Source: Pedobacter sp. | GTDB taxonomy: Bacteria > Desulfobacterota > Desulfuromonadia > Desulfuromonadales > Syntrophotaleaceae | Direction: 5' to 3' | Assembly (NCBI GenBank): GCA_050253415.1 | Contig: JBFWJC010000001.1 | Span: 160,001 to 224,000 of the forward strand | DNA: 64,000 nt | Shown: piece by piece, positions 1 to 64,000 of the stretch | Layout of the letters: the number at the start of each line of letters is the position of its first letter | Position numbering within the stretch: position 1 is the stretch's first letter | Program-made: the position numbers and the translations under genes | Notes under the pieces: generated by a model | The model's input: the letters and a program-made list of their open reading frames with translations, nothing else | What the model was told of the DNA's origin: nothing | Database searches by the model: none

Positions 1-1767
1 TACCGTTACCGACAAAAAGAGGGGTACTACTTTTCCCCCAACGACATGTCGGTCATCGACCTGCTGCCGGAGCTGCAACAAGCCGGCGTAGGCAGTTTCA
101 AGATCGAGGGGCGCATGAAAAGCGCGGAATACGTGGCCAATGTGGTGACGGCTTACCGCATGGTGCTGGACGCATCTCCGGCACAGAAAAAGCAGACCCT
201 GCTGGCCGCCAAGGAACGTCTCAAACAGTCCTTCGGACGTCTTCCGACCAAAGGCTTTCTGCCCGGTCCCAAACCGACGGATATCGCCATTCCATCGCTG
301 AAAGGGGCCACCGGCCGCTTCCTCGGTGAGGTCAGTGCGGTGCGCGGCGGTGATATCACCTTTAAAACCCGGGACCGGTTGCACCTCGGTGACCGTATCC
401 GTATCCAGCCGAAAAGCGATCAGGCCGGCACCGCATTCACCATAAAGGAGCTACGTCTGGGACGGGCCAACGTCAAGGCGGCGTCTGCCGGCAGTACGGT
501 ATGCGTACCCTCAACCTTCCGCGGTACGTTCCGCGTCGGGGATGCCGTTTTCAAGGTTTCCTCCGAACAGGCCTTTACCATGAGCGAGGCGGCCTGCCGC
601 CGTAAATTACAGCAAGCCGGCAAGATCCCGACCGGACTCGATCTGCATATCGAGGTGCAGGAGGAAAGTCTGGTCCTTAAAGGCCGGGCCGGCCAGGTCG
701 AGCTCGAGCAATCCTTTACCGTACCGACCTTCCCCGCCAGCGACAACCCTTTATCGCCTGAAACCTTGCGGTCTGTTTTCGAACGCAGCGGCGATGTGCC
801 GCTGGTTCTCAGGAATATAACCACCGGCACACTGCCGCCGGTAGTCATTCCCCCCAGCCGTCTCAAGGAAGTCAGGCGTCTGTTCTACCAAAGCGTCAAT
901 CAACGCCTCGGCAATTCGGGCAGCCAGACCCGACAGACCCATCTGCAGGCCGCACTGGATCATCTGCTGCCGGGCCAGGTACCCGCTACAGGGCAAAAAC
1001 GGCAGATCACCGTGGCCATCGACCGAATGCGCGACAGCCATCTGTTGAACGATCCCTTGGTCGATCGCATCATGTTGCCGCTGACCACGTCCAATGTGCA
1101 ACAGCTCGGCCAGGGACAACGGCTTAACGGGCGGGAAGCCCGGGTTATATGGGATGTTCCCTTTGTGCTGCTGGGGCAGGAATGGCAGGAATGCCTCAGC
1201 GCCGTCCGTTTCCTGGTGTCGCGGGGGTTTTGCACTTTCCGTCTCAACAACCTGGGGCACTTCCCCCTGTTCGACGGACTGGAAGGACTCACCCTGCTGA
1301 GCGGCTGGCGTCTTTTCAGCCTCAACAGTCAGGCGGCCCTGGCCTGGGGCGAACTGGGCGTTACCGAGGCAACCCTGTACCTGGAGGACGACCGCGCCAA
1401 CCTGGCGGCCATATTGCAGCACGACTCGGGGCTGGAAACCAACCTGACCGTGTATGCGTCGGTGCCACTGATCACCTCGCGCATCCCGCTGCGCGGCCTG
1501 CGCAGCGACAGCCCGGTGCTTTCCGACCGCGACGATGCTTACAGGGTGGACCAGCGTGGTGGCCAGACGGTAGTCAGCTCGGCTACCGACTTTTCCCTGC
1601 TGGGGCGTCTACCTGAACTGGAAAACATGGGCTTCCATCGTTTCATCATCGACCTGTCGCACGTCGGGCCGTTCTCTGTGCAGGGCAAACAGGTGCTGGA
1701 CGCCGTGCGCCGGGGCAGCAACATAGCGGGGACCTCTGACTTCAACTTCGAACGCGGCATGGAATAA
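1..1767 (+). CDS. U32 family protein (RlhA/TrhP-like RNA hydroxylation-type, long form), 5'-truncated by window edge
   Basis: Frame is open from base 1 (YRYRQKEGYYFSPNDMS...). U32 motifs FSPND and SFKIEGRMKSAEYV are present, followed by a long C-terminal extension. Confidence 0.85.
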   Translation, partial: YRYRQKEGYYFSPNDMSVIDLLPELQQAGVGSFKIEGRMKSAEYVANVVTAYRMVLDASPAQKKQTLLAAKERLKQSFGRLPTKGFLPGPKPTDIAIPSLKGATGRFLGEVSAVRGGDITFKTRDRLHLGDRIRIQPKSDQAGTAFTIKELRLGRANVKAASAGSTVCVPSTFRGTFRVGDAVFKVSSEQAFTMSEAACRRKLQQAGKIPTGLDLHIEVQEESLVLKGRAGQVELEQSFTVPTFPASDNPLSPETLRSVFERSGDVPLVLRNITTGTLPPVVIPPSRLKEVRRLFYQSVNQRLGNSGSQTRQTHLQAALDHLLPGQVPATGQKRQITVAIDRMRDSHLLNDPLVDRIMLPLTTSNVQQLGQGQRLNGREARVIWDVPFVLLGQEWQECLSAVRFLVSRGFCTFRLNNLGHFPLFDGLEGLTLLSGWRLFSLNSQAALAWGELGVTEATLYLEDDRANLAAILQHDSGLETNLTVYASVPLITSRIPLRGLRSDSPVLSDRDDAYRVDQRGGQTVVSSATDFSLLGRLPELENMGFHRFIIDLSHVGPFSVQGKQVLDAVRRGSNIAGTSDFNFERGME

Positions 1768-1853
1768 CCTCCCTGCCCTGTCCTCTTCATAAAAGCGCTG
1801 CCTGTACCCACGGTCCAGTTCTTTTGCAGAGGGATCAAAACCAAAAAATCTGT

Positions 1854-1978
1854 ATCTCACGCAAAGCCGCAAAGCTGCCAAGAAGTTCAACACCCATGTT
1901 TCTGGGGTTGCTTTTCTTTGCGTCTTTGCGTCTTTGCGTCTTTGCGGCTTGAGCGACTGCAAGGAGCGGGCGTGAGAT
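1854..1978. repeat. REP-like palindromic element with 4x tandem TCTTTGCG
   Basis: ATCTCACGC (1854-1862) and GCGTGAGAT (1970-1978) are inverted ends. CGCAAAG units on the left complement TCTTTGCG x4 at 1915-1946. It lies between convergent genes. Confidence 0.75.
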
Positions 1979-2014
1979 GATTTTATATTGATTTTACTTC
2001 CCTCGCCCGCCCGC

Positions 2015-2641
2015 CTATTCGATCGATGGCGCCACAGGCTGCATGCCGGCATCGGGAAGGGTAATAAACAGGCTTGTCGCCAATTCCGCCAACCCTCGCA
2101 ACCGGTCATAATCCGGATTGTGAAGCGGCATGGCCGCAGCACCCCCTTCCAGCACATGCGCACGATCACGCCAAAGATCCCGCTCTTGTTTGCCATCCAC
2201 CACCCGTGCCTCGGCAGCGATCTCAAACTGCGGCGGCGGATTGGTTTCGCTGTAGGTGCCGCTGCTGAACAGGAAATCGACATGCACGGCCAACACCAGA
2301 TCGGCCGGAGCCGTTACCCTGGCCACAAGTTCCTCCGCAGGCACCACTGTCAAAGACCTGCGCTCCAGACGTGGTAGTGGCTGCAGCTCTGCAACCATGT
2401 AGCCTTTGGTTTGCAGCGCCTGTCGCACCTGGAGCAACAATTCCCGATCCAGACCACTCTGCGGCAACGGACGATAACGCTCGTCGAAAGACACACCCAC
2501 CAGCGCTACGCTACGCGCCTCTGTCGGCCACGCCGTAGCATCAACAAACAGGGCGGTTTTCGGGACCGTGGTACATCCGCCTAACAGCCCTGCCATGATA
2601 AACATGCCCCGTAGCCAAAAATTCTTTACCCAACGCTTCAT
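2015..2641 (-). CDS. Putative lipoprotein, unknown function
   Basis: AAGGAGG RBS before ATG 2641; signal peptide with lipobox LLGG|C; 208 aa. Confidence 0.75.
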   Translation of the reverse strand: MKRWVKNFWLRGMFIMAGLLGGCTTVPKTALFVDATAWPTEARSVALVGVSFDERYRPLPQSGLDRELLLQVRQALQTKGYMVAELQPLPRLERRSLTVVPAEELVARVTAPADLVLAVHVDFLFSSGTYSETNPPPQFEIAAEARVVDGKQERDLWRDRAHVLEGGAAAMPLHNPDYDRLRGLAELATSLFITLPDAGMQPVAPSIE

Positions 2642-2770
2642 AAAGACCTCCTTGCAAGGCATTGACTTGAGTCGGTACACGCCTCCGGGATTAATCGAAT
2701 TTTAACTCCCGACTCATTGACCCCAAACACCTGCGGCTTTAAATGTTCGAGTCATCCACCAGGAGGAAGC

Positions 2771-3010
2771 ATGGCTCGTTTTCGCAGCATCCAAACTGTC
2801 ATAGACGCCATCCGCGTCGAGCAACGCACGGTTATCGCCCCCACAGAAGATGGTCACCAAGGTATCTATGTCGTCTATCCCGGCGACTATCTTTGCGTGG
2901 ATCAGGAAGGACGAACATTTCCCTGTAAGGCGGAGGAATTTGAGCGTTATTACGAACCGGTCAATGAATGCACGCCACAAAGAAGAATGAAAGGAGCTTA
3001 CCATGATTGA
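2771..3010 (+). CDS. Small PGDYG-like/phage-type protein (79 aa)
   Basis: AGGAGG RBS; motif PGDYL...EGRTFPCKAEEFERYYEPV resembles the GDYII..G.NGEFYPCKPDIF..TYE family. Confidence 0.7.
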   Translation: MARFRSIQTVIDAIRVEQRTVIAPTEDGHQGIYVVYPGDYLCVDQEGRTFPCKAEEFERYYEPVNECTPQRRMKGAYHD

Positions 3011-3247
3011 GACCTGCCCATTGTGCGGCCGCTACAGCCTGACTCCGGATTACCCACCCAAACCATGTCCAATCTGTGAGGAAGAGATTCTGAACAAAGC
3101 CTCCCTGACGGCGACCATGACCCACGCCCGGAAACACCGGCAACCTCCGGGACAACGCCCTGACGCCTGATGTGTCTATCTCCGTACCTTTCTCCCGCCG
3201 GGCAGGACACTTCATTCCACCCGGCTTTCGTGCGTTCAGTGACGAGC

Positions 3248-5398
3248 CTACGGTTGCGGGATGCAGGTTTTGCATGCCTCGATAGCCCCGGGGCGACCCA
3301 GCACGACCAGAACATCCCCGGCCTCAAGCATAGTATCCGGCGAAGGCGAAACGATACGCTGATCACCGCGCCGAATGCCGATGACCGACAGGCCGATGCG
3401 ATGGCGTAAATCGAGAGCTGCGAGGGTTCGGCCGACCCAACCGGATGCTTCAGGGAAGCTGACTTCTCCGATTTGAAACCCCTCCGGTTCGCCAGCTCCA
3501 GATTCCTTTCTCGGCGCCAGCAAATCCCCTGCCTGCATCAGACTGTCATGGCTTCCGAGCAATACCAGGCGGTCTCCGGGAAGCAGCATGAAATCCGCAT
3601 CGGGATCGAAATGACTATGCCCCGAACGGTCCACTGCCACCAGAGTTGCACCGGTGCGGGACCGCAGCGCCAGTTCGCCAAGACGCTTGCCGCCGGCCGG
3701 GGAACCCGGACGCAGTCGGATTTCCTCCAGCGTCATGGGCCAGGGTGCCTGATCGAATATCGCCTCCCGGGCGGTGGTAAGCAGATCGACAGCCTGCTCG
3801 GCGGCGTCCAGATTGGGCCATAGCACGCGGTCCGCACCGGCCTTTCGAAAAGCCTCTTCCTGCTCTGCGTTCTGAGCGGTTAACACCACCTTCCCCCTGA
3901 AATGCCGCTGCTGCAGACCCTCCAACAACGTCATGTTGGGCCCGGATCCGGGCATGGCACTGACCACCCACGGCACCTGCCCAAGCTGCAGGTGATCGAG
4001 GGTATGCGCATCGCCCGCATCGCCGTAGCGAACCCGCAAACCCCGGGAAGCTGCCTTACGTACCACCTCCGGGTTGAAATCGATCCCCAGCAAGGTTTTT
4101 CCCCGTGCCAACAGGTTCTTGGCGATATGGCTTCCGAAATTGCCCAATCCGAACAAAATCACATCTACCGGCGCGCCGGTGTCACCGGAGTCGGCCATCG
4201 CCTCGCGATACGGATGGTGTCTCTGCAACCATCCCAATGCGGGTGCCAGCCGCTCATAGATACGCCCGCTGTCCAGTATCAGGTAACTCGATACGCCGAT
4301 AGTAATCACTCCAACCAGGGTGATCATGCCCATGATGTTGGTATCGATATGCCCGAACTGCAAACCCAGTGCACCCAGAATAAGAGAAAATTCCGAGATC
4401 TGCCCCAGCGACACGCCGGCCAGAAAACCGGTACGCTTGCTGTAGCCCATCCCCCCCATGATTCCGGCCACCAGCAGCGGCTTGATCAGCAACACGAATA
4501 CCGTCAAAGCCAGCACCATCAGCAACTGCCGGCCATTGAGATTCAATTCCAGATGGGACCCGAGGGAAATGAAGAAGAACAACAACAGGAAATCACGCAA
4601 GGTCACCAGACGCGCGGCCAGAATTTCGCGAAACGAGGTCGATGCCAGGGAAATTCCGGCCATGAATGCGCCGACTTCCAGGCTTAACTTGAGTTGCTGG
4701 GAAAGAGCCGACCATAAGGCGGCGTAGGCGATGGCAAACAGCACCAGAAGTTCCTGCGAATGAGCCAGGCGTGCCAGCAGTCCGGGCAAAACATAACGCA
4801 TCAACAAGGCCGTGAGACCGATAAATGCGCCGCCCTTGAGAAGCACCAGCAGCCCGTCCCGCATCAAACCACCCTCGCTGCCACTGCTCCATGCCGTCAA
4901 TGCGATCATGGCCAGGATGACCGCGAGATCCTGCACGATCAGAACACCGAGATCGATCTTGCCGTGCAGCGCGTCGATCTCACGTTTATCCGACAGCAGT
5001 TTGACGATGATGACAGTACTGGAGAAGGTCAGAGCGGCTGCCACATAAAACGCCTGCAAGGAGCCAAACCCGAGGCCCAGAGCCAGCAGGTAGCCAAAGC
5101 CAAAGGTCAGCACTATCTGTCCGCTACCGATGGCCAGCGCCACTGGGCCGGTGCTACGGATCAGATTCACGTCAAGCTTGAGACCTACCACGAACAGCAA
5201 CAAGGCGATGCCAAGAGTGGCCAGCAGTTCATGTTCGCGGTCGGCCTGCCACAAATTCAAACCGAGCGGCCCCATCAGCACGCCTACCGCGATGAACGCC
5301 ACGATCAGCGGCTGCCGCAGTTTATGGCTGACCGCCCCCACTGCGGCGCTGGCGGCCAAGACTATGGCTGTTTCCAGAAAAATGCCGTCGACCTGCAT
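3248..5398 (-). CDS. CPA2 cation:proton antiporter (KefC-like) with TrkA-N and two TrkA-C domains
   Basis: Many TM helices, FSSTVIIVKLL and GQISEFS motifs, GLGNFG Rossmann domain, two TrkA-C repeats. Start moved to ATG 5398 (MQVDGIF) behind GGAGAGGG. Confidence 0.9.
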   Translation of the reverse strand: MQVDGIFLETAIVLAASAAVGAVSHKLRQPLIVAFIAVGVLMGPLGLNLWQADREHELLATLGIALLLFVVGLKLDVNLIRSTGPVALAIGSGQIVLTFGFGYLLALGLGFGSLQAFYVAAALTFSSTVIIVKLLSDKREIDALHGKIDLGVLIVQDLAVILAMIALTAWSSGSEGGLMRDGLLVLLKGGAFIGLTALLMRYVLPGLLARLAHSQELLVLFAIAYAALWSALSQQLKLSLEVGAFMAGISLASTSFREILAARLVTLRDFLLLFFFISLGSHLELNLNGRQLLMVLALTVFVLLIKPLLVAGIMGGMGYSKRTGFLAGVSLGQISEFSLILGALGLQFGHIDTNIMGMITLVGVITIGVSSYLILDSGRIYERLAPALGWLQRHHPYREAMADSGDTGAPVDVILFGLGNFGSHIAKNLLARGKTLLGIDFNPEVVRKAASRGLRVRYGDAGDAHTLDHLQLGQVPWVVSAMPGSGPNMTLLEGLQQRHFRGKVVLTAQNAEQEEAFRKAGADRVLWPNLDAAEQAVDLLTTAREAIFDQAPWPMTLEEIRLRPGSPAGGKRLGELALRSRTGATLVAVDRSGHSHFDPDADFMLLPGDRLVLLGSHDSLMQAGDLLAPRKESGAGEPEGFQIGEVSFPEASGWVGRTLAALDLRHRIGLSVIGIRRGDQRIVSPSPDTMLEAGDVLVVLGRPGAIEACKTCIPQP

Positions 5399-5552
5399 AT
5401 CCCTCTCCCTTCCGCCTCGGTTCGCCCTGTCAAAAGCTCTCCGGATTATTGTACCGCACATCCTATGCCGACTGTGACAGGATATAAAAAAACGGGGCTC
5501 ATCGCCAAATTTGGCGAAGAGCCCCGAATCGAAAACCATGGCTGATGAAAGC

Positions 5553-6461
5553 TTACTCGGCCAAGCTTGGTTGCAGAGGCCGCGCCACCGCGAGAGCCAG
5601 GGCAAAGGTCAACAGAACCCCGCAAAGCCCGGCCATGCCGGTCGTAAGGACCTGATGTCCGATGGCAGGAACCTGGTAACCGGCCAGAGGGGCCCAGAAA
5701 GACAGCCCTTCCGCAGGCAGAAAGTGCAGGGTGGCAGCAACCCTTTCCAGTCCATCCGGCAGTCCGCTGGCCAGAGGGCTCAGCAGCAGGGCAATAGCGC
5801 AGGCAGCCGAAAAAGGCAACACCACAGCGCGGCGACCGATGATGCCCCGCACGGAACTGGGGGCCAACAGGGCAAAGGCGGCGGCCGTAAGCAGGCCTTC
5901 TCCAACACCGATCAGGGCATGCACGCCGAGCATGGCGCCGGTTACGGTGCCCCAGGCAACGGCACCGGATGCAGCCAGTTCCACACAAACAGCCAAAGAT
6001 GCCAGCATGACCGACACCCAGCCTGCGACGCCGTACAAGAGACCTTGCCGCATCAGGCTTAGTTCAGGACGCCGGCTCAACATGCTTTTCAGCACTGCAC
6101 CAGCCGCAACTCCGACCAGGGCCATGTTAACCACGTTGGCGCCCAGAGCCATGATCCCGCCGTCACCGAACACCAGCGCCTGCACAGCCAGCACCAGGCT
6201 CATGGCCAGCACCGCAAAGGGCCCACCGAGCAGGCTCGCAGCCAGAACGCCACCGAGCAGATGCCCGGAAGTCCCGTTGGCGATGGGAAAGTTCATCATC
6301 TGTCCGGCAAAAATCAGCGCTGCAACGGCAGCAAACCGCGCTATACCGGGTTTATTGCTGGTACGGGTCGCTGCCACAACCGCCGCGCTCACACCCAAGA
6401 GGGCAACTGCCGCCGTTACCGGGCACACGGCACCGTGAAGCATTTGATCGGGGATATGCAT
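5553..6461 (-). CDS. nikMN: ECF-type Ni/Co transporter S component, NikM/CbiM fused to PDGLE (NikN) domain
   Basis: N-terminal MHIPD metal-binding motif, GTSGHLLGG, GDGG..ALGAN, C-terminal LASGLPDGLE; GGAGG RBS. Confidence 0.88.
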   Translation of the reverse strand: MHIPDQMLHGAVCPVTAAVALLGVSAAVVAATRTSNKPGIARFAAVAALIFAGQMMNFPIANGTSGHLLGGVLAASLLGGPFAVLAMSLVLAVQALVFGDGGIMALGANVVNMALVGVAAGAVLKSMLSRRPELSLMRQGLLYGVAGWVSVMLASLAVCVELAASGAVAWGTVTGAMLGVHALIGVGEGLLTAAAFALLAPSSVRGIIGRRAVVLPFSAACAIALLLSPLASGLPDGLERVAATLHFLPAEGLSFWAPLAGYQVPAIGHQVLTTGMAGLCGVLLTFALALAVARPLQPSLAE

Positions 6462-6521
6462 CTGTTCCTCCTTCAACTTGTTGGCAAACAGCCGTCGCAA
6501 TGACGGCCATAAGGATAGATT

Positions 6522-7757
6522 TTAACAGCTGATTGCTGCGGGCGCCAGATCCATGAGGGATCGATAATAACTTTCCCCGCGAATATCGGCAAGGACCCCG
6601 GCAATACGTGCCGCCACCGGCTCACGGGAGACGTACAGGTTATAGATGTAGCCGGCCAGACGGGTATCCCCGACCAGAATATAGCCATGGATACGACCAT
6701 CCTGCAGATAAACGCGCCGGAATAGCCGGTCATTGGTGAAAGTGACGGCTTCCCCCTCGAACAATCCAGCCGATACCACCGGAAAATCGAGATGTTTACG
6801 CAATACGTTGGCGTTCAGCGAGCCGGCGTAGCGCTCGTTGCGACCCAGGATGTTGGCCGCCGCAACCCGCGCCTGGGCGATCGCGTTGGGAGCCGTGGCA
6901 TAAACCCCTGCCGGACCATCTAAGGCGTGGCGCGTCACGGCTACGTCACCGGCCACCAGCACCTGCGGATCGACCAGCAGATCGTCACCCACCGCGATCC
7001 CCCCCTCGCCACCGTTGAGCATGACGGAATTGGGCTTGAAACCGGTTGCAATAATCAACAAAGGGGCTTCGATGGCTGTGCCGCTTTGCAACCGCATGCC
7101 GTGCAATTGCCCGTTACGACTTTCCAGAGAATCCACCTCGGCCGACATGTGAAATGCGATACCGCTGCGCTGCATCAGTTTGTCGGTGGCAAAACGCCCG
7201 CCATCGGTGTCGGTCATGCGCTCCAGCAACCGATCATGGCAATGCACCAGACTGACCTGCAGCCCTCTGTGGCGCAGCGCCAGAGCCGCGTCGAGGCCGA
7301 TAAAACCACCACCGATCACCACCGCCCGCTGTACCGCATGCTTACTGATGTAACGGTCGATGCCCAGCATGTCGGAAAGGGTCTTAAAACCGAACACACC
7401 CTCGATATCGAGCCATTCGGGACGGGGAAACCAGCTGCGGCTGCCCGCGGCGAAAAACAGTTTGTCATAATTCTCGACGCGACCGGATGCACTACGCAAT
7501 TGAGCCTTTTCCCGATCGATCTCGACAACTTTATCATTGAGATGCGCCGTTACCCGGTAACGCTCGTAAAAATCCCGCCCCTTCCAGAACACGTTGTCCG
7601 GCGGCTCACCGGCCAGCAGGTAGGGGATAACGCAAGGCGAGTAGGGAGCATGAGGCTCGTCACTGAGCATCACGATCTCATCTTCAAAACCGCCCAGGCG
7701 CAATTGCTGCACGAATTCGGCTGCGGCCATGCCGGTACCGACGGTCACGATCTTCAT
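6522..7757 (-). CDS. FAD/NAD(P)-dependent oxidoreductase (CODH-associated FNOR)
   Basis: VGTGMAA FAD motif, YSPC, VIGGGFIG NAD motif, VAGD; start overlaps the cooF stop. Confidence 0.9.
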   Translation of the reverse strand: MKIVTVGTGMAAAEFVQQLRLGGFEDEIVMLSDEPHAPYSPCVIPYLLAGEPPDNVFWKGRDFYERYRVTAHLNDKVVEIDREKAQLRSASGRVENYDKLFFAAGSRSWFPRPEWLDIEGVFGFKTLSDMLGIDRYISKHAVQRAVVIGGGFIGLDAALALRHRGLQVSLVHCHDRLLERMTDTDGGRFATDKLMQRSGIAFHMSAEVDSLESRNGQLHGMRLQSGTAIEAPLLIIATGFKPNSVMLNGGEGGIAVGDDLLVDPQVLVAGDVAVTRHALDGPAGVYATAPNAIAQARVAAANILGRNERYAGSLNANVLRKHLDFPVVSAGLFEGEAVTFTNDRLFRRVYLQDGRIHGYILVGDTRLAGYIYNLYVSREPVAARIAGVLADIRGESYYRSLMDLAPAAISC

Positions 7758-8350
7758 GATTTTCCCATCCTGCGACGGGCAAAGGTTTTACGGCGCAGTT
7801 CCCGATGCAACGAAAACAGCGGCGGTTCCCCCCCCTCGCCGAGCAGATACACTTTCAGGCTGGAAACCGCCCGTTTTTCCCGCTGCGGTTCGCTCTCCTT
7901 AAACACCAGCGCACCCGAGTGGCAGGCCTGCACGCAGGCCGGCGCCTCCCCCTGGGCCAGACGCTCATGACACAGATCGCACTTGTAGGCCACCTCACGG
8001 CCCGGCAGGGCGCGATGGGTGTGCTTGAAGGAGATGGCGTCGAAGGGACAGACCATGGCGCACATGGCGCAGGCCTGGCATTTGGCTGGATTCTGCACCA
8101 CCGCGCCGGTTTCCGGATCGCGGGCGATGGCCCCCGCCGGACATGCCGTCAAACAAGCGGCCGGATCACAGTGCCGGCAGGAGACGGGAAAGGCCTCGTG
8201 TTCCACACCCAGCACCCGCACGTTGACCTGGGTTTTGGCGTCACCGACCAGACCATAGACGCTGCCGCTTGGGTGATGCACCACCGCGCAGGCCATTTCA
8301 CACGATTTGCAGGCCACGCATTTGCGATAATCAACAAAAATCTTTTTCAT
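7754..8350 (-). CDS. cooF: 4Fe-4S dicluster electron-transfer protein CooF
   Basis: Four Cys clusters (CVACKSCEMAC, CRHC...CLTACP, CQACAMCAMVCP, KCDLC...PACVQAC); lies in the coo operon. Confidence 0.9.
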   Translation of the reverse strand: MKKIFVDYRKCVACKSCEMACAVVHHPSGSVYGLVGDAKTQVNVRVLGVEHEAFPVSCRHCDPAACLTACPAGAIARDPETGAVVQNPAKCQACAMCAMVCPFDAISFKHTHRALPGREVAYKCDLCHERLAQGEAPACVQACHSGALVFKESEPQREKRAVSSLKVYLLGEGGEPPLFSLHRELRRKTFARRRMGKS

Positions 8351-9219
8351 CCCTGTCCCCCCTCATTGCCTGCGTCGGCAGCGGCCAGAGCCTGGCGCTG
8401 CCGGTCAAAGGCGAGCATGTCGTCGGCCACGGCGTTCAGACCTGCCACATAGGCGCTATCCATGCCGAGGATACGGGTCACATCCGGTTCCAACGCCTCG
8501 AAGCGCGGTTCCGCGGGCAGTGTATGAATAACGTCGAACAATTGGGTCGTGTCGGTGCCGGTCGCCTCGGCGAATCGCTGCAGCTTGTCGTTTGCCTCGT
8601 TGCGATAGCGATTGACGACCAGATGGATACGGGCGATGCCCAGCTGGCGAGCTAGTTCGGCGGCATGCTTGGCCACCGCCAGAGCATTGAACGACAGATC
8701 GCTGACCACCAGACACTGGGAAAAGCCCTTGGACAAAGCGCGGCCGAAGTGTTCCACGCCGGCCTGGGTATCGAGCAGGATGGCTTCCTCGTCACGCAGC
8801 GCCAGATAGTTCAGAACCGAGTCGAGCAGCACGTTTTCCGAACAGAGGCACCCGGCCGCGGCCTGCACCACGGTACCCATGACCAGCAGACTGAGATTAT
8901 CGTCAACACGCACCCCGAAACGACCGACCACGTCCTCGACATTGGGATTGAGGCGAAACAGGGCGCCGAAGGACTTGCCGGGACGCGCACCGGTCTTCTC
9001 CTCGATATAATCGGGGTTCTGGCTGAGCGGCACGATGGCGGATGCCTCGGCCACCGGCAGGCCGAGGGCATAAGGCAGGTTCATCTGCGGGTCTTCATCG
9101 GCCGCCAGAACCTTGATGCCCCGCTGCCCCAACAAGCGTGACAGGCAGCTGGTGAGAGTGGTTTTCCCGACTCCACCCTTGCCGGTGATAACAACGCGAA
9201 ATCCTTTCATTTGTTGCAT
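8347..9219 (-). CDS. cooC: CO dehydrogenase nickel-insertion ATPase CooC
   Basis: GKGGVGKT deviant Walker A, GCLC CxC motif, DTQAGVEHFGR. Confidence 0.93.
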   Translation of the reverse strand: MQQMKGFRVVITGKGGVGKTTLTSCLSRLLGQRGIKVLAADEDPQMNLPYALGLPVAEASAIVPLSQNPDYIEEKTGARPGKSFGALFRLNPNVEDVVGRFGVRVDDNLSLLVMGTVVQAAAGCLCSENVLLDSVLNYLALRDEEAILLDTQAGVEHFGRALSKGFSQCLVVSDLSFNALAVAKHAAELARQLGIARIHLVVNRYRNEANDKLQRFAEATGTDTTQLFDVIHTLPAEPRFEALEPDVTRILGMDSAYVAGLNAVADDMLAFDRQRQALAAADAGNEGGQG

Positions 9220-9228
9220 ACTCCCCCC

Positions 9229-11142
9229 TTACAGGCCCAAGCCGACGCGTTTCTCCATGATGATCGCCTCCATGCGGTCGGCGGTCGCCACCGGATCTTC
9301 CTCGACGAAGAAGTAGCCGCCGAGCAGGTCCTTAGCCGAATCGGTGAGGATCTTGGTGACTACCGGCGACCCTAGCACCGGCGGTACCGGCCACAGATGC
9401 ACCGGCACTCCGCTACCAATGAAGTACGAGCCGATGGCCACGGCTTTTTCGGTGGTCCACTCCGGTGCCGAACCAACAACCGGCAGCGCCGCAGTATCAA
9501 CCCCCAGATGGTCGGCCAGCGCGCCGGTCAATACCAGCATGCGCGAACAGTCAACGCAGGAGCCCATATGCAATACCGGCGGAATGCCGAGCAGCTCGCA
9601 AACCGCTTTCAGGCCAGGCCCGGCCAACTGCTGGGCGCCGAGATTCATCAACCCGGCTTTGGCGGCGGCAATCGCCCAACAACCGGTGCCGAGCACCAGA
9701 ATGTCGCGTTTGATCAATTCACGGGTCAGCGACAGATGGAAAAAGTCCTGCTGTACCTTGGCGTTGTTGCAGCCGACGATACCGACCACGCCCTTGATGG
9801 TGCCATTGGCGATGACCTCTACCAGTGGATCGAGTTTGCCACCCAGAGCTCCCACGATCTGCTCGACGGTAAAGCCGACCATGGCCTCTTCGGTTTCCTG
9901 GGGGATATAGACCTTGGCGGCGTTGCGGTTGGGATACGCTTCGATAGCGGTCTGGATGATGCGCTTGGCGATGGCGTTGGCCTCATGCTCCTCGAACTGG
10001 ATATGCAGAGAGCCAGGGATATTGGTCTGTTCGCTGGTGGTAATGAAGCGGGTATGAAAACAGGAGGACAGGTCGGCCAACGACGGGAAGATGCACTGCA
10101 CATCAACCACCATCGCTTCCACCGCACCGGTCATGATAGCTAACTCGCTGTGCAGCAGATTGCCGGCCACGTTGACACCCTGGCGCATGAGAATTTCGTT
10201 GCCGGTGCAGCACAGGCCGGCCACGTTGACCCCTTTGGCGCCGACTGCTTTGGCGGCGGCGGCCATTTCCGGGGAGCGGGCCCATTCCACGACTTTTTCC
10301 GACAGCACCGGCTCGTGGCCATGCACCAGCACGTTGACCATCTCCGCATCGAGGACACCGAGATTGGCTTTGATGGTGCGCACCGTCGGCGAGCCGAACA
10401 GGATATCCTGGCATTCGGTGGCGATCAGCGAACCTCCCCAGCCGTCACCGAAAGAACAGCGCAGGGTCTGGGCGATCAGCGTCAAGGGATCGGCATCGCA
10501 GCCGAAATGGGTGCGGTGCATAATATCGACCACTTCGCGGTCGATACCGCGTGGCAGCAGGCCGATGCGCGCGCCGGTCAGTTCGCTGAGGGTCCCTTCG
10601 AGATTTTTCAGCAGCTCCAAACGCTTTTGCGGCATGTAGCCCAAAACGAAGGGGATGGTCTCTTCGCCCTGGGCGCCGAAACAGGCGATGGCCACATCGG
10701 CCACGTCGCCGGCAACAGCCAGAGTATCGCGGCCGTCGGTGGCAATACCCAGACGACCGGCCACTACCATCAGCTTGTCGGGATTAATGATCGTATAGTC
10801 GGTATTGCGGCCGCTGGCGACTTCCTTGAGCAGCAACGCCACCTTGCGACCATGATCGGAGTGGGCCGATGAGCCGGCCGCCGCCATGCGCGCAAGGTTG
10901 CGCGCCACCATGGTATCGGCATTGGCGCCGCACACGCCACGCCGGGGACCTTCTTCCAAAGGATCGATGCGGCAAGGGCCCATACTGCAGTTGCGGCAGC
11001 AGGTTCCCAGCTGGCCGTAACCACACTGCGGCTGTTGGGCTTCCAGACGGCTCCAGGCCGTTTCAAAACCGTCTCGATCAGAAATTTTCAGCATTGCAGC
11101 AGCTGCCGGGTCGACGCTGCGGTGGTCAAGTCTGGGGGACAT
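9229..11142 (-). CDS. cooS: Anaerobic Ni,Fe carbon-monoxide dehydrogenase catalytic subunit
   Basis: D/B cluster CGYGQLGTCCRNCSMGPC...VCG; C-cluster ligands in HGHEP, CCTGNE, VDVQC, GCNN, GTGC, GSCVD; EKA lysine. AAGGAG RBS before ATG 11142. Confidence 0.97.
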   Translation of the reverse strand: MSPRLDHRSVDPAAAAMLKISDRDGFETAWSRLEAQQPQCGYGQLGTCCRNCSMGPCRIDPLEEGPRRGVCGANADTMVARNLARMAAAGSSAHSDHGRKVALLLKEVASGRNTDYTIINPDKLMVVAGRLGIATDGRDTLAVAGDVADVAIACFGAQGEETIPFVLGYMPQKRLELLKNLEGTLSELTGARIGLLPRGIDREVVDIMHRTHFGCDADPLTLIAQTLRCSFGDGWGGSLIATECQDILFGSPTVRTIKANLGVLDAEMVNVLVHGHEPVLSEKVVEWARSPEMAAAAKAVGAKGVNVAGLCCTGNEILMRQGVNVAGNLLHSELAIMTGAVEAMVVDVQCIFPSLADLSSCFHTRFITTSEQTNIPGSLHIQFEEHEANAIAKRIIQTAIEAYPNRNAAKVYIPQETEEAMVGFTVEQIVGALGGKLDPLVEVIANGTIKGVVGIVGCNNAKVQQDFFHLSLTRELIKRDILVLGTGCWAIAAAKAGLMNLGAQQLAGPGLKAVCELLGIPPVLHMGSCVDCSRMLVLTGALADHLGVDTAALPVVGSAPEWTTEKAVAIGSYFIGSGVPVHLWPVPPVLGSPVVTKILTDSAKDLLGGYFFVEEDPVATADRMEAIIMEKRVGLGL

Positions 11143-11225
11143 GATGACTCCTTGTATATGGGGCGACATAAAGGAAATTTGGATCGTATCCTAATGAATT
11201 GCAGAGCAAGGCGCAATTAATCGCT

Positions 11226-11294
11226 GGTCAATGGCGGAATGAGTTGGTGAACGGTTGCCTGCAACAGCGGAAGGAGGGTCTGACCTAACCGGAA
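11226..11294 (-). promoter_or_regulatory. Putative RcoM/LytTR operator: TT-anchored hexamers phased ~21 bp upstream of cooS
   Basis: On - strand TTCCGG (11289-94), TTCCGC (11267-72), TTCACC (11246-51), TTGACC (11226-31); spacings 22, 21 and 20 bp. Confidence 0.45.
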
Positions 11295-11530
11295 CAGCGC
11301 CCGTTCAGGTTACAGCAGGCGACCGGTAGGAGCCATATTGAGGGGTGGATTCTCTTCCATGGTCAATCGGTATTTTTTTCGCTCGCACAAGGCAGCAGTA
11401 CTCATGCTCCCGCAAAACAGACGACCCCATTCAGCCTTGATCTCTTCGGAGCCAAGGCAATATTCACGAAAGAATTCGCAATTACCTATAAGATCAAATC
11501 GTTGGGACACCGCGCCTCCCTACTGCGTAA

Positions 11531-12238
11531 CTAACGTAAGCCGATCTGCTGCAGGAACTTTTTTGCCCGGCTGCGACTGACGGGCAAGCGTGCCTTGCCG
11601 CCTTCCATGATCACAGACAAGGATTGCGACTCCCGATCAATCGACTTCACTTTACCGATATTAATCATATAGCTGCGATGAATGCGGGTAAACTGAGTGG
11701 ACGATAATCCTTCCTCGATCACACCCAGAGACAGATCACAGAAATAGTCCCCGCTGGGCGTAAAAATCCGGCTATATACATTCTCGGCTTTGATATAAAC
11801 GATTTCGGTAGGATCGATCAGCTGGATCCCGCTGGAGGTCGACACCGGAATCTTCATCAGTGCCCGCTGCGGGTTGGTAATAAAGGGGGTGATATCGTAG
11901 ACCAGGCAACAGTTGACCGCATCTTGCAGACTGCCATCAAGCAACGGCATCAGTTTCAGGAACAGGAAACGCTCCTGCCGGTCATGTCCCATATGCCTGA
12001 TGGTAAAAGGCACTGCGCGGGTGGCATCCTTCATCAGCCGAAACACCTCCCGAATCTGCATCCGGGGCTTGTCCTCATGCAACTCCAGAAGATTGGTGCT
12101 GAAAACCTCGTTTTTGGACACTTGCGGAAAAATCAGCAACAACGCCTGATTGATGAATTTTACGTTAAAATCATCATCGAAGAGAACGATGCCGGGCTCG
12201 ATCTTTTCCAGCAATTTAAGAAGATTGTTGGTTTCCAT
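11531..12238 (-). CDS. rcoM: RcoM-type CO-responsive regulator (heme PAS + LytTR)
   Basis: N-terminal PAS with LLELH histidine; C-terminal LytTR (KIPV, IVYIKAEN, FTRIHRSYMIN, LPVSR); directly upstream of cooS. Confidence 0.85.
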   Translation of the reverse strand: METNNLLKLLEKIEPGIVLFDDDFNVKFINQALLLIFPQVSKNEVFSTNLLELHEDKPRMQIREVFRLMKDATRAVPFTIRHMGHDRQERFLFLKLMPLLDGSLQDAVNCCLVYDITPFITNPQRALMKIPVSTSSGIQLIDPTEIVYIKAENVYSRIFTPSGDYFCDLSLGVIEEGLSSTQFTRIHRSYMINIGKVKSIDRESQSLSVIMEGGKARLPVSRSRAKKFLQQIGLR

Positions 12239-12469
12239 GCGAGAAGACCTTCCAAGCTATGTTGCCGACCGCTTCAATCGCCTCATAACTATAATTGAAT
12301 AGCGGCCTATCCTAGCAGGGATACAGGTACCATGGCCAGCCAATTGTTACGGACTGGGTTACACGGAACAAGGGCGGGCGAAAGCTAAATTTGTTGACTT
12401 GTTTTCTTGTTTATTTGATAAAGTAATTTTGCACTTGTCCCGGATCAGGTCAGAAAGGCGAAAAACAGC

Positions 12470-13255
12470 ATGACGACATTACAAGGGTTTGTACATTCGG
12501 ATGTGATACGCCTGGAAAAGGGGGGTATTTCCAAAGGTCCGGTGGAACTGGCCAGGGAATATCCTCTGAAATTGGTTGTTAACGGCAAGGAACTAGCCAC
12601 CCTGGTGGCCTCTCCACATCAGCTTGATTACCTGGTGGTCGGCTTTTTGCGTCTGCAGGGCTTTATTCAGAGACTCGAGGATCTGCACATGCTGGGGATC
12701 TGCCAGGAGCAAGGGGTTGCCCAAGTGCGCATCCGCGGTGAAGTGCCTGACCGGCTGCGTCCGACCTTGACGACGGGCTGCGGCACCGGCATAAGTTTTG
12801 GTCTCGAAGAGGGCCTCGCGGAAACAACCATCGACATACCGACGCCCCGTTTTAACCCCGAAGGAATTTTCGACCTGTTCCGCGAATTATACGGCAAGGC
12901 CGAGCTATTCCGACGGCATGGCGGAGTGCATTCCGCAGCCATCGGCAACGGCCACTCCCGGTTGCTGTTGGCGGAAGACCTGGGCCGTCACAACACCCTC
13001 GATCGCCTGGCCGGAGAGGCCCTGTTTAAAGGATTGGAGCTGCGCGGAACCATGCTCGCCACCTCCGGGCGCATCTCTTCGGAGATGGTGGTCAAGGCAT
13101 CCCGCCTGGGCATTGCCCTGCTCGCCTCCCGTACCGCGGTGACCAGTCTGGCGGTGGATCTCGCTACCCGCACCGGTATCTGCCTGGTGGGCTATGTGCG
13201 ACGGGACGTGCTTGAAGTCTATACTCATCCGCATTGCCTGACGCTTCCGACATAG
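12470..13255 (+). CDS. fdhD: Formate dehydrogenase accessory sulfurtransferase FdhD
   Basis: EYPL..VVNG, TTGCG, GGVHSAA, EDLGRHNTLD, SGRISSEMV motifs. Confidence 0.93.
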   Translation: MTTLQGFVHSDVIRLEKGGISKGPVELAREYPLKLVVNGKELATLVASPHQLDYLVVGFLRLQGFIQRLEDLHMLGICQEQGVAQVRIRGEVPDRLRPTLTTGCGTGISFGLEEGLAETTIDIPTPRFNPEGIFDLFRELYGKAELFRRHGGVHSAAIGNGHSRLLLAEDLGRHNTLDRLAGEALFKGLELRGTMLATSGRISSEMVVKASRLGIALLASRTAVTSLAVDLATRTGICLVGYVRRDVLEVYTHPHCLTLPT

Positions 13256-13285
13256 CGGAACAACCCTCTCGTTCAACAAAACCAT

Positions 13286-13331
13286 AAAAAACCCGGCACA
13301 ACGAATGAACAGCATCGTCGTGCCGGGTTTA
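13286..13331. terminator. Bidirectional intrinsic terminator
   Basis: AAACCCGGCAC...GTGCCGGGTTT hairpin between convergent fdhD and the SLOG-like gene. Confidence 0.7.
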
Positions 13332-13374
13332 TGAAATCAGCTCGATTGCGGAACCTGCGACAAGAAAACCAGGG

Positions 13375-13932
13375 TCAGGCAAAAGACCGCGCGAACAATG
13401 CGTCGATGGCCTGCCGACCGTTTTCTTCAAGAAAACGCGTTCCGGTACCGGCAAAATGGATATGGCCGATAACCGGTTCTTCCCCCGGAGGGCAGGCCTC
13501 CCATTCCATATGAGACCAACGGAACCAGCCATTCTGTTTCTGGTCAAACACAAACAGCGGCTTGTTGCACAACTTGGCGAATTCGGCTCCCCAACCAGTG
13601 CCGCCCTTGACGGTCTTGTCCGCCAGGATTTCTCCGACTACAAAAATCTCCTGAGCATGGTTCACCTGGTACCAAATGCTTTGCAAAATTTTGCGGATCT
13701 TGAGGCTGTCGGTGTAGCGACGATTCATAAGACGCGACACATATTCCAAACTCACGTCGCCGTGCTTGAGCTCTTCATGGTTGAGAAACCGCAGACCGCG
13801 CTCACGCATCCGGCCATGACCCTCGAAGGTAAAATTGACTTCTTCGATGCCATACCGCTCTGCATTTTGTCCGAAAGCCATTTCGGCCCCATTGGCGCCG
13901 CCGCTGAAAAGAATAAAATCTTCCTTCTCCAT
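13375..13932 (-). CDS. Conserved hypothetical protein, SLOG-superfamily-like
   Basis: SGGANGAE, KGGTGW and FAGTGTR motifs; start at ATG 13932 after AAAGGA. Confidence 0.7.
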   Translation of the reverse strand: MEKEDFILFSGGANGAEMAFGQNAERYGIEEVNFTFEGHGRMRERGLRFLNHEELKHGDVSLEYVSRLMNRRYTDSLKIRKILQSIWYQVNHAQEIFVVGEILADKTVKGGTGWGAEFAKLCNKPLFVFDQKQNGWFRWSHMEWEACPPGEEPVIGHIHFAGTGTRFLEENGRQAIDALFARSFA

Positions 13933-14177
13933 ACCGATTCCTTTCGTAGGGTTCTGGTTGTGTTTGAATCCATCTCGAAAAGGTTCGTGCCAGTTCATGA
14001 TAATTTAACACGTCTGACCTCGAAACAAGTGTACAAAATTAATGACAAGTTTTCATATCAAAGAGAATTCTATTTTCCCCCTGGACCATTGCCTACGCTT
14101 TTTCGCTTCTCTGGTTAAAGACCCCACACCTGTTGCATCGGCACAGGCGTCCAACCTCCCGGCCAGAGGTTATCCGC

Positions 14178-14828
14178 TCAATGCAACTGCTCCAGCAACT
14201 CTTCCAATTCCTGGGACATGACAATGTTATTGTTATTGACCACTTCAATGCTTCCCAGCAAGTTTTTCGCCTGGCCGGCGGTCGCCTTCACTTCTTCGGC
14301 CACCACGGCAAAGCTGCGCCCATGAGCCCCGGCACGGGCCGCCTCGATGGCGGCATTAATCGACAACATCTCCAGATTGAAGGCTACCTGGGTGATGGCG
14401 GACAACGCCCTTTTGACGGCGGTTGTACTGCCGATGATTTCCTCGCCGATCTGACTGATCTTGCCAAAAATCGAACTGTTGAGCTTGCGCCGGCTTTCCT
14501 GCACCACGTTGAAAAACATCAACGCCGCCTGACTGCTGAGGATTTCCGTCCCTTCCCGGTGATTTTGCTGCACCAGTTCCAGAACCTTGGGCGAGCCCGT
14601 CGCCTCGATGATAAAATCGGTACGATATTGCTGCATGGTTGCCACCAGATCGTCCGGCGTGGGGATCTGCAACTCCTTGGCTGCAATAACCGCCACCGCC
14701 TTCGGATCACGATCCACCAAAAACACCACCCGCGCCTGATCGCTTTCCGCAAAGATTTTCAGCATCTCCAAACCACCGCGACCGCCCCCGACAATCCCGA
14801 TGGAAAGCACCTTGTCTTCTTTTGCCAT
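14178..14828 (-). CDS. Soluble chemoreceptor-like protein: N-terminal Rossmann domain + short MCP signalling hairpin
   Basis: IGIVGGGRGG and IIEATG Rossmann motifs; MLSINAAIEAARAGAHGRSFAVVAEEV; no TM segment. Confidence 0.85.
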   Translation of the reverse strand: MAKEDKVLSIGIVGGGRGGLEMLKIFAESDQARVVFLVDRDPKAVAVIAAKELQIPTPDDLVATMQQYRTDFIIEATGSPKVLELVQQNHREGTEILSSQAALMFFNVVQESRRKLNSSIFGKISQIGEEIIGSTTAVKRALSAITQVAFNLEMLSINAAIEAARAGAHGRSFAVVAEEVKATAGQAKNLLGSIEVVNNNNIVMSQELEELLEQLH

Positions 14829-15378
14829 ACCGTTTCCCCCATAACATAATTAGTTGTTCAGCATCGGCATTATGCGATTACCAAACCATGTTCGACGCAA
14901 TCCTGGCGCTACCTTTCCCGCATCACGGATCCTTCTATACAGGGCATATAATTTCACCTGCGGAGAAGTTTCCCCTATTCATACCTATTCGTCATGGCCG
15001 TTAAAAAATTTAGTCTAGAACATTATTATATTTAATCCTAGATGCTTTTTTTCCAGCTTTGCCAAGGCTGCAGTCCGCTTGAACCAACGAGCATCGCGAT
15101 GGCAGCAGCAGCGGGAAAATGGGCCGGGTGGGTCATACCTGCGGCGGCCGGAGTATCCTATCCGATGCCAGGTTCATCTGGATTCCGGATTCGATATAAA
15201 GACAAAACGGTGCAACAGGCTAATCTGCCACACTGTTTGGCAAGATATCCGTTACCCTTTTCCCAAATCCCGAGCATTCTGCTATCATTATGGACAATCG
15301 ACGCTACAGACCTGTTGCACTTCCATAAAATAGAGGGGCTGCCGCTTTTTACTTGTGAAAAAATCCATGCACTCTGCC

Positions 15379-16158
15379 ATGAGCCAAACCTTGCCATCAG
15401 CCCTCAAGAGGCTTGATGCCATCAAGAACTCGCTGAAAAACAAGCAAGTTATCATCTTCCTTGATTACGATGGCACTCTTACCCCGATTGTCGAGCGGCC
15501 TGAATGGGCCCAACTGTCGCAGAACATGCGCAGTGCGGTTAGAGGACTGTCGAAAAAGTATCGGGTTGCCATCATCAGCGGCCGGGATCTGCAGGATATA
15601 CGCAATCTGGTTGCCCTCGAGGGACTCCTTTATGCCGGTAGCCATGGTTTTGATATCTCCGGACCCGATGGCGACATGGAATTGCAGCAAGGCGCGGAGT
15701 ATCTCCCTGCTCTGGAGCGGGCCGAAAAGACCCTGACCAAAGCCCTCGTTGAAATACCTGGCACTCAGGTCGAACGTAAAAAGTTTGCCATCGCCGTCCA
15801 CTTTCGCCGTGCTGATTTGAAAGATATTCCCTCTGTGGAGTCCATCGTTGATACGATCGTTGCGAAAACTCCGGGACTGCGTAAAACTGGGGGCAAAATG
15901 ATTTTTGAATTGCGCCCCGACATCGACTGGGACAAGGGCAAGGCGCTGCACTGGATCCTTACGCAGCTCGGCATGGATGGAGACAATGTCTGCCCCATCT
16001 ATATTGGGGATGATCTGACCGATGAAGATGCTTTCTGCGCCCTGCAAACCCGGGGCCTTGCCATTTTAGTGAGTAACGAGCAGCGCCTTACTGCCGCCGG
16101 CTACCTGCTCAAGGATCCACAAGAGGTCGGTCAATTCCTGGAAAGGCTAAAGGCATAG
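15379..16158 (+). CDS. otsB: Trehalose-6-phosphate phosphatase (HAD IIB); start uncertain (15355/15367/15379)
   Basis: FLDYDGTLTPI, ISGR, YAGSHG, ELRP..WDKG, YIGDDLTDEDAF. Confidence 0.92.
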   Translation: MSQTLPSALKRLDAIKNSLKNKQVIIFLDYDGTLTPIVERPEWAQLSQNMRSAVRGLSKKYRVAIISGRDLQDIRNLVALEGLLYAGSHGFDISGPDGDMELQQGAEYLPALERAEKTLTKALVEIPGTQVERKKFAIAVHFRRADLKDIPSVESIVDTIVAKTPGLRKTGGKMIFELRPDIDWDKGKALHWILTQLGMDGDNVCPIYIGDDLTDEDAFCALQTRGLAILVSNEQRLTAAGYLLKDPQEVGQFLERLKA

Positions 16159-16288
16159 CCGGGAGGAATGTCGGCCATGCTTCACTGAGTCCAACGGTTT
16201 TACCCTGCCCCTGGAAATGTTTGGCTACACCTTTTTTTGATGGTGCGCGGATGGGCGCGCCCCCCCTGGCAACTGTTGAGGCACCACG

Positions 16289-18892
16289 ATGCATTTTAAA
16301 AATCGCCGATGGCTAGTAATTCTGTTCCTGAATTTGGCCGTGTTTTTCTTCCTTTTACCCACGCCATCCCAGGCACAGCAGCAACGTATCCTGTTTATCA
16401 GTTCCTACCATCCGGGATTTCCGACCTTTTCTCAGCAAATTGATGGGATGACCGATATTTTCAATCAAGAAAATATCTTTCTCGACATCGAATTCATGGA
16501 TACCAAACGGTTTCCTTCGGAACAAAATCTTCATAATTTTAGGCAATTGCTGTCCTACAAGCTGGATCGTAGCCCAGCCTACGATGCCATCGTCACCGGT
16601 GATGACGCAGCCCTCAAATTCGCCATAGCGGAACAAACCGGCCTGTTTAAAAAACTGCCGATTGTTTTTCTGGGTGTAAACAATATGGAACTGGCACTTG
16701 CCCAGAATGACAACCCCTGGATTACCGGCACCGTGGAAAAGGTGTCCATGCGGGAAACTCTCGAACTGATGCACAAGATGCATCCGCAAGCGACAACCTT
16801 TGTCGCCATTGTCGACGGGACGACCACCGGCCAGATCGACCTGCAAACCTTTTATGGCATACAGAAATTTCTTCCGGAAGTGCACCTATCCCAGCTCTCC
16901 CTGGCCGACATGTCTTATGAGGAACTAGGTCAGCAACTTGCCGCCCTCCGCGAAGACACCGTGGTACTGCTTCTTTCCGCCTACCATGATCGAGAAGGTA
17001 GAAGTCTGGTGTTTAAGGATAATTTGCATTTTATCACCAGCCACCTGTCCCGCCCCCTCTACCATATTTACTATCATGGTATGGGCGCCGGCATTGTCGG
17101 CGGAAAACTTGTCAGCCATTTTCAGCAGGGCCAGACCGCAGCCAGAATGGTCCTCGCCATCCTTGGTGGCACCCCCATTACCAGCCTGCCGGTGAATACC
17201 GATAGTTTTAACCGTTACGTGTTCGATTTCCGTGAATTGCAGCGTTTTGGCCTCGCCCTCTCCGAATTGCCGGCTGACAGCGTCATCCTTAACCGGCCCA
17301 TTTCAGCTTTCCGCAAATACCGTCAGGCCATTCTGGTGGTGGCTGCGCTGCTGGTTTTCGGTATCGCCCTGGCTCTGCTTCTGTTAGGGCATCTGCGCCA
17401 GCGTCAGGAAGCGGAAGAGGCCTTGCGTAAAAGTGAAGAACGCTTTCGCAGCATCGTGCACTTTTCCCCCATGGGTGTCTTGCTGTATCAGCTTTACCCC
17501 AACGACAAGCTTATCCTTATGGGCAGCAATACCGCAGCCAGGGACATTTTGCACCTGGACCTTGATACGTTCATAGGCAAAACCATCGAGGAAGTATTCC
17601 CTAAACTTGTCGGCACCGGCATCCCTGAAAAATTTCGGCAGGTATGTTCCCTGGGGACGGCATGGTCCAGCGATCAGGTTGACTACGCCGCACCGCCCAT
17701 CAAAGGCTCTTTCGAAGTGCATGCCTTCCAGACAGCGCCGGGGAAAATGGCCTGTTTTTTCAGAGATATTTCGGAGCGCACCAAGGCCGAGCAGACCCTG
17801 AAAGAAGCCTTGATCAACGCCCGAAGCGCCAGGGAACATCTTGAAACCATACTTAACTCGGTGTCCGATGGTCTGCTGTTTACCGATCTGGATAGCCGCA
17901 TCATGCTGATGAGCCGTTCCGCTGAGGAATTGCTGGGCAAAACTCTGGGCGACGTGTACGGACGGGATGTTCGCCGGGTGGTGGAAAATGAAGCTCTGCT
18001 CAAGAGTCTCAAGGTTGTCGCTTCCGGTACGCAGGAGGAAAGTATCGTAGAGATTTCCCTGCCGACGCCCCATGAAAACAAATTCCGTATTGTGCAGGCC
18101 AAACTGGCCGCCGTACGCAACGAGGAAGGTCTGAAGCGGGGGATCATCACCCTGCTGCGCGACATAAGCCGAGAGCGAGAGCTTGACCTTATGAAGACCG
18201 AATTCATCTCCACCGCCGCCCACGAATTGCGCACTCCCCTGACCAGCGTTATCGGTTTCTCGGAACTGCTCATCAAGCAAGGCGGTCTCAATGACCAACA
18301 GGACGAATTTCTTACCATCATCCATAAAAAAGCCGAAGCCCTGGGCAAAATTGTCGAAGACCTGCTGGATCTGGCCCGGGTCGATACCGGACAGGTCATT
18401 CGTCTTAAAAAGGACTGGGCCGATGTGCGTTCGATCCTGGCGCGCTGCGTTTCCGATTACAAACGCGTATGCGATAATCACCGCTTTAAGATGGTCCTGC
18501 CCGACGGACCGATAAGCATGCAGGTGGACGACCGCAAGCTTTTCCAGGTCATGGAAAATCTGCTCGGCAACGCCGTTAAATTTAGCCCTGTGGACAGCAC
18601 GATCCAGGTGACCTGCCAAATGGCCGATGACGAGGTCTACATTGCGGTGAGCGATCAAGGTATCGGCATGAATCCCGACCAGATCAGTCGCATGTTCGAT
18701 AAGTTCTACCGTGTCGACGCCTCCAATACGGCAAGGGAAGGACTAGGTCTGGGCATGGCTATCGTCAAGAGCATCGTTGAAGCGCACCAGGGGCGCATCT
18801 GGGTAACCAGCAAACCGGACAAGGGAACCACCGTAACCTTCACCCTGCCACGTACCAGGGAACAGGAAGATCGCGCATCTCAAAACGTCTGA
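16289..18892 (+). CDS. Sensor histidine kinase (periplasmic ABC-SBP-like sensor, TM, 2 PAS, HisKA, HATPase)
   Basis: Signal peptide, TM helix, AHELRTPL, NLLGNAVKF, DQGIG, GLGLG boxes. Confidence 0.92.
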   Translation: MHFKNRRWLVILFLNLAVFFFLLPTPSQAQQQRILFISSYHPGFPTFSQQIDGMTDIFNQENIFLDIEFMDTKRFPSEQNLHNFRQLLSYKLDRSPAYDAIVTGDDAALKFAIAEQTGLFKKLPIVFLGVNNMELALAQNDNPWITGTVEKVSMRETLELMHKMHPQATTFVAIVDGTTTGQIDLQTFYGIQKFLPEVHLSQLSLADMSYEELGQQLAALREDTVVLLLSAYHDREGRSLVFKDNLHFITSHLSRPLYHIYYHGMGAGIVGGKLVSHFQQGQTAARMVLAILGGTPITSLPVNTDSFNRYVFDFRELQRFGLALSELPADSVILNRPISAFRKYRQAILVVAALLVFGIALALLLLGHLRQRQEAEEALRKSEERFRSIVHFSPMGVLLYQLYPNDKLILMGSNTAARDILHLDLDTFIGKTIEEVFPKLVGTGIPEKFRQVCSLGTAWSSDQVDYAAPPIKGSFEVHAFQTAPGKMACFFRDISERTKAEQTLKEALINARSAREHLETILNSVSDGLLFTDLDSRIMLMSRSAEELLGKTLGDVYGRDVRRVVENEALLKSLKVVASGTQEESIVEISLPTPHENKFRIVQAKLAAVRNEEGLKRGIITLLRDISRERELDLMKTEFISTAAHELRTPLTSVIGFSELLIKQGGLNDQQDEFLTIIHKKAEALGKIVEDLLDLARVDTGQVIRLKKDWADVRSILARCVSDYKRVCDNHRFKMVLPDGPISMQVDDRKLFQVMENLLGNAVKFSPVDSTIQVTCQMADDEVYIAVSDQGIGMNPDQISRMFDKFYRVDASNTAREGLGLGMAIVKSIVEAHQGRIWVTSKPDKGTTVTFTLPRTREQEDRASQNV

Positions 18893-18908
18893 CCGTTGGC
18901 TTTCGGAC

Positions 18909-18936
18909 AAAAAAGGGCGGCACTTTCGTGCCGCCC
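18909..18936 (-). terminator. Intrinsic terminator (tupA; probably bidirectional)
   Basis: GGGCGGCAC-TTTC-GTGCCGCCC hairpin with an A6 run (T tail on - strand). Confidence 0.75.
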
Positions 18937-18962
18937 CCGAATGAATCTGCCCGCTTTACCTT

Positions 18963-19820
18963 TTAATGGTCAAACTGCGCCGCATAGGCCGCATCGTTGT
19001 AAAGCCCTTCACCGTATTCCGCCTTGCCGTAGTCGCGGATAATCGCCTGTCCCTTTTCCGAAGCGACAAAGTCGATAAATTTACCTGCGATTGCGGCCCC
19101 CCCGGTGACACCTTGCGGCTGACAAAGGGCATGGTAGGTATTAATGATAAATTTGTCTCCCTGGAAAAGGATCTTGAGCTTGGGCGTGTTGCCTTTTTCC
19201 GCAATCCAGGTGCTGCTGTCGGTCATGAAGTAACCACCTTCATCGTTGGCGCGCTTGAGGGTGGCCGTCATGAAATCCTTGGTAACGATATACCAGTCAC
19301 CCGCCGGTTTCACCCCGGCTTTTTCCCAGACCGCCAGTTCCTTTTTGTGGGTCCCGGAATTATCCCCGCGGGAAAAAAATTTGGCTTTGGCCGCCGCGAT
19401 GCGGGCATAAGCATCGGCTACGCTTTTAGCCTGGGCGATACCCGCCGGGTCTGCGGCCGGACCGACTATATAAAATTCATTGGAACCGATCAGCGTGCGC
19501 TTGATGGCCCATCCCTCAGCCACGGCTTTTTCCTCGGCTGCCGGGGCATGCACCATGATCATATCAACTTTTTGGTCTTTCAATAACTGCAGGGATTTGC
19601 CCGATCCGGCCTTTTGCCATTTAAGCTGGGCATCTTCCTGCGTGGCGAAGGTCTCACCCAGTACCTTAAGCAACCCCAACTCACCCGGACTGCCGGTAGC
19701 CAGGGCAAACGCGTTGCTGCCATTGCCATAAACCGCAGCATACTGGTCCTGGGCCATGGCGGTGGAGACCAACCCCACCAGGACGAGCCACATGATCGAA
19801 AAAATAATTTTTCTGCGCAT
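18963..19820 (-). CDS. tupA: TupA-like tungstate-binding periplasmic protein
   Basis: Signal peptide; VHAP and SRGDNSGTH motifs; the usual TTTS is ATGS here; GGAGG RBS. Confidence 0.8.
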   Translation of the reverse strand: MRRKIIFSIMWLVLVGLVSTAMAQDQYAAVYGNGSNAFALATGSPGELGLLKVLGETFATQEDAQLKWQKAGSGKSLQLLKDQKVDMIMVHAPAAEEKAVAEGWAIKRTLIGSNEFYIVGPAADPAGIAQAKSVADAYARIAAAKAKFFSRGDNSGTHKKELAVWEKAGVKPAGDWYIVTKDFMTATLKRANDEGGYFMTDSSTWIAEKGNTPKLKILFQGDKFIINTYHALCQPQGVTGGAAIAGKFIDFVASEKGQAIIRDYGKAEYGEGLYNDAAYAAQFDH

Positions 19821-19878
19821 AAAATACTACCTCCCCTGAATGATTGCGATTTTTCCTTACCAACAGCCTCTCATCCAT

Positions 19879-19912
19879 TGCGTTATATACTTAAGACAAC
19901 AGCGAAGTCAAT
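19879..19912 (-). promoter_or_regulatory. Putative ModE-type operator overlapping a sigma70 promoter of tupA
   Basis: CGTTATATAC-N6-CAACAGCG resembles the ModE palindrome CGTTATATA..TATATAACG; - strand reads TTGACT...TATATA/TATAAC. Confidence 0.55.
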
Positions 19913-20058
19913 TCTGTTGCAGGCTACTGGCAAACATAATTAAAACCGCCTTTTTTTTATCCATTACAACCTCTGCACCGCTCATAAATTAAGCACCAGT
20001 TCATCAACCATTCGCCTTCTTTTACCTGATTTCAAATACTTACACTACACGTTCAGCG

Positions 20059-20074
20059 TGGCATAATAGCTGCT
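20059..20074 (+). promoter_or_regulatory. Sigma54 -24/-12 promoter upstream of the MCP gene
   Basis: TGGCATAATAGCTGCT has GG-N10-GC spacing and an AT-rich tract upstream. Confidence 0.55.
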
Positions 20075-20365
20075 ACATGAAAATGAATTGGGCAACCCCG
20101 ACTTGCCACCCCATAACCTTTTACAACCCCAGGGCGGCGCGCCGCCACCGGGATCATACAAAGCTTTCTGTCCCTGCGAGAGGACGGCTGTGATCCGGGC
20201 CAGGGCCCTCTTTGTGCCAACTCAACCGGCACCCCTGGCCCATCTTTTAACATCCGGCCGCCATCTGCGGAGAATCAATCTTGCGTCCGCAAGTGCCTTG
20301 CTTTCGGACAACGCTTATCGGGACCGACGCCGCTCCCGACATCCAGACAAGGAGTATGGCGCACC

Positions 20366-21919
20366 ATGTACCGTATGAACGCCCTGGCTCGTATCGTTAC
20401 CCTGACGCTGTTGTCCTTTTTGAGCGGCGCCTTGTTGCCCATGCTTCCCATGCCCACTCCTGTAGCATTGCTACTTGGGTGTGTAATCCTTGCCTTGCTC
20501 ATCCTGTTATTTTATTGGCAACCCCATCAGAACACTTTGGCTGCTTTGAGCACATGGGTCACTCGCCTGGGTGCCGGCGATTTGACCGCTGAACCACCCT
20601 GGCAAGACGGCTTGCATGCCATCGCTGACGACCTGACGGGCATGGGGATCCATCTGGATAAAAACATCGCCGGGTTCATCCTGGCTGCAAACCAGGTATG
20701 CCTGGCAGGCGCAGCGCTGGGATCCTGCGCCGAGCAAGCAGCAACCAATGCTTCAAGTCAAGCGGATCAGACGGATCAGATCAGCAGCGCAGCAGAACAG
20801 GTCTCGGTGGCCATTCGGCAGATTGCATCTACCGCCGAATCGGTTTCGGCCGGGACAGGCGCTGCTATGGAACGGGCACGCATCGAACAACAACAGGCGA
20901 TTGAAGCACAGCAGGCAGCCCAAAGCGTATTGCTGCAGACCGAAAATCTGGGCACAGCCATTCGGGGACTGGGGGAGCGTTTAAGCGAGATCTCCGGGGT
21001 TGTGACGATGATTCGGGGGGTTGCCAACCAGACCAACCTGCTGGCATTGAACGCCAGCATTGAGGCGGCACGAGCCGGTGTTCATGGGCGGGGGTTTGCA
21101 GTAGTGGCCGACGAGGTAAAAAGTCTTGCCGCCCATACCTTGGCTGCCACGGATGACATTGCGAGCCGCATTCAGCACTTCCAGCAGGAAACAGCAACCA
21201 CGGTGAACGCCACGGCTGAGACCCTGGCGCAGGTTCAGACCAGCGCCGAGGGCTTGACGCGCATCGGGCAAGCCATGAGCGGCATGGTGGACAGTTTTTC
21301 CACTGCCCACGCCCAGGTGGATCAAATCACCCAGGCTGTGCGGGAACAGCAGCACGCCATCCAGGGCTTGACCTCCAGTATCGAACAGGTAGCGGAGCTG
21401 GCGGGGGAAATGAACGCCACGGCGCGGGGCGTCCATGAGGAAGCGCGAAGCCTGACCAGCATCAGTGATGAACTGCTGCCATTGTTGGGCGGATTCCGGC
21501 TGAGTGCCCATGAAAAGGCGCGCAAGACCGTAACGGAAGCCAGCTGCGACCCGGACCTGAAGTCGATGCAACGCGACCTCGTGGAAAACATCTTGCGACA
21601 ACAGGCACATCGCTGCGGTTATCTGGAGCTGCTCTATGTGACCGATAACCGGGGCCGACAGGTGACCAGCAACATCTTTGCCGGCCATGCGGTGCAGGCC
21701 TCCTACGGCAGCGACGGCTGCGATATGGACTGGTCACAGCGCCCCTGGTTTCGGGAGACCATAAGCAAGGGCAGCTGCACGGTCACCCCGTTTTACCGGT
21801 CTGCAGCCACCCACCGTTTCTGCTTTACGGTGGCGGCGCCGATCCATGACAGTCATGGGCGTATTGGGGGGGTGTTGGGTGCGGACATCGATGTCGCAGC
21901 GTTGCTCAACGACCGTTAG
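20366..21919 (+). CDS. Methyl-accepting chemotaxis protein with C-terminal PDC/Cache-like domain
   Basis: Two adjacent TMs, HAMP-like segment, [17 protein letters not shown], then ELLYVTD..GRQ / WSQRPWF / YRSAAT / VLGADI. Confidence 0.9.
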
Positions 21920-22337
21920 GACTTCCCGATTTCACCCGGCATTTCAAACCGGTGCTGCTGTCGGCATATCCCTCGCTCTGCTCATAAGAAATTTCGATGG
22001 TCTGCCCGGGGCGCACGGCAAACGCCCCGCGATAGCCGCAGTTTTCGGAACTCAACAACCACTGTTGGCCATCGGCGTGCATAACACGCACATCAGCCCA
22101 GACGGTCCCCCTCCCGGAAACATCGATATCGACAACCTGCCCCGGTCGCAAATCGTGTCGGGCATAAAATCCTGACGATTCAAGTCCGGCAGTCGGCTGT
22201 TCATACAAAAAAACACTTACCGGCCCGTCACTCCAGAAATTATCCAGCCAGACACCAGATTCATCGGCTTGTACCGGGGTAACGAACAGGGCCCACAAAA
22301 TTGTGACCAGGGCTACACGGCGTAAGGTTGCTTTCAT
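21906..22337 (-). CDS. Hypothetical secreted protein
   Basis: GGAGG upstream of ATG 22337; signal peptide ending VQA; two Cys. Confidence 0.6.
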
Positions 22338-22538
22338 TCCCGACCTCCTGCACAATAGAAATTAATGGTGACATATTGCCTTTTTACCTACGACCTGGCA
22401 ACCCTGATTGCGACCAGGCAAATACTCAGAGCTTTTTGACAACCGGGCTCAGGCTTTTAAACTTCAATAAACACACCATGGCCGACCGCGCTGAACACCA
22501 CAATGGCCAGGCGCCAAGGCCCGCATACGGAGGACTTC

Positions 22539-23384
22539 ATGTGGGATTATACCGATAAAGTCAAAGACCACTTTCTCAATCCGCGCAACGTCGGTGAAGT
22601 CGAAGACCCGGATGGCATCGGCGAAGTCGGCTCCCTTGCCTGCGGCGACGCTCTGCGGCTGACCTTCAAGCTTGACGAACAGGGCCGCATCAAGGACGCC
22701 AAGTTCAAGACCTTCGGTTGCGCCAGCGCCATTGCGTCATCCTCCGCCCTGACCGAAATCATCAAGGGCATGACCCTGGAGGAAGCGGAAAAGGTCAACA
22801 ACCAGGACCTCGCCGAGTTCCTCGGCGGCCTGCCGGAAGAGAAAATGCACTGCTCCGTCATGGGCAAGGAAGCTCTGGAAGCAGCCATTGCCAACTATCG
22901 TGGCGAAGCGGTGGTCAAGGAAGAGTACGAAATCGTCTGCAAATGTTTCGGTGTCACCGACAAGGAAATCGAGCGGGTGGCCAAGGAAAACCGCCTGACC
23001 ACGGTGGCCCAGGTCACCGATTTCACCAAGGCCGGCGGCGGCTGCCAGGCCTGCCATCCCAAAATCGAGGATATTCTGAAGCAACTGTGGGGCAGTAAAC
23101 CGGCCGAGCCCGCGGAAGAACGCCTGCCGAAAGGTAAAAAACTTTCCAACCTGCAGAAAATCCGCCTCATTGAGGAAACCCTGGAGCGGGAGATCCTGCC
23201 GCCGATCCGCTCCGACGGCGGCGACCTGGAGTTGATCGACATCGACGGCAGTAAAGTGATGGTGGCGCTGCGCGGTACCTGCTCCTTCTGTCCGCAGTCC
23301 AGCTTCACCCTTAAGCATTTCGTGGAAGCCAAGCTGCGCGAATTCGTCAGCCCCGAAATCGAGGTGGAGGAGGTGAAATCATGA
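22539..23384 (+). CDS. nifU: Fe-S cluster scaffold NifU (IscU, Bfd-like 2Fe-2S and Nfu domains)
   Basis: LACGD, FGCAS, KMHCS; CKC...GGCQAC; GTCSFC; GGAGG RBS. Confidence 0.95.
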   Translation: MWDYTDKVKDHFLNPRNVGEVEDPDGIGEVGSLACGDALRLTFKLDEQGRIKDAKFKTFGCASAIASSSALTEIIKGMTLEEAEKVNNQDLAEFLGGLPEEKMHCSVMGKEALEAAIANYRGEAVVKEEYEIVCKCFGVTDKEIERVAKENRLTTVAQVTDFTKAGGGCQACHPKIEDILKQLWGSKPAEPAEERLPKGKKLSNLQKIRLIEETLEREILPPIRSDGGDLELIDIDGSKVMVALRGTCSFCPQSSFTLKHFVEAKLREFVSPEIEVEEVKS

Positions 23385-24604
23385 GGACCGTCTATCTCGA
23401 CAACAACGCCACCACCCGCACCGCACCGGAAGTGGTCGAGGCGATGCTGCCTTTTTTCAGCGATTTGTACGGAAACCCGTCAAGCATGCACTTTTTCGGC
23501 GGCCAGGTCGGACGTCACGTAAAGCAGGCGCGGGAACAGGTGGCCGCCCTGATCGGGGCCCATCCGGAAGAAATCGTTTTCACCAGCTGCGGCACCGAAA
23601 GCGACAACGCCGCCATCATGGGCACGCTTTACTCTTACCCGGAGAAAAAGCACATTGTCATCTCGCGGGTCGAACACCCGGCGGTACTCAACGTCGCCCA
23701 CCAACTGCAGGCCCGCGGCTATCGCATTACCGAACTGGGGGTGAACCGCGAAGGCCAGCTTGACCTGGATGAACTGCGCACGGTGCTGACCGACGAAACG
23801 GCGCTGGTCAGCATCATGACCGCCAACAACGAAACCGGCGTCCTGTACCCTATCGACGAAATTGCCGCCATCGTGCGCGAACACGGCATCCCTTTCCACA
23901 CCGACGCCGTGCAATCGATCGGCAAGATTCCCATGGACCTGCGGAAAAGCCCCATCGACATGCTGTCGCTGTCCGGGCACAAGCTGCATGCGCCCAAAGG
24001 CGTCGGCGCTCTGTATATCCGCAAGGGCACGCGTTTTGCCCCCTTCGTGGTGGGTGGACACCAGGAAGCCGGCCGACGCGGCGGCACCGAGAACGTCCCC
24101 TACATCATCGGCCTGGGACGCGCGGCGCAGTTCGCCATGGACCACCTGCAGGAGGAAAACACCCGCGTTAAAGCCTTGCGCGACCGGCTGGAAGCGGAAC
24201 TGCTCAAAAGCATCCCCAACACCATGATCAATGGCGACGTCAAAAACCGGCTGCCCAATACCAGCAACCTGAGCTTTGAATATATCGAGGGGGAATCGAT
24301 CCTGATGCTGCTGAGCGACGAAGGCATCTGCGCCTCGTCCGGATCGGCCTGCACCAGCGGCTCGCTGCAACCCTCCCACGTACTGCGCGCCATGGGGGTA
24401 CCCTTTACCGCCGCCCACGGCTCCATCCGTTTCAGCCTGAGTATTTACAACAGCGATGCGGACATCGACCACGTCATCGCCACCCTGCCGCCGATCATCC
24501 AGAGATTGCGGGATATTTCGCCCTTCTGGAAGGATTACGTGGAAGGCAAGCCTTTGAACTCGTTTCTGACCGGCGGCGACGTCGAGCATCACGTTCACGG
24601 ATAA
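23381..24604 (+). CDS. nifS: Cysteine desulfurase NifS
   Basis: YLDNNATT, HTDAVQ, SGHK, SSGSACTS; ATGA overlap with nifU. Confidence 0.95.
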   Translation: MRTVYLDNNATTRTAPEVVEAMLPFFSDLYGNPSSMHFFGGQVGRHVKQAREQVAALIGAHPEEIVFTSCGTESDNAAIMGTLYSYPEKKHIVISRVEHPAVLNVAHQLQARGYRITELGVNREGQLDLDELRTVLTDETALVSIMTANNETGVLYPIDEIAAIVREHGIPFHTDAVQSIGKIPMDLRKSPIDMLSLSGHKLHAPKGVGALYIRKGTRFAPFVVGGHQEAGRRGGTENVPYIIGLGRAAQFAMDHLQEENTRVKALRDRLEAELLKSIPNTMINGDVKNRLPNTSNLSFEYIEGESILMLLSDEGICASSGSACTSGSLQPSHVLRAMGVPFTAAHGSIRFSLSIYNSDADIDHVIATLPPIIQRLRDISPFWKDYVEGKPLNSFLTGGDVEHHVHG

Positions 24605-24628
24605 AAGGTCCACCCTATTTCACCCATC

Positions 24629-24660
24629 AGGCCCGCGGCTCCAGTCGCGGGCCTTTTTCT
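24629..24660 (+). terminator. Intrinsic terminator after nifS
   Basis: AGGCCCGCGGCT-CC-AGTCGCGGGCCT followed by a T run. Confidence 0.8.
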
Positions 24661-24804
24661 ATGCCGATCCCCGTTCCTGACGCCTCCCTTCCAAAAAATT
24701 TTTCTAATTGGATTTTTCATGTCAACAGCGTGTATGTTTACTTCCTTCAATGAAGTGTTCGTTTTTATCAAACAAGATAAGCGGCCTCATCCGCGGAGGG
24801 ATTC

Positions 24805-27800
24805 ATGCGCATCGCCCCCCTTTTCTGCCTGTTCATCGCCTGCCTGTTTTGCACTACCGCTCAGAGCGCGGATCTTCCTTCCTCCTTCGATCTGCGCGAT
24901 ATCGACGGGCACAGCTACATCGGTCCGGTGCGCAATCAGAAACAGTGTGGCAGCTGTTGGTCATTTGGCACCTTGGCTGCTGCTGAAAGCACCTGGAACC
25001 GGCTGCACGACCTGTACGATGAACAGGCCATCGATTTCTCCGAAGCCTTTTTAACCTGGAGTATCAGTCCCCTCTATGACGGCCTGCTCGGTTGCGATGG
25101 CGGAAGTTTAGCTCTCCAGCAAAACACCGCCTTGATCGAGTATGGCGTACCACTGGAGTCGGATTTCCCATATACCATGACGGACCCCGGCAGCGACCTG
25201 CACTGGGACGCGACCCGTTATAGTTTTCTAGACTGGTACCGCATCCCTCCCGGCGACATCGAAACAACCCGCCGCATTCTCTATCATATCGGAGCGGTTA
25301 CCGCCGGGGTGTTGGTTGAAGATGACTTCTATGCCTATACGGACGGGATTCTCACCAACGAAACGACTACCATTACCTCGGAAATCCCCTACAATTCCAA
25401 TGTGAACCATCTTATTGCCCTTGTGGGCTATAACGATGAGTCCGGGGACGGCGGTCTCGGCTATTGGATTTTACGAAACAGTTGGAGCGAAAACTGGGGT
25501 TTAGATGGCTACGTGAACATCCGCTATACAACCGCAGGGGTATCATTGCACAGCTCCTACATGACGTTGGAGCCCTGGAGCGGTACAAGTATCGTCCTGA
25601 AAAACGATAATGACCTGATAGCCAGCCCCTGGAGCACCGGCGGAACCCTGAATGCCCACGGCGTCGATCTGTGGGGTGGTGCCGCCAGCAGCGTCTTGAA
25701 TAGTGGCTCCATTCTGGCCGAAGCATTCAGTGGCGAGAAACTGGCCACTGCACGGGGCGTCTACCTGTGGGGTGGCCCCCATGGCCGGATCAGCAACAGC
25801 GGAGAAATCGTCGGCCTTGCATCCAGCGAAAACCAGCAGGCCATCGCCTACGCCATCTGCCTGCAGGGCGGGTTGGTGAACAATCGCGGAGTGCTGACGG
25901 CGGAAGCAACAAGCCATGCCGATCAGTCCCTGGCATTCGGCATCTGGGCAGCCAACGGCGGCAGTACCGTGGAAATCATCAACAGCGGCGCCATAGAAGC
26001 CTCGGGCACAGGCGGTGCGATGAACGCTGCCTACGGCATCTGGGCCGACAGCCGGGATCTGGTCATGGTTACCAACAGCGGCAGCATAGAAGCCTACGCC
26101 GATGATTACGCGATCGGCGTGCTGCTGACCGGCGGTCCGGCTCTGCTGGAAAACAGCGGAACCATTCGCGGTGCCTATGCTTCGGTCTACTCCCAGGAAA
26201 ACACCCTGTTGGTACTGGATACCGGCTCAAACCTTTTCGGAACCGTCTATCTCCAGGGGGATGCCGACACGCTGATGCTGAATGGCAAAGGCAATGAAGA
26301 TGACCTTTTGTCCGGAGTGGAAACTCTGACCATGGCCGGCGATGAATGGTCCCTGAGCGGCGACTCGGCGTTCGAGACCATTCAGGTTGCCTTAGGACGG
26401 CTGGGGGTGGACGGATCGTTGTCGGGGGAGACATCGGTTCTGAAATACGGCACCCTTGGCGGCAACGGTTCGCTAACCGGTATAGTCACCAACGGCGGGA
26501 CCGTCGCGCCGGGACACTCCGTCGGCCACCTTACCATCGACGGTGATTTCAGCCAGACCAGCGACGGCACGCTGGAGATCGAAATCGGCGACGGCAACGC
26601 CGACCTGCTCACCATCACCGGCACCGCCGAGTTGGCTGGTACGCTGTTGGTGCTGCCCGACGGCTACGCCACCGATGGCAGCTACACCTTTCTGGAAGCC
26701 GGCACCATCACGGGCGCCTTCGACAGCCTGTCCAGCGCCGCAGTGCTCGCCGTCTCCCTGGACAGCGCTGCGGGGAGCCTGACCCTGGACGTGACGCGCA
26801 ACAGCTATGCAAGCCTGGCCACGGCGCACAACCGAGGATTGGCCAACAATCTGGACAGTCTGCGGCCCACCGCCGAAGACGATCTGGGCGATTTGCTCGA
26901 CAGCCTCGACCTGTCCCTGAGCCAACAGGCGCTCAACGACGCCATGGCCAGCCTGACCCCGCGCATCCACGGTTTGGCCAGCACGGTTGTGCTTGGCGAC
27001 TCGCAGGCACGTCTGGCCGATTTGCGGCACCATATGGATCGCCTCGACCCGGCTGAGCGACTGGAGCAGAACCCGACAGGCAAGACCTCGGTGTGGTTCG
27101 ACCTGCTCGGCCAGTACAACCGTTATGGAAGTGACGGTGCCTATTTCGGCGCACGGGAAAACCTCTATGGTCTTTTGCTCGGTGTGGAGCGCACCGCCAG
27201 CAGCGGCTTGACCCTGGGGGTGGCAGCGGCCCTAACCGAAAGCCGATACCAGGCCCATAACGCCGCGGACGACGGCGAAAGCGAAAGCCAGCAGGGTTAC
27301 CTATATGCTGCATGGTTAGATCCGCGCCGCGCCGACGGAGTGCATCTGAGCACGGCGCTGGGCGGCGGCCGCACAGAAATAAGCGCCGACCGCAGCATCG
27401 CCTTCGCCGGCCGCCGTGCTCACAGCGAGCATGACGGCACCCTGTACAGCGCCACCATCAGCGGCGGCTACGCCATGAACCTGCGCGGCTGGACCCTCGA
27501 TCCGACCGCGGGCTTGAGCTTCGTGCATCTGCGCGAAGAAAGATTCCGCGAAACCGGTGCTGACAGCGCCAACCTAACCATAGCAACGCGCGATAACGAT
27601 TCCCTGCAAAGCCAGCTGGGATTGCGGCTGAGCCGGCCCGTCCAGCTGGCCTCCTTCACCCTCAACCCGGAGCTGCGGATCGCGTGGCACCATGAGTTCA
27701 ACCGCAAGACCGAACGTCTCACCGCCACACTGGCCGGGGACTCAAACGCATTTGCCACACCCGGCCGCGATCTGCCTGGTGACAGCCTGCTGCTGGGCGC

Positions 27801-27918
27801 ATCGCTGAGCACCCGGCTTTCCAACAGCGTCTACAGCAGCCTCAGCTACAACTGCGACATGCAAAGTCAGGGCGCCACCGGCCATTCACTACGCGTACAG
27901 GTGGCGGCAACTTTCTGA
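24805..27918 (+). CDS. Autotransporter with papain-family (C1A) cysteine peptidase passenger
   Basis: Signal peptide; LPSSFDLR, QKQCGSCWSF, NHLIALVGY, WILRNSW catalytic motifs; NSG-repeat beta-helix; GTLGGNG/VAPG linker; beta-barrel ending in F. Confidence 0.92.
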   Translation: MRIAPLFCLFIACLFCTTAQSADLPSSFDLRDIDGHSYIGPVRNQKQCGSCWSFGTLAAAESTWNRLHDLYDEQAIDFSEAFLTWSISPLYDGLLGCDGGSLALQQNTALIEYGVPLESDFPYTMTDPGSDLHWDATRYSFLDWYRIPPGDIETTRRILYHIGAVTAGVLVEDDFYAYTDGILTNETTTITSEIPYNSNVNHLIALVGYNDESGDGGLGYWILRNSWSENWGLDGYVNIRYTTAGVSLHSSYMTLEPWSGTSIVLKNDNDLIASPWSTGGTLNAHGVDLWGGAASSVLNSGSILAEAFSGEKLATARGVYLWGGPHGRISNSGEIVGLASSENQQAIAYAICLQGGLVNNRGVLTAEATSHADQSLAFGIWAANGGSTVEIINSGAIEASGTGGAMNAAYGIWADSRDLVMVTNSGSIEAYADDYAIGVLLTGGPALLENSGTIRGAYASVYSQENTLLVLDTGSNLFGTVYLQGDADTLMLNGKGNEDDLLSGVETLTMAGDEWSLSGDSAFETIQVALGRLGVDGSLSGETSVLKYGTLGGNGSLTGIVTNGGTVAPGHSVGHLTIDGDFSQTSDGTLEIEIGDGNADLLTITGTAELAGTLLVLPDGYATDGSYTFLEAGTITGAFDSLSSAAVLAVSLDSAAGSLTLDVTRNSYASLATAHNRGLANNLDSLRPTAEDDLGDLLDSLDLSLSQQALNDAMASLTPRIHGLASTVVLGDSQARLADLRHHMDRLDPAERLEQNPTGKTSVWFDLLGQYNRYGSDGAYFGARENLYGLLLGVERTASSGLTLGVAAALTESRYQAHNAADDGESESQQGYLYAAWLDPRRADGVHLSTALGGGRTEISADRSIAFAGRRAHSEHDGTLYSATISGGYAMNLRGWTLDPTAGLSFVHLREERFRETGADSANLTIATRDNDSLQSQLGLRLSRPVQLASFTLNPELRIAWHHEFNRKTERLTATLAGDSNAFATPGRDLPGDSLLLGASLSTRLSNSVYSSLSYNCDMQSQGATGHSLRVQVAATF

Positions 27919-27945
27919 AACACCGCCTCGTCACGTTCATCCGCT

Positions 27946-27993
27946 ACAAAACAGGGGGGAGCCACTTTCATATCTGGCTCCCCCCTGTTTTGT
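27946..27993. terminator. Bidirectional intrinsic terminator
   Basis: 19-bp inverted repeat ACAAAACAGGGGGGAGCCA / TGGCTCCCCCCTGTTTTGT. Confidence 0.8.
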
Positions 27994-28038
27994 TCATTCC
28001 ATTGGCCGCGCGATGGCCCTAGTCAGCAAACAGTCTGT

Positions 28039-28829
28039 TTATTCCGCCATGCCAAGAGGTGTACAACGCTCCCCACCCTGCCAAAGCCCCACATGTCCAC
28101 TGCGATGCAGATAAGGAGTGTAATCGTTTTGCAAGCAAAGCCCACTCTGTCGTAGGGACTCCCAATACGGCTCTTCGGCCAATAAATAATAGGGTTTGTT
28201 GCGCCTGGCCAGCTCACTGATCCTCTTTTGATCCAGCTCTGCCATGGGATGGCCCAGGTAGTAAATAAGCTGGATCGGCTCCTTGCCGAAAAGCAGAAAC
28301 ACATGAGCATAGCCGCAAAAACCCACAGCGCAAGCATCATATTGAGTTCGGCTAAGCGCGCCATTTCGGCAAAAAAATACGAACTCACCAGCATCATGGC
28401 CGCAAACAGCGCCGCCCAGTCTCCAATGTGGCGGCGCATGCGCCCGAAAAGCAGCCAGACGATACCCAGCGCGCTGAGTGCCGAAGGCAATCGCAGCACC
28501 CATACCGGACAGATCCCCGTCAGCATGCCGATCAAGCCGCCGGCCCAATAAAACAAAGGCGGTTTTTCCAGATAGATGAGACCGTTTTTGGTTGGCAAAA
28601 GCCAGCTATGGCGGGCCGGCATCTCTTGCACAACTACCAGCCGACGGGCTTCATTGTGGCTTAAAACAGGGACATCCCAGATACCCAGGCCGTAGACCAG
28701 CAAGGAGCCAACCAGCACCATCCAGAAAAACACCCTAAACAGCTGAGGATGATCCGTATCGGGACGCGATGTGGCATCTGCTGCGGAGGACAAACGCATA
28801 GGGGGCACCGGGAGCTTCTTCGCCGTCAA
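28039..28829 (-). pseudogene. ArnT/GT39-type glycosyltransferase, internally deleted and frameshifted
   Basis: N-terminal NEARR..EM, YLEKPPLFYW, LRLPSA motifs stop after about 175 aa. A soluble C-terminal tail continues in another frame to 28039. Confidence 0.75.
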
Positions 28830-28871
28830 CAGCGGAAGGGAAAGGAGATACCAGTTGTTAAGGATACGAGA

Positions 28872-29153
28872 TCAAGCCGAAACGCTTTGTTTTTTTGCCT
28901 TGTGGATAAAATACAGATTGCGAAGATAAATGAGAAACCCGGTCGACTGGCCAAGGGTAAACACCAGATCGCGACGCAGTATCGCATAGATCAGCAGCAG
29001 CAGACTGCCTCCCAGACTGAAATACCAGAAGGACGGGGGGATAAAGCTTTGGCGACGTTTTTCCGCGCAAACCCATTGGATGACAAAACGCATGGTGAAA
29101 AGCCCCTGCCCGACCAAACCAAGAACAAGGATACAATTTTCAGTACTGAACAT
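28872..29153 (-). CDS. Lipid-A biosynthesis N-terminal (LAB_N) domain membrane protein
   Basis: GQGLFTMRFVIQW..AEK..S.IP..FWYFSLGG..LLIYA...D.VF.LGQ...IYLRNL. Confidence 0.85.
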   Translation of the reverse strand: MFSTENCILVLGLVGQGLFTMRFVIQWVCAEKRRQSFIPPSFWYFSLGGSLLLLIYAILRRDLVFTLGQSTGFLIYLRNLYFIHKAKKQSVSA

Positions 29154-29233
29154 GGGGTTAACGTATCCTTATGGCATAAGGTTGGGGCCATTCCACGACA
29201 ACACGGCTAAGGTCATCAGATTACCGCTCTATA

Positions 29234-29275
29234 TCAGTCTTCCTCATTGTGAACCGGCGTCACGAACGAGATGCT
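29234..29275 (-). pseudogene. Remnant of a GT2 (polyprenol-phosphate glycosyltransferase) N-terminus
   Basis: - strand reads SISFVTPVHNEED then TGA, just upstream of LAB_N. Confidence 0.55.
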
Positions 29276-29791
29276 TTCCCAATGAGAGAGCAACCCAGAC
29301 CGATCATCTTTAAAAACAATGAAACACACAGGCGGAATAAGTGCGCCGCCACACCCGGTTGCTACAATATGATTTCCGGAAGCTGCGTGTACCTACGCAA
29401 TTGGGATGCCAAACCGCAATGCCAGACGCACCACCCTTGATTTCGCCGACCTATCCGCCAGAACACCGCACGCGAGGAGACCGAAGCATATTCGCACAAC
29501 TTTATGCCCCGTACAAATTTTTATCATTTCTGGATTTGAATGGTTGATCGTGTATCAAAAGTTTTACGTCGCACGCTCGAGTTTCCGAAAGATCTGGAAT
29601 ATTAATGTGTTGTTATTGGCGAAAAGTTAACGCAAGTCAACCAGAACACTCTGCGTCACGGCTGAAGCGACACGATTTTCACCTACCGGCTGCTTAATGC
29701 CTGTCTGTGCCGAATGAATTCAAATTGTGGATCGGTTATTCCGTTCAACGGATAATCCTTTTCACCAAGACAACACACCACCAGATACAAC

Positions 29792-29820
29792 TTGACACCT
29801 CCAATCGTTGCCGATATCTT
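29792..29820 (+). promoter_or_regulatory. Sigma70 promoter of the symporter gene
   Basis: TTGACA-N17-TATCTT. Confidence 0.6.
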
Positions 29821-29879
29821 GAAAAGATGTGTTTTTACAATATGTTGTATTTCTGCTGACGATTGAGGAGGTACCAAGC

Positions 29880-31286
29880 ATGGCGATGTTGCATCTTGCC
29901 GACCAGATCATCATTCTCGTATATCTAACCTGTGTTTTGGGACTGGGCCTGTGGGCCGGCCGCCGGGTTAAAAACCTGGAAGATTACGCAGTCGCCGATC
30001 GCAATTACAGTGCACTGGTCATCGCCATGACCCTGTCTGCTTCGTTTATCGGCGGCGGATTTACCATGGGCAACGCCGAAAAGGTCTTTACCCTGGGTAT
30101 CATCAACATCGCTGTGCTATGGGGATTCAGCCTAAAGGAGATCCTGGTGGCAAGCTTTATCGGTCCCCGCATGGGGCGTTTTCCCGATGCTATTTCAGTG
30201 GGAGACGTCATGGAGGTCAACTACGGGAAAATCGGCAAGGTGGTCACCGGTATCTTTTCCGTACTACTCTGCGCCGGCATCCTCGGGGCTCAGGTCGGCG
30301 GCATGGGCTATTTGTTTAACCTTTTCCTGGGGCTACCGGTTCCGACCGGTATCCTGCTCGGCATGAGCATCGTCATTATTTACGACACCCTGGGTGGTAT
30401 GCGTGCGGTAGTCGCCACGGATGTACTCCAATTCTGTGTCTTAGCCATAGGCATCCCGTTGGCATTGATTCTCGGCGTGCGTGAGGTCGGTGGCATGGCA
30501 GCTCTGGCGGCCAAAGTTCCGACCGGGCATTTCGATCTGTTCGGGCAGTTATCCAAGGTGCAGATTCTGTCGCTGTTTTTGACCTTCCTGCTTGGTGAAA
30601 CCCTGGTGCCGCCCTATGTGCGGCGTCTGTTCATCAGCCGCAATACCCGTTCAACCTGCCGCGGAACACTGTGGAGCGGTCTTTTCTCCATCCCGTTTTT
30701 CGCTATCGCCGGGGGCATTGGCCTGGTGGCACTGGCTCTGAACCCGGGACTCAATTCCAACCTGGCCTTGCCCTATGTCGTAGAAACAGTCCTGCCCATC
30801 GGCCTGCGCGGGCTGGTCGTGGCCGGCATCATCGCAGTGGTCATGTCATCTGCCGATTCGTTCCTCAACAGTGCCTCGGTGGCCTTTGTCAACGACATTG
30901 TCAACCCGTTACTGCCGCGCCCCCTGGCACCAAAGCGAGGGCTGCTGTTTGCACGATTGGCCACCCTGGTCACCGGCTCGATCTCCGTCGTATTCGCCAT
31001 CAGCATTAAAAGCCTGATCGATATTCTGATATACGCTTACCAATTCTGGTCACCCATCATCCTGGTGCCACTGGCGGCCACACTGCTCGGTATACGTGCA
31101 GGAACCGGCGCATTTTGTGCCGGAGCGGCTGCAGGCCTGTGCGGTGTGTTTGTCTGGAACCGACTGCTGGGTGCACCCGGTGGTTTTGACGGCCTCTTGG
31201 TCGGAGTGTTCGCAAACTTAGTGGTTTTCTCCCTGACGGCATGGTTGTCCCGCCAACCGCTTGTCGCACCCGAGGGCACTGCATAA
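29880..31286 (+). CDS. Sodium:solute symporter family protein (PutP/PanF-like)
   Basis: GAGGAGG RBS; about 13 TM helices; GGMRAVVATDVLQ and AVVMSSADS.LN motifs. Confidence 0.92.
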   Translation: MAMLHLADQIIILVYLTCVLGLGLWAGRRVKNLEDYAVADRNYSALVIAMTLSASFIGGGFTMGNAEKVFTLGIINIAVLWGFSLKEILVASFIGPRMGRFPDAISVGDVMEVNYGKIGKVVTGIFSVLLCAGILGAQVGGMGYLFNLFLGLPVPTGILLGMSIVIIYDTLGGMRAVVATDVLQFCVLAIGIPLALILGVREVGGMAALAAKVPTGHFDLFGQLSKVQILSLFLTFLLGETLVPPYVRRLFISRNTRSTCRGTLWSGLFSIPFFAIAGGIGLVALALNPGLNSNLALPYVVETVLPIGLRGLVVAGIIAVVMSSADSFLNSASVAFVNDIVNPLLPRPLAPKRGLLFARLATLVTGSISVVFAISIKSLIDILIYAYQFWSPIILVPLAATLLGIRAGTGAFCAGAAAGLCGVFVWNRLLGAPGGFDGLLVGVFANLVVFSLTAWLSRQPLVAPEGTA

Positions 31287-31629
31287 GCGCTGCATTCGGC
31301 TCTATGTTTATCGGCAGGCCCCCCGAATCGATGGGTTTCGGGGGCCTCATCCTTCCTTCTATCCGCATCCGTCACGCTTATCTGGTCGGAGCTGCGTATC
31401 CTGATGTGTCTGAATCGACCCCATCCGTCTTTTTTGTTCAGCTCGCAACTGAAAGGGGTTCCCCATCCCATTTTATTGCCCGATTTCAGGCAAGGGACTC
31501 CCTTGTGGGGCCGCCTCAGGACTAGAATTTAGACAATTTATTCTCCATGCACTTGGCTAAGCTGCCGATCTCTTTATAATTTAATGGTATGATGAATGAA
31601 ATGCAGCAAGACCTACCCCGGAGGCCCCT

Positions 31630-32343
31630 ATGCCTGACAACCTCAATGTAATGATCACCCGCGATCTTCTGGAGTTTTTTGAATCGGACGTCGATTTTTC
31701 CCGGCAGGAAGGTTTTGCCTTGCAGGTGGTTGAGGATGGTATGGAAGCATGGCACCAGCTCGACCATAGTTGGCCCAACCTGGTAATGATCGATTTGAAC
31801 GCTCCGGGCATGCCTGGGGATGAGCTCTGCCGCCGCATCAACAAAGACCCCCAATTAAGACATATCCCCGTGGTACTGATGGTGGAAAGCCGCAACCCCG
31901 ATGATCTCAATCGCTGCCTGAAGGCACGCTGCGCCGACATCCTGTTCAAGCCCCTGAGCAAGCATCTGTTAATGGCCGCAGCCCGTCGTATACTGGGGCT
32001 GCCTTATCGATCCTTTCCGCGCATCCCCATGTGCCTGGAGGTTCGTTATGGGTTAAATGGTCAGGTCATGCAGAGCGGGTCTTGCGTCAACCTTTGCTCG
32101 GGTGGCATGTTCATCGAGACAAAGCAACCACCGGCCCTCGATCAATTGTTGCATGTCGAATTCTTACTGCCCGGCACCACCCGGCTTATCACCAGTCAGG
32201 CCAGCATAGCCTGGATCAATACAGAGAAGGAGCCTGTCAACAGGAATTTACCCCCCGGTGTGGGCCTGCAGTTTCTGTCCCTGGACCTGAACGATTTGCT
32301 GGCCATCTGCCGCTATATCCGATTGCGCTCAGACCAACCCTGA
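31630..32343 (+). CDS. Receiver + PilZ domain protein
   Basis: MIDLNAPGMPG...KPL receiver; RSFPR and NLCSGGMFI PilZ motifs. Confidence 0.85.
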   Translation: MPDNLNVMITRDLLEFFESDVDFSRQEGFALQVVEDGMEAWHQLDHSWPNLVMIDLNAPGMPGDELCRRINKDPQLRHIPVVLMVESRNPDDLNRCLKARCADILFKPLSKHLLMAAARRILGLPYRSFPRIPMCLEVRYGLNGQVMQSGSCVNLCSGGMFIETKQPPALDQLLHVEFLLPGTTRLITSQASIAWINTEKEPVNRNLPPGVGLQFLSLDLNDLLAICRYIRLRSDQP

Positions 32344-32390
32344 GCCTTTGGTTCAGAGGGCGGACCACTCATAGCACTTCGCCCGGCTGT

Positions 32391-34178
32391 TCATGCCAGA
32401 TCTGAAGCCGGCGCCCCATTGAGATCAAGATGCTGCAACCGCCAAAGGCGCGCGTACAGTCCGTTTTGTGCCAACAGTTGCAGGTGCGTTCCCACCTCGC
32501 GAATACGCCCCCGATGCAGCAGTACGATACGATCCGCATGCTGAATCGAACGCAAGCGATGGGCAATCACCAACACCGTGCGGCCATGTCTGGAACGCTC
32601 CATCTGCTTTTGAACAATTGCTTCGGTTGCGGCATCAAGGCGGCTGGTCGCCTCATCAAACAACAGGATCGGGGGATCGATTGCCAAGGTTCGAACCAGA
32701 CATAATAGCTGACGTTCTCCCGCCGACAGGTTGCGCCCGCGCTCTTTCAGCATACCCTGCAGACCTCCCAGCCTTTCCACCGCCGCCAAGGCGCCGCAAA
32801 CATCCAGCAGAGCCCGCAACTGCATATCGGTGAGGCTAACCAGCGGATCGAGATTGTCGCGCACCGTGCCGGCGAACAGAAACGGCTCCTGGGAAACCCA
32901 ACCGATGCGGCGACGGACTTCCGCCGGGTCGAGTTCGGCGAGATTCTGGCCATCCAGCAGGATGCGCCCCCGGGTGGGTTCATAAAACCGTAACAAAAGC
33001 CTGCCGAGGGTGGTCTTGCCGCTACCGGTGTCACCCACAATACCGACCATCTCACCGGGAGCAATCGACAATTCAATGTCTGAAAGCACCGCATCCCGAC
33101 CGTCGTAACTGAAGCACAGCTGGTCGAACTGTAATGCCCCCCGTCCCTGGTCAGAGGGCTTGGCGCCGGAAGCCTCGGGCGGTTGGTCGATGAGTTCGAA
33201 AATCCTCTCGAGGGAAGCGTTGCTGGCCTGCAAAAGGGAATATTGGCCACTGAGTTTGCGCAAGGGGGCAAAAAAGCGTTGCACATATTCAAGAAACGCC
33301 ACCAGGGTGCCGAAGGTGGTCACTCCCTGCAGAACCGAAGCTCCGCCGCGCCATAGGACGCCGGCAATAGCAAGTGCAGCCAGCGTCTCCAGGGCGCTGA
33401 ACAGGAAAACATCCCAACGAATGGCGGCAAAATTGCTGATCCGGTACTCTTCCTGCAGGTCATCAAATTCCTGGAGGGTCCGCTGCTCCTGACCGAATAA
33501 GCGCACCGTACCGACCCCGGAGATACGTTCTGCGAGGTAACCGTTGAGCTCTGCCAGCCGGGCGCGAACCTGCCGCATGGCCTGCCGCATGCGGCGACGG
33601 AAGAGGAAAAGCACCAACCCCAACAACGGACACAGGGCAAATGCCACCAGTGTCAGCGACGGACTCAACCAGAACATCGCCGCCACGACGAAGATCAGGG
33701 AGAAGACCTCCCCGAAAGCGGCCGCCACCCCTGAGCTGAACAGTTCCCCGACATTTTCCACGTCGCTGGTCAGACGCGTTACCAGGCGGCCGGATGGATG
33801 ACGGTCGAAAAACGCCACCGGCAGTCGCAACAGGTGCCTGAATCCGCGGCTGCGCAAATCGGCGGTAATCTTCTGTCCAACCCCCTGGGCCAGATACCCC
33901 TGCCAGAAGCCGAGCAGACTTTCACCGCAGGCGGATGCCAGAAACAACAGGGCCACTCCCCCCAGACCGGCCAGATGGCCCGGCATGATATGGTTGTCAA
34001 TGGCCAGTTTGATAAGATAGGGCTGAACCAGTCTTGCCGCTGTGGTCAGAGGAAGCAGGGCCATGGCAACGATGGCGGTACCACGATAGGGACGAATCAG
34101 GCGCACAAACCGGCGGAATAAGGTCCAATCCAGATGGCGCCCGGTAACTTCATCCATGTCGAACATTCCGCGTCTCAC
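32391..34178 (-). CDS. ABC exporter, permease-ATPase fusion (MdlB-like)
   Basis: TM domain, GDTGSGKT, LSAGERQ, LLFDE, IAHR. Confidence 0.92.
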   Translation of the reverse strand: MRRGMFDMDEVTGRHLDWTLFRRFVRLIRPYRGTAIVAMALLPLTTAARLVQPYLIKLAIDNHIMPGHLAGLGGVALLFLASACGESLLGFWQGYLAQGVGQKITADLRSRGFRHLLRLPVAFFDRHPSGRLVTRLTSDVENVGELFSSGVAAAFGEVFSLIFVVAAMFWLSPSLTLVAFALCPLLGLVLFLFRRRMRQAMRQVRARLAELNGYLAERISGVGTVRLFGQEQRTLQEFDDLQEEYRISNFAAIRWDVFLFSALETLAALAIAGVLWRGGASVLQGVTTFGTLVAFLEYVQRFFAPLRKLSGQYSLLQASNASLERIFELIDQPPEASGAKPSDQGRGALQFDQLCFSYDGRDAVLSDIELSIAPGEMVGIVGDTGSGKTTLGRLLLRFYEPTRGRILLDGQNLAELDPAEVRRRIGWVSQEPFLFAGTVRDNLDPLVSLTDMQLRALLDVCGALAAVERLGGLQGMLKERGRNLSAGERQLLCLVRTLAIDPPILLFDEATSRLDAATEAIVQKQMERSRHGRTVLVIAHRLRSIQHADRIVLLHRGRIREVGTHLQLLAQNGLYARLWRLQHLDLNGAPASDLA

Positions 34179-35905
34179 GGCAGCACCTCCAATTCCCGCT
34201 GCAGACGTTCTTTTTCCAGGAGGCGCGCGTACAACCCTCCTTGAGCCAGCAATGCGTCATGACTTCCGGACTGTACCAGGCGACCGCCCTCCAGGACCAT
34301 AATCCGATCTGCGGATGCCAGCAAGGACGTCTGTGCCGTGACCAGAAAGACAGTTTTTCCGACCAATACGCGTCGTAACTGCTGCCAGATGGTCTGAGCG
34401 GTTGCGGCATCCAGATGGCTGAAAGGATCATCCAGCAACCACAGGCTGCCACCCCGGGCAAGAGCCCGTCCCAGGCAAACCCGCTGGCGCTGGCCGCCCG
34501 ACAGAGCCTGCCCCCCTTCACCGACCCGGGTATCGAATCCCTGCGCAAAACCCGCCACTTCATCGTGCAGGCAGACGGCCTGGCCCACATCATGCAGCAG
34601 CTCGGTATCGCCTCCAGGCACCGCATACAGCAGATTTTCACGCAGCGAACCTGAAAACAGCCGGCCCTCCTGGGATACCATGGCCACCCGTTGCCGATGT
34701 GCGCTACCATCCAGATGCGCAAGATCCTGACCATCGATAAGCACCTGCCCGACCGGTGCCGGATAAAGGCCGGCCAGCAAACGCAAAAGGGTCGTTTTCC
34801 CGGATCCGGTAGGTCCCACGATACCAATCAGGCTGCCGGCGGCTACGTCCAGCTGCAATCCGTGCAAGACCGGCATCTCGCCATAGGCAAAGCTAAGCTG
34901 TTTGAGGACTACCGATGGCGCCTTGTCCGCATGATTGATCGGCATGGCCCGCAGCGGCGGCTCCAAACGCAGAATATCGGCCAGGCGCTCGGCGCTGGCA
35001 ACCCCCCGCTGTACCAACCCGAGAATCCAGCCAAGCATCAAGGTCGGCATGGTCAATTGCACCAGGTACGCGTTGAAGGCCACCAATTCCCCCAGCGTTA
35101 ACTGATGGGCGATAACCCGACGCCCGCCAAAATAAAAGATCAGCAAGGTACCAAGCGGCGCAATAAGCGCCATGCTGGGACCGATAGCGCTGCGTAACCG
35201 GGCCAGCCGCAAGCTGGCACCCAGGTACCGGTCATTCAGGGTGTCAAAATATGCACCCCGCAGGGTTCGCAATCCATAGCTGCGAATAACGGCATGGCCG
35301 CTGATCCCCTCCTCCAGCGCTTCACTTACCTGCCCCAACCCCCGCTGAACCTCGCCAGAAGCAGTCAGCAATCGGCTGGACAGATAGCGGGTCAGCACCA
35401 GCAACAGCGGATACGGCACCAGAGCCACCAAAGTTAATACCGGCGACAGCCTCAGCAGAACAACCAGGGTCATGCCATACACCATCAGGGTATTGATAAA
35501 GATCATCATCCCGAATCCGGCCAGCGTGCGCAGGTTTCCGATATCGTTGGTAAAACGGGACAGCAGGTCGCCAGTGCGAAACCTGTCGAAAAACGGCCCG
35601 CTCTGCGTCAGCAGGCGGGCCAGCAGATGCCGGCGCAAATCGTTTTCCAGGCGACAGGCCGTATTCAAAAAGTAGTGACGCGACCAGATGCGGGTCACGA
35701 ACCGCACCAGGGCAACGACCGCCAGCAAGATCCCGGCGCCGTACAAGGTCCTGGTGGCTCCTGCCTGTACGCCATCGATCCCGACCTTAAGCAGCCAGGG
35801 ACCGAGTAATCCCAGCAAATCGGTCACCAGCAGCCAGATCACACCGGTGACCAGCATCGACCTATAGGTATTCAGGTAGGGGAGCAAAAAGCGCATTTTG
35901 CGCAT
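34175..35905 (-). CDS. ABC exporter, permease-ATPase fusion (MdlA-like)
   Basis: GPTGSGKT, LSGGQRQR, LLDD (degenerate Walker B, as in heterodimeric exporters). Confidence 0.92.
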   Translation of the reverse strand: MRKMRFLLPYLNTYRSMLVTGVIWLLVTDLLGLLGPWLLKVGIDGVQAGATRTLYGAGILLAVVALVRFVTRIWSRHYFLNTACRLENDLRRHLLARLLTQSGPFFDRFRTGDLLSRFTNDIGNLRTLAGFGMMIFINTLMVYGMTLVVLLRLSPVLTLVALVPYPLLLVLTRYLSSRLLTASGEVQRGLGQVSEALEEGISGHAVIRSYGLRTLRGAYFDTLNDRYLGASLRLARLRSAIGPSMALIAPLGTLLIFYFGGRRVIAHQLTLGELVAFNAYLVQLTMPTLMLGWILGLVQRGVASAERLADILRLEPPLRAMPINHADKAPSVVLKQLSFAYGEMPVLHGLQLDVAAGSLIGIVGPTGSGKTTLLRLLAGLYPAPVGQVLIDGQDLAHLDGSAHRQRVAMVSQEGRLFSGSLRENLLYAVPGGDTELLHDVGQAVCLHDEVAGFAQGFDTRVGEGGQALSGGQRQRVCLGRALARGGSLWLLDDPFSHLDAATAQTIWQQLRRVLVGKTVFLVTAQTSLLASADRIMVLEGGRLVQSGSHDALLAQGGLYARLLEKERLQRELEVLP

Positions 35906-35940
35906 GAGAGCCTCGTGTCAATCCTGTAAACCCAGGTAAA

Positions 35941-36483
35941 TCAAGAGGGCGCGGAGAATTGTGCCAGGCGCTGCCGCAGGCGTTCCAACAGAAGATCGGC
36001 AACCACGCCATTAATGGTGCCGGTAACCAGGGCCAGTATCAGTAAAAACGGCAATAAACGCCACAAGCCGGCATGCTGTAACAGCCAGCCAGCCACCAGT
36101 AACTGGGCAAGCACATGCCCGGAAGCACCCAGCACCGATATCCCGACGGGACCCAGGCGCATGCCGGCAACGGTGCGGGCAAACGTCATCAGGGCCGTAG
36201 CAGCCAGGCCGCCGGATAGTGCCAGAAAAAAAGTCGGAGAAAAAAGGGTGCCGAGCAACAAGCTGCCGATGCCGATGCGGGTAAGAGTTACCAGCCAGGC
36301 GGCGCGGGGCCCGTAAAGGAACAGAGCGCAAAGGGTAAGGATATTGGCCAAACCGGGTCGCAACCAGGGCAGCGGTAAAGGCATCAACACTTCCAGGGCA
36401 TGGACACCAATGGCCAAAGCACTGAACAGTGCCAACACAACTTCGCGACGGGTCCGAGTACGATCAGTGGGTGAGAAAGTCAT
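35941..36483 (-). CDS. Gx transporter / heptaprenyl-PP synthase component I family membrane protein
   Basis: E..MPLPLPWLRPGLAN, LSGG, GISVLGA..H; follows NusG-II and apbE. Confidence 0.85.
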   Translation of the reverse strand: MTFSPTDRTRTRREVVLALFSALAIGVHALEVLMPLPLPWLRPGLANILTLCALFLYGPRAAWLVTLTRIGIGSLLLGTLFSPTFFLALSGGLAATALMTFARTVAGMRLGPVGISVLGASGHVLAQLLVAGWLLQHAGLWRLLPFLLILALVTGTINGVVADLLLERLRQRLAQFSAPS

Positions 36484-36847
36484 AGTCGGTCATGGTAGAT
36501 GGCGGGCCTACGATGCGCACCAGCAGCCTGTTCGGCAGACAGACAACGGCTTCGCCACTTTTGGAGATCGCCCCCTGACGCTGACAGAAGTGATTGGGAC
36601 AGGAGGATTGGCCTACCCGTACCGTACCCTCCTCTACCAGCAAAACCGTCGGTCCCTCGGGACCCGGCAGCGACACCCGGCAGTCAGAATGCAAAGGGGC
36701 GGTAAAAACAACCCGCCCTTCCTGCTGAACCATCACCGTGGCCCCCGCAGAGCCTCGCGCCAGCAACCAGGCCGCCAGGGCCGCCACCAGCAGAAGCACC
36801 ATGATACAGCCGTCACCGACCGTGATGCGCCCCAGCACGGAATTCAT
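36464..36847 (-). CDS. NusG domain II (Lin0431-like) exported protein
   Basis: N-terminal TM; GPEG, SSCPNHFC..QG.IS..GE.VVCLPNR. Confidence 0.85.
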   Translation of the reverse strand: MNSVLGRITVGDGCIMVLLLVAALAAWLLARGSAGATVMVQQEGRVVFTAPLHSDCRVSLPGPEGPTVLLVEEGTVRVGQSSCPNHFCQRQGAISKSGEAVVCLPNRLLVRIVGPPSTMTDYDFLTH

Positions 36848-37839
36848 GGCCAGGCGATCTGTTCGCGCAAACCGGGACTGACCACGGTTGTACCATCGGC
36901 TGCGACGATCAACCCCCAGGTTTGGGGATAACGCTCCAGCAGGGCCAATCCTTGTTCCGGGCCGAGGACAAACACCGCCGTGGCCAGAGCATCGGCCCAT
37001 ACCGCTTGACGGGATACCACCGTTACGCTCTGGCAGCGCCCCGCGGGCATACCGGTAGTCGGATCGAACAGGTGATGATAACGCGCCCCGTTTTGCTCGA
37101 AAAATCGCTCGTAATCCCCAGAGGTGACGACCGCAAGCGGTTCTTTCAGAACCAGGGTAGCAAGCAACACATCAACCTGCCGGGGATGACGAATGCCGAT
37201 ACGCCATGCGGCGGCGCGTTGACCGATGAGGCGCAGGTCCCCGCCGGCGTTGACGGCAGCGCAGGTAACCCCGGCTTGTTTCAGCACAGCCACCGCACGA
37301 TCAATGATGTAACCTTTGGCGATCCCGCCAAGATCGATCCAGGCGTTTGTACGCTTGATCACCCTGCCGTCCGCTACAGCCAAAACACCCTGACCGCTGG
37401 CAGCCAGAGCCGCCTCGATTTCAGATGGAGCCGGCAGGCGGGGGTGAGCCGAACCGAACCCCCACAGGACTTTAAGCCGGCCAAGCGTCATGTCAAAGGC
37501 GCCACCGCTGGCTTTGCCTACCTCTAACCCGTGGGCCAGAATCTCCAGGGTTTCAGGTGCGACGGCCAGGTCACCCTGCATGGCGGACAAGCGCGCCGCA
37601 TCACTGTCTCGGCGATAAAAGCTGGTGAGTGCTTCCAGCCGGGACATCTCATCGAACGCCGCCTCGACCGCCGGAGCAAAACGCTGTGGCCGCTGATCGT
37701 AAACGGTGATCTCCACCACGGTCCCGAGCAGCAGCCGGGTACGTTGCAGCGGTTGCTCCCGTCTCTGCAGCACAGACCAGAAAGCTGCAGCGACGCCGAG
37801 CCACAACACCGCGATGGCCAGCATACGATAGCGGGACAC
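36844..37839 (-). CDS. apbE: FAD:protein FMN transferase ApbE
   Basis: DLGGIAKGY, NAGGD, VTSGDYER, HHLFDP, ADALATA. Confidence 0.94.
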   Translation of the reverse strand: MSRYRMLAIAVLWLGVAAAFWSVLQRREQPLQRTRLLLGTVVEITVYDQRPQRFAPAVEAAFDEMSRLEALTSFYRRDSDAARLSAMQGDLAVAPETLEILAHGLEVGKASGGAFDMTLGRLKVLWGFGSAHPRLPAPSEIEAALAASGQGVLAVADGRVIKRTNAWIDLGGIAKGYIIDRAVAVLKQAGVTCAAVNAGGDLRLIGQRAAAWRIGIRHPRQVDVLLATLVLKEPLAVVTSGDYERFFEQNGARYHHLFDPTTGMPAGRCQSVTVVSRQAVWADALATAVFVLGPEQGLALLERYPQTWGLIVAADGTTVVSPGLREQIAWP

Positions 37840-37872
37840 GGTACACCTCCCTGGCTGAGTCAGAGCCGGAAA

Positions 37873-39249
37873 TCAGAGAGTTTCTTCAGCGGAAGGGTCG
37901 ACGATTTCACCGATAAGATCGTATTCCGAGGAATCGGTAATGCGCAACGGCACAATCTGCCCGATGTCGGCCTGACCGGCGGTAATGTACACCTGCCCGT
38001 CGACATCGGGAGCCTGGCGCACGCTGCGACCGCTCAGCAGCAGCTCGGTCTCTTCGCTGTAACCTTCCACCAACACCGGCTCGATACGACCGATCAATGC
38101 CCGGTTGCGCCTGAAGGAAACACGCTGCTGTGCCTTCATAAGTTTGTTGTAGCGGCTCTTTTTAGTCCGCTCGAGCACCTGATCTGGAAGGGTGGCAGCA
38201 GGTGTCCCTTCTTCACGGGAATACCGGAAGACTCCGACGCGATCGAAATGACCCTCTTCTACAAACGCCAGTAACTTGGCGAATTCCGCTTCCGTCTCGC
38301 CGGGAAAACCAACGATAAAGGAAGTCCGCAGGGTCAGGTCGGGGATCCGCTGGCGCATGCGACCGACAAGGTCACGAATGGTATCTTCACCGACCCGCCG
38401 GTTCATGCGTGCCAGCACCCGATCATCGATATGCTGCAGGGGTACATCGAAATAGCTGCAGATTTTGTCCTCGGTTGCCACAAGTTCGATCAGCTCATCG
38501 CTGATGCCGTCCGGATAGGCGTACAGCAGTCGCAACCAGCGCAGATCGGGCACCTTGACCAGTTCTCGCAGCAAACCTTCCAGGCTGGCGCCATCGTGGC
38601 GATCGGCACCAAAGGCGGTAATATCCTGGGCGATAAGATTGATTTCCTGGGCCCCGGCTGCCACCAGTCTTTCGACTTCCGCCACCACCGAAGCGATGGA
38701 ACGCGACCGCAACGGGCCGCGCAACTGCGGAATAATGCAGTAGGAGCACAGATTGTTACAGCCTTCGGCGATTTTGACATAGGTCGAATAGAAGGGCGAC
38801 GAGGTGACCCGCGGAGTGGTTTCGTCGTAAAGATACTGCGGCAAGCCCACCGACTGGCGAACCGATTCGCCCCGGTCATGGGCGTCGATGAGTTCGAGAA
38901 TACGCGGCACATCCCCGGTGCCGAGAAGAATGTCGACCTCCGGCAGTTCCTTGGCCATATCCTCGGCATAACGTTGGGACAGGCAGCCCGTCACGATCAG
39001 CAGCTTGCAACTGCCGGATTTTTTATATTCGATGGCCTCAAGCAGGGTTTCCACCGATTCCTCTTTGGCGTCGCTGATAAACCCACAGGTATTGACGATA
39101 ATAATATCGGCCAAGGCCTCATCGGTGATGATTTCAAACCGCTGCTGGGGCAAATACCCCAGCATAACCTCGGCATCCACCAGGTTTTTGGCACAGCCGA
39201 GGCTGATCATACTGACTTTGCGTTTTTCCACGTTGTTCAATTCCTTCAC
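37873..39249 (-). CDS. rimO: Ribosomal protein S12 methylthiotransferase RimO
   Basis: [26 protein letters not shown] radical-SAM motif, APDVDG TRAM domain. Confidence 0.96.
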
Positions 39250-39270
39250 GTTCTGTTTCAGGACCCTGCT

Positions 39271-39756
39271 TCAGGACCGCATGTTGACAAACTGCAGTTC
39301 GATACCCAGGTCCTGCCCCTTGAGGAGTTGGATGACATCCTGTAAGTCGTCGATTTTTTTACCCGACACCCTCACCTGATCGTCCATGATCTGGGCCTGG
39401 ACCTTGAGTTTGCTGTCTTTGATGGCTTTTATGATTTCTTTGCCTTTTTCCTTGGAAATCCCCTGCACGATGGCCACGCGCTGGCGCACCGCCCCACCGG
39501 AAGCGGGTTCCTTTTTGCCGAAATCGAGACACTTGGGGGAAAGGTTGCGTTTGGCAAGCTTCCCTCTGAGAACATCAATCACGGCATCCAACTTGTAGTC
39601 GTCCGCGCCAAGTAGCACGATGGCGTCGTTCTCCAGGTTGATCTCGTTGTGCGTGCCTTTGAAGTCGTAACGCTGCAGGATCTCTTTCAGGGCTTGATTG
39701 ACGGCGTTGTCAAGCTCTTGCATGTCGACCTTGGACACAATATCAAAACTAGGCAT
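39271..39756 (-). CDS. yajQ: YajQ family nucleotide/c-di-GMP-binding protein
   Basis: [26 protein letters not shown]. Confidence 0.96.
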
Positions 39757-39897
39757 AAATCACCCTTTCTTGCTGAAAATTCTTGATGGTTCAATGGCTT
39801 ATACCACAGGGCACGATAACAGGGGAAGATTTTCCTGCACCCTGGGAGTCTGTCGGACTATACGGGCAGACGGCAAAGTCTGGCGAAGATGAAAAGA

Positions 39898-40644
39898 TTA
39901 TTGCCCGAAAGCATCCTGTTCGGGGCGCAGCACTTCCGTACCCGCGGGCGCCTTGAACCGGAAGAGATCTTCACCCGGCCCCTGGTTAAGGCGCGGTTCG
40001 CTGAACCGTACGACAGTACGATTATCGGATGCACCAAAAAGTGTGGCCGCACGCAGCGGATACACCAACTTGCCTGCCACGACCGCCTGATCAACCTCGA
40101 GCAATAGCTGTTCGAGAAACGCGGAGGGCTGCAGCGGGCGCAGGACCAGGCGGTAATGCCCTTCCGGACTCTGGCGAGGCTCACCCCAGGTGATGCTGAA
40201 CTGGCGACTGAGATTCCCGAGATCGGTCAGAAAAGCCAGCGGATTATCGGTTCCGGTCTGATCACTAGCGGGCATGGGGGATTCGATCACCTGGCGATTT
40301 TCCGGCATATAGACCCACACCGTCTTGCCATCGGACACGATCAACTGGGGATCGGGCAGCAGATATTCCCAACGGAACCGGGCCGCGCAAGCCTTGCTAT
40401 CGGCAAACCGCACCGTGACTCGACCACTGGCAGTCTGTACCTGATCCAGTGAGCTGAGATAAGCCTCCTGGGAAAATTTAGCTTGAAAATCGCGAATCCG
40501 GTTCTGCTTTGTTTCGGACTGAAAGGGCTTTTGCAGAGCCGCAACCACTGTATCCAGGCTGACGGACCCGGCATGGGCGCAGGGGGATATCAGTCCGGTC
40601 AGAAATATCGCAAAAAGGCCTGACAGCAGTAATATTTTTTTCAT
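39898..40644 (-). CDS. lolA: Outer-membrane lipoprotein carrier LolA-like
   Basis: Signal peptide; FRWEY..PDPQLIVSDGKTVWVY; FRFKAPAG. Confidence 0.85.
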   Translation of the reverse strand: MKKILLLSGLFAIFLTGLISPCAHAGSVSLDTVVAALQKPFQSETKQNRIRDFQAKFSQEAYLSSLDQVQTASGRVTVRFADSKACAARFRWEYLLPDPQLIVSDGKTVWVYMPENRQVIESPMPASDQTGTDNPLAFLTDLGNLSRQFSITWGEPRQSPEGHYRLVLRPLQPSAFLEQLLLEVDQAVVAGKLVYPLRAATLFGASDNRTVVRFSEPRLNQGPGEDLFRFKAPAGTEVLRPEQDAFGQ

Positions 40645-42437
40645 AGGGTCTCTCCTTGGGTGGCTATCGGCAAAGGGCTCGGCAGAAAGGAGCAGGGGTC
40701 GATCAGAAAGACCACCCGCCCATCACCTAAGATCGTAGCGCCGCTCAAACCCTGAATGCGATTCAGGGGAAATTCCAGGGGTTTGACAAACACTTCTTTC
40801 TGACCGGTTACGGCATCGACCACCAAACCGGCATGGCCGCCCCGCAGCTCGCAGATAATGGTGGATGAGCCGTTCCCGGTGGAAGGGGAATGACCCAGGT
40901 GTCGGGATAAAAAAACCACGGGCAACTGGCGGTTGCCCAGATCAACCGTATGGCTGTCACCAAAACTGCGTAACTGCTGCCGCGGCACATCCAGGGTTTG
41001 CTCGATCCACATGAGGGGCAAGGCCACTGTTTGACCGCCGGCTTCCACCAACAGTACCGGCACAATGGATACCGTCAGCGGCAGAATAAAGCGGAAGCAG
41101 GCCCCCTGTCCCTGGCCAGGCAGAATTTGAAGCGTTCCGCCGAGCTTGTCGACGGTATGACGAACCACATCCATACCGATGCCACGTCCCGAGGTCTCGG
41201 TTATACACCGGGCCGTGGTAAAACCTGGGCGGCAGATAAGCTGCAGCAGTTCAGCCCCACTCAAGTGGGCCCCTTGCCCGACCTCCAGAAAACCGTCCTG
41301 TCTGGCCCGTTCAACCAAACACTGTGCATCGAGCCCCCGGCCGTCATCAATGACATCAAGAGTGACCCGATCCCGATCGCGCCGCGCGGCAATGGTTATG
41401 GTTCCGTTTTCCTCAATACCATGGTCCACCGCATTGCGCACCATGTGCATCAGCGGTTCGGACATGGCCTCCAATATGGCCCGATCAAGCCGCACTTCGT
41501 TGCCGACCAGATTTAAGCGGATTGTCTTCCCCGTGCTTCGGCAAAGATCCTTGACCAGCCGCGGCAACGACGCGGTGACAGCCTCCAGCGGCACCATGCG
41601 GGCGTCCAGCACTTGATGGCGCAGGTCCGCCAGTAATCGGTCAAGCTGCAAACAGCTGCCCTCGATCCCCTCCTGGTGCCCTTGCTGTAACGACTCCTGC
41701 AATCGGTGGCGTACCGACAGCAGTTCGCCGGACAACCCCACAAACCGATCCAGCAGATTGGTAGAGACCCTCACCGTAGCCTGGCCGACGCCATGCTGCA
41801 TCGCCAATCCCGGTTCTGCATCAGCCCGGATGATCTTCTCCACAACCACCAGGTTACAGATTCTGCGGCATCGCTGCTCAATATCCTCGATATCGAAGCG
41901 GCATAGCAAATCAACTTCCAGCACTGTCGGCAAAGTGCCTTCGGCAATTTCTTCCGGCTCGGGCCGGCAGCTTTGCAGGGTGCCAAACCGCATTAACTCG
42001 TTTACCAGCAGCATCCAAAGAGCAACGTTTCCCTCCGGCATACTGATCCGCAGGGTGTGAACACGTTCCCGCGGGTCGCCATCACCCGCTCCCTCCTGGT
42101 TCTCCGTGTTCCCCGCGGCTATATCGGCAAGCCGTGCCTCGAGCAGTGCCAATCCCCGGTATAAATGTTCGACAGCCTCAGCGGGCAGACTGCCACTGCG
42201 CCGCAGGCGATCCAGTCCGTCTTCCATGCCATGGGCCACCACCGCCAGGCCCTTGAACCCCATGCTGGCAGCCATCCCCTTGATGGAATGCACCGATCGA
42301 AACAAACAAAGCAGGGCTTCCTGGTCCTCCGGGTGATCGGCTATCACCGAAAGCCAACGCTGCATGGTGAGCAGATGCTCCTGCGTTTCCGCCAGAAAAA
42401 TGTGAAAATATTCCGGCTGATTCACCGATCGATCCAA
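40641..42437 (-). CDS. cheA: Chemotaxis histidine kinase CheA
   Basis: LFRSVHSIKG HPt, HMVRNAVDHG, DDGRG, SGRGIGMDVV, C-terminal CheW domain. Confidence 0.93.
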   Translation of the reverse strand: MDRSVNQPEYFHIFLAETQEHLLTMQRWLSVIADHPEDQEALLCLFRSVHSIKGMAASMGFKGLAVVAHGMEDGLDRLRRSGSLPAEAVEHLYRGLALLEARLADIAAGNTENQEGAGDGDPRERVHTLRISMPEGNVALWMLLVNELMRFGTLQSCRPEPEEIAEGTLPTVLEVDLLCRFDIEDIEQRCRRICNLVVVEKIIRADAEPGLAMQHGVGQATVRVSTNLLDRFVGLSGELLSVRHRLQESLQQGHQEGIEGSCLQLDRLLADLRHQVLDARMVPLEAVTASLPRLVKDLCRSTGKTIRLNLVGNEVRLDRAILEAMSEPLMHMVRNAVDHGIEENGTITIAARRDRDRVTLDVIDDGRGLDAQCLVERARQDGFLEVGQGAHLSGAELLQLICRPGFTTARCITETSGRGIGMDVVRHTVDKLGGTLQILPGQGQGACFRFILPLTVSIVPVLLVEAGGQTVALPLMWIEQTLDVPRQQLRSFGDSHTVDLGNRQLPVVFLSRHLGHSPSTGNGSSTIICELRGGHAGLVVDAVTGQKEVFVKPLEFPLNRIQGLSGATILGDGRVVFLIDPCSFLPSPLPIATQGETL

Positions 42438-42868
42438 TCCGGCACCCTCTCCGCGGGGAGGCTCCTGCTCACCGACAACCTCTGTTCAAGGGTCTGCTGC
42501 AGGGCAACAGGATCGATCAAACCGGCCAATCCACGTGGGTTGATAAAAGTCTCGCGCACCCAGGGCTGCGTAATCCCCCCCGGCATGACGATTGTCCGGC
42601 TGCACAGGCCATGCACAGCATTAACCGCCAAAGCCATGCGGGCCCCCTGCAAAACCACGACATGCTCGCCCACCTCGCCTTGCGCGCCTCGCAGCTGGAG
42701 AAAATCGAACACCGGCACCACCGCATCGTGGACGTTGATCGCCCCCAACAATTCCGCGGGTGCCAAGGGCACATAATGCAACAGCGGCGCCTTGAGTACT
42801 TCACGCACCTCTTTTACATCCAGCCCGAACAACGCCTGGCCCGATGCCAGCAACAGTGTTCGCGACAT
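42422..42868 (-). CDS. cheW: CheW (divergent)
   Basis: FGLDV..VREV, VPLAP..LLGAINV...VVPVFD. Confidence 0.85.
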   Translation of the reverse strand: MSRTLLLASGQALFGLDVKEVREVLKAPLLHYVPLAPAELLGAINVHDAVVPVFDFLQLRGAQGEVGEHVVVLQGARMALAVNAVHGLCSRTIVMPGGITQPWVRETFINPRGLAGLIDPVALQQTLEQRLSVSRSLPAERVPDWIDR

Positions 42869-44145
42869 CAGCTGTTCCGCTTTAATCCGAGGTGAAAACG
42901 ACTGACCCGCTCCTGCAGTTCTTCGGCCAGGGCATGAAGGTCTTGAGCGGAAAGAGCCATACGCTCCATGGCGGCGGATTGTTGTTCGCTGGCCGCCGAA
43001 GATTCTTCACTGGCTGCGGCATTTTCCGAAACGACCCGGGCGATCTCCTCGACGGTATCGGCCACCTTGCCGACCGCTTCAACCTGTTGCCGCGAGAGGC
43101 TGCTGATAGCCTCGGCCCGCTCGCCGGCGGCCTTGGCAGTGGTGATAATCTCTTCGAAGGTTTTGCCGGTCCGGAGCACCGCAGAACGTCCGGAACTCAT
43201 CCCCAGCACGTTTTCCTTCAAAACCTCCTGCACATTGGCACTCTCCTCCTGCAAAGCAGCGATCATTTCGGTGATCTCCGCCATGGCCCGTTCCGACGAA
43301 TCGGCCAGCTTGCAGATTTCTTCGGCCACCACGGTAAACCCCCGACCGTGTTCGCCGGCCCGTGCCGCTTCTATGGAAGCATTGAGAGCCAGAAGATTAG
43401 TTTTTTGCGATATATTTGTAATAAAATCGGCAACTTTTCCGATTTTCTGCACGCGGGCACTAAAGGACAGCATCTGCTGACCATGTTGTTCCACCCCATC
43501 CAGCACTTGACCCAGCTTGGCCATGGCCAAAGTCACCACCTGCCCACCGCGTTCCGCCGTATGCACAGTTTCATCTACCGCCGCGGCAGCGGCTCGAGCC
43601 GCGCCGGCAACCTGATCGACCGACTGTTCCATCTGCCGGAAATGTTCGGTGGCTTTTTCCACCATGGCGGCCTGGGTCTCGGCGCCGCGGCTGATCATCT
43701 CCACCGCGCCGGTCACCTCATGGGCCGAGGCCGTGACTTCCTGCGACATGATGGATAGCCCCTGGGCCTCTTCAGCTACCCTGGAGGAGGACGTACGGAT
43801 ATAGCCTACCAACTCCCGCAGATTGGTCGTCACCCGGTTGAGAGAGTCGGCCAGCTCCGCAGTTTCGTCGGGGAGCATGTTATTGGGCAGATACACAGTC
43901 TGGGACAGGTCGCCATCGCTGATGCGCTCCGCGGCGCTTTTAAGCACCAGGATATTGGCGGTAAAGGCCTTGGAAAAAATCCAGCCCAGTAGCAGTCCGA
44001 CCAACATGGCGCAAGCTGTCGACAGGGTCTGCTCCATATAATGAGGCACCAATGCGGCAGCGGGAACCAGGTAATTCAGTGCCACGATGGAGGCGACCAC
44101 TATGATGAACCCCATAACGAACTTGTAGGTAATTTCAACTCTCAT
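42868..44145 (-). CDS. MCP without periplasmic domain (DifA-like)
   Basis: Two closely spaced TMs, [27 protein letters not shown]. Confidence 0.9.
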
Positions 44146-44226
44146 CGACAGCTCCTTTGAAAGGCGGTCATGCAGGGGTTATCAACCCGGCGGCAAGCCG
44201 ACAAATTTAGGTTTACCTATGGCAAC

Positions 44227-44242
44227 AGCAAAGATCGTTCCA
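44227..44242 (-). promoter_or_regulatory. Sigma54 promoter for mcp-cheW-cheA
   Basis: - strand TGGAACGATCTTTGCT (GG-N10-GC), about 80 bp upstream of the MCP start. Confidence 0.6.
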
Positions 44243-44318
44243 CCGCTGGCTGTCAACGGATACTTGCTTAATAGACGTAGCAAATCGCCCTTGGTTTAAG
44301 GCTATTTGCCACGACTGC

Positions 44319-45332
44319 TCATTTTGCCGTCACGGAGCCGGAAACCCTGGAAAAATGGTTAAATCCCCGGCAGTCAATGTGACGCACTTCGCCGGCCGCA
44401 TTGCGCAGGCGCAGTCCCTCATTGGAAGCGGTAACCATGCCGATGCGTGTCAGGGGCAGATTTAATCCATCTGACAGATCCCGCAACGCGCTCTCGCTAT
44501 CCAGCGGTGCGGTAAACAGCAATTCGTAGTCTTCCCCGCCACTTAAAACAAGCTGCATAAGCTGCGGATCGTTGTGCAAGGCCTCCTGAAAGGGCGCGGA
44601 CAGGGGAAACAGAGCCTCTTCCAGCAGAGCCCCGACACCGGAAGCTTTGAGTATGTGTCCCAGATCGGCGGTCACTCCATCGGAAATATCTATCATGGCC
44701 GTGGCCAGGCCGCTCTCGGCCAGCGCGCCCCCCAGCGCTACGCGTGCGGTGGGATCGTGGTGCCGGGCCTCCAGATAGGGGTCGGGAACGATGCCGGCGG
44801 TGAACAGCTGCAAAGCCAAAGCACTGTCACCCAAGGTACCGGATACATAAATCCCCTGCCCCACCCGGGCTCCGCCACGCAACAGTTCCCGTCCGGCCGG
44901 CACCGAGCCTTCCGCAGTCACGCTGATCAACAGCGGACCGGGAGAGCGGCAGGTATCGCCACCTACCAGACAGGCGCCGTACTCGGTGACCGCTTCGAGA
45001 AAACCGTCCATGAAAAGCTGCAGTTCCTCGACGGAAAAATCCGCCGGTACGCCCAATCCCAGGTACAGGTGGCGCGGCCGTCCACCCATGGCCGCGATAT
45101 CGCTGACATTGACCGACACACTTTTACGCCCCAAACGCCGGCTGTCGGTCCAGCTACGCTGGAAATGGACCCCTTCGATGAGCAGATCCTTGGTGGTCAG
45201 CAGGCGTTGCCCCACAGGCAACTCAAGGACCGCGCAGTCATCACCGATGCCGTGGCAAACCCCTTCGCCGGATGTTGCAGCGGCGCGAATGCGCTCAATG
45301 AATCCGAACTCTCCAAGTTCCGCCAGTTTCAT
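44319..45332 (-). CDS. thiL: Thiamine-monophosphate kinase
   Basis: GEFGFI, GIGDDCA, NVSDIAAMGG, DISDG, GGEDYEL. Confidence 0.96.
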   Translation of the reverse strand: MKLAELGEFGFIERIRAAATSGEGVCHGIGDDCAVLELPVGQRLLTTKDLLIEGVHFQRSWTDSRRLGRKSVSVNVSDIAAMGGRPRHLYLGLGVPADFSVEELQLFMDGFLEAVTEYGACLVGGDTCRSPGPLLISVTAEGSVPAGRELLRGGARVGQGIYVSGTLGDSALALQLFTAGIVPDPYLEARHHDPTARVALGGALAESGLATAMIDISDGVTADLGHILKASGVGALLEEALFPLSAPFQEALHNDPQLMQLVLSGGEDYELLFTAPLDSESALRDLSDGLNLPLTRIGMVTASNEGLRLRNAAGEVRHIDCRGFNHFSRVSGSVTAK

Positions 45333-47719
45333 GCGCCCTCCTGCAGGGCGGCAGCCAGCACGTCTTCTACCCGGTCGGCAAACACCAGCTGCAACTTGCG
45401 CCGCAGGGCAGGCGGCACATCGACCAGGTCTTTTTCATTGCGACGCGGCAGTATCACGGTTTGCATACCGGCCCGCACCGCCGCCAGCAGTTTTTCCTTG
45501 ACCCCGCCGATAGCCAGTACCTGGCCGCGCAGGGTTATTTCGCCGGTCATTGCCACCTCGCGGTTAACCGGCCGACCCGACAAAACGGATACCAGCGCCG
45601 TCACCATGGTAACGCCGGCACTGGGACCGTCCTTGGGGATGGCGCCGGCCGGGACGTGGATGTGGATATCGAGGGTCTTGTGAAAATCCGCGTCGATGCC
45701 CCATTGTCCGGCATGGGAACGTGCATAGGTCAGGGCAGCCTGGGCGCTTTCCTTCATGACCGATCCGAGCTGCCCGGTCAGGTGCAGCTGGCCGCTACCG
45801 GGCATGGTACTGGCCTCGACATGTAGAATCTGGCCGCCGACCTCGGTCCAGGCCAGCCCTGTCACCACCCCGACCTCGTGCTCGCCAAGCTTTTCATCAT
45901 CCAGGTAGCGGGGAGGGCCAAGATATCCGGCCACCGTCCCGCCGGTGACCCGCACGGCCCGCAAATCGTCTTCGGCCCGACGACGCGCCACCTTGCGGCA
46001 GATGCTGCCGAGTTCGCGCTCCAGATTGCGCAGACCGGCCTCGGCCGTGTATTCGCTGATAACCTTGAGCAGCGCGGTGCGGGAAAAAGCCACATCCCCT
46101 TCCTGCAAGCCATTCGCCTCCAGTTGACGGGGGATCAGGTAGCGCCTGGCAATCGCCAGCTTCTGTTCGGTACTGTACCCGGCCAGACGGATAACCTCGA
46201 GGCGATCCCTGAGCGCCGAAGGCACATTGTCGAGGACATTGGCCGTGGCGACGAACATGACCTTGGAAAGATCGTAGGGCAGGTTGATGTAATGGTCGGA
46301 GAAAGCATGGTTCTGCTCCGGATCGAGCAACTCCAGCAATGCGGACGAAGGATCGCCGCGAAAATCGGCGCCGCCAACCTTGTCCAGCTCGTCCAGCATG
46401 AATACCGGGTTGTTGCTGCCAGCCTGTTTCATTCCCTGAATGATGCGCCCGGGTAAAGCGCCGACATAAGTACGCCGGTGCCCACGAATCTCCGCCTCGT
46501 CGCGCAACCCGCCCAGCGATACCCGCACAAACTTGCGCCCCAGGGCGCGTGCTATCGATTTACCCAGACTGGTCTTGCCAACCCCCGGAGGACCGACAAA
46601 ACACAGAATCGGACCTTTGAGTTTCTTTTTGAGCTTGCAGACCGCCAAAAATTCCAGGATGCGGTCCTTGACCTTTTCCAGATCGTAATGATCTTCATCA
46701 AGGATGGCGCGAGCCGTGGACAGATCGATGCTATCGCGGGTACTGCGTTGCCAGGGAAGCTCCGCCAGCCATTCCAGGTAGGTACGCAGCATGGCATATT
46801 CCGCCGCCTCGATAGGCATGGTATCCAGGCGCCTCAACTGCTTATGCGCCTCCTTGCCGACCTCGGCCGGCAGCCGGGCCTTATCGATCTGGGCACGCAG
46901 CTCCAGCAGATCTTCCGCTTTGGCATCGGCTTCACCCAATTCGGACTGGATGGCTCGCAGCTGCTCACGCAGGAAGTATTCGCGCTGGGAACGGCTCATC
47001 TCTTCACGGGCCTGGTTCTGGATGCGTTGCTGCATGCTCCCCAGCTCCAACTCCTTGGCCAGCAGCCCTTTTACGCGTTGCAAACGCTCGATGGGATCGA
47101 TCACTTCCAGCAGTTGCTGGGCGATGACGACTCTCAGTCCAAGATTGCTGGCTACCACATCGGCCAGACTGCCGGGGTCCTCGATGTTGTCCACGGCCAT
47201 CAGTAGATCGTTGGACAAAGTACGTCCCATGCCCTGTAATTCCATTAACTGCTCGCGTACGGCGCGCAGCAACGCCTCGACCTCCAGCGACAGTTCTACC
47301 AGCGGTAGTTCATCTACCTCTTCGATGCTCACACAGAGGCAGGGGCTGGTGGTCAAGTACTGTACAATTCGCGCCTTGGTAAGCCCCTGTACCAGGATTT
47401 TGGTGCGACCATCGGGCAATTTGAGCGATCGCATGATCATCCCGACACAACCAACCGTGTAAATATCTTCGGCAGCGGGGTCTTCCTGGCTCAGTTCCTT
47501 CTGGGACGCCAGCATGATTAGCCGATCCCCTTCCAGGGCCTGCTCTACGGCGGCCAGGGATTGGCTGCGGCCGATAAACAGAGGCAGAATCATATGCGGG
47601 AAGATCACCGCATCCCGAACCGGCAACAGGGGCAAACGGTCGGGAAGTTCAAAGTCTCGGGCAATTTGGTGCAAGGCTTGCTCCTTATGATGGTTCTTAT
47701 TGCGGATTAACAGCGGCAA
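45329..47719 (-). CDS. lon: ATP-dependent Lon protease
   Basis: LON N domain, GPPGVGKT, PKDGPSAG catalytic Ser, IGGVKEK. Confidence 0.97.
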   Translation of the reverse strand: MPLLIRNKNHHKEQALHQIARDFELPDRLPLLPVRDAVIFPHMILPLFIGRSQSLAAVEQALEGDRLIMLASQKELSQEDPAAEDIYTVGCVGMIMRSLKLPDGRTKILVQGLTKARIVQYLTTSPCLCVSIEEVDELPLVELSLEVEALLRAVREQLMELQGMGRTLSNDLLMAVDNIEDPGSLADVVASNLGLRVVIAQQLLEVIDPIERLQRVKGLLAKELELGSMQQRIQNQAREEMSRSQREYFLREQLRAIQSELGEADAKAEDLLELRAQIDKARLPAEVGKEAHKQLRRLDTMPIEAAEYAMLRTYLEWLAELPWQRSTRDSIDLSTARAILDEDHYDLEKVKDRILEFLAVCKLKKKLKGPILCFVGPPGVGKTSLGKSIARALGRKFVRVSLGGLRDEAEIRGHRRTYVGALPGRIIQGMKQAGSNNPVFMLDELDKVGGADFRGDPSSALLELLDPEQNHAFSDHYINLPYDLSKVMFVATANVLDNVPSALRDRLEVIRLAGYSTEQKLAIARRYLIPRQLEANGLQEGDVAFSRTALLKVISEYTAEAGLRNLERELGSICRKVARRRAEDDLRAVRVTGGTVAGYLGPPRYLDDEKLGEHEVGVVTGLAWTEVGGQILHVEASTMPGSGQLHLTGQLGSVMKESAQAALTYARSHAGQWGIDADFHKTLDIHIHVPAGAIPKDGPSAGVTMVTALVSVLSGRPVNREVAMTGEITLRGQVLAIGGVKEKLLAAVRAGMQTVILPRRNEKDLVDVPPALRRKLQLVFADRVEDVLAAALQEGA

Positions 47720-47802
47720 CTTTAGGTCGTTACAACGAAAGGCGCCGCTGTGAAAACGTAATCATTGGCATTTCTGCATCATGTGTAACAACACGGCTTC
47801 TG

Positions 47803-48567
47803 TCAAGAGACTACCGCAAAAGCAAAGCGGCTCTCATCCTCGATCTTGCCATCCGCACCATAGCGGCGTTCCGCCATGCTGACCTGACCACCCCGACCAA
47901 TCGCCAACAGGGTCGAGCAGCGGGTGCCGTATCCAGGAAGCTGCACAAAGATTGCCCCGAGAGCCCTCTCCATATCCGGATCCAGACCGGTTTCCGGTAA
48001 ACTTTTAGCACTTGGCAACCGCCGGTCGGATAACACCTGCCAGAGCTGATCAAGCTTGAATCCAGGTTTTTCCAGGACTGCTTTGAATTGCTGTTTGGCC
48101 TGTTCTACCTTGGGCCAGGGGCTATCCAGAAGATGATTGCTGAGGCCGTAACAACCGGGGGAGAGCAAGCGCACACCGGCATCGCAGTTGGAAAAACTGG
48201 CCAATTCGGAACAGTCCCCGGCTAACAGGTTAAAGCCGGCAAAGCGGTGCCCCCACCTTGCAACTCTTGTCAGGTAGCGCTGCGGCGCGTCCGTGCTGCG
48301 CAAAAAGCCGCTCACCAGCAGTCCGCGAGAGTGGCCGGCAGGTGCGGTACCTGCTCTGCGCACATTGGTCAGAGCTGCCCAACGACCCTGCCGGGTTACC
48401 CCCAGCCAGGTGCCGCCGCCTTGCAGATCGCGCCCGGCGAGAACCTCCGGAGCCTGAGCCCAGAAATCCGCCGCCACCGTCGGCCGTTGGTAGTCCTCAT
48501 CCCTGTTGGCGGCCAGCACCAGGGGATAATCGGGATGCATGCGATGCCCCACAACGATCAGGCACAC
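47803..48567 (-). CDS. NRDE/TANGO2 family protein
   Basis: GTG start giving MCLI; ANRDE, GGTWLG, YGTRCST. Confidence 0.9.
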   Translation of the reverse strand: MCLIVVGHRMHPDYPLVLAANRDEDYQRPTVAADFWAQAPEVLAGRDLQGGGTWLGVTRQGRWAALTNVRRAGTAPAGHSRGLLVSGFLRSTDAPQRYLTRVARWGHRFAGFNLLAGDCSELASFSNCDAGVRLLSPGCYGLSNHLLDSPWPKVEQAKQQFKAVLEKPGFKLDQLWQVLSDRRLPSAKSLPETGLDPDMERALGAIFVQLPGYGTRCSTLLAIGRGGQVSMAERRYGADGKIEDESRFAFAVVS

Positions 48568-48569
48568 GG

Positions 48570-49142
48570 TCAGGAAACTCCATCGAGTGGACGCCGCGCC
48601 ACGATGCCTGCCAGACCGCCGCCACGATGGGCCTGGTCGACACCCTCTTCGTGGATCAGCACCTGCCAACCGGCAAACAGTCGCAGCAATTCGCCGGGTT
48701 CCAGGGAAAAATCCGGATTTCCCGGTCCGCCGGGAAAGTCCCCGGCATGACTGAACGTTCGTACTACCGCTACACCACCAGGCCGCACCAGGCGGTGCAA
48801 TTCGGGCAACAGGGAACGCTGCAGATAAAAAAACTGTACCACCAGATCAAAGGGGGGCAGCGCCAGACGCGGCTGCTGTTCCAGATCCTGCTGCATTTGC
48901 GTGATCTGAAGACCTCGCCGCTGCGCTTCAATCACCAATTGCGCTAACGCTTCCCTGGAAGCATCGACCGCCGTTACCGCATAACCGCATTCGGCCAGAA
49001 ACAACGCGTTGCGACCACGACCGCAGGCCAGATCCAGTACGCGACCGGTCGGCAACAGCGGTAAAACTCTGAGCAGCCAGGGATCAGGCTGCAGATCATT
49101 GTTTGCCCTCTCTTGCCAGATTTTATTCCAATCATCGGCCAT
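48570..49142 (-). CDS. Class I SAM methyltransferase (TehB-like)
   Basis: LDLACGRGRNA, FYLQR, LEPGEL. Confidence 0.85.
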   Translation of the reverse strand: MADDWNKIWQERANNDLQPDPWLLRVLPLLPTGRVLDLACGRGRNALFLAECGYAVTAVDASREALAQLVIEAQRRGLQITQMQQDLEQQPRLALPPFDLVVQFFYLQRSLLPELHRLVRPGGVAVVRTFSHAGDFPGGPGNPDFSLEPGELLRLFAGWQVLIHEEGVDQAHRGGGLAGIVARRPLDGVS

Positions 49143-49197
49143 GAAGCGATTCCCTTTCGGATCCTCCAGACAAAATCAAAAACGTCGCGCAAGATCG

Positions 49198-49749
49198 TCA
49201 ACCACGACGGAAAAACTCCCAGATCATGTGGCTTGCCGACAGAACCAACACGCCCACAAAAACTGCCGATTGACAATGTTTAAGGCGGGGAAAGCGAATA
49301 AGCCGCGAGCCGATCTGCCCGCCGAGGATCACCCCGGGAACAGTACCGAACAGAATCGGTGGATTTTGCGGCCAGTCGCGCCACCCCAGCATGACACTGG
49401 CAACAATCAGCAGCCAGAAAATAATCGCTGTAGAAAACATAACGAAAATACCGGTGGCTACCGCCTGACTGACCGGCATGCGCAACCGTCTGACCATGTG
49501 GGGAATCAGCCAATTGCTGGTCCCCACGCTCAATATCCCGGTAAAAAAAGACGAGCCGGTGACCAACAGACGATTGGGACGGGATACCGATGCTTCGGCA
49601 GCGGACGACGAATTTCCCTTGCGCCCTGCCAGCATGGCCACCAGCAGATAGAGCACCACCGCAGCAACCAGACAGCCAGTCTGTTGCTCGCCCCGTAAAG
49701 CAGCGATCTCATGCCATCCCTCCTTGCCGACAGATTGCGCACGGATCAT
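49198..49749 (-). pseudogene. Truncated TauE/SafE-family permease fragment
   Basis: Only the C-terminal repeat is recognisable (TGILSVG, AVATG, GVILGGQIG); the N-terminus is non-hydrophobic. Confidence 0.55.
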
Positions 49750-49770
49750 TACGCAACAAACACGGTCATC

Positions 49771-50727
49771 TCAGAGTTTTTCGCCCTGACCAAGCCATGC
49801 CATGTAGCGGGCCACACCCTCTTCCACGGTCAGGAATTGTCCGTCAAACCCGGCGCCGCGCAGACGGGTCAGATCCGCCTCGGTGAAACTCTGGTAATGC
49901 CCCTTGAGATGCTCGGGAAACGGCACGTAGTGCAGGTCGCCTTCACCATGGGCCGTCAGCACCGCATGCGCCACGTCGTTGAAAGTCTGGCTGCGACCGG
50001 TGCCGACATTATAAAGGCCCGATACCTGCGGATGATCGAGGAACCAGAGGTTGACATCGACCACGTCGCCGACATAGATAAAATCGCGACGCTGCTCACC
50101 ATCGCCATAGCCGTCGCACCCTTCAAACAGTTTGACTTTGCCTTCCTTGAGCAACTGATTGCGCAGATGGAAAGCAACACTGGCCATGCTGCCCTTGTGC
50201 TGCTCGCGGGGGCCGTAGACATTGAAGTAGCGAAACCCTGCCACCTGGCTGTCGGCCTGCGGCAGAATCCGCCGCACGTACTGATCAAACAATACTTTGG
50301 AATACCCGTAGACATTAAGCGGCCGCTCGAATTGCGGCTCCTCGCGAAACACCTGGCCGCCACCGTAGGTCGCCGCGCTGGAGGCATACAGAAACGGGAT
50401 ACGCCGCTCCAGACAATAATGCAGCAGGGTTTTGGAATAGGCGTAGTTGGTCTCCATCATGTAGCGGCCGTCCCACTCGGTGGTGGTCGAACAGGCCCCC
50501 TGATGGATGATGGCTTCGACCTTTCCGCCAAAGGTATCGCCGGCCTTGATGCGGTCCAGAAATTCGTTTTTATCCAGATAATCGCACAACTGCGCATCGG
50601 CAATGTTGGCAAATTTGGTGCCGTCGGTCAGATCGTCGACGACCAGGATATCCTGACGCCCGCGCGCATTAAGGGCTTGAACAATATTACTGCCGATAAA
50701 ACCGGCCCCGCCGGTGACTATAAGCAT
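49771..50727 (-). CDS. hldD: ADP-L-glycero-D-manno-heptose 6-epimerase
   Basis: [54 protein letters not shown] before ATG 50727. Confidence 0.96.
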
Positions 50728-50829
50728 AAATAATTTCTCCTTGTTTATGACTTTGGGTCGGCAAACAACCGACCGGTCTTCTGGTCTTCTAGCATGCGGC
50801 TTACGGTGGCGCAAGCACAAAGCGGCCTG

Positions 50830-53385
50830 CTACCACGGCTCCTGCAACGGTTGCTCGCCGTCCTGCAGATCCTGCGTCAGAAACGCGGTCAAGGCCTGCA
50901 TGACCTTCTCGGTGCGGCCCTTGGCCAGAGGTACATCGGGCAGGGAACGTAAAAAGATGCGTCCATAGCCCTTGTTGACCACTCGGCTGTCGAGAATCAG
51001 CACCACGCCCCGATCTTCGCGATGCCGGATCAGGCGACCGAACCCTTGCTTGAACTTGATGACGGCCTGCGGCACGGTGTATTGCATGAAAGGATCGCCC
51101 CCGGCCGCGGTTATCGCCTCGGCGCGAGCCTCCAGTACCGGTTCCGTGGGGACCTTGAACGGCAATCGGGTGATGATCACCTGCTCCAGAGCGCGTCCCG
51201 GCACATCGACCCCCTCCCAAAAGGAATCGGTAGCAAACAGCACGCTGGTCTCATCTTCGGCAAAAGTCTTTAGCAGTCGATGGCGATTGGCTTCGCCCTG
51301 GCGCAGGCAACGATAACCGCGTGCCTGCAGCACCGGCGACAGTTCGCCATGCACCTGGCGCAACAGTCCGTACGCGGTAAACAGGGCAAAGGTGCGACCA
51401 TCGGCCGCCACCACGGCGCGTTCTACCAGATCGCGAACCATGGCAGGATACCCTGCGCGTCCCGGTTCAGGCACATCGGTCGGCACCACCACCAACGCCT
51501 GACTTGCGAAATCGAACGGCGAATGGAGCAGCAATTCGCGCACCCGGTCCGCCTCGACCCGGTCAAGTCCCACGCGGCTTTTCAGATATTGAAACGAATC
51601 TCCAACCGCCAGCGTGGCGCTGGTCAGCACCACGCTGCGAAACCGGTCGTAAAGCCCTTCTTTAAGTTGGCCGGCGACCTCCAGGGGAGCCGTGCACAGG
51701 CGGGTTATCACTCCCCGTCCGCGACCTATGCGTCCCTCCACCACCTCGAACCAGGCGCAGGTGCGCTCGTCGCGAGCAATAAAAAACCTCAGGTCGCCGG
51801 CGATGCAGGCCAACCGGTCGGCAACCCCGCGAAGATCGGTCAGGGGCGAAACCAATTTGTCCGCCACCGCCTCCGGCAGCTTTTCGCTGGCTTTGAGCAG
51901 CGCTTCCAAGTCCTCTGCCAAGGTGGCACTGGCAGCTGCCAGATCCCGGATACGCTCAACGGCCGAGGGCCAGAATTCGCCGGCTGTCAGTTCCGGAACC
52001 ACCCTCCGACGCAACTCGTCCTGGCCGACACCGGTGCCGCAAGCTGCGGCCAGGTCCAGCCCTACCCCTTCGAGAGTCTGCAGAGCCTGATCGTAAAGTG
52101 CGTGACTGCCGGCCGACAAAGCCTCGATAGCTTCGTAATTGCTCCGATACAGAACATCCTCGGTATCCGGCAATTCCCGTGCCAGCAGATTGATGAAACG
52201 CGGCAGCAAACCCTTGTCCGGCTTGCGTGGGTGACGCAACTTGCCCAGTACCCGGGCAAACGCATAGCGCGTTACCTGCGAGGCGAAATAATGGGTGGCG
52301 ACGTCCTCGAGATGGTGTGCTTCATCGAGCACGATACGATCGAAGGGTGGCAAAACCGCGGCGGTACTATAATTGTCGGTCTGATGGCGCAAAGCCAGAT
52401 CCGACAACAACAGGGCGTGGTTGACCACCAGCAGATCGGCCTGCGCGGCTTGTCGACGGGCCTTATGGAAAAAACAGGCACCGTAATGATTGCACCGAAC
52501 CCGCGCACACTGATCGGCTTCGCAGCGCACCTCTTCCCACACCTCGAGGCGAGGCATAAAAGTCAACTCCTCGCGCGACCCTTCATGGGTAGCCGCCGCC
52601 CACTCCAGAACCGCAGCAAGTTCGCCACTTAATTCATCGTCGAACAACCCCGGTTCCAGACGTGCCGTCTCTGCCCGCCGTCGGCATAGATAGTTGTTGC
52701 GCCCCTTGACCAGTACCGCGCGAAATTCAAGGCCCGCAACCCGCTGCAGGAACGGCAGATCTTTACGAATCAGCTGTTCCTGCAGGTTGATGGTGTTGGT
52801 CGATACCACCACCCGCTCCTCGTTGGCCAATGCCCAGAGCAGCGCCGGTACCAGATAGGCCAGACTCTTGCCTGTACCAGTCCCTGCTTCGATGACCGCC
52901 AGTTGGCTGCGATTAAACGCCTCGCCAACCGCAAACGCCATGCGTAGCTGCTCGGGACGCTCTTCGTAGCCAGGAAGGGTTTTGGCCACCACTCCCAGGG
53001 GGCCCAGCAGGGCATCAATTTTCTCCGGTGGCAGATGTTGGGACTGACGGGGAGCAAAAGGTTCCACCACTTTATAAACATGTTCCACAGAGTTATCCAC
53101 AATCAGAAAACCAACCCCCTGGGAACCGAGTCGCGAAGCAATCTCAAGATCTGCCATCGATGGTTCCAGGCAAGCCGAAGGGTGATTGTGGAGAACGACA
53201 TCGCCATAGCGACATTCCTGCACAATGGCCGGCACCGCACTATCATTGCCACGTGCCAGCACCCGCACCTGAGTGATCCGCAGGTCACTGTCGGTGCTTC
53301 CGAGAAAAAAAACCTCCCGCCCACCAGCCTCAGTTATGGCTTGGCGCATACTGTCGATAACGGGCGTTGTGAAGGTCTTTTCCAT
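50830..53385 (-). CDS. DinG-family Fe-S helicase with N-terminal JAB/MPN domain
   Basis: EVFF...HNHPS...PS.AD JAB motif; EAGTGTGKS, Cys cluster, DEAH, SATL, FWEGVD, QGFGRLIR. Confidence 0.92.
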   Translation of the reverse strand: MEKTFTTPVIDSMRQAITEAGGREVFFLGSTDSDLRITQVRVLARGNDSAVPAIVQECRYGDVVLHNHPSACLEPSMADLEIASRLGSQGVGFLIVDNSVEHVYKVVEPFAPRQSQHLPPEKIDALLGPLGVVAKTLPGYEERPEQLRMAFAVGEAFNRSQLAVIEAGTGTGKSLAYLVPALLWALANEERVVVSTNTINLQEQLIRKDLPFLQRVAGLEFRAVLVKGRNNYLCRRRAETARLEPGLFDDELSGELAAVLEWAAATHEGSREELTFMPRLEVWEEVRCEADQCARVRCNHYGACFFHKARRQAAQADLLVVNHALLLSDLALRHQTDNYSTAAVLPPFDRIVLDEAHHLEDVATHYFASQVTRYAFARVLGKLRHPRKPDKGLLPRFINLLARELPDTEDVLYRSNYEAIEALSAGSHALYDQALQTLEGVGLDLAAACGTGVGQDELRRRVVPELTAGEFWPSAVERIRDLAAASATLAEDLEALLKASEKLPEAVADKLVSPLTDLRGVADRLACIAGDLRFFIARDERTCAWFEVVEGRIGRGRGVITRLCTAPLEVAGQLKEGLYDRFRSVVLTSATLAVGDSFQYLKSRVGLDRVEADRVRELLLHSPFDFASQALVVVPTDVPEPGRAGYPAMVRDLVERAVVAADGRTFALFTAYGLLRQVHGELSPVLQARGYRCLRQGEANRHRLLKTFAEDETSVLFATDSFWEGVDVPGRALEQVIITRLPFKVPTEPVLEARAEAITAAGGDPFMQYTVPQAVIKFKQGFGRLIRHREDRGVVLILDSRVVNKGYGRIFLRSLPDVPLAKGRTEKVMQALTAFLTQDLQDGEQPLQEPW

Positions 53386-53705
53386 ACCGTGCTCCCAGAA
53401 GACTGTCGAACTATTCGGTTGAAACGAAGAGTCGTACATCGCAGAACTGTTTTGGCTCCGAAGCAAAACACATCGCCGTAAAAGTGTGCCAAAAGAGTCC
53501 CTATGAACAAACATACTATTATAGGGAAGCACGTCTTAAAAGGAAAGGCTGACAAGGGGGGATAAGGGGGCAAAAAGGGATGGAGATTGACAGATCGCGC
53601 CGAAATGCTACATTGCTTAGACAACTTGCCGTGGCGAACGCTGCATGGCGTCACCGCTGACTCGGTTCCTGTCCAGACTTTCCAATTGAACACTAACGTA
53701 GGAGG

Positions 53706-54152
53706 ATGATCATGCTTCGAGGCTTGTGCGCGACCGATAACGATACTGGCAGCCTGATTTTACGGGTGATTTTGGGTGGGGTGTTTTTCCCCCATGGTGC
53801 ACAAAAAGCCCTGGCATGGTTCGGTGGCTACGGCCTGGCGCCGACTGTGGATTTTTTCAACCAGTCTTTTGGAGTGCCCGTACCGCTGGCCTACCTGGTC
53901 GTCGCGGCCGAGTTTCTCGGTGCCATAGCTCTGATCCTGGGTCTGCTGACACGTTTTGCAGCATTCGGTCTGTTTGCCGTCATGGCGGGCGCCATCTATC
54001 TGGTACACTGGCAGAACGGATTTTTCATGAACTGGGCAGGCAACCAGGCCGGCGAAGGCATCGAATACCATCTGCTGGTCATGGGCATAGCCCTGGCGCT
54101 GATGGTGCGGGGCGGCGGCCGCGCCTCCCTTGACCGGTTGCTGAGTCGTTGA
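53706..54152 (+). CDS. DoxX family membrane protein
   Basis: HGAQK..WFGG.G, AEF.G...LGLLTR, GFFMNW, EGIEY; GGAGG RBS. Confidence 0.92.
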   Translation: MIMLRGLCATDNDTGSLILRVILGGVFFPHGAQKALAWFGGYGLAPTVDFFNQSFGVPVPLAYLVVAAEFLGAIALILGLLTRFAAFGLFAVMAGAIYLVHWQNGFFMNWAGNQAGEGIEYHLLVMGIALALMVRGGGRASLDRLLSR

Positions 54153-54170
54153 TCCGCAGTACATGGTATG

Positions 54171-54209
54171 AAAAGCCCCGCATGCCTGTAAAGGCCGCGG
54201 GGCTTTTTT
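54171..54209 (+). terminator. Intrinsic terminator after doxX
   Basis: AAAAGCCCCGC...GCGGGGCTTTTTT. Confidence 0.8.
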
Positions 54210-54306
54210 GTGGATAATGGCCGGCTTGACTTGCCCCGTCCCCCCCCTTAAGATCAGAGATCGGAAGCCATCGCTTTTGCCACAGGTATCCCCAGAGGAA
54301 TGTACT

Positions 54307-54738
54307 ATGTACAGCAAACAAGTCATGGACCACTTCACCCGACCACGCAACGTCGGTTATCTTGAAAACCCCAGCGTGGCGGTTCAATATGGCGATCCCA
54401 CCTGCGGTGACTGTCTGTTGGTATTTTTGAAGATCGAGCAAGGCGTCATCCAAGACATGAAATACAAGGTAATGGGCTGCGCCGCCGCCATCGCAACCGC
54501 GTCCATCACCAGTGAAATGACTATCGGCCGCACCCTTGACGAGGCTATGGCATTGACCGAAAAACAGGTAGCTGAGGCCCTGGGCGGGCTTCCGCCGCAA
54601 AAGATGCACTGTTCCAACCTGGCGGTGGGCGCTCTTAAAGCGGCCCTGCGGGTGTATCTGGCAGGAGATCGCCCTCCCGATGCCATCGTCAGCGGGCGAG
54701 GGCACGACGCAAACCATCCTCCAGAGGAAAATCCTTGA
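54307..54738 (+). CDS. iscU: Stand-alone IscU/NifU-N type Fe-S scaffold
   Basis: YSKQVMDHF..PRNVG, PTCGD, GCAAA, LPPQKMHCSNL. Confidence 0.88.
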   Translation: MYSKQVMDHFTRPRNVGYLENPSVAVQYGDPTCGDCLLVFLKIEQGVIQDMKYKVMGCAAAIATASITSEMTIGRTLDEAMALTEKQVAEALGGLPPQKMHCSNLAVGALKAALRVYLAGDRPPDAIVSGRGHDANHPPEENP

Positions 54739-55582
54739 GACTGAAAAATGTTTGCCAGGGATGTGGGTCACAGACATTGCCGGCCAGCAACATCTGCAGC
54801 TGATCGACGGTCAGAGGACAACCCGGCACAGCCTGCAGGCTGGCCAGAAGCGGCTTTACCATCCAGATCGGCTGGTGAATCTTGACCACCTTGCGGCGGT
54901 GCAGTATGCCACCGATAATATCGAGAAGTTCATCGTAAGTTACGCTTTGCCCGCCGCAACAATGAAAGGTTTCACCAGCGGCATCGGAACGACCAAGGCA
55001 GGCAACGATACTGGCGGCAACCTCCTCCACGGCTACCGGCGCCAGGCGATAACGCCCATCGCCCAACACCGGCACCACTGGCAGAGTGCGCACCATTCCG
55101 GCCAGCAAGGTGCAGAAATTATCCTCGGCACCGTACATGACCGAGGGGCGGAAGATCGTCCAATCGAGAGTTGATTTTTTAACAAGCGCTTCCGCCTGTC
55201 CCTTGCTGCGATAATAGGCGGTACGGCCGTCGATACTGGCGCCGTTGCTGCTCATCAGTACAAAACGTCTGACCTTTTGAGCCTGTGCCGCGTCAACCAT
55301 GTGCGCCGTGGCCTGACGATGCAGACGGTCAAACGTAATTCCCTGTCGCGGATACTCGCGAATAATCCCTACCAGATGTACGACGGCCTCGCATCCAGCC
55401 AAGGCCCCCTGTAAGGTCTCCGGCTGAGTCACGTCCCCGAATCGCACCTCTGTTACCCCCGGCAGAAGTTTTCCCTCGGAGCCGGATCGCACCAGGCACA
55501 CCGGCGTATGCCTGGCGGCCAGCAATTGCCGGGTGACTTCGCGACCGACAAATCCGGTTGCGCCTGTAACAAATACCTGCAT
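54689..55582 (-). CDS. NDUFA9-like NAD(P)-binding SDR/epimerase
   Basis: VTGATGFVG, HLVGII, Y.RSK, FRPSVMYG. Confidence 0.88.
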   Translation of the reverse strand: MQVFVTGATGFVGREVTRQLLAARHTPVCLVRSGSEGKLLPGVTEVRFGDVTQPETLQGALAGCEAVVHLVGIIREYPRQGITFDRLHRQATAHMVDAAQAQKVRRFVLMSSNGASIDGRTAYYRSKGQAEALVKKSTLDWTIFRPSVMYGAEDNFCTLLAGMVRTLPVVPVLGDGRYRLAPVAVEEVAASIVACLGRSDAAGETFHCCGGQSVTYDELLDIIGGILHRRKVVKIHQPIWMVKPLLASLQAVPGCPLTVDQLQMLLAGNVCDPHPWQTFFSLKDFPLEDGLRRALAR

Positions 55583-55596
55583 GAGGTCCTCCGCGC

Positions 55597-57039
55597 TTAC
55601 CCCTTAACCACCGCCAGCGGTCGCAAGCGCGCAACGATGCGACCGATGCCGGCCTGTTGCACGACCTCCACCACCTCCGAAACATCCTTATACGCCTCCG
55701 AGATTTCCTCGGCCACGGTGCCACGCTCGGCAGCCCGCAGCACAATGCCCCGTGCAGCGAGTTCGGCCTCGATATTGCGACCACGGGCCACTTTTTTGGC
55801 CGCGTGGCGCGACAACACGCGGCCCGCACCGTGGCAGGTCGAACCGAAGGTCTGCTCGAACCCACCGGCGGTTCCCACCAGCACATAAGAATAGCGCCCC
55901 ATATCGCCGGGGATCAGCACCGGCTGACCTATGGCACGATAGCACGCCGGAACTTCGGGATGGCCGGGGGGAAACGCGCGCGTGGCACCCTTGCGGTGCA
56001 CACAGAGCCGACGCCGCACCCCTTGCACCACATGATTTTCCCATTTGGCAATATTGTGGCAGACGTCATAGATAAGCGAGAGTCGCAAGGCCTCGGCGCT
56101 TTGCCCCAACACCTGTTCAAACGATTCGCGCACCCAGGCGGTAATCAGTTGCCGGTTGGCAAACGCAAAATTGGCCGCGCAGGCCATGGCGGCAAGGTAC
56201 TGTCGACCCTCCGGGCTGCCAAGCGGTGCGCAGCACAACTGCCGGTCTGGCAGCGTGATGCCATATTTGGCCGCAGCCCGCAGCATGATCCGCAAATAAT
56301 CGTCGCACACCTGATAACCGAGGCCGCGGCTGCCGGTATGGATGGTCACCGTAACCTGTCCCGGGAATAATCCAAGCACCTGCGCGATTTCCGGTTCCCG
56401 AATCTCCTCCACCATCTGCACTTCCAGAAAGTGGTTGCCTGAGCCAAGAGTCCCGAGCTGGTCGCGCCCCCGTTCCAGAGCGCGATCGGAAAGCAGTTCC
56501 GGGTCGGCGCCTTCGATACGCCCCTCAGCCTCGATATGCTGCAGATCCTGCTCGCTGCCCATCCCGCGATTCACCACCCAGCGGGCCCCCTGCTGCAGAA
56601 CCTTGCGCTCTTCCGCAACACTCAATTTAAGATCGCGTCGATGAGAACCGACCCCGGAAGGTACATTGCGAAACAGAGCATCGGCCAACCTCTGCAAGTG
56701 GGGACGAACCTGCTGCACTTCCAGATCGGAGCGCAGCAGACGCACTCCACAGTTGATATCGTAGCCGACCCCCCCGGGTGAGACGACCCCCTCCTCGGCA
56801 TCAAAGGCCGCCACCCCGCCGATAGGAAAACCATAGCCCCAATGAATGTCCGGCATGGCCAGAGACGGACCGACAATACCGGGCAAAGTCGCGACATTGC
56901 GCACCTGTTCGAGAGCCTGCTCTTTCTGCAATGCCGCCATCATGGCGCGGCTGGCAAAAACCAGGCCGTCGGTACGCATAGCCCCTTCGCGAGGGATGCG
57001 CCAGCGGCATTGATCGATCTGTTGCACTTTGACGGTCAT
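55597..57039 (-). CDS. rtcB: RNA-splicing/repair ligase RtcB (archaeal/eukaryote-like clade)
   Basis: MPDIHWGYGFPIGGV, GYDINCG, GSGNHF, HTGSRG, HRKGATR, STCHGAGR, EE.SEAYK, VKG C-terminus. Confidence 0.96.
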   Translation of the reverse strand: MTVKVQQIDQCRWRIPREGAMRTDGLVFASRAMMAALQKEQALEQVRNVATLPGIVGPSLAMPDIHWGYGFPIGGVAAFDAEEGVVSPGGVGYDINCGVRLLRSDLEVQQVRPHLQRLADALFRNVPSGVGSHRRDLKLSVAEERKVLQQGARWVVNRGMGSEQDLQHIEAEGRIEGADPELLSDRALERGRDQLGTLGSGNHFLEVQMVEEIREPEIAQVLGLFPGQVTVTIHTGSRGLGYQVCDDYLRIMLRAAAKYGITLPDRQLCCAPLGSPEGRQYLAAMACAANFAFANRQLITAWVRESFEQVLGQSAEALRLSLIYDVCHNIAKWENHVVQGVRRRLCVHRKGATRAFPPGHPEVPACYRAIGQPVLIPGDMGRYSYVLVGTAGGFEQTFGSTCHGAGRVLSRHAAKKVARGRNIEAELAARGIVLRAAERGTVAEEISEAYKDVSEVVEVVQQAGIGRIVARLRPLAVVKG

Positions 57040-57103
57040 AACATCTACCTTTCATGGCCCCGTTACCATAAAGCGTCCCTGTGACCTGTACCGTTTTTCG
57101 TGT

Positions 57104-57241
57104 CTAGTAATTCAGGGCCATTATCCGGGCTGACAAGGCTACGTCAACCTGGCATAACCGAGTGGTACGTTAAATGGTGGAACGCTGAAATCGCCAGAAA
57201 AGCCGGAAGAAGACATCTGAAATAATGGCATAGATCACTAG
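57104..57241. mobile_element. Putative MITE-like insertion (138 bp) bounded by CTAG and imperfect terminal inverted repeats
   Basis: Left end CTAGTAATTCAGGGCCATTAT; right end ATAATGGCATAGATCACTAG (revcomp CTAGTGATCTATGCCATTAT). Confidence 0.5.
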
Positions 57242-57717
57242 AGATCAAGATAAACCCGCGCACGCCAGAGGCCCTGGCGACAGCTGACCATAAGATGGTG
57301 GTAGGTGGCTGCTTTGATTTCCCTTTGAGGGTCTCCGGTCAGCGGCACCACCGCCAACCTGGCCTCAAGCGAGCCGGGTTTCATATCTGTCAAGGTGATA
57401 TCTTGCGGCCACATGCCCTTGGTCTGAATCAGATAAAGCAACTCGTTAAGCCACACGACCAGCAGTTCCTCCACATCGCCTGCGGCAACCTCAAGCGTTA
57501 AAACGCGAATCGGGGTCATACTATCAGCGCTGCCAGCCAACACCGCCAACAACCCTTTTGCCGCCTGCACAAACAACTCCTCACAGCTTGCAGCCTGGGC
57601 TTCGATACCCATATCGGCGGTGTGCTCCAAAAGCCGAAAGGCGGCCGCGCCGCCTTTCTTTTTAACCGGCTTGGATCCCGCCTCTGGAAATTGTCGGGCA
57701 TTTTGGTCCGCATTCAT
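57238..57717 (-). CDS. Archease (RtcB activator)
   Basis: LEHTADMG, WLNELLY, EIKAATYH, C-terminal YLDL. Confidence 0.93.
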   Translation of the reverse strand: MNADQNARQFPEAGSKPVKKKGGAAAFRLLEHTADMGIEAQAASCEELFVQAAKGLLAVLAGSADSMTPIRVLTLEVAAGDVEELLVVWLNELLYLIQTKGMWPQDITLTDMKPGSLEARLAVVPLTGDPQREIKAATYHHLMVSCRQGLWRARVYLDL

Positions 57718-57721
57718 AGAG

Positions 57722-58240
57722 TCATTCTTCGCGCTGCCAAGTGACGCGGCAGATGGCATGATCATCCGTCCAGACCACCTTAAGCTCGCCTTGGTGGGAC
57801 TTATGGAGGGCGCGGCCGAGGTGTTCGGCGAGTTTTTCTTCGGTCGTTTCGATCACCAGATCCTGGCCTTCTCGCTCCATTCGGATAATCTGTTCCAGCG
57901 GATTTTTGGCCCTGGCCTTGGTCACCTCATTCCTTAGAATGTTACGGATTTCCTCTTCGTGCGCCCACAGATAGGCGCCACGCAGGGTTACATAGCCTTC
58001 TGCGTAACCATCCTCGATCTTACGGCAACCCGGGCAAAGTTGTCTGGTAACCTTCACATCATCGGAAAGATGCTTAAACGCCTCCACATCGAGGTACCAG
58101 CGCTTGTTACGATAAACCGCCTGGCAACCGGTGCAGATCGTAGGTTCCGGCAGCCCCTGATCCATAATATAGGGATCAGAGCTGGTTTTGCAGCGTCCAC
58201 GTTTGTCACTGATGCCGAACTTTCCGCTCTCTTTTTGCAT
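57722..58240 (-). CDS. BCAM0308-family protein (two CxxC motifs)
   Basis: DPY...EPTICTGC.AVY..KRW, LCPGCRKI.D...G.VTL.G, NPLEQI, TT.EKLA.HLGRAL.K..QG.L, RVTW.R. Confidence 0.8.
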   Translation of the reverse strand: MQKESGKFGISDKRGRCKTSSDPYIMDQGLPEPTICTGCQAVYRNKRWYLDVEAFKHLSDDVKVTRQLCPGCRKIEDGYAEGYVTLRGAYLWAHEEEIRNILRNEVTKARAKNPLEQIIRMEREGQDLVIETTEEKLAEHLGRALHKSHQGELKVVWTDDHAICRVTWQREE

Positions 58241-58286
58241 ACTTGAACCCCTTTCCCGAGGAATTTTTAGGGCCTTCCTACTATTG

Positions 58287-58295
58287 ATTATAGCA
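58287..58295 (-). promoter_or_regulatory. Extended -10 promoter for BCAM0308-archease-rtcB
   Basis: - strand TGCTATAAT, about 47 bp upstream of ATG 58240. Confidence 0.6.
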
Positions 58296-58428
58296 TCAGG
58301 AATGGTATTTGGGGGGGACCGAAGGTGACGGAATGGTTTGCAGGAGTAATTTGTAAGAAGTTGAAGGGGGGTTACAAAACCCGATAGTTGTCAGCTGAGA
58401 ACCTTGCAGTCATAATCATGCATGCATA

Positions 58429-58800
58429 TCACCATGACAGGCTACGGGACACCGTAGTCCACAGCAGATTGGCAACAACCACAGAAAGTCCCGCGGCCAG
58501 AGCCAGAGGCGGGGCTTTAAGGGGTCCGATCAGCACAAAAATGGCCCCGGCCAAACACAATAGTCTGACCAGCGTACCACCTTGAAAGGCCAATCCTGAT
58601 TTTTGACCCGGAGTCAAAAGTAACCGTTTGAGGGAACGATGCAACGCATGGAAACTGGCGATGACCACCAATCCACCCCCCAGCACTCCCACTGTAACCG
58701 GAAGCGATTTCCAAAGCAGACTACCCAAGACCATCACACACAGAATCAACCAGTTGCGCCGAGCCATTTCCCGTATCAGCTGGTCATCCCCTGTCGTCAT
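58429..58800 (-). CDS. atpI: ATP synthase protein I (4-TM AtpI)
   Basis: Four hydrophobic helices, GVLGGG, LAAGLSVVV; overlaps atpZ. Confidence 0.75.
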   Translation of the reverse strand: MTTGDDQLIREMARRNWLILCVMVLGSLLWKSLPVTVGVLGGGLVVIASFHALHRSLKRLLLTPGQKSGLAFQGGTLVRLLCLAGAIFVLIGPLKAPPLALAAGLSVVVANLLWTTVSRSLSW

Positions 58801-59032
58801 GCTCTTCCTCCCCCTGGCGGCGCAATTCGCGGCGGGTAAGGATAAAAATATTGCGGAATCCGGCGGCAATTCCGAAGCCGAGGAACAACAGCGTCAGCCA
58901 GGGAGAAGTCCCCAGCCAACGATCGAGATAGTACCCCATAAACAACCCGATAAGGGTCGAAGCCACCAGAGAAATACCGACTCCGGAAAGAAAACCGATG
59001 GATTTGATCAGTTGTTGTCTGTTTTCCGCCAT
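58784..59032 (-). CDS. atpZ: AtpZ/AtpI-family (ATPase_gene1) protein
   Basis: G...GYYLDRWLGTSPW....L.FGIAAGF.N motif. Confidence 0.88.
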   Translation of the reverse strand: MAENRQQLIKSIGFLSGVGISLVASTLIGLFMGYYLDRWLGTSPWLTLLFLGFGIAAGFRNIFILTRRELRRQGEEEHDDRG

Positions 59033-59200
59033 AGTTACCAAAATCCAAGAGACAAGGACGTCGTCCGAATATCTGCTTCCCCCGCAGCCCTTATCTCAAA
59101 AACCCGCCGGGTACGCATTCGAATGATCTATTCAAACCCGTATAACCGAGAGCGTGCTAACGGAAGTTAAAAGGTTTTCTCCCCCAAGAAAATCGTCAAG

Positions 59201-60166
59201 TCATCCCTTAAATAAACGGATAAAATGGGCAAAAATCCCTTGATCGTCATCGGCCACTTCCTGCTCTTTCATAATCTTAAGGGCTTCAAAGGTCGTGCGT
59301 CTTTGATGATAGGGGCGCTCGGCAGTGAGTGCTTCATAAATATCGGCAATACGGCAAATCCGCGCATAAGGATGGATATCCGATCCCATCTTCCCGTGTG
59401 GATAGCCGGTACCATTGTCGCGTTCATGATGCTGCAGAGTAATGGTAAGCGCTTCATCGGTAATGATCCCGTTTTCACTGAGGATGTTGTAACCTTCCTC
59501 AACATGACCATTGACCACCTGGCGTTCTTCCGGCGTCAATTGTCCCGGCTTGTTGATAATCTCAATGGGAATGCGACACTTGCCAAGATCGTGCAGAAAA
59601 AAACCGGTGCCAAGGTTATGCATATCGTGCGAGCGATCCTGGCCGAATAATAATCGCGCCAGTGCCACGCCGAAAATACCGACATTGGTAGAATGAACGT
59701 AGGTGGCATGATCGAAAGCAGTCAATCGTACCAGATATTTGGTTGCTTCTTCATTGTTTACGATGAGATCGACCGTCGGAACGATAACATCGCAGGCCTG
59801 CTTGATAAAGGGACCGCGAGGGTCATCAAAGGCCCGACGCATGACATCGCGACAGGCCGCCTGCACGGCTTTGGCTTTGACAGAAGCCTCAACATTCGGA
59901 TTATGAACAAGGTCGTCCAGCCTGGAGCGTAACATCTGGCTGTAAAAAGCTGCATCCTCGACGCGTACATACAGGTGTTCGGTACCATAAAACTGCAGAC
60001 GATCGATAGCAGGACGGCCTAAAATACCATGTTGAGCGACAAACAGAACGTACTCACCACTCCGGTTACATCGAAACAAATCACACGGAGCTTTTTGGAT
60101 AAAATGAAGGGAGTCGGTACTTACGGAAAATAACTCCTCGCCGCTGATATTTTCGGCCAGATCCAT
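59201..60166 (-). CDS. HD-GYP domain c-di-GMP phosphodiesterase
   Basis: TYVHS, LHDLGK, HHERDNGTGYP, ADIYEALT..RPY. Confidence 0.92.
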   Translation of the reverse strand: MDLAENISGEELFSVSTDSLHFIQKAPCDLFRCNRSGEYVLFVAQHGILGRPAIDRLQFYGTEHLYVRVEDAAFYSQMLRSRLDDLVHNPNVEASVKAKAVQAACRDVMRRAFDDPRGPFIKQACDVIVPTVDLIVNNEEATKYLVRLTAFDHATYVHSTNVGIFGVALARLLFGQDRSHDMHNLGTGFFLHDLGKCRIPIEIINKPGQLTPEERQVVNGHVEEGYNILSENGIITDEALTITLQHHERDNGTGYPHGKMGSDIHPYARICRIADIYEALTAERPYHQRRTTFEALKIMKEQEVADDDQGIFAHFIRLFKG

Positions 60167-60225
60167 ACGCTCCCCTGTAACAGGTATATTCCAAAAGGGC
60201 CTCGCAGTCGATCCCCCGCGGGGGA

Positions 60226-61530
60226 TCAGGACTGCAGATATGCTGTAATGCTGTCAGCGATCTTTTGGAAAATACCGGTAAATTCTTTTTCGTCGCGCTC
60301 CAACAATGTGATGCGGAAACCCTGTTCCTTGGTGCAGAAGGAAGATAAAGGGACCACACAGATACCGGTCGAAGCAAGTAGATAGTACACGAAACGCTTA
60401 TCCAGAGATACCCCCGGTTGATTGACCATACTCTCAACCAGTGTACGAACCTTGGTGTTTTCGATAGGGAGCGTCTGTTGATGTGTAAGCAATTCGGTCT
60501 TGATTACGACACTCATATAAAAAGCACCGTTGGTACGATTGACTTTGATACCAGGGACTTCTTTTAGAACCTCGTAAGCGATATTGGAATTGTTTTCGTA
60601 ACGCGCTCTCCGCTGATCGAGATACGCCGGATATTCCGGGTGTTCAAGGATGCGGGGTATCGCTTTTTGGGGCAATGTAGTGGAACAGACCTCGACCATC
60701 TTGGCGTTCAGGATACTCTGTACATACCGTTTAAAAACAGGATCCCGGTCGGCATTATAGACTTCGATCCAGCCGCAGCGTGCTCCGGGCCAGGGCACTT
60801 CCTTGCTGATGCCACGCAGAGCCATTCCAGGAAGATCGCCGATGAGATCGGATAACGGCTTCGTGGATTGTCCATTATAAACAATATTCAGGTAGACCTC
60901 GTCACAGATCACAAACAGATCGTACTCCCGGGCAATGGCGATCATCTCCCGCAAAATACGCTCCGGATAGACCGACCCGGTCGGATTATCGGGATTGATA
61001 ATCAGTATGCCGGAAATAGCCGGGTTATACTTCACCGACAACCGCAAATCGTCCAGGTCCGGATACCAGTTGTTATCGGGGTCCAAACGGTAGGAAATCG
61101 GCCGCTGACCGGCATGAGCTGCTTCGGCCGATGAGTGGGTGGAATAGGTCGGCGATGGTCCAATAACCCGCGCCTCGCGGCGCAGAAATCCGTAAACCTT
61201 CTGAATGGCGTCGCCAAGGCCGTTGAAAAAGAGAATATCTTCCGCCGTGATTTGCGCCTTGCCGCGCTTATTTGTCCGTTCCGCCAGAAACTCGCGCGTC
61301 TCCAACACTCCCTTGGTCGGGCAATAACCGTAAGTACAATCCTCCATGACCAATTCGGCAACCAGTTGTTTCATCCACTTGGGGATTTTTTCTCCCTTCG
61401 CTACCGGATCACCGATATTTTCCATATTGGTCTTGATACCCATACGCTGGAGAGTCTCGGCAATCTCCACGATCGCCCGAATCTCATAGGTCAACTCACC
61501 TGCGCCTATATGTACGATATCGTTTCTCAT
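60226..61530 (-). CDS. Class I/II PLP aminotransferase, AlaA (alanine transaminase)-like
   Basis: LTYEIR, NIGDP, INPDNPTG, DEVY, GISK (PLP Lys), PGARCGW, GAFY. Confidence 0.85.
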   Translation of the reverse strand: MRNDIVHIGAGELTYEIRAIVEIAETLQRMGIKTNMENIGDPVAKGEKIPKWMKQLVAELVMEDCTYGYCPTKGVLETREFLAERTNKRGKAQITAEDILFFNGLGDAIQKVYGFLRREARVIGPSPTYSTHSSAEAAHAGQRPISYRLDPDNNWYPDLDDLRLSVKYNPAISGILIINPDNPTGSVYPERILREMIAIAREYDLFVICDEVYLNIVYNGQSTKPLSDLIGDLPGMALRGISKEVPWPGARCGWIEVYNADRDPVFKRYVQSILNAKMVEVCSTTLPQKAIPRILEHPEYPAYLDQRRARYENNSNIAYEVLKEVPGIKVNRTNGAFYMSVVIKTELLTHQQTLPIENTKVRTLVESMVNQPGVSLDKRFVYYLLASTGICVVPLSSFCTKEQGFRITLLERDEKEFTGIFQKIADSITAYLQS

Positions 61531-61590
61531 GAATTACCTTAAGCCCCTTCGCCATACCTCGGTTAACTTGAAAAGAAATTAAATCCAAAT

Positions 61591-61625
61591 AAAAAAAGCC
61601 ATGAGCTTCCCCAGCCCATGACCTT
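61591..61625 (-). terminator. Intrinsic terminator in the aminotransferase leader (attenuator)
   Basis: - strand GGTCATGGGCT-GGGGA-AGCTCATGGCT followed by a T run, about 60 nt upstream of the ATG. Confidence 0.75.
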
Positions 61626-61654
61626 ACTGCACGGTGTCCCTACTTAACGGGATT

Positions 61655-61756
61655 TCAGACAGCAAGACAACGAGCTTCCCTGCGGTTTTTGGCCGCGGTG
61701 CCCATCGCTCGTGCTGCCTCTGCCGGAACCGGCAGTGGATCCCAGTGGTAAGTCAT
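61655..61756 (-). CDS. Putative Ala-rich leader peptide (33 aa) MTYHWDPLPVPAEAARAMGTAAKNRREARCLAV
   Basis: TAGGAGGT RBS about 6 nt upstream of the ATG; 8 of 33 codons are Ala; lies between promoter and terminator. Confidence 0.65.
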   Translation of the reverse strand: MTYHWDPLPVPAEAARAMGTAAKNRREARCLAV

Positions 61757-61781
61757 TGGTTTACCTCCTATTACTTCCCGT

Positions 61782-61810
61782 TGGTTAACACAGCTAAAGA
61801 TAAAAGTCAA
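61782..61810 (-). promoter_or_regulatory. Sigma70-type promoter for leader + aminotransferase
   Basis: - strand TTGACT-N17-TAACCA, with TG just upstream of the -10. Confidence 0.5.
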
Positions 61811-61894
61811 TCCCCACAGCTTGTAAAGCGGTTGGTTTAAGGATTCATTTCATGCTATAAAGAGTGCTTATTTCTCAAGGAGATAACTACCGAT

Positions 61895-64000
61895 ATGAAC
61901 CTAAGACGTTGGTTAAAAATGGCCCTTCTCAGTTTCCTGGGGCTTTTCCTGGCTGGGTGCCTGGCACTTGGTGCCTCCTATATGATGGTATCGGCCTCAT
62001 TGCCGAAGGTCGACACCTTGGCAGATTATAGCCCCCCTATCGTAACGACCATCTATAGTGACGACGCACAAATTATCAGCGAATTTGCCCAGGAACGCCG
62101 GATTCTTGTCCCCATCGCCAAAATTCCACGTCAGTTGGTGCAAGCTTTCGTTGCCGCTGAAGATTCCAAATTCTTTCAGCATCGCGGCATCGACCTGATA
62201 TCGATTACGCGGGCCGCCATCAAAAATATGCTGGCGGGGGGAATTCGCCAGGGTGGCAGCACGATTACGCAACAGGTAGCTAAAAGTCTGCTTTTGACGC
62301 CTGAGAAAAAATTTTCCCGTAAATTCAAAGAAGCCATTCTTGCCTGGCGAATGGAACAAAAACTTTCCAAAGAGGATATTCTTTTCCTGTATCTGAACCA
62401 GATTTATCTGGGACATGGCGCTTACGGTGTGCAGGCGGCGGCTGAAAATTACTTTGGCAAAAATGTCGATGCGTTAACGCTGGAAGAATGCGCCATACTG
62501 GCGGGCTTGCCCCAGGCCCCAAGCCGCTACTCCCCCTTTCGTCATTATGACAAGGCAAAAAACAGGCAAACCTATGTACTCAGCCGCATGGTCGAAGACG
62601 GTTACATCACTCGTCAACAAGCGGATGAAGCTGGCGCAAAGAAAGTCACCATTCAGCCGCGCAACGATCGACAGATTGCCGGGGCCGCCTATTTTACCGA
62701 ACAGGTTCGCCGCTATCTGGAAGAACAGTATGGCTCTGAAATCATAAATACCGGCGGTCTGAAAGTTTATACGACCATGAATGTGGCCATGCAGCAGGCA
62801 GCACAACTGTCTGTGCAAGCCAACCTTATCCAACACGACCTCCGCTGTGGCTACCGTGGCCCATTGCGTATCCTTGACGCCAAGCAAGAGGCAGCCTTTC
62901 TGTCCAAACAGGATGAAATCTATTCTCAAGCCCCTGCCGAAAAATCTGTTGTCGAAGGAGTTCTGGTCGGAGCCAAGGGCAATAACGCCCAGGTGCGTAT
63001 TGGCCGTTTTACTGGAAATCTGCCCCTCGACAAGGGAGGCCTGGCCAATAAATTGCGTGTGGGCCCCCGGGGACAAACGGTAAAACGCAGTAAAGAGCGT
63101 GCTCTGACATTACCGGTAGGCTCGGTACTACAGGTCAAGATTGAAAATAATTCGCCTGAAGGTCTGATTTTTTCCCTTTACCAGGAACCAGCTGCGCAAG
63201 GCGCCTTTATCGTTCTTAATCCCCATTCGGGGGAAGTCAAAGCGTTGGTGGGCGGTTATGATTTCGCCCAGAGCCAGTTCAATCGCGCCATCCAGGCACG
63301 CCGTCTGCCAGGCTCAGCTTTCAAACCACTTATTTACGCTGCGGCATTGGACAAGGGTTATACGCCCGCGACAATTATGCTGGACACCCCGATTATCTAT
63401 CGTGAACAAGGGGAGGATGGTACCGAAACGGAATGGAAGCCGAAAAACTATGCCGAGAACTTCACCGGAGTCACCACTCTGCGCCAAGCCTTGGCCCATT
63501 CCTACAATGTGGTTACCGTAAAAATGCTGCAGGATATCGGGGTCGGCTATGCCATCAATTATGCAAAAAAACTTGGCATCGAATCCCCCTTGAATCGTGA
63601 TCTGACCCTGGCATTGGGCTCCTCCGCTGTATCGCCGATGGAACTGGCCAGAGCCTATTGCGTCTTTGCCAATGGTGGGGTACTCATCAGACCGGTGTAT
63701 ATCACGCGCGTGGTAGATCGCTATGGAAAAATTCTGGAATCCACGGATCCCGCCGATTTCCCCGCGGGCCCCGGTCCTGGACAGAAGTTGATACAGCAAT
63801 CGCCGCAACGGGTCCTCTCGCCGGAAACCGCTTATCTGGTTACCAATCTGCTCGAAAGCGTGGTGAAGGACGGCACCGGTTATCGGGCCCGGGCTCTACA
63901 GCGCTCTGTGGCATGTAAGACGGGGACCACCAACGATCAGAAAGATGCCTGGTTTGTCGGTTACAGTCCGCGACTGCTGGCCGTTTCCTGGGTGGGATAC
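61895..64000 (+). CDS. mrcA: Penicillin-binding protein 1A (bifunctional TG/TP), 3'-truncated by window edge; absent from the ORF track
   Basis: AAGGAG RBS; N-terminal TM; AAEDSKFFQHRGID, QGGSTITQQVAK, RKFKE, YLNQIYLG; PGSAFKP (SxxK), SYN, KTGT. Confidence 0.95.
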   Translation, partial: MNLRRWLKMALLSFLGLFLAGCLALGASYMMVSASLPKVDTLADYSPPIVTTIYSDDAQIISEFAQERRILVPIAKIPRQLVQAFVAAEDSKFFQHRGIDLISITRAAIKNMLAGGIRQGGSTITQQVAKSLLLTPEKKFSRKFKEAILAWRMEQKLSKEDILFLYLNQIYLGHGAYGVQAAAENYFGKNVDALTLEECAILAGLPQAPSRYSPFRHYDKAKNRQTYVLSRMVEDGYITRQQADEAGAKKVTIQPRNDRQIAGAAYFTEQVRRYLEEQYGSEIINTGGLKVYTTMNVAMQQAAQLSVQANLIQHDLRCGYRGPLRILDAKQEAAFLSKQDEIYSQAPAEKSVVEGVLVGAKGNNAQVRIGRFTGNLPLDKGGLANKLRVGPRGQTVKRSKERALTLPVGSVLQVKIENNSPEGLIFSLYQEPAAQGAFIVLNPHSGEVKALVGGYDFAQSQFNRAIQARRLPGSAFKPLIYAAALDKGYTPATIMLDTPIIYREQGEDGTETEWKPKNYAENFTGVTTLRQALAHSYNVVTVKMLQDIGVGYAINYAKKLGIESPLNRDLTLALGSSAVSPMELARAYCVFANGGVLIRPVYITRVVDRYGKILESTDPADFPAGPGPGQKLIQQSPQRVLSPETAYLVTNLLESVVKDGTGYRARALQRSVACKTGTTNDQKDAWFVGYSPRLLAVSWVGY

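Follow-up and report, generated by a model that had tools for sequence, protein, structure and literature searches.

RtcB joins RNA ends carrying a 2',3'-cyclic phosphate or a 3'-phosphate to 5'-OH ends, with archease promoting guanylylation of the ligase. As a gene pair the two are already published, including in a Pelobacter: the archease–RtcB 'tRNA splicing / RNA repair' operon of Desai et al. 2014 was set out for P. horikoshii and T. thermophilus, and figure 1B of that paper includes Pelobacter propionicus and Syntrophus aciditrophicus (PMC3973293). The locus considered here—part of a 64,000-nucleotide stretch of DNA, referred to throughout as the window—shares with that operon an archease gene lying directly upstream of an archaeal-type rtcB, and a unit that contains neither rtcA nor rtcR. 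It differs, as far as the available portion of that paper extends, in that only here does an NMD3-like zinc protein come before the pair and an NDUFA9-like SDR after it, an arrangement seen order-wide. The new part is this order-specific 'mini-NMD3' (plus SDR) accessory, possibly directed to the ribosome.

A second point of comparison is the RtcB2–PrfH ribosome-repair module of E. coli (PMC9223846, PMC13166195), where RtcB likewise sits beside a small derivative of a translation or ribosome factor that, by analogy, could act as its guide to damaged ribosomes. The partner there is, however, a release-factor homologue, archease is absent and function has been shown experimentally, whereas the partner in the window is NMD3-like and its role predicted. 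We do not assign the window unit to this module: its RtcB scores 149.8 bits against TIGR03073, the PrfH-linked type, far below the cut-off of 271.8, and the block holds no release-factor-like ORF.

Layout of the block and its promoter

All four genes of the block, together with their promoter box, lie on the minus strand of the window. Reading from the 5' end, an extended −10 element, TGCTATAAT (58287..58295), is followed, 55 nt on, by the start codon (ATG, 58240) of a BCAM0308-family gene encoding 172 aa (57722..58240), matched by the NF040826 and PF04981 profiles. The ATG of a 159-residue archease (57238..57717; PF01951, 108.6 bits) is located at 57717, 4 nt past the BCAM0308 stop; then, after a spacer of 198 nt (57040..57237), comes rtcB, encoding a 480-residue RNA 3'-phosphate ligase of archaeal / Thermus type (55597..57039; PF01139, 596.5 bits). 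The NDUFA9-like atypical SDR (297 residues, 54689..55582; NAD_binding_10, 96.1 bits) starts 14 nt past the rtcB stop and overlaps, at its 3' end, a convergent nifU-like gene. Profile and structure-relative matches bear out the four identities given in a first-pass annotation of this DNA, and the 4-nt and 14-nt gaps are as it described; the 198-nt spacer is absent from that description. In addition, a terminator scan of the plus strand finds a GC-rich hairpin, GAAAGGCGGC-GCG-GCCGCCTTTC, with a perfect 10-bp stem (57636..57658), sitting within the 5' extension of the archease gene.

The promoter box, already proposed from the window at 58295-58287, is kept in relatives: TGNTATA[AC]T is found upstream of BCAM0308 in 27/27 linked loci (26 of these have it between −42 and −82, the other at −142), with 29 occurrences in 664,208 bases of linked loci and a single occurrence on both strands of the 64-kb window; its placement before BCAM0308 is beyond chance. 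A consensus scan scored no −35 hexamer near the element. The enterobacterial rtcBA operon, under RtcR/sigma54 (PMC7790460), is also an RtcB-centred RNA repair operon, but here an archease is present, rtcA is unlinked and a conserved extended −10 stands in place of the sigma54 promoter. Identity with rtcBA is rejected, since a search of the 100%-complete genome gave no RtcR, 58241-58430 has no sigma54-type match and rtcA is present on another contig; control independent of RtcR and sigma54, as originally suggested, agrees with these results. The same genome yields no TROVE/Ro protein, and the interval 54000-59500 no Y RNA or other Rfam family, so the absences claimed by the first-pass annotation stand genome-wide for Ro and RtcR and across that interval for Y RNA, but for rtcA only as regards the block.

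The archease–rtcB spacer holds a sigma70-like TTGACG-16-GATAAT (57147-57120), judged by its sequence a possible internal promoter. The spacer has zero Rfam matches and its folding is ordinary (z 0.03). Spacer lengths among 25 relatives run from 8 to 178 nt; the 198-nt version is therefore not conserved.

Turning to the encoded proteins, the archease is the sole copy in the genome and matches PF01951 over profile positions 1-136, the full domain. In 26 sequences H32, T33, A34, D35 and D158 never change and E31 almost never does; the EHTAD motif and the C-terminal Asp include the conserved acidic tip residues and presumably the metal ligands. The longest ORF begins at 57765. A basic N-terminal extension, noted at first pass, is indeed present (about 26 residues ahead of the Pfam domain) but is shared only within the genus: in an alignment of the window protein with 25 relatives it is common to three same-genus sequences, six others carry unrelated extensions and, given start codons of our own choosing, 16/25 have two or fewer extra residues.

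The RtcB is likewise the only one in the genome. Among solved chains, T. thermophilus TTHA1785 (E 5.6e-189) comes closest, together with P. horikoshii RtcB (E 1.1e-180), and these, with the full domain and the archease gene upstream, mark it by sequence as the archaeal/eukaryal, archease-using type. All 27 orthologues compared keep D94, C97, H203, H234, H328 and H403; we take them to be the metal-binding Asp/Cys/His residues and the guanylylated His. Many RtcB genes of the phylum have TGA at the codon for the active-site cysteine (named Cys98 in PMC4150793), as do 7/7 relatives examined, so that selenocysteine is probably encoded. For the SDR, the top solved chain is 9g83_P, an 'NAD-dependent epimerase/dehydratase' (E 3.2e-23), with chains of NDUFA9 / the 39-kDa complex I subunit at E 2e-20 and weaker. 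The glycine-rich TGATGFVG and YxxxK (YYRSK) motifs are retained, and on its Rossmann motif and closest relatives we class the protein as an NDUFA9-like atypical SDR, a label that implies no role in complex I.

The BCAM0308 protein and its NMD3-like fold

The first protein of the block matches NF040826 at 149.5 bits (E 5.4e-44; profile positions 9-153 of 153), passing the curated cut-off of 100 bits as a family member, and Pfam NMD3 (PF04981) at 37.7 bits against a gathering score of 24.9, with only profile positions 126-218 of 243 covered. Its N-terminus is disordered and carries a DPY motif; a Cys4 zinc site made by two CxxC pairs (C36/C39 and C69/C72) follows, and the C-terminal part is an eL22-like alpha/beta domain. 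The family motif, CxxC ... CPxC with a conserved W after the first pair, is present; across 76 family representatives C36, C39, W48 and C69 are invariant and C72 nearly so.

A check for an NMD3-like fold, put forward in the first-pass annotation, comes out positive. In our model (pLDDT 91.7, pTM 0.84), residues 80-172 superpose on yeast Nmd3 155-250 with Z 10.5 and an rmsd of 2.3 Å over 84 residues, a match that covers the eL22-like part, the zinc part not being matched separately. The best three results of a VIA search are all yeast Nmd3 (Z 10.5, 9.3 and 9.2), followed by a designed protein at Z 8.1 and the next natural protein at Z 7.0; Foldseek pairs the model with Nmd3 at E 8.9e-4. The region matched is the one that PMC6393466 calls the 'eL22-like domain of Nmd3 in the P site'.

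Eukaryotic and archaeal NMD3, a 60S export adaptor and assembly factor (PDB 5h4p, 5t62; PMC6393466), has the same succession of a Cys4 site and an alpha/beta domain. Yeast Nmd3, however, has about 500 residues and two zinc centres, whereas the bacterial protein has 172 and one, and the further Nmd3 domains—eIF5A-mimicking, to go by the title of PDB 5t62—are missing from it. With this length and a single Cys4 site the full architecture is not there, and we therefore regard BCAM0308 as a relative of the NMD3 core, rejecting orthology. Within the clade linked to rtcB the protein is under purifying selection, as judged by a mean column identity of 67% and 35 invariant columns. Its median pI in this clade is near-neutral (6.5, versus 9.0 for the family representatives), which is unlike a plain RNA binder.

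Conservation and origin of the linkage

Of 83 BCAM0308-carrying genomes examined in the (Desulfuromonadales-like) order, 61, spanning 21 GTDB family codes, have BCAM0308 and rtcB on one strand with 571-842 bp between the former and the latter, BCAM0308 being upstream. It is kept at the head of the block across one whole order and is no chance neighbour, a point in favour of the first-pass interpretation. In the 26 linked loci that were fetched, archease and rtcB are found in 26/26 and an SDR after rtcB in 24/26, with gaps of −37 to +245 nt before archease, 8-178 nt before rtcB and 13-212 nt before the SDR. The genes flanking the block in the window (atpI, atpZ, HD-GYP and an aminotransferase) recur in only three of the 26, all of the same genus; the block has thus been retained while its surroundings change.

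Beyond the order the picture is different. BCAM0308 occurs in 116/401 genomes of a phylum sample and is linked to rtcB in three; adjacency is found in 0/113 of the sample's genomes outside the order (for G049 and G122 the listing covered only some of the RtcB places), 108 of these 113 carrying RtcB elsewhere. In G068, RtcB lies 4.4 kb from BCAM0308 on the opposite strand. Conversely, 20 rtcB loci of other families have neither BCAM0308 nor the SDR adjacent. The tree gathers the linked BCAM0308 proteins into one clade (SH-aLRT 99) and shows a single secondary loss, which indicates that the linkage arose once; the 61 linked genomes are hence not independent. The first-pass proposal of BCAM0308 as a third component of RtcB repair holds up as a linkage within the order, but the confinement of that linkage comes close to what it had itself named as counting against the idea. 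As a whole, then, the BCAM0308 family is not an RtcB component, and we discard that broader claim.

Unlinked copies have heterogeneous neighbours, among them genes tied to rRNA, tRNA or the ribosome (TlyA-like FtsJ+S4, RuvX, RNase R, HPF+CSD, HrpA, DksA and a CCA/polyA polymerase), an RNA theme that is our own selection and counts in favour of a ribosome-directed role; rtcA lies 1.3-2 kb downstream in 2/38 unlinked loci. In Proteobacteria, BCAM0308 is seen in islands of stress or dormancy genes that lack RtcB, by Hsp20, Usp, BON, FtsH, RNR and PFK (3/14 records examined), a table in PMC4981469 being a further source. The name-giving B. cenocepacia protein belongs to the same NCBIfam, NF040826, and is about 31-32% identical to that of the window, but its gene is flanked by a BON-domain gene and ftsH, within a hypoxia island that has no RtcB—the low-oxygen-activated (lxa) locus (PMC3721108).

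Possible roles beside RtcB

Our favoured reading, to which we give a probability of roughly 45%, is of a mini-NMD3–archease–rtcB–SDR operon peculiar to one order, in which the zinc protein is a candidate ribosome-directed aid to RtcB. Transcription would start at the conserved extended −10, a sigma70-type promoter before BCAM0308, without RtcR or sigma54, and archease and RtcB would act as their known unit within the four-gene operon. BCAM0308 would bring to it a Cys4 zinc module and an eL22-like domain, the Nmd3 equivalent of which occupies the large-subunit P site in eukaryotes. In the ancestor of the order a pre-existing stress protein, binding the ribosome or rRNA, may have moved ahead of archease–rtcB and then been retained; it might guide the ligase to broken RNA of the translation machinery or, alternatively, stabilise that machinery during mending, in a partnership analogous to that of PrfH with RtcB2. 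We infer co-transcription, ribosome binding by BCAM0308 and an action on ligation, and regard the zinc protein as an unproven, testable candidate partner of RtcB.

It is quite possible, instead, that the genes are co-expressed and independent: BCAM0308 would serve stress or dormancy in general, perhaps by binding or silencing ribosomes, would touch neither RtcB nor ligation, and would share a promoter with archease–rtcB as the same conditions call for both. The wide occurrence of the family apart from RtcB speaks for this, as do its neighbours—Usp (L024, L025) and HPF+CSD (L015) at unlinked loci, Hsp20, Usp, BON and FtsH in Proteobacteria—and the low-oxygen activation of lxa in Burkholderia (PMC3721108, PMC4981469). 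Against it, the block is held at order depth despite turnover of its flanks, and the sole conserved promoter box precedes BCAM0308, so selection has held these genes together beyond the needs of co-regulation.

We think a service role in metal supply or redox unlikely: the Cys4 protein, along with the NAD(P)-binding SDR, would deliver metal to, or protect, the oxidation-sensitive Cys/Mn site of RtcB, in the way of PYROXD1 with human RTCB or of the COG0523 GTPases proposed for this in other rtcB operons. Both accessories did join archease–rtcB in the same lineage (SDR in 24/26 linked loci versus 0/20 outside the order), the SDR keeps its two motifs, and the TGA-encoded cysteine of the relatives underlines the importance of redox. 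There is also an analogy, in idea only, with metazoan PYROXD1, an NAD(P)H-dependent oxidoreductase genetically tied to RTCB that guards its active-site cysteine (PMC12263435); PYROXD1 is, however, a flavoprotein unrelated to SDRs, and the zinc site of BCAM0308 sits in an NMD3-homologous fold, where sites of this kind play a structural part as treble clefs (PMC6393466), rather than in a known metallochaperone. Neutral hitch-hiking, with BCAM0308 landing by chance before archease–rtcB and kept since breakage would sever rtcB from its promoter, we find improbable: the single origin fits it, and 16/80 genomes of the order with BCAM0308 and RtcB both present but unlinked, plus 6/80 with BCAM0308 and no RtcB at all, make the linkage dispensable, but the protein is well conserved in the linked clade and the surroundings of the block have not otherwise kept their gene order.

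Returning to the favoured ribosome-directed reading, its most specific form is one we hold to be doubtful: BCAM0308 proteins would be bacterial mini-NMD3s docking on the 50S subunit, on its subunit-interface or P-site side, and the one in Desulfuromonadales would recruit archease-activated RtcB to reseal cleaved 23S rRNA or ribosome-bound tRNA, with the SDR keeping the oxidation-prone active-site cysteine of RtcB functional. If true, BCAM0308–RtcB would be the large-subunit counterpart of the PrfH–RtcB2 system.

Gene order and promoter of the RtcB block

Following the minus strand of the window in the direction of transcription, we see an extended -10 box (TGCTATAAT, 58295–58287) upstream of a BCAM0308-family gene of 172 amino acids (58240–57722), which scores 149.5 bits against NF040826 (cut-off 100) and 37.7 bits against the Pfam NMD3 family (cut-off 24.9). 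Archease (108.6 bits) runs from an ATG at 57717 to 57238; a spacer of 198 nt, absent from the first-pass annotation and carrying a sigma70-like hexamer pair, then leads to rtcB (57039–55597; 596.5 bits for the RtcB family) and to an SDR gene of 297 amino acids (55582–54689; NAD_binding_10, 96.1 bits). Family scans bear out the gene names already given to these four frames, and the gaps are likewise as described, archease starting 4 nt past the BCAM0308 stop and the SDR 14 nt after rtcB. In a comparison with solved chains, the window’s RtcB is nearest to the enzymes of Thermus thermophilus and Pyrococcus horikoshii; the nearest relatives of the SDR are NDUFA9 / 39-kDa complex I subunits. The archease–RtcB pair is textbook, and the core of the block is an ordinary archease-activated RtcB ligase.

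The genome, 100% complete by marker genes and Desulfuromonadales-like to judge from how its close homologues are named, encodes one RtcB, one BCAM0308 protein and one archease. Neither RtcR nor Ro/TROVE was found across it, and there is no sigma54-type match upstream of the block’s first gene, in agreement with the RtcR-independent operon first proposed; rtcA, noted as missing from the block, lies on another contig of the genome. There (locus L093, contig C2, 4938–7637, minus strand) the genome’s only rtcA immediately follows efp and an EpmA-like gene on the same strand, the latter a lysyl-tRNA-synthetase paralogue (tRNA-synt_2, 303 aa); an arrangement that suggests an efp–epmA–rtcA cluster. 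No Rfam family was matched in 54000–59500, and no tRNA gene within the whole window.

The motif TGNTATA[AC]T, mostly as GGTGCTATACTG, is found upstream of BCAM0308 in 27/27 linked loci (those with BCAM0308 directly upstream of archease–rtcB); its place is -42 to -82 in 26, the exception being L062 (-142), whose start choice is uncertain. Over both strands of these 27 loci (664,208 bases) it occurs 29 times, and in the whole window once. Given this constancy and this rarity elsewhere, the promoter noticed in the first-pass annotation is both present and conserved, and represents the block’s one conserved cis-element; RtcR/sigma54 control has here been replaced by a constitutive-looking extended -10 box. 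Past the box, the first transcribed bases of L005, L050, L051, L054, L056, L061 and L065 are alike (TATACTGAAAC(C)AGGAG-like), a start seen in several families of the order (the Desulfuromonadales-like order of the window’s genome), the window’s own genus being without it; this similarity hints at a conserved 5' leader upstream of BCAM0308. No RNA run was among those listed for the block; in three metagenomic runs from one study, 5–6% of sampled words matched, the resulting contigs being pieces of 151–470 nt with 90–99% identity, none of which bridges a gene junction of the block.

We rejected the archease–rtcB spacer as a structured RNA, there being no Rfam match, a fold z of 0.03 and an unconserved length (8 to 178 nt in relatives). 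The basic N-terminal extension of archease, singled out beforehand, was also rejected as a conserved feature, conservation not being seen outside the genus. Within the corresponding genus-specific 5' extension of the gene, shortly past the BCAM0308 stop, lies a GC hairpin (57636–57658) whose perfect stem of 10 bp closes a loop of 3 nt; this hairpin could modulate the coupling of BCAM0308 to archease.

Fold of the BCAM0308 protein

The BCAM0308 family comprises 967 clusters at 50% identity (E up to 0.001), and conserves an N-terminal DPY motif, a CxxC...W...CPxC pattern and a C-terminal domain. Our AlphaFold model (pLDDT 91.7, pTM 0.84) is confident beyond approximately its first 20 residues. 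Foldseek, suggested earlier as a check for an NMD3-like fold, places yeast Nmd3 first (5t62_V, E 8.9e-4), with eL22 ribosomal proteins also matched; a fold search independent of Foldseek returns Nmd3 as its top three matches (Z 10.5, 9.3 and 9.2), followed by a designed protein (Z 8.1) and then the next natural protein (Z 7.0). Superposition brings residues 80–172 of the model onto 155–250 of Nmd3 (84 residues, rmsd 2.3–2.5 Å), a part which Zhou et al. 2019 call the ‘eL22-like domain of Nmd3 in the P site’ and which is joined to a treble-clef zinc centre (PMC6393466).

A profile search of solved structures gave no significant relative, the best match (E 0.0029) being a designed repeat protein, and the relationship to NMD3 was recovered only through Pfam and fold; on the basis of these two, the BCAM0308 protein is, as modelled, related to the core of NMD3, with one zinc site and a single domain. 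Given the names ‘NMD protein affecting ribosome stability and mRNA decay’ (JGI) and ‘Nmd3 N-terminal domain-containing protein’ (UniRef), this relationship is already loosely present in public annotation.

Distribution and descent of the linkage

Across a sample of 401 genomes of the phylum, we find a BCAM0308 match in 116 and RtcB in 356, the two being adjacent only in the window’s genome, G196 and G333, the last two belonging to its GTDB order. RtcB is without a match in five of the 113 other carriers and lies on another contig or at a distance in 108, the closest unlinked pair being that of G068 (RtcB 4.4 kb off, opposite strand); for G049 and G122 the RtcB places compared are those listed, not all. 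The order sample of 151 genomes contains BCAM0308 in 92, and RtcB was looked up in 80 of the 91 carriers besides the window’s genome, leaving aside G196 and G333 (linkage already known), three with broken matches and six less than 80% complete. In 58/80 the two genes share a strand, with BCAM0308 571–842 bp upstream of rtcB, RtcB being elsewhere in 16 and absent in 6; with the three known cases, linkage amounts to 61/83 genomes and 21 family codes. The census proposed in the first-pass annotation thus upholds the association within the order and not among the other carriers of the phylum sample (0/113). It takes in one phylum and 14 proteobacterial plasmid or chromid records, three of them inspected, and the single-protein scan for related loci yielded 6 loci. 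Two genomes of the order (G470:C13:48574–50934 and G462:C8:39039–41459) have the rtcB beside BCAM0308 broken into several matched pieces, the BCAM0308 match of G470 falling, besides, inside a 712-aa open frame; frameshifts, an insertion or an intein are possible causes.

Archease and rtcB follow BCAM0308 in 26/26 linked loci drawn from across the order, and the SDR follows rtcB in 24/26 (L055 is without it, and the contig of L060 stops just past rtcB), the intergenic gaps within the block being short. Around the block, the upstream genes atpI, atpZ, HD-GYP and aminotransferase and the downstream nifU recur only in the same three loci of the genus, and doxX in four loci. Further downstream, a DinG-type helicase (50830–53532, minus strand; Helicase_C_2, DEAD) bears an N-terminal RadC-like JAB domain that scores 22.3 bits, barely above the cut-off; as L050, L052, L062 and L069 each carry a homologue downstream of BCAM0308, on its strand and 3.6–4.9 kb away, the helicase recurs as a loose neighbour of the block.

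A tree of 64 BCAM0308 proteins unites all 27 linked members in one clade (SH-aLRT 99) together with L048, a secondarily unlinked protein, the sister being unlinked proteins of the same class; this single clade indicates one origin of the linkage followed by vertical descent. The archease–rtcB pair is itself a published operon, Pelobacter propionicus included (PMC3973293). At 20 rtcB loci from the phylum’s other families, archease is upstream in 8, and BCAM0308 and the SDR are adjacent in 0/20; the two are therefore order-specific additions to the pair.

A single in-frame TGA was seen in 30/150 of the phylum’s RtcB matches in a first listing and in 4/81 in a second. In 7/7 of the genes fetched (L095–L101, from genomes G092, G352, G186, G001, G165, G199 and G399) it aligns exactly with Cys97 of the window’s RtcB, within the motif VGYDIN-C-GVRL, the window’s own gene having Cys at that codon (56749–56751). 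The aligned residue is Cys98 of P. horikoshii RtcB, regarded as the active-site cysteine (PMC4150793), and so the TGA-bearing genes probably encode natural selenocysteine enzymes; in the literature on RtcB and selenoproteins we found, in substance, only an engineered Sec98 enzyme.

Outside the block, a mixed set of genes adjoins the 37 unlinked family members examined in the phylum, among them a TlyA-like FtsJ+S4 methyltransferase (L018 and L019, the same cluster adjoining BCAM0308 in L021), RuvX, RNase R, a pseudouridine synthase, RNase H, a CCA/polyA polymerase, Usp proteins and an HPF fused to a cold-shock domain beside HrpA and DksA. In one clade (L027, L032, L036, L037 and L038), BCAM0308 stands between an AIR-synthase-like gene and one for a radical-SAM protein, beside a class V FBPase; rtcA lies 1.3–2 kb downstream in 2/38 unlinked loci (L027 and L036). 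The three inspected proteobacterial records, of 14, show Hsp20, Usp, BON, FtsH, class II RNR, PFK and PpsA as neighbours and no RtcB near BCAM0308; neighbours that fit the place of the name-giving Burkholderia gene, reported in the available parts of two papers as induced within the low-oxygen-activated lxa locus (PMC3721108; PMC4981469). These neighbour tables are approximate, greedy ORF calling having misplaced some genes (such as an antisense ORF across rtcB in L004), and a 1135-aa frame around the BCAM0308 match in L023, with no Pfam domain, is probably an artefact of start choice.

Possible role beside RtcB

To our knowledge, the in-cell targets of bacterial archease-type RtcB, and the way it finds its substrates, are largely open, the only worked-out case of targeting being PrfH, a translation-factor homologue, with RtcB2. 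Our literature search found no link between BCAM0308 or NMD3-like proteins and RtcB; Burroughs & Aravind 2016 (NAR, ‘RNA damage in biological conflicts...’), reportedly the main survey of RtcB neighbourhoods, was outside that search and may mention the protein. Our preferred reading, at a probability of roughly 0.45, is that the BCAM0308 protein would guide RtcB to ribosomal RNA, by analogy with PrfH–RtcB2 as set out in the available parts of two papers (PMC9223846, PMC13166195).

The whole case for a partnership depends on one evolutionary event, and it is quite conceivable, if doubtful, that the protein is merely co-expressed with archease–rtcB. With a median pI of 6.5, against 9.0 across the family, the linked clade is the less basic of the two. 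A predicted complex of RtcB, archease and the BCAM0308 protein scored 0.00, a result that we weigh neither for nor against partnership. That the protein and the SDR together serve the metal/redox site of RtcB seems to us unlikely, and that BCAM0308 simply hitch-hikes in the operon marginally more so. Throughout the descent of the order, the operon has kept both its NMD3-core protein and its NDUFA9-like SDR.

Guidance of RtcB to ribosomal RNA remains the reading that we favour. The operon, order-wide, places a homologue of NMD3’s ribosome-binding core before archease–rtcB; it offers a concrete and cheap hypothesis for cultivable Desulfuromonas, Pelobacter and Syntrophotalea, and would give the widespread BCAM0308 family, uncharacterised in the literature searched, a first link to function.

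Follow-up and report, generated by a model that had tools for sequence, protein, structure and literature searches.

The attenuator leader found upstream of a PRK06855 aminotransferase gene in the window (the whole stretch of 64,000 nucleotides analyzed here) is a real, conserved element. With a probability of approximately 85%, we consider it a classical four-segment, trp-type ribosome-mediated transcription attenuator that is read through Ala-tRNA and directly controls a probable alanine transaminase; the sensing of alanine and the control of the gene are what we infer. Transcription would begin approximately 25 nt ahead of the leader ATG. With ample Ala-tRNA, the ribosome would reach the stop codon and mask segment 2, the 3:4 terminator would form and transcription would stop near position 61591. 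With scarce Ala-tRNA, the ribosome would stall at Ala14 to Ala22 and mask segment 1. Segment 2, left exposed, would then pair with segment 3 ahead of the synthesis of segment 4, and RNA polymerase would enter the gene. When no ribosome is present, the protector helix 1:2 would favour termination. The feedback loop would be closed by the product of this gene, acting as the main glutamate-pyruvate (alanine) transaminase of the cell.

The leader and its conservation

All features are on the minus strand and are given in window positions. Upstream of the leader lies a promoter-like site (61782..61810), putative and recognized by sequence inspection, with TTGACT (61810-61805), a 17-nt spacer, TG at -15/-14 and the non-consensus -10 hexamer TAACCA (61787-61782). 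This is where the original prediction had placed a promoter, and TTGAC was present 95-240 nt ahead of the terminator in 100/100 leaders. A sigma-70 scan of the window did not call the site (0 found) because its -10 hexamer lacks the last T. Since that T occurs in just 13 of 103 homologues, we regard the site as a candidate promoter, conserved in position and non-consensus in sequence. The strong ribosome-binding site that had been predicted corresponds to the Shine-Dalgarno (SD) sequence TAGGAGGT (61763..61770), forming a duplex of -11.5 kcal with the anti-SD. It precedes the leader ORF (61655..61756), which has the 33 codons and eight Ala codons previously proposed, with its ATG at 61756 and its stop codon ending at 61655. 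The control codons are Ala14, 15, 17, 21 and 22, with Ala12 borderline; Ala28 and Ala32 fall inside the antiterminator strand. Within the ORF, a conserved Ala-Arg(CGA)-Ala cassette (61706..61714) was recognized from CGA use in homologues and is the same in Streptomyces alaL.

Segment 1 (61700..61719), which is predicted to form the 5' side of protector helix 1:2, lies on the Ala codons. The protector fold was predicted at -32.4 kcal for 61655-61723, and its register is not conserved in sequence. Folding and covariation placed the 5' strand of the antiterminator (segment 2, 61660..61675) within the final codons of the ORF, and identified segment 3 (61614..61629) as the shared strand, both 3' arm of the antiterminator and 5' arm of the terminator. 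The antiterminator 2:3 had a fold of -24.1 kcal (z -3.2). The intrinsic terminator 3:4 (61591..61625; -17.8 kcal, z -4.3), also backed by covariation, combines a stem of 13 pairs (61625-61595) with a run of seven U; it had been expected about 60 nt before the gene, and the stem lies 64 nt before the ATG at 61530. The gene itself (60226..61530) encodes an AlaA-like PLP aminotransferase of 434 aa, assigned to PRK06855 (NF005334) with 761.5 bits against a cut-off of 443. A known riboswitch had been named as another possible explanation of the leader, and a search of positions 59000-64000 with Rfam covariance models gave no match at E<=5.

The aminotransferase gene was found in single copy in 151/151 genomes of the class Desulfuromonadia. 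Among the 110 first loci, four had too little upstream DNA, seven were duplicates and 78 carried the terminator motif; the motif was absent from 21, mostly orthologues from other classes (67-73% identity). By inspection, the leader was seen in 19/20 genomes of the other order of the class, which we take to be the Geobacterales of GTDB, as well as in 19/20 additional genomes of the same order. A covariance model built from 71 leaders (R1) matched 127 of 150 Desulfuromonadia genomes, kin not being independent in this and the other conservation counts. The best match sits 13-240 nt upstream of a PRK06855 gene on the same strand in 125 of these 127 genomes; of the two others, one had its gene row unlisted and one was a weak match elsewhere. 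Approximately 90 R1 matches are in genome handles outside the training set, although some named training loci may belong to the same genomes. The leader is missing in 23/150 genomes of the class and in most distant orthologues. These losses cluster in two families (2/10 and 25/39) plus one singleton, and several of the loci have kept the promoter with the leader gone. Beyond the class, the gene has a patchy distribution (17/121 genomes), and four genomes have both gene and leader (G185, G257, G287 and G293). A 23-letter motif had 69 metagenome matches, of which 59 were directly before the gene, eight were too short to tell and two were unrelated. The genome containing the window has one strong R1 match only. 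Four second-best matches were checked as possible extra leader copies before other genes and proved to be plain terminators, and the alaS gene of this genome has no leader and directly follows another gene.

Taken alone, the window ORF has modestly more Ala codons than expected by chance (P=0.0076 for eight Ala versus a proteome Ala content of 9.3%; P=0.0065 by base shuffling). Across 103 leaders, 1026 Ala codons were observed versus 317 +/- 17 after shuffling (kin not independent), well in line with the proposed excess above a GC-rich background. It is hence the conservation across leaders that makes the Ala enrichment decisive. The choice of leader starts relied on SD energy and on the distance from the promoter, without regard to Ala content. 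GC dinucleotides were distributed 752/217/90 by frame, with frame 0 on top in 78/78 leaders, and the 1026 in-frame GCN codons compare with 258 CGN, 139 GGN and 122 CCN. All four Ala codons occur, indicating synonymous freedom, and they favour GCA/GCG (63% versus 27% in the aminotransferase gene). Between codons -23 and -11, counted from the stop, Ala accounts for 55.9% of the codons, versus 15.2% elsewhere (103 leaders). In this control zone it is the sole enriched amino acid, followed by Arg with 9.6%, the same as outside the zone.

The leader ORF has 24-41 codons across homologues. The Ala ORF used the first start after the promoter in 86/100 leaders and the best-SD start in 77/78. The ribosome-binding site was conserved in the SD-led homologues, but not in those of the Geobacterales type. 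Sixteen leaders of this type have little or no SD, and their ATG follows TTGAC at a distance of 36-39 nt; they are hence probably leaderless, translation beginning at the predicted transcription start. As to scope, a sequence-agnostic terminator finder gave the wrong ORF or none at L018, L024, L041 and L097, all of which bear the leader, and a second search pattern overlooked several true leaders. L048 was left out because its promoter had been wrongly chosen, giving 77 leaders in some counts, with 103 in later ones. Expression was seen for one homologue, L172, in three raw RNA-seq runs from one study, where leader and gene were covered continuously, with a depth of ~3-18 over the leader and up to 23-99 over the gene. 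No step or end pile was observed at the terminator in these runs, which thus lend termination no support; a 145-nt RNA may be lost from libraries of this kind, and the cells were maybe derepressed.

Folding of the switch and position of the ribosome

The original prediction paired the start region of the ORF with the terminator 5' arm. This helix forms in the ribosome-free fold here (-13.7 kcal) and in one close relative, but it is unconserved, with a median of -7.8 kcal versus -17.6 kcal for the best partner. As it was also weaker than the best partner by >2 kcal in 74/77 leaders, we rejected it as the switch. The conserved antiterminator pairs the 3' end of the ORF (61675-61660), not its start region, with the terminator 5' arm; the best segment-3 partner usually begins 21 nt before the ORF end (77 leaders). 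The proposed repeat of GGGAAGCTC in the ORF and the terminator is real, but only its GCTC end matters, segment 3 being the pairing partner of both segment 2 and segment 4.

Covariation was assessed on a structure-blind alignment of 71 leaders, in which kin are not independent. In structure-blind alignments, the terminator was 96.8-98.2% paired (96.8% in the set of 71, where 9/11 pairs had two-sided changes). The nine-pair core of the antiterminator was 87-92% paired (87.0% in the set of 71), and 7/9 pairs had changed on both sides. Pairing dropped to just 28-46% in slid registers and was only 44-59% for the outer six pairs. At one position, segments 2, 3 and 4 change together, reading T-A-T in 36/71 leaders and C-G-C in 17/71. 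The alignment of orthologues suggested earlier thus supports the conservation of both the Ala codons (103 leaders) and the helix covariation (alignment of 71). Synonymous recoding often produced an equally strong segment-3 partner (median z -1.4; z<-1.64 in 27/77 leaders; -0.9 for the window). Pairing of CGAGC with segment 2 or segment 4 was not conserved.

The ribosome was modelled by a thermodynamic proxy with footprints of 9-15 nt, the measure being the free-energy cost of freeing the terminator 5' arm. For the window, this cost was 6.3 kcal without ribosome; it was 9.4-11.6 kcal when codons Ala14-Lys23 were in the A site, and 1.3-5.0 kcal at the stop. The medians for 103 leaders were 4.3 kcal without ribosome, 9.0 kcal at the Ala codons and 2.0 kcal at the stop, with the cost at the Ala codons exceeding that of the stop state by >3 kcal in 91/103. 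In these folds with and without a ribosome footprint, the terminator arm is costlier to free at the Ala codons than at the stop. Furthermore, Ala content declines at the same codon where the freeing cost declines. The fraction of paired bases was a poorer measure of sequestration, as it gave 0.68 at the stop in the window, and values of >0.5 at the Ala codons with <0.2 at the stop in only 58/103 leaders; it was replaced by the free-energy cost because weak local helices dominated it. Even when the ribosome is placed at Ala21, the terminator is the favoured structure at equilibrium, and the choice made by the switch must therefore be kinetic, as in known attenuators.

Sister leaders, the CGA cassette and other explanations

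When the model was run on 150 genomes of the phylum, it also gave weaker matches, which have segments 2, 3 and 4 in common with our leader but differ in their codons. We counted 11 sister cases, for which the leader was extracted and the downstream gene was named; the remaining matches lacked one or the other. In ten of the 11, the control codons fit the downstream pathway. Five leaders have Phe/Tyr/Trp runs ahead of DAHP or ADH synthase, two have Leu runs ahead of 2-isopropylmalate synthase, two have Trp codons ahead of trpD or a TrpB-like gene and one has Ile/Val/Leu codons ahead of acetolactate synthase. The eleventh was a mismatch, with an Ile run before an acyl-CoA dehydrogenase gene. In the genome containing the window, too, a Phe-rich leader precedes DAHP synthase. 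Read by the same match between codons and pathway, the Ala codons suggest that the enzyme downstream is one for alanine. The central claim of the original prediction, namely that stalling at Ala codons switches terminator and antiterminator before the AlaA-like gene, is thus supported by class-wide conservation, frame, Ala position, covariation and the sister attenuators.

The first Arg-Ala pair has CGA as its Arg codon in 68/71 leaders, compared with 11/177 among the Arg codons elsewhere in the leaders and 4% within the gene; tRNA-Arg(UCG) is encoded in the genome containing the window. CGA-GCN was found in 85/103 leaders and the full GCN CGA GCN AYC AGC in 13. In a post hoc comparison, 5/5 Streptomycetaceae plasmid copies of a short gene related to alanyl-tRNA synthetase had a 22-codon leader with GCG CGA GCG ACC AGC, and two ilvB leaders on the same chassis as ours read CGA GTT ATT AGC. 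These cassettes may be alike because they are homologous, because they converged on a slow codon or because they serve as an RNA signal. A broader proposal, which we advance tentatively and consider rather unlikely to hold as a whole, is that of a modular attenuator family in the Desulfobacterota, in which a fixed antiterminator/terminator chassis would be re-tuned by codon swaps. The CGA just before the control codons would then have a function not recognised so far, as a programmed pause of the ribosome or as an RNA signal, and the Ala version would derive from an ilvB-type leader (CGA GTT ATT AGC versus CGA GCT ATC AGC, one base changing Val to Ala). Streptomyces alaL would have ancestry or a convergent rule in common with it, and alanine would be a widespread, overlooked attenuator signal across phyla.

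Could the ORF be a by-product of RNA structure? A GC-rich structured leader, acting as a riboswitch of unknown type or a protein-binding RNA, would then control the terminator, and the GCN triplets would come from its stems. In many homologues, the Ala codons do lie in hairpins made by palindromes of the GCGGC type, and CGAGC is conserved at base level. We find this very improbable, however, given the frame bias in 78/78 leaders with third-position freedom, the starts and stops that stay in register over 24-41 codons and the loss of the SD coupled to a start at the 5' end of the transcript. Moreover, Rfam gave no match, and the sequence 5' of segment 2 is conserved only in its Ala codons. A second reading keeps the translated ORF and inverts the signal. 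TnaC arrests the ribosome with tryptophan; likewise, an Ala-Arg-Ala nascent peptide could arrest it at high free alanine and induce an alanine-degrading transaminase. The A-R-A motif is conserved across phyla, stalling in the Ala zone would likewise give antitermination, and transamination is reversible. The chances of such a catabolic switch nonetheless appear slight, since it is the codon CGA that is conserved and not the residue. CAA, AAA and AGA substitute for it in leaders, and some leaders have pure Ala runs without Arg. Dispersed synonymous Ala codons are what a sensor of tRNA charging needs, and the presence of this cassette ahead of a gene for alanyl-tRNA synthetase is in keeping with a logic of starvation.

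Somewhat less remote, yet still improbable, is the view that the same attenuator serves as a general sensor of translation stress or antibiotics, as for whiB7, with Ala-rich nascent chains that stall easily and a transaminase of broad specificity. In the available part of PMC10274678, the whiB7 uORF is Ala-enriched and yet answers to many amino acids and ribosome drugs. In our leaders, Arg also accounts for 9-10% of codons, and the substrate specificity of the enzyme is predicted only. Against this view, Ala alone is enriched in the control zone, the sister leaders on the chassis are amino-acid specific and the attenuator precedes a metabolic gene instead of one for resistance. We therefore retain an attenuator read through Ala-tRNA as the preferred reading.

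The regulated aminotransferase and known systems

The product of the PRK06855 gene is likely an alanine transaminase, judging from its sequence. It scored 188.4 bits with the alanine aminotransferase model NF006230 (PRK08363), below the cut-off of 534. Among proteins of solved structure, it is closest to E. coli AlaA (4cvq, 1.3e-44) and P. furiosus AlaAT (1xi9, 4.1e-43), with tyrosine aminotransferases next. Residues have been tied to the selection of alanine by AlaA (Pena-Soler et al., PMC4094517, seen in part). By alignment, the AlaA-type residues are kept, namely the Tyr15-x-Ile17-Arg18 plug, Ile40-Gly41, Tyr129 and Val at AlaA position 276; they are present in 111-112 of 112 orthologues (276 aliphatic). 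The Gly-Pro anchor after the plug is absent, as it is from the P. furiosus row of the same alignment. The genome has 16 further PF00155 proteins; none of the ten that were scanned was named AlaA, AlaC or AvtA, and a search for AvtA in this genome gave no match above the cut-off. An alanine dehydrogenase is also encoded. The kept residues and the absence of a named AlaA, AlaC or AvtA among the proteins scanned together make an alanine transaminase the likely function, and the uncharacterised PRK06855 family would thereby gain a probable role.

If true, alanine would join the amino acids sensed directly in the classical attenuation of a biosynthetic gene, with conservation across a whole bacterial class. 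This class includes genetically tractable Geobacter species, making a simple reporter test possible. One attenuator would exist in SD-led and leaderless versions in sister orders, and the common chassis and CGA cassette invite study of how specificity changes in such switches.

The literature searched contained no description of this leader and no assay of the PRK06855 family. An earlier prediction is possible in a 1984 paper that reportedly deals with ilvB attenuation by alanine, in a 2010 comparative survey of attenuation said to have taken in delta-proteobacteria, or in a 2010 study that reportedly gives a transcript map of G. sulfurreducens. No such leader was mentioned in the accessible parts of PMC545781, PMC4833913, PMC4007540, PMC13370626, PMC13236596, PMC3783181 and PMC11857589, whose supplements may list 14 D. 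deserti leaders, nor in the P. carbinolicus genome paper and its six text supplements; this paper names Pcar_2772 a 'nonspecific aminotransferase'. Contrary to the original prediction, which knew of no attenuator described for alanine, alanine leaders are not unprecedented. Two are in print within the literature searched, one indirect (whiB7) and one predicted (alaL), as far as the available parts of PMC10274678 and PMC8079986 show.

The leader resembles E. coli trpL, hisL, leuL, ilvL and ivbL in its short ORF with control codons, its strand-sharing protector, antiterminator and terminator and its U-tailed intrinsic terminator. As in classical attenuators, the stop codon lies 15-45 nt before the terminator and a biosynthetic gene is downstream; the three-hairpin attenuator of C. 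glutamicum ilvBNC is of the same classical type, according to the part of PMC11857589 available. It differs from them in that the control codons are Ala, that it precedes a single AlaA-like transaminase gene of the uncharacterised PRK06855, that no Rfam leader family matches and that the leader is SD-led in one order and leaderless in the other. The enzyme is like E. coli AlaA (4cvq) and P. furiosus AlaAT (1xi9) in the Tyr-x-Ile-Arg plug, Ile-Gly, Tyr129, the catalytic Lys region and an aliphatic residue 276, but has ~30% identity to them, a separate equivalog, no Gly-Pro anchor, a C-terminal insertion and an activity that is predicted only. In S. lividans, the Ala-rich leader alaL before alaS was proposed to sense alanine, a prediction from RNA-seq only in the available text (Droste et al. 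2021, PMC8079986). Like our leader, alaL is a short Ala-rich ORF, and its plasmid-borne copies contain the same five-codon cassette as many leaders here. Unlike ours, it has 22 codons, a downstream gene related to alanyl-tRNA synthetase and, as far as seen, no U-tailed terminator of this type. Outside the cassette we found no likeness, and a full-length search matched only Streptomycetaceae. The mycobacterial whiB7 uORF ('Ala leader'), Ala-enriched and experimentally tested, acts by transcription attenuation (Poulton et al., PMC10274678, available in part). From the same text, it shares with our leader a uORF-mediated attenuation and an Ala enrichment that end in the induction of an alanine aminotransferase, and it differs in being long, in sensing many amino acids and ribosome drugs, and in acting via a transcription factor and not directly on the enzyme gene.

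Genomic surroundings and forms of the Ala leader

The aminotransferase gene behind the Ala-rich leader is followed after 60 nt by a gene for an HD-GYP-type protein (window positions 59201-60166, minus strand), and the two are possibly co-transcribed. Divergent from the leader promoter lies a PBP1A-family gene (61895-64000, plus strand), a neighbour common to close relatives only. At two loci (L004 and L008), additional palindromic insertions of 130-180 nt, which look like multicopy repeats, separate the terminator from the start codon.

The Desulfuromonadales form of the leader is SD-led. In contrast, the Geobacterales-type leaders (L111-L130, L152, L158), in which TTGAC is followed by ATG 36-39 nt on and the SD is weak or absent, appear to be a leaderless form. 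Five loci (L049, L087, L135, L177 and L183) have retained the promoter and not the attenuator, an apparent clean loss within one family. As for the enzyme, Methanocaldococcus jannaschii, one of our control genomes, gave a PRK06855 family match above the cut-off; the family thus has an archaeal member open to enzyme study.

tRNA-Ala and a second attenuator in the Pedobacter sp. genome

ARAGORN predicted 47 tRNAs in the whole genome, among which the sole tRNA-Ala was tRNA-Ala(GGC) and the UGC isoacceptor, needed for GCA/GCG, was not found. The gene for the latter probably sits in rRNA operons missing from the assembly or from the sequence analysed. Outside the window (L151; G000:C1:268514, minus strand), a 30-codon leader with eight Phe codons and one Trp codon, followed by a terminator, precedes a DAHP synthase gene. 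Judged by its sequence, this is a second classical attenuator of the genome.

Other leaders in Desulfobacterota and Streptomycetaceae

A family of Desulfobacterota attenuators (L265, L267-L272, L274-L277, L279-L281, L283-L285, L287) is built on a common antiterminator/terminator chassis. The control codons of its members, for Leu, Ile/Val, Trp or Phe/Tyr, agree with the genes downstream, among which are an ADH synthase gene and a TrpB-like gene. One member (L269) places an Ile-run leader on this chassis before an acyl-CoA dehydrogenase gene, which may be a sign of an unusual isoleucine route. On Streptomycetaceae plasmids, the alaL leader (L254-L258, about 960-1085) lies upstream of a short alanyl-tRNA-synthetase-related gene. 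A strong hairpin is predicted to sit on its CGA cassette, the same Ala-Arg(CGA)-Ala cassette as in the main leader type.
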